Below are positions 1-5,255 of a DNA stretch of 5,255 nt, piece after piece. How positions within the stretch are numbered: position 1 is the first letter of the stretch; the number at the start of each line of letters is the position of its first letter. The stretch comes from Amoeboaphelidium protococcarum X5. Lineage: Eukaryota > Fungi > Aphelidiomycota. Below the pieces are notes generated by a model. That model was not told where the DNA came from and did not search any database. It saw only the letters and a program-made list of their open reading frames with translations. The stretch is taken from positions 1-5,255 of the forward strand of contig JALDTO010000255.1 in NCBI GenBank assembly GCA_023515725.1, in the 5' to 3' direction. Both the position numbers and the translations under genes were made by a program.

Positions 1-74
1 AACTACTTCTTCAAGTGAAGTAGAAATAACAATAATTGGTTATTATTTATTTTCTACTTATTACGTTTTTAACA
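1..74 (+). repeat. LTR, 3' part (R/U5 side), probable end ...TTAACA at 74; reconstructed LTR about 120 bp
   Basis: TAACA (70-74) is the inverted complement of TGTTA (5180-5184), giving typical TG...CA termini. An alternative end at CA 102-103 cannot be excluded. Confidence 0.6.
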
Positions 75-85
75 TTTCTACTTCA
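75..85 (+). promoter_or_regulatory. Putative self-priming primer-binding site TTTCTACTTCA
   Basis: Directly follows the probable LTR end and is the perfect reverse complement of TGAAGTAGAAA (16-26) inside the LTR. No TGG-starting tRNA PBS lies between the LTR and the ATG. Confidence 0.5.
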
Positions 86-122
86 ATTTATCATATCATA
101 TCAGGTTCTATCAAAAGCTAAT

Positions 123-1140
123 ATGGACAGCAGCAAGGACGATGCGTATCATGGAACGATATTTTGCGGCCCTAATTTCACTGCCTGGCACAAGTCGTTA
201 CTCACTTAAGCCAGAGAGAAGAAGGTGGACGCGGTGCTGGGTAAGAAGGTGTACAAAGAGATCAAGAAGCTTGGCTCTGTTGAAGACTATTATGCAAATC
301 TCTTGTCTAATCTGGATAGCGCCAGCCAAACTCGCGTCGTCTCCGTCGGAACGGACGCGTCAGCCGTTAATCAGGCAGCTCCCGATAGTAGTGCATAGAG
401 AGGTGACGTTGGAAAGTAAGGTGGAGCTAGAAAGGATGTAGTCCCGTCCTCTGTACAGTCCGTATCTTCAGGTGGATCTTCAAGTCTGGATAAGCATAAG
501 GTGATTTCGGAAGTTTTGGGAATGAACAGCAAAGCTCTGGCAATTATCGAGAATTCCATCGAACCTCAGCTGAGATATATCATCATCAAGTGCAAGTACG
601 CGTATGAAGCAGTATAAGCAGTGGAGGCATATTGGAACGCTAAGTCTCCTAAGCACTCTGGCCTGCTTGCTGAACAATTGGAAAGTCTCACCTTCCAACA
701 GTTCAATCATTCAGTGAAACTTCTATTTGCGATGAGAACGATTGTTGAGGAGATGTAGAAGTGTGGAGATACTTCTATTTCGGAGTAAAAACTAGCCTAG
801 AAGTTCTTAGATAAGCTACCGTAGGGCCCAACGTATGGCGATATCCGCGCGTTGGACAACGTTTCCACTTACTTAAAGAAGCCTCTGACTACCGCGGATC
901 TGATGGACACTCTGACTAGTATTGAGCTATAGCGCCAGATACAAGCCTTACGTTAATCTGGTGGTGAGTCTACTGAATCTGTGTAAGCTAATGCAATGGT
1001 TAAGTAAGGAGCTTCGTTTAAAGGTAATCGCAAGCAGTAATTCTCTACAGGCGGGAGTAGTAGCAAGTACTGCACTAACTGCAAGAAAGCGAACCATACT
1101 GCTGAAGAATGCTACTGGCCTGGTGGAGGTGCTGAGCACA
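123..1140 (+). other. gag: Gag region (capsid plus nucleocapsid); zinc knuckle CTNCKKANHTAEEC at 1071-1112
   Basis: Perfect CX2CX4HX4C followed by YWPGGG. Upstream are copia Gag-like segments NSKALAIIENSI...AYEAV and FLDKLP. The C-terminal boundary is approximate. Confidence 0.85.
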
Positions 1141-4100
1141 AACGTCCTGCTCACTTAATACCTAGAGACAAAGATTAAAGTCATGGCATAAAGAAAGTCA
1201 AGTTCAGTGCTAATGTTGCTCAAAGTGCTGAAGACGCTAACTTTGTGTCTCTAGTGACTCACGTCATGACCCTCAATGCGGCTATTGACTCTACTGCTCT
1301 AGACAACCAGAATGTCTGGTTAAGTGATGGAGGTTGCAACAAATTTGTTACGTGTAGAAAAGACTGGTTGTACAATTACCAAGATTGTTCTGCTGTTTGC
1401 ACCACTATTGATAATAGCACTTTGGTTACCGTGGTAGGTAGAGGCAGCATATAGTTTGAAATGCGTAATGACCAAGGTAAACTAACCATTGCCACTGTTG
1501 AGGACGTCTTGTACTCTCCTAGCTTCTCCTTTAATTTATTCCCTGTTGGGCCGGTTGATGACAAGAAAATGTATGTGGTATTTGGGGAAGGCATGAAGAA
1601 AATCTACCAAAATGGAGAATGTATTGCAACTGGTTAGAAAATGAGTTCTGGACGTTTTGATGGATTGTATGTTATGGACATCAAGGTGATCTGGCCCAAG
1701 TCTCATCAATCCGAAGGCAGTGATCCGAAGCGTCACAAGTCTGATGATCAAAGTAAGAGCGAGGCAGATGTAGTCAGTCTGTCAGCAAGTATCAATGCTA
1801 AGACCATCCACGAACGTCTCGGACATCCTAGCAAGGGAATCGTGAAGAAAATGGTGTGACTAGATATGTTAGGATAAGTTAGCCATGACATCGACTTTGA
1901 TTAAATAGATCACTGTGATCCCTGTCTGCAAGCGAAAGCTACTCGCGCTCATTTTTCTAAACGGAAAGATTCTCGGTGGGACAAGAAAGAGATGCCTCTA
2001 CGGACACCTCGTGTTCTTTATATGCTTCATGCGGATCTCATCGGTCCCATTGGCATTCAAACACCTCAGAAGTAATCCTACATCTTGACTATAGTAGATG
2101 ACTACTCAGGCTATGCATGGGCGGAATTGTTGTACAGCAAAGATTAAGCATCCTCGGCCATTTAAGTGCTTAACGCTAGAATGAACGTGGAAACTGGTGA
2201 GAAGATCAACACTCTAAAATGCGACTAAGGTACTGAGTTTGTGAACTAAGATCTTAAAGGATTCTGTCGTGATTATGGAATCCTTTTAGATATGGTGCCT
2301 AGATATACACCTTAGTTGAACGGAGTAGCTGAAAGATATAATCGTCGGATTGTAGAAGGTGTATGCAGTATGTTACTATCCAGTGGGTTGCCCAGAAGAT
2401 ATTGGGGCCTTGCAGTGCAGGCTTATGTATATGTGGCGAATAGAGTTTTAACAAGTGCTCGTAATGCCGCCGGATAACTGTAAATAACACCGTACGAAGT
2501 ATACCATGGGAGCTAACCGCGCTACAATCATTTGAGAATTTGGGGCTGTCCCGTTACGTACTTCGTACCTAAAGAAGCAAGAGCTGATAAATTCAAATTC
2601 TCTAGTCGTACTGCTAAAGGTCATTTCATTGGGTATAGACCAAGCGGTTATCAGATTCTCACTGCTTAAAATTCATTACTCGATGTTCCTTTTGATGAAG
2701 TCGTCTTTCACGAGGTTGCACGTTAGACTTATGGTGCCTAGGAGTTTGACTTGATGTATGAATCGTTCTATCCTCCAGATCTCTCAGACACATAGTCGGA
2801 ATCTGGTTTGATGTTGGGCGAAAGCAGCACCTCTTGTGACTTGACATAGAATCCAGATTAATCCCGTTCTTCATTCGGCGAAAGCTCTGATAATATGCGC
2901 TCCACTTTGGGCGAAAGACATGTAGATTAGACCAATGTGCATGACAATGATTAACATACGCCAAATCCTCAGATGGAGGTGGGCGGAAGTGATGATGTTG
3001 ATGTTATGCCTACCGGTTTGGTAGATGATGTTTATGTGAACACTTAAAGTGATGTGTCTTAAGTGAATGTGTAAGTATCGGGCTCGAATGTGCCGTAAGA
3101 GAATGTGAATGTGAATGTTCAAGATCTTAATGTGAATGCGAATGATTAAGAGCCTAATGTGAATGTGAATGATTAAGAGCCTAATGTGAATGTGAGGGAT
3201 GATGCAGACGCGACGAATGTGTAAGCTATATAACAGAGATCTGCGTGTCTTAAAGTTGGTGGTAAGCGAATCAGTCGTCGCCTGCGTAATATCAGTGCAG
3301 AGTCTAATCCTTTAGAGCAAAGTGAAGAGCAAGAGGATGAGGAAGACGCTCTGGTGAATAAGAGACTCAAACGCCTGGTTGAAGAACTCAAAATCGACAT
3401 GAACACACGGGCTGATATCAAGGCACTCTCGTCTCAGGTGAAGATAAACGAACTAATTGATGACTTTGTTCAATGCTATCTCTCTAAGCTTGAGGTTGAA
3501 GAGATGCCGTATGATGTGACTTGTCTATTCAATGAAATCTATTGTGGCTCAGACATACCTGTGACTCCTAAGACCGTTGCAGAGGCTATGTTACTTAAAG
3601 AATGGCCGCAGTGGAAGGCTGCGATGGAGGATGAGTTGAGGAGTCTTCTTAAACATGGGACTTGGAAAAGGTCCATTCTGCCATAAGGCTTTAAAGCGCT
3701 CCCTTGCAAATGGGTTTTTAAGATCAAGCTTGATTCCAGTGGGTAGGTGGAGAGATTCAAGGCTCGATTAGTTATTTAAGGATTCCGTCAAGTGAAGGAT
3801 GTTGATTACACCGAGACATTTGCTCCGGTGGCTAAGTTTAACACGATTAGGATGGTAATTGCTATAGCTGCAAAGTATGATATGATAATCCATTAAATGG
3901 ATGTAAATACTGCGTTTTTAAACGGAATACTGAATGAGGAGATTTACATGAAAGGGCCTGTGGGTACCGAATTTGAAGGTCAGATACTGCGTCTACTGAG
4001 AAGTCTTTATGGGCTCAAATAAGCACCGAAATGCTGGAACAATACAATTCATTAGTTTCTTGTCGAGATTGGTTTCAAGAGAAGCCATGCCGACAATTGT

Positions 4101-5153
4101 CTTTACATCAGGCGCAAGCACGGTAGATTATTTATGATAGTGCTCTATGTCGATGATATTCTTTTAATTACTTAGCGCTAATCAGATATTGATGCCGTCA
4201 TAGCACAGCTGGCTCAGCGTTTTGACATGAAAGATTTAGGTCCTGCTGAGCATATTGTTGGGATTCGGATCAAGAGGTCAATGCCTTAGAAGATTATCTA
4301 ATTAGATCAACGCACTTACCTGGAACGTGTTCTTACTCGCTTTGAAGCGGACAACTGTGTTGGAGTCTCAACACCCATGAGTCTTTAGGCGATTAACGTT
4401 GATGTTGATGATGGTTTCTTGGATGTTTCTTATAGAGCGTTGATTGGTTCATTGATGTATCTTATGGTGGGTACGCGTCCCGACATTGCATTCGTTGTTG
4501 GTTACTTAAGTAAATATCTGTCGAATCCTAAGATGGAACACTACAGTATGGTCAGAAGGGTCCTGCGATACTTGGCTGGTAGTAAAGATCTTGTTTTGAT
4601 TTTCGATGGGAAGAAAGATCTGCTTCCCATTGCTTATGCCGATGCAGACTTTGCTAACGATTAAGAGGGAAGGCGGTCTACCACCGGCTATGTAATTCAA
4701 ATGTGTGGCGCTAGTATCTCTTGGAAGTCCAAGTTGTAAAGTGCAGTTGCGTTAAGTAGCACTGAAGCAGAGTACTATGCCGCTGCTGCTGTGTGTTAAG
4801 AGCTGTGCTGGTTTAGGGAGATTCTGAATGAAGTAGGGCTCGATATTGTGGTTGATGGGCTAAGGTTGTTAGCTGATGAAGAAACTGTTGATAGAGTGAA
4901 GGTTCATCCACTTAAAGTTATGGAAGACAACCAGAGTTGTATTGCCATTACAAAGAATCCGGAGAAGTTTAGCAGAACTAAGCATATCGAAGTTAAGTAT
5001 CATTTTGTCAGGGAGTTAACTGAAAGCGGCCGCGTTATGTTTGAATATGTGAATACGTAGGAGCAGACTGCTGATGTTCTAACCAAGCCGCTGACTCCTA
5101 CGCTATTCCGAAGACATGTTGCCAGATTGGGTCTAGATTAAAGTCGCTGTTGA
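123..5153 (+). CDS. gag-pol: Gag-Pol polyprotein, 1676 codons plus stop when TAA/TAG are read as Gln; one internal TGA at 1857-1859
   Basis: ATG at 123 (MDSSKDDAYHGTIFCGPNFTAW..., copia Gag N-terminal FxGxNF/YxxW pattern). Track ORFs 1245, 1641, 3354, 4419 and 4848 all lie in this frame. No frameshift was found. It ends ...ADVLTKPL...RHVARLGLDQSRC-TGA. Confidence 0.9.
1317..1560 (+). other. Aspartic protease domain (divergent active site)
   Basis: WLSDGGCNKFVT aligns to copia WxxDSGAxxHMT. It is followed by VVGRGSI and DVLYSPSFSFNLFPV (consensus G.G.V ... DVLYVP.L..NL.SV). Boundaries are approximate. Confidence 0.8.
1809..2715 (+). other. Integrase (HHCC zinc finger, DD35E core, C-terminal SH3-like region)
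   Basis: HERLGH (1809-1826) and CDPC (1914-1925). LHADLIGP (D2034), CDQGTEF (D2223) and YTPQLNGVAERYNR (E2331, exactly 35 residues between it and D2223). Then LPRRYWG, TPYE, HLRIWGC and FIGY. Confidence 0.92.
3102..3195 (+). repeat. In-frame 27-bp tandem repeat, about 3.5 copies, encoding NVNVNDQEP in the IN-RT linker
   Basis: Units at 3102, 3129 and 3156, with a partial unit at 3183. Consensus AATGTGAATGTGAATGATTAAGAGCCT, built from an AATGTG hexamer. Confidence 0.92.
3567..4600 (+). other. Reverse transcriptase (RVT_2, copia type) and connection region
   Basis: PKTVAEAM..WKAAMEDELRSL..GTW, CKWVFKIK, RFKARLVIQGFRQ, DYTETFAPV, HQMDVNTAFLNG, SLYGLKQAPKCW, LYVDDIL (YVDD 4146-4157), FDMKDLG, YRALIGSLMYL..TRPDI. 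Confidence 0.96.
4629..5135 (+). other. RNase H (Ty1/copia type)
   Basis: YADADFA, RRSTTGY, ISWKSKLQ, VALSSTEAEY, EDNQS, RTKHIEVKYHFVRE, QTADVLTKPL. The catalytic acidic residues are present. Confidence 0.94.
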
Positions 5154-5170
5154 GTTGCACGTATATCCTC

Positions 5171-5179
5171 AGGCGAAAG
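5171..5179 (+). promoter_or_regulatory. Polypurine tract (plus-strand primer), AGGCGAAAG
   Basis: 8 of 9 purines, abutting the TG start of the LTR. Confidence 0.75.
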
Positions 5180-5255
5180 TGTTAGGTTGTGACGAAACAC
5201 GTACAACGTCAGTGAAAAATGATCAAACTACTTCTTCAAGTGAAGTAGAAATAAC
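5180..5255 (+). repeat. LTR, 5' part (U3 side), begins TGTTAG directly after the PPT
   Basis: TG dinucleotide immediately after purine-rich AGGCGAAAG, 26 nt after the pol stop. The last 30 nt equal nt 1-30. Confidence 0.8.
5226..5255 (+). repeat. Exact 30-nt terminal direct repeat of nt 1-30
   Basis: AACTACTTCTTCAAGTGAAGTAGAAATAAC occurs at both ends of the window. Confidence 0.99.

Follow-up and report, generated by a model that had tools for sequence, protein, structure and literature searches.

The window, a stretch of 5,255 nucleotides, lies within a Ty1/copia LTR retrotransposon. Comparison of three placed copies together with their flanks gives a complete element of 5,345 bp. The window ends within both LTRs, and the element extends 46 nt before base 1 and 44 nt past base 5255. 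The LTRs are 120 bp long and have TG..CA ends (TGTTAGG...TTTAACA). Between them a single frame encodes Gag, protease, integrase, reverse transcriptase (RT) and RNase H (Table 1).

Table 1. Features of the retrotransposon, in window coordinates.
Feature	Position	Strand	Basis and remarks
5' LTR, 3' portion	1..74	+	copies and flanks compared; starts 46 nt before the window
LTR segment TGAAGTAGAAAT, candidate self-primer	16..27	+	exact complement of 74-85 (inverted repeat I2)
Primer-binding-site slot ATTTCTACTTCA	74..85	+	begins at the last LTR base; complementary to 16-27
Gag-protease-integrase-RT-RNase H frame	123..5153	+	59 TAR codons, internal TGA 1857, terminal TGA 5151
Gag core, Pfam Retrotran_gag_2	504..824	+	31.7 bits (cut-off 27); 3 TAG and 2 TAA inside
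Gag zinc knuckle C-x2-C-x4-H-x4-C, then YWPGGG	1071..1112	+	motif
Protease, Pfam Pol_BBD	1317..1451	+	active-site region LSDGG 1320-1334
Integrase N-terminal HHCC zinc finger, gag_pre-integrs	1773..1937	+	38.4 bits (cut-off 28.4)
In-frame TGA then CTAG (UGA-CUAG), candidate programmed leaky stop	1857..1863	+	all copies
Integrase catalytic core, Pfam rve	2016..2312	+	52.6 bits (cut-off 32.6); 5 TAA inside
27-nt (9-codon) tandem repeats, variable integrase-RT linker	3102..3200	+	repeat family D1
Reverse transcriptase, Pfam RVT_2	3660..4379	+	233.3 bits, E 3e-68; YVDD 4146-4157
Connection and RNase H region	4389..5087	+	TRPDI, TEAEY 4761, ADVLTK 5070
Putative polypurine tract AGGCGAAAG, adjoining the 3' LTR	5171..5179	+	read from sequence
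3' LTR, 5' portion	5180..5255	+	runs 44 nt past the window

A preliminary description of this DNA had named the Pfam domains Retrotran_gag_2, rve and RVT_2. All three are matched, gag_pre-integrs is matched as well, and the four are arranged in copia order. The Gag match comes from a Pfam search of the organism's own genome that read through stops, in copy C253, whose coordinates are those of the window. The protease match, obtained with the stop-free piece 1179-1451, is slightly below the 27-bit cut-off (26 bits, E 1.1e-5). The gag_pre-integrs match contains one TGA and two TAA; the motifs of this finger are H-x4-H (1809-1826) and C-x2-C (1914-1925), and the D, D and E of the integrase core are located in LHADL, TIVDDYS and NGVAER. 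RVT_2 is matched over profile positions 3-242 of 244 with 4 TAG and 6 TAA inside, and also separately by three stop-free pieces. Against 65 standard-code copia proteins the RT-RNase H part shows 33-45% identity. The catalytic motifs that had been claimed to be in place (knuckle, LSDGG, H-x4-H, C-x2-C, DD..E, YVDD, TEAEY, ADVLTK) were located. The C-x-W-x-GGG motif that had been taken as typical of fungal copia elements was missing from the single fungal element compared. In the linker between integrase and RT the number of repeats differs among strains, always with the frame kept; one insertion and one deletion of 27 nt occur there, in runs X8 and X5.

From ATG 123 to TGA 5151-5153 the frame holds 40 TAA and 19 TAG, together 59 TAR codons, beside 19 CAA and 19 CAG (38 CAR), exactly as counted earlier by hand. 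The coding sequence keeps to a single frame without a frameshift. Over the whole window this frame contains 5 TGA, each other frame 18-82. Alignment with 65 non-redundant standard-code copia RT-RNase H proteins places TAA 3894 opposite Gln in 58 of 64 relatives, TAA 4020 in 64 of 64 and TAA 4737 in 63 of 63. These three sites (91-100% Gln) hold among the five that had been presented as conserved glutamines. Site 2313 has Q or E (four each among nine relatives), and 3777 is not a conserved Gln because its column is mostly K/R, with Q in only 5 of 63. Among the residues opposite all TAR sites Gln is the most enriched (4.8-fold).

The host genes and tRNA genes give a nuclear code in which UAA and UAG are glutamine and UGA is stop. 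Cytosolic HSP70, BiP and alpha-tubulin end in ...EEVD, ...HDEL and ...GEEF, respectively, each followed by TGA and not by TAA or TAG, and all three contain internal TAR codons. The lone TAA of alpha-tubulin stands opposite Gln in 116 of 116 tubulins, and of the 25 host TAR codons compared with E. coli DnaK, 10 are opposite Gln, against a background of 5.8%. Among the tRNA genes of this genome, two have the anticodon CUA and two UUA, and in their acceptor and T arms they are similar to tRNA-Gln(UUG); typing scored 63 of about 1,171 tRNA candidates. Gln columns, host genes and host tRNAs support the reassigned-code reading of the preliminary description, and element and host share the UAR=Gln code. 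Under the standard code such an element resembles a pseudogene. The same is true of elements in the UAR=Gln ciliates Tetrahymena and Oxytricha, which also use the reassigned code of their host. Those belong to another eukaryotic supergroup and mostly to other element classes, whereas the present host stands on the fungal side of the eukaryote tree. It is most likely the aphelid Amoeboaphelidium protococcarum, a parasite of algae, and the earlier guess of an aphelid-type host fits a genome using this code. The genome measures 23.6 Mb; the published assembly of the species has 24.7 Mb and 40.5% GC (PMC10608142). Since the host itself uses a code known since 2013, as stated in PMC5304391 with reference to Karpov et al. 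2013, an element in this code is expected. A barrier to horizontal transfer, as proposed in the preliminary description, may be a consequence of it.

The element is young, apparently still functional, and transposed very recently. Its 5' and 3' LTRs show no difference in two copies and one base in the third. The three placed copies have target duplications of 5 bp each (ATTCG, TTACA, TATTA), and together with one collapsed contig they show 2 base differences in total. Run X7, from another strain, contains a variant about 1% divergent from the window element, and of the 39 coding differences listed, 28 leave the amino acid unchanged (p = 1e-8), mainly at third positions. None of the listed runs that contain the element is recorded as RNA. 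The frame is under purifying selection. Sister copies carrying CAR with scattered C-to-T changes, which had been named as evidence against the reassigned code, were not seen among these near-identical copies and the variant.

The LTR segment 16-27 and the slot at 74-85 form a perfect 12-bp duplex that is included in the minimum-energy fold of the leader. Equally good pairing was found in 0 of 300 shuffled LTRs, and the 63 typed tRNA genes, out of about 1,171 candidates, gave no complementarity of at least 10 nt to 74-85. The RNA of the element itself, rather than a tRNA, would then prime the minus strand through pairing of 16-27 with 74-85. We infer this self-priming from sequence with less confidence than the leaky stop considered below.

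The frame had been called intact. Its single frame, motifs and 59 TAR codons stand, but a second in-frame TGA at 1857-1859 had been missed. This TGA breaks the frame even under TAR=Gln, and 123-5153 is therefore intact only with TGA bypass. It comes after the protease, at a point of the integrase zinc finger that separates the HH from the CC pair, and is unchanged in the X7 variant (contig covering 45-3133). Because TGA 1857 interrupts the frame, integrase, RT and RNase H would be made only with readthrough. The most probable reading of this TGA is a programmed leaky stop. Most ribosomes would stop at UGA 1857, giving mainly a Gag-protease product, while a minority would pass UGA-CUAG and make the full polyprotein; the leakiness would set the structural-to-enzyme ratio needed by retroelements. 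Readthrough is known for the contexts UGA-C, UGA-CU and UGA-CUAG, and in fission-yeast elements GAA-TGA-CT is conserved and the stop is required for transposition (PMC10085805). Downstream of TGA 1857 no stable RNA structure was found (z = +1.18), so the readthrough signal would be confined to the short context. The interior of a zinc finger is an odd site for a protein boundary, which counts against a leaky stop.

All eight copia families examined in the genome (about 1.9-3.2 kb per family) carry one such in-frame TGA; in families C and G the copies are decayed and further TGAs are present. In four families (D, E, F and G) the TGA is positioned between gag knuckle and protease; in the other four (A, B, C and H) it precedes the integrase finger or falls within it. 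The next base is C in seven of the eight, compared with 6 among 64 long host frames at their ends (Fisher p = 9e-6). GAA or AAA immediately precedes it in five families; GAA TGA CT occurs in E, G and H, and TGA CTA G in the window element. In the integrase tree the family of the window joins D, E and G rather than B and C, and the position of its TGA therefore arose separately.

Taken as a whole, we consider it highly probable that the locus is a young copia element in the UAR=Gln code of an aphelid, with a leaky UGA at 1857 and candidate self-priming. Bypass of the TGA could also occur by means other than near-cognate readthrough, such as an internal promoter giving a separate pol transcript, reinitiation, splicing or a UGA-reading tRNA. 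In S. cerevisiae the sequence flanking the UGA of the copia element Tca2 was by itself not enough for readthrough, and the same study reported a minor internal promoter (PMC2194720); for this reason a UGA between gag and pol is no proof of simple readthrough. A UGA-reading tRNA is compatible with typing that covered 63 of about 1,171 candidates, but those 63 include none with a UCA anticodon, and the TGA at canonical C-termini of host genes argues against a dual meaning. For splicing, the GT..AG spans near the TGA (checked by eye) are 8-29 nt, and the sole frame-keeping one, 27 nt, would make an extremely short intron. The short context shared by the families (A-rich, TGA, C) resembles readthrough sites (PMC10085805) and not a promoter or splice site. 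We thus regard these other routes as unlikely.

The TGA could instead be a disabling nonsense mutation, with copies that make Gag-protease only and depend on an intact relative for mobilisation in trans. LTR elements of the non-autonomous type are common, and near-identical copies could stem from one mutated master. However, the TGA is retained in the variant of another strain, and the pol part downstream of it is under purifying selection (19 of 28 differences synonymous, 9 not; p = 1e-5). A TGA-free copy of this family was not found in the genome, and each of seven other families has a single in-frame TGA of its own, in most cases with C after it. These observations make a disabling mutation quite improbable.

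A dead copia pseudogene of a standard-code host, with CAA/CAG converted to TAA/TAG by C-to-T changes such as RIP, is rejected as next to impossible, since host-gene, tRNA and selection tests are all contrary. RIP, acting on CpA to give TpA, would yield such codons, and TpA/ApT (0.87) is near commonly used thresholds, but (CpA+TpG)/(ApC+GpT) is 1.21, without depletion, and 36 CAT/CAC and 17 TGG codons are still intact. Relatives show Tyr opposite TAY (59%) and Trp opposite TGG (85%), so His and Trp codons were spared by C-to-T change. Near-identical copies with intact target duplications, strong purifying selection on the frame, and a reassigned code seen in host genes and tRNAs are likewise at odds with a pseudogene.

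The window element shares with fungal Ty1/copia elements (a Penicillium element at L112; GalEa/FunCo, PMC5445492) the TG..CA LTRs, the 5-bp duplication, the order gag-PR-IN-RT-RH, a single long frame and the motifs HHCC, DD35E, YVDD and ADxxTK. It differs from them in its 59 TAR sense codons under the UAR=Gln code, the very short LTRs (120 bp), the UGA that lies in frame within the integrase finger and a leader with no tRNA-type primer-binding site for the 63 typed tRNA genes. Tca2 (pCal) of Candida albicans is also a copia element with gag and pol in one frame and a single UGA between them, and its pol is made from full-length RNA by UGA bypass, as required of the window element (PMC2194720). 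In Tca2 the UGA is at the gag/pol junction, upstream of the protease, and a pseudoknot is predicted after it (PMC2194720), whereas that of the window comes after the protease, inside the integrase finger, as UGA-CUAG without a predicted structure. Families D-G have the Tca2-like position.

The fission-yeast Ty3/gypsy elements Tj1, Tcry1 and Tosmo1-3 have a conserved GAA-TGA-CT(A/G), a short context as here (PMC10085805), and share with the window element the Tf1-type self-priming geometry, a candidate feature in the latter. They differ in superfamily (gypsy/chromovirus), in their standard-code host and in the stop being at the gag/pol border. Self-priming is predicted for the plant copia lineage TAR (Houba, Osr-1) and proven for Tf1 of S. 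pombe (PMC6317226, PMC10085805). In these, as in the candidate described here, LTR RNA of the element itself, and not a tRNA, provides the complement of the primer-binding site; the window duplex differs from theirs in being 12 bp long and taking in the last LTR base.

Read in the standard code, the element appears wrecked, as does every other gene of this genome. Reassignment of UAA and UAG to glutamine has been published for Amoeboaphelidium protococcarum (stated in PMC5304391 with reference to Karpov et al. 2013), for which an assembly of 24.7 Mb and 40.5% GC is available (PMC10608142); the host genome studied here comprises 23.6 Mb. Following a suggestion in the preliminary description, which was made from the sequence alone, the genome was searched for tRNA-Gln genes with UUA or CUA anticodons. 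Two genes of each type were found (CTA, L064/L065; TTA, L073/L074). In the acceptor and T arms they closely resemble tRNA-Gln(TTG) and differ from Glu, Lys, Trp and His tRNAs. The preliminary description had also considered that housekeeping genes might end at TAA or TAG and lack internal TAA or TAG (TAR) codons. The opposite was found. Full-length host HSP70 matches carry 5-18 in-frame TAG/TAA codons each and the tubulin matches carry them too, while the genes end with TGA at their canonical C-termini (EEVD in HSP70, HDEL in BiP, GEEF in alpha-tubulin, with the tubulins closing at canonical acidic tails). The only TAA of alpha-tubulin lies opposite Q in 116 of 116 tubulins from animals and other organisms (up to 94% identity), and 10 of 25 HSP70 TAR codons are opposite Q of E. 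coli DnaK, compared to a background of 5.8%. The TAR codons of conserved genes, the tRNA genes and the UGA gene ends all show that the host uses translation table 6, in which UAA and UAG encode Gln. Almost all nuclear tRNA gene types (L012-L074) are present twice, at near-identical loci that lie on separate contigs, and the HSP70 genes are paired as well, which suggests a duplicated or hybrid genome. A 28.4 kb contig (C346), on which tRNA genes for Trp, Gln, Asn and Tyr form a tight cluster, is probably the mitochondrial genome.

The coding frame of the element, from ATG 123 to a terminal TGA at 5151, contains 40 TAA, 19 TAG, 19 CAA and 19 CAG codons, in exact agreement with the hand counts of 59 TAR and 38 CAA/CAG (CAR) codons reported earlier. 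Over the whole window, TGA occurs five times in the coding frame and 18-82 times in each of the other five frames. The preliminary description had presented 123-5153 as an intact element closing with TGA. The terminal TGA and the catalytic motifs are indeed in place in the translation, and the Pfam models proposed for checking (Retrotran_gag_2, rve and RVT_2) all match with TAA/TAG codons inside the matched regions. The notion of one open frame does not hold, since a TGA at 1857-1859 was missed that interrupts the frame even when TAR is read as glutamine. A further TAA at 5139-5141 lies four codons before the terminal TGA.

The meaning of the TAR codons was examined by comparison with relatives that use the standard code. 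A word search with a stop-free piece of 91 residues from RNase H gave only 16 short fragments, one of them from Penicillium. The locus of this fragment contains a copia element. A search with the RT-RNase H translation of that element, which has no interruptions, yielded thousands of relatives, and 65 non-redundant sequences from among them (33-45% identical) were aligned with the window translation carrying X at every stop codon. The relatives have Q opposite the TAA codons at 3894 (58/64), 4020 (64/64) and 4737 (63/63), which are columns with 91-100% Q. Eight columns have Q in at least 60% of the relatives; in the window, TAA occupies three of these columns, and CAA or CAG another three. When all TAR sites are pooled, Q is the most common aligned residue (22%, 4.8-fold enriched), followed by K, E and N, a pattern that is also seen for the CAR codons of the window. 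Of the five sites earlier listed as conserved glutamines, 3894, 4020 and 4737 are thus well supported; 3777, where relatives mostly have K or R, and 2313, with Q or E, are weaker. Apart from these two sites and the overlooked TGA, the interpretation of the element as written in a UAR = Gln code is right. A metagenome contig (L108, JGI, 13.5 kb) was considered as a copia element from another organism with this code. It is GC-rich (54%), decayed and frameshifted, and it has a stop at the conserved glutamine of LYGLKQ, so a dead copy is the better explanation, and the contig gives no evidence for another host that reads TAR as Gln.

The window is identical letter for letter to a 5,255-nt contig of the assembly (C253), of which bases 1-30 are repeated as 5226-5255. 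Since its ends overlap by these 30 bases, C253 is a collapsed LTR repeat contig, which is an assembly artefact and not a circular molecule. The real borders of the element became visible by comparing three placed copies (on contigs C314, C207 and C164) with their flanks. The element is 5,345 bp long, with LTRs of 120 bp (TGTTAGG...TTTAACA); in the window, the last base of the 5' LTR is 74 and the first base of the 3' LTR is 5180. Each placed copy is flanked by a different perfect target duplication of 5 bp (ATTCG, TTACA, TATTA). The copies show two base differences from the window in total, at 2875 (C164) and 5205 (C314). Within a copy, the two LTRs match completely in two cases, and the third copy has a single mismatch between them. 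The three copies are very recent, independent insertions. The LTR 3' ends seen in four of the eight copia families examined in this genome, which are designated A to H with A for that of the window, all read TTAACA (A, B, E and F).

Copia elements are recognized by direct LTRs with TG..CA ends, a target duplication of 5 bp, the order gag, protease, integrase, RT and RNase H, and an RT of the RVT_2 type. The primer-binding site is normally complementary to a tRNA, usually the whole or half of tRNA-Met, and a polypurine tract is present. The domain order of the window's element is copia-like, with integrase preceding RT, and stop-free pieces alone also match RVT_2, gag_pre-integrs and Pol_BBD. 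A polypurine-tract-like sequence, AGGCGAAAG, lies directly 5' of the 3' LTR. By its LTRs, target duplication, domain order and RVT_2 match, the element belongs fully to Ty1/copia; only a primer site of the tRNA type is missing, as judged against 63 tRNA genes. The linker between integrase and RT contains tandem repeats of 27 nt (3102-3200; nine residues, NVNVND-Gln-EP-like), the copy number of which varies among sequencing runs but always in frame.

Pfam domains of the element in the window and place of the in-frame TGA in eight copia families of the same genome
Feature	Position or locus	Strand	Observation
Retrotran_gag_2	504-824	+	Pfam genome search reading through stops; TAA/TAG inside match
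Pol_BBD (protease)	1317-1451	+	Pfam match of a stop-free piece, just below the cut-off
gag_pre-integrs	1773-1937	+	Pfam genome search reading through stops; TAA/TAG inside match
rve	2016-2312	+	Pfam genome search reading through stops; TAA/TAG inside match
RVT_2	3660-4379	+	Pfam, 233.3 bits (cut-off 31.6); profile positions 3-242 of 244; TAA/TAG inside match
Family A (window)			TGA inside integrase finger
Family B	L092-L096		TGA inside integrase finger; positions in A, B and C one column apart
Family C	L097		TGA inside integrase finger; copy decayed
Family D	L100		TGA between gag zinc knuckle and protease
Family E	L104-L106		TGA between gag zinc knuckle and protease
Family F	L101-L103		TGA between gag zinc knuckle and protease
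Family G	L098		TGA between gag zinc knuckle and protease; copy decayed
Family H	L099		TGA about 30 codons before integrase finger

In retroelements with programmed readthrough (MuLV, Tj1 and Tca2 type), the structural and enzymatic parts share a frame and are divided by one in-frame stop. The TGA at 1857 is the only internal TGA of a frame that runs on to 5151. It is located downstream of the protease and within the zinc finger of the integrase, ten codons 3' of the second His of the H-x4-H motif and 5' of the C-x2-C motif, in the context GTG TGA CTA GAT (UGA-CUAG). All copies of the element have this stop. Removal by splicing is implausible: the GT..AG spans found by eye around 1857 measure 8-29 nt, and just one of them, of 27 nt, keeps the frame. 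Decay by C-to-T mutation, such as RIP, was considered as the origin of the TAR codons. Repeats mutated by RIP show depletion of CpA and TpG with an excess of TpA, at all codon positions and on both strands. In the element the ratio (CpA+TpG)/(ApC+GpT) is 1.21, and the codons for His, Tyr and Trp are undamaged where these residues are conserved. The preliminary description had pointed to scattered C-to-T changes in sister copies as a sign of such decay. The copies are instead near-identical, and differences in a variant of about 1% divergence, present in the sequencing run X7 of another sample with the same organism label, are mainly synonymous. Of the 39 coding differences listed for this variant, 28 are synonymous under the UAR = Gln code (p = 1e-8) and 28 are at third positions. 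The variant also has an in-frame insertion of CCATAG and a change of GAG to TAG, both of which would do harm unless TAG encodes an amino acid. Decay is ruled out by the dinucleotide indices, the intact codons, the identity of the copies and the selection on the frame, and the element is under selection.

The same comparison bears on the region beyond the stop. The X7 contig that spans 45-3133 has 24 differences, none of which affects TGA CTAG. In the part of pol downstream of the TGA, 19 synonymous and 9 non-synonymous differences were found (p = 1e-5), and only two of these nine fall within catalytic domains. In view of this purifying selection, pol must be translated. The non-synonymous differences between strains are mostly located in the integrase-RT linker (2832-3334). 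A leaky stop is the most likely reading of the TGA at 1857 and is inferred from its conservation, its context and the selection downstream. Readthrough driven by the context of the stop codon would give mainly Gag-protease and a small amount of the full polyprotein. No stable RNA fold was detected after the TGA (MFE -18.8 kcal/mol, z = +1.18, 186 of 200 shuffled sequences as good).

Other copia families of the genome were surveyed by a search with the gag_pre-integrs model and translation of the loci, by which about 1.9-3.2 kb per family was seen. Within these segments, each of the eight families has one such in-frame TGA, and the decayed copies of families C and G have further TGAs. The nucleotide directly after the TGA is C in seven of eight families, compared to 6 of 64 ends of long TGA-free host frames (Fisher p = 9e-6), and the eight host housekeeping genes that were checked end with TGA-T or TGA-G. 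The codon directly before the TGA is GAA or AAA in five families, and TGA CTA G occurs in two. Leak-promoting stop contexts like those of these families have been published, and GAA-TGA-CT is conserved exactly in the fission-yeast elements Tj1, Tcry1 and Tosmo1-3 (PMC10085805). In families D to G the TGA is at a position like that in Tca2, between the gag knuckle and protease; for Tca2 it was found that the flanking sequence alone is insufficient for readthrough in S. cerevisiae (PMC2194720). The element in the window has a TAA (1176-1178) between gag and protease, the region that holds the TGA in families D-G, but this linker is too divergent to align.

An integrase tree places family A beside D, E and G (support 0.97) and apart from B and C. 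The TGA position in the integrase finger therefore arose, or was moved to, at least twice. The unifying scenario that we favor by a small margin is that, in a host with a single stop codon, copia elements made UGA a switch for the gag/pol ratio that is used at two places, and that the leaky UGA moved from the gag/protease border into the integrase zinc finger in family A and independently in a second clade. If so, the abundant product would be a Gag-protease carrying half a zinc finger. A leaky UGA is a known device, but its location within the integrase finger is unusual.

As for the priming of reverse transcription, the slot for the primer-binding site (71-100 was compared) shows no complementarity of at least 10 nt to 63 tRNA genes. 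Matches of 11-12 nt were located in the flanks of tRNA loci, without extended similarity, and were taken as chance. Self-priming of the Tf1 type requires that the 5' end of the element's RNA can pair without mismatch with the primer-binding site. Here all 12 nt of the slot at 74-85 are complementary to LTR bases 16-27, which none of 300 shuffled LTRs reached, and the minimum-energy fold of the leader includes the duplex of 16-27 with 74-85. The window's element is thus a candidate for the Tf1 self-priming geometry (PMC6317226, PMC10085805) in a copia element, as judged from base complementarity. In plants, a copia lineage named TAR is likewise predicted to self-prime, so a tRNA primer site is not universal in the superfamily (PMC6317226). 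Related LTR variants in other runs are divergent upstream of about base 12-14 and alike from there on, a pattern compatible with a U3/R border close to where the complement begins. The situation in family B appears different. Here the ATG follows 4 nt after the LTR, and the 14 nt that directly adjoin the LTR could pair with the anticodon region of tRNA-Met(CAT) (L092 leader; L051/L052), which suggests half-tRNA priming as in Drosophila copia and unlike the family of the window. Self-priming was also considered for family F and rejected, as its LTR and leader lack such complementarity (101 of 200 shuffles were equal); in the LTR and leader examined this family shows neither a self-priming nor a tRNA-Met signal.

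A leaky UGA in the integrase finger combined with self-priming independent of tRNA would, if correct, represent a copia replication strategy built from parts known mainly from gypsy elements and retroviruses. No principle is changed by this, since the host code, gag-stop-pol layouts and self-priming have all been published for other systems. The host code has been known since 2013, and it is expected that resident elements are written in it. In the searchable literature no paper was found that links Amoeboaphelidium with retrotransposons, and the element itself is therefore probably undescribed. For practical purposes, repeat and gene annotation of aphelid genomes has to translate UAR as Gln and to allow for a single in-frame UGA in LTR elements. 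The UGA-C sites conserved across families form a natural set of leaky-stop contexts in a setting where UGA is the only stop, which is useful for studying the balance between termination and readthrough after stop-codon reassignment. The retrotransposon lineage has been in a recoded host long enough for TAA to exceed both CAA and CAG as glutamine codon, and it is still active. The codon usage of the element differs from that of highly expressed host genes: for recoded Gln codons the element has 40 TAA and 19 TAG, whereas the host HSP70 genes (L075-L079), in which most Gln codons are CAG, use TAG almost exclusively.
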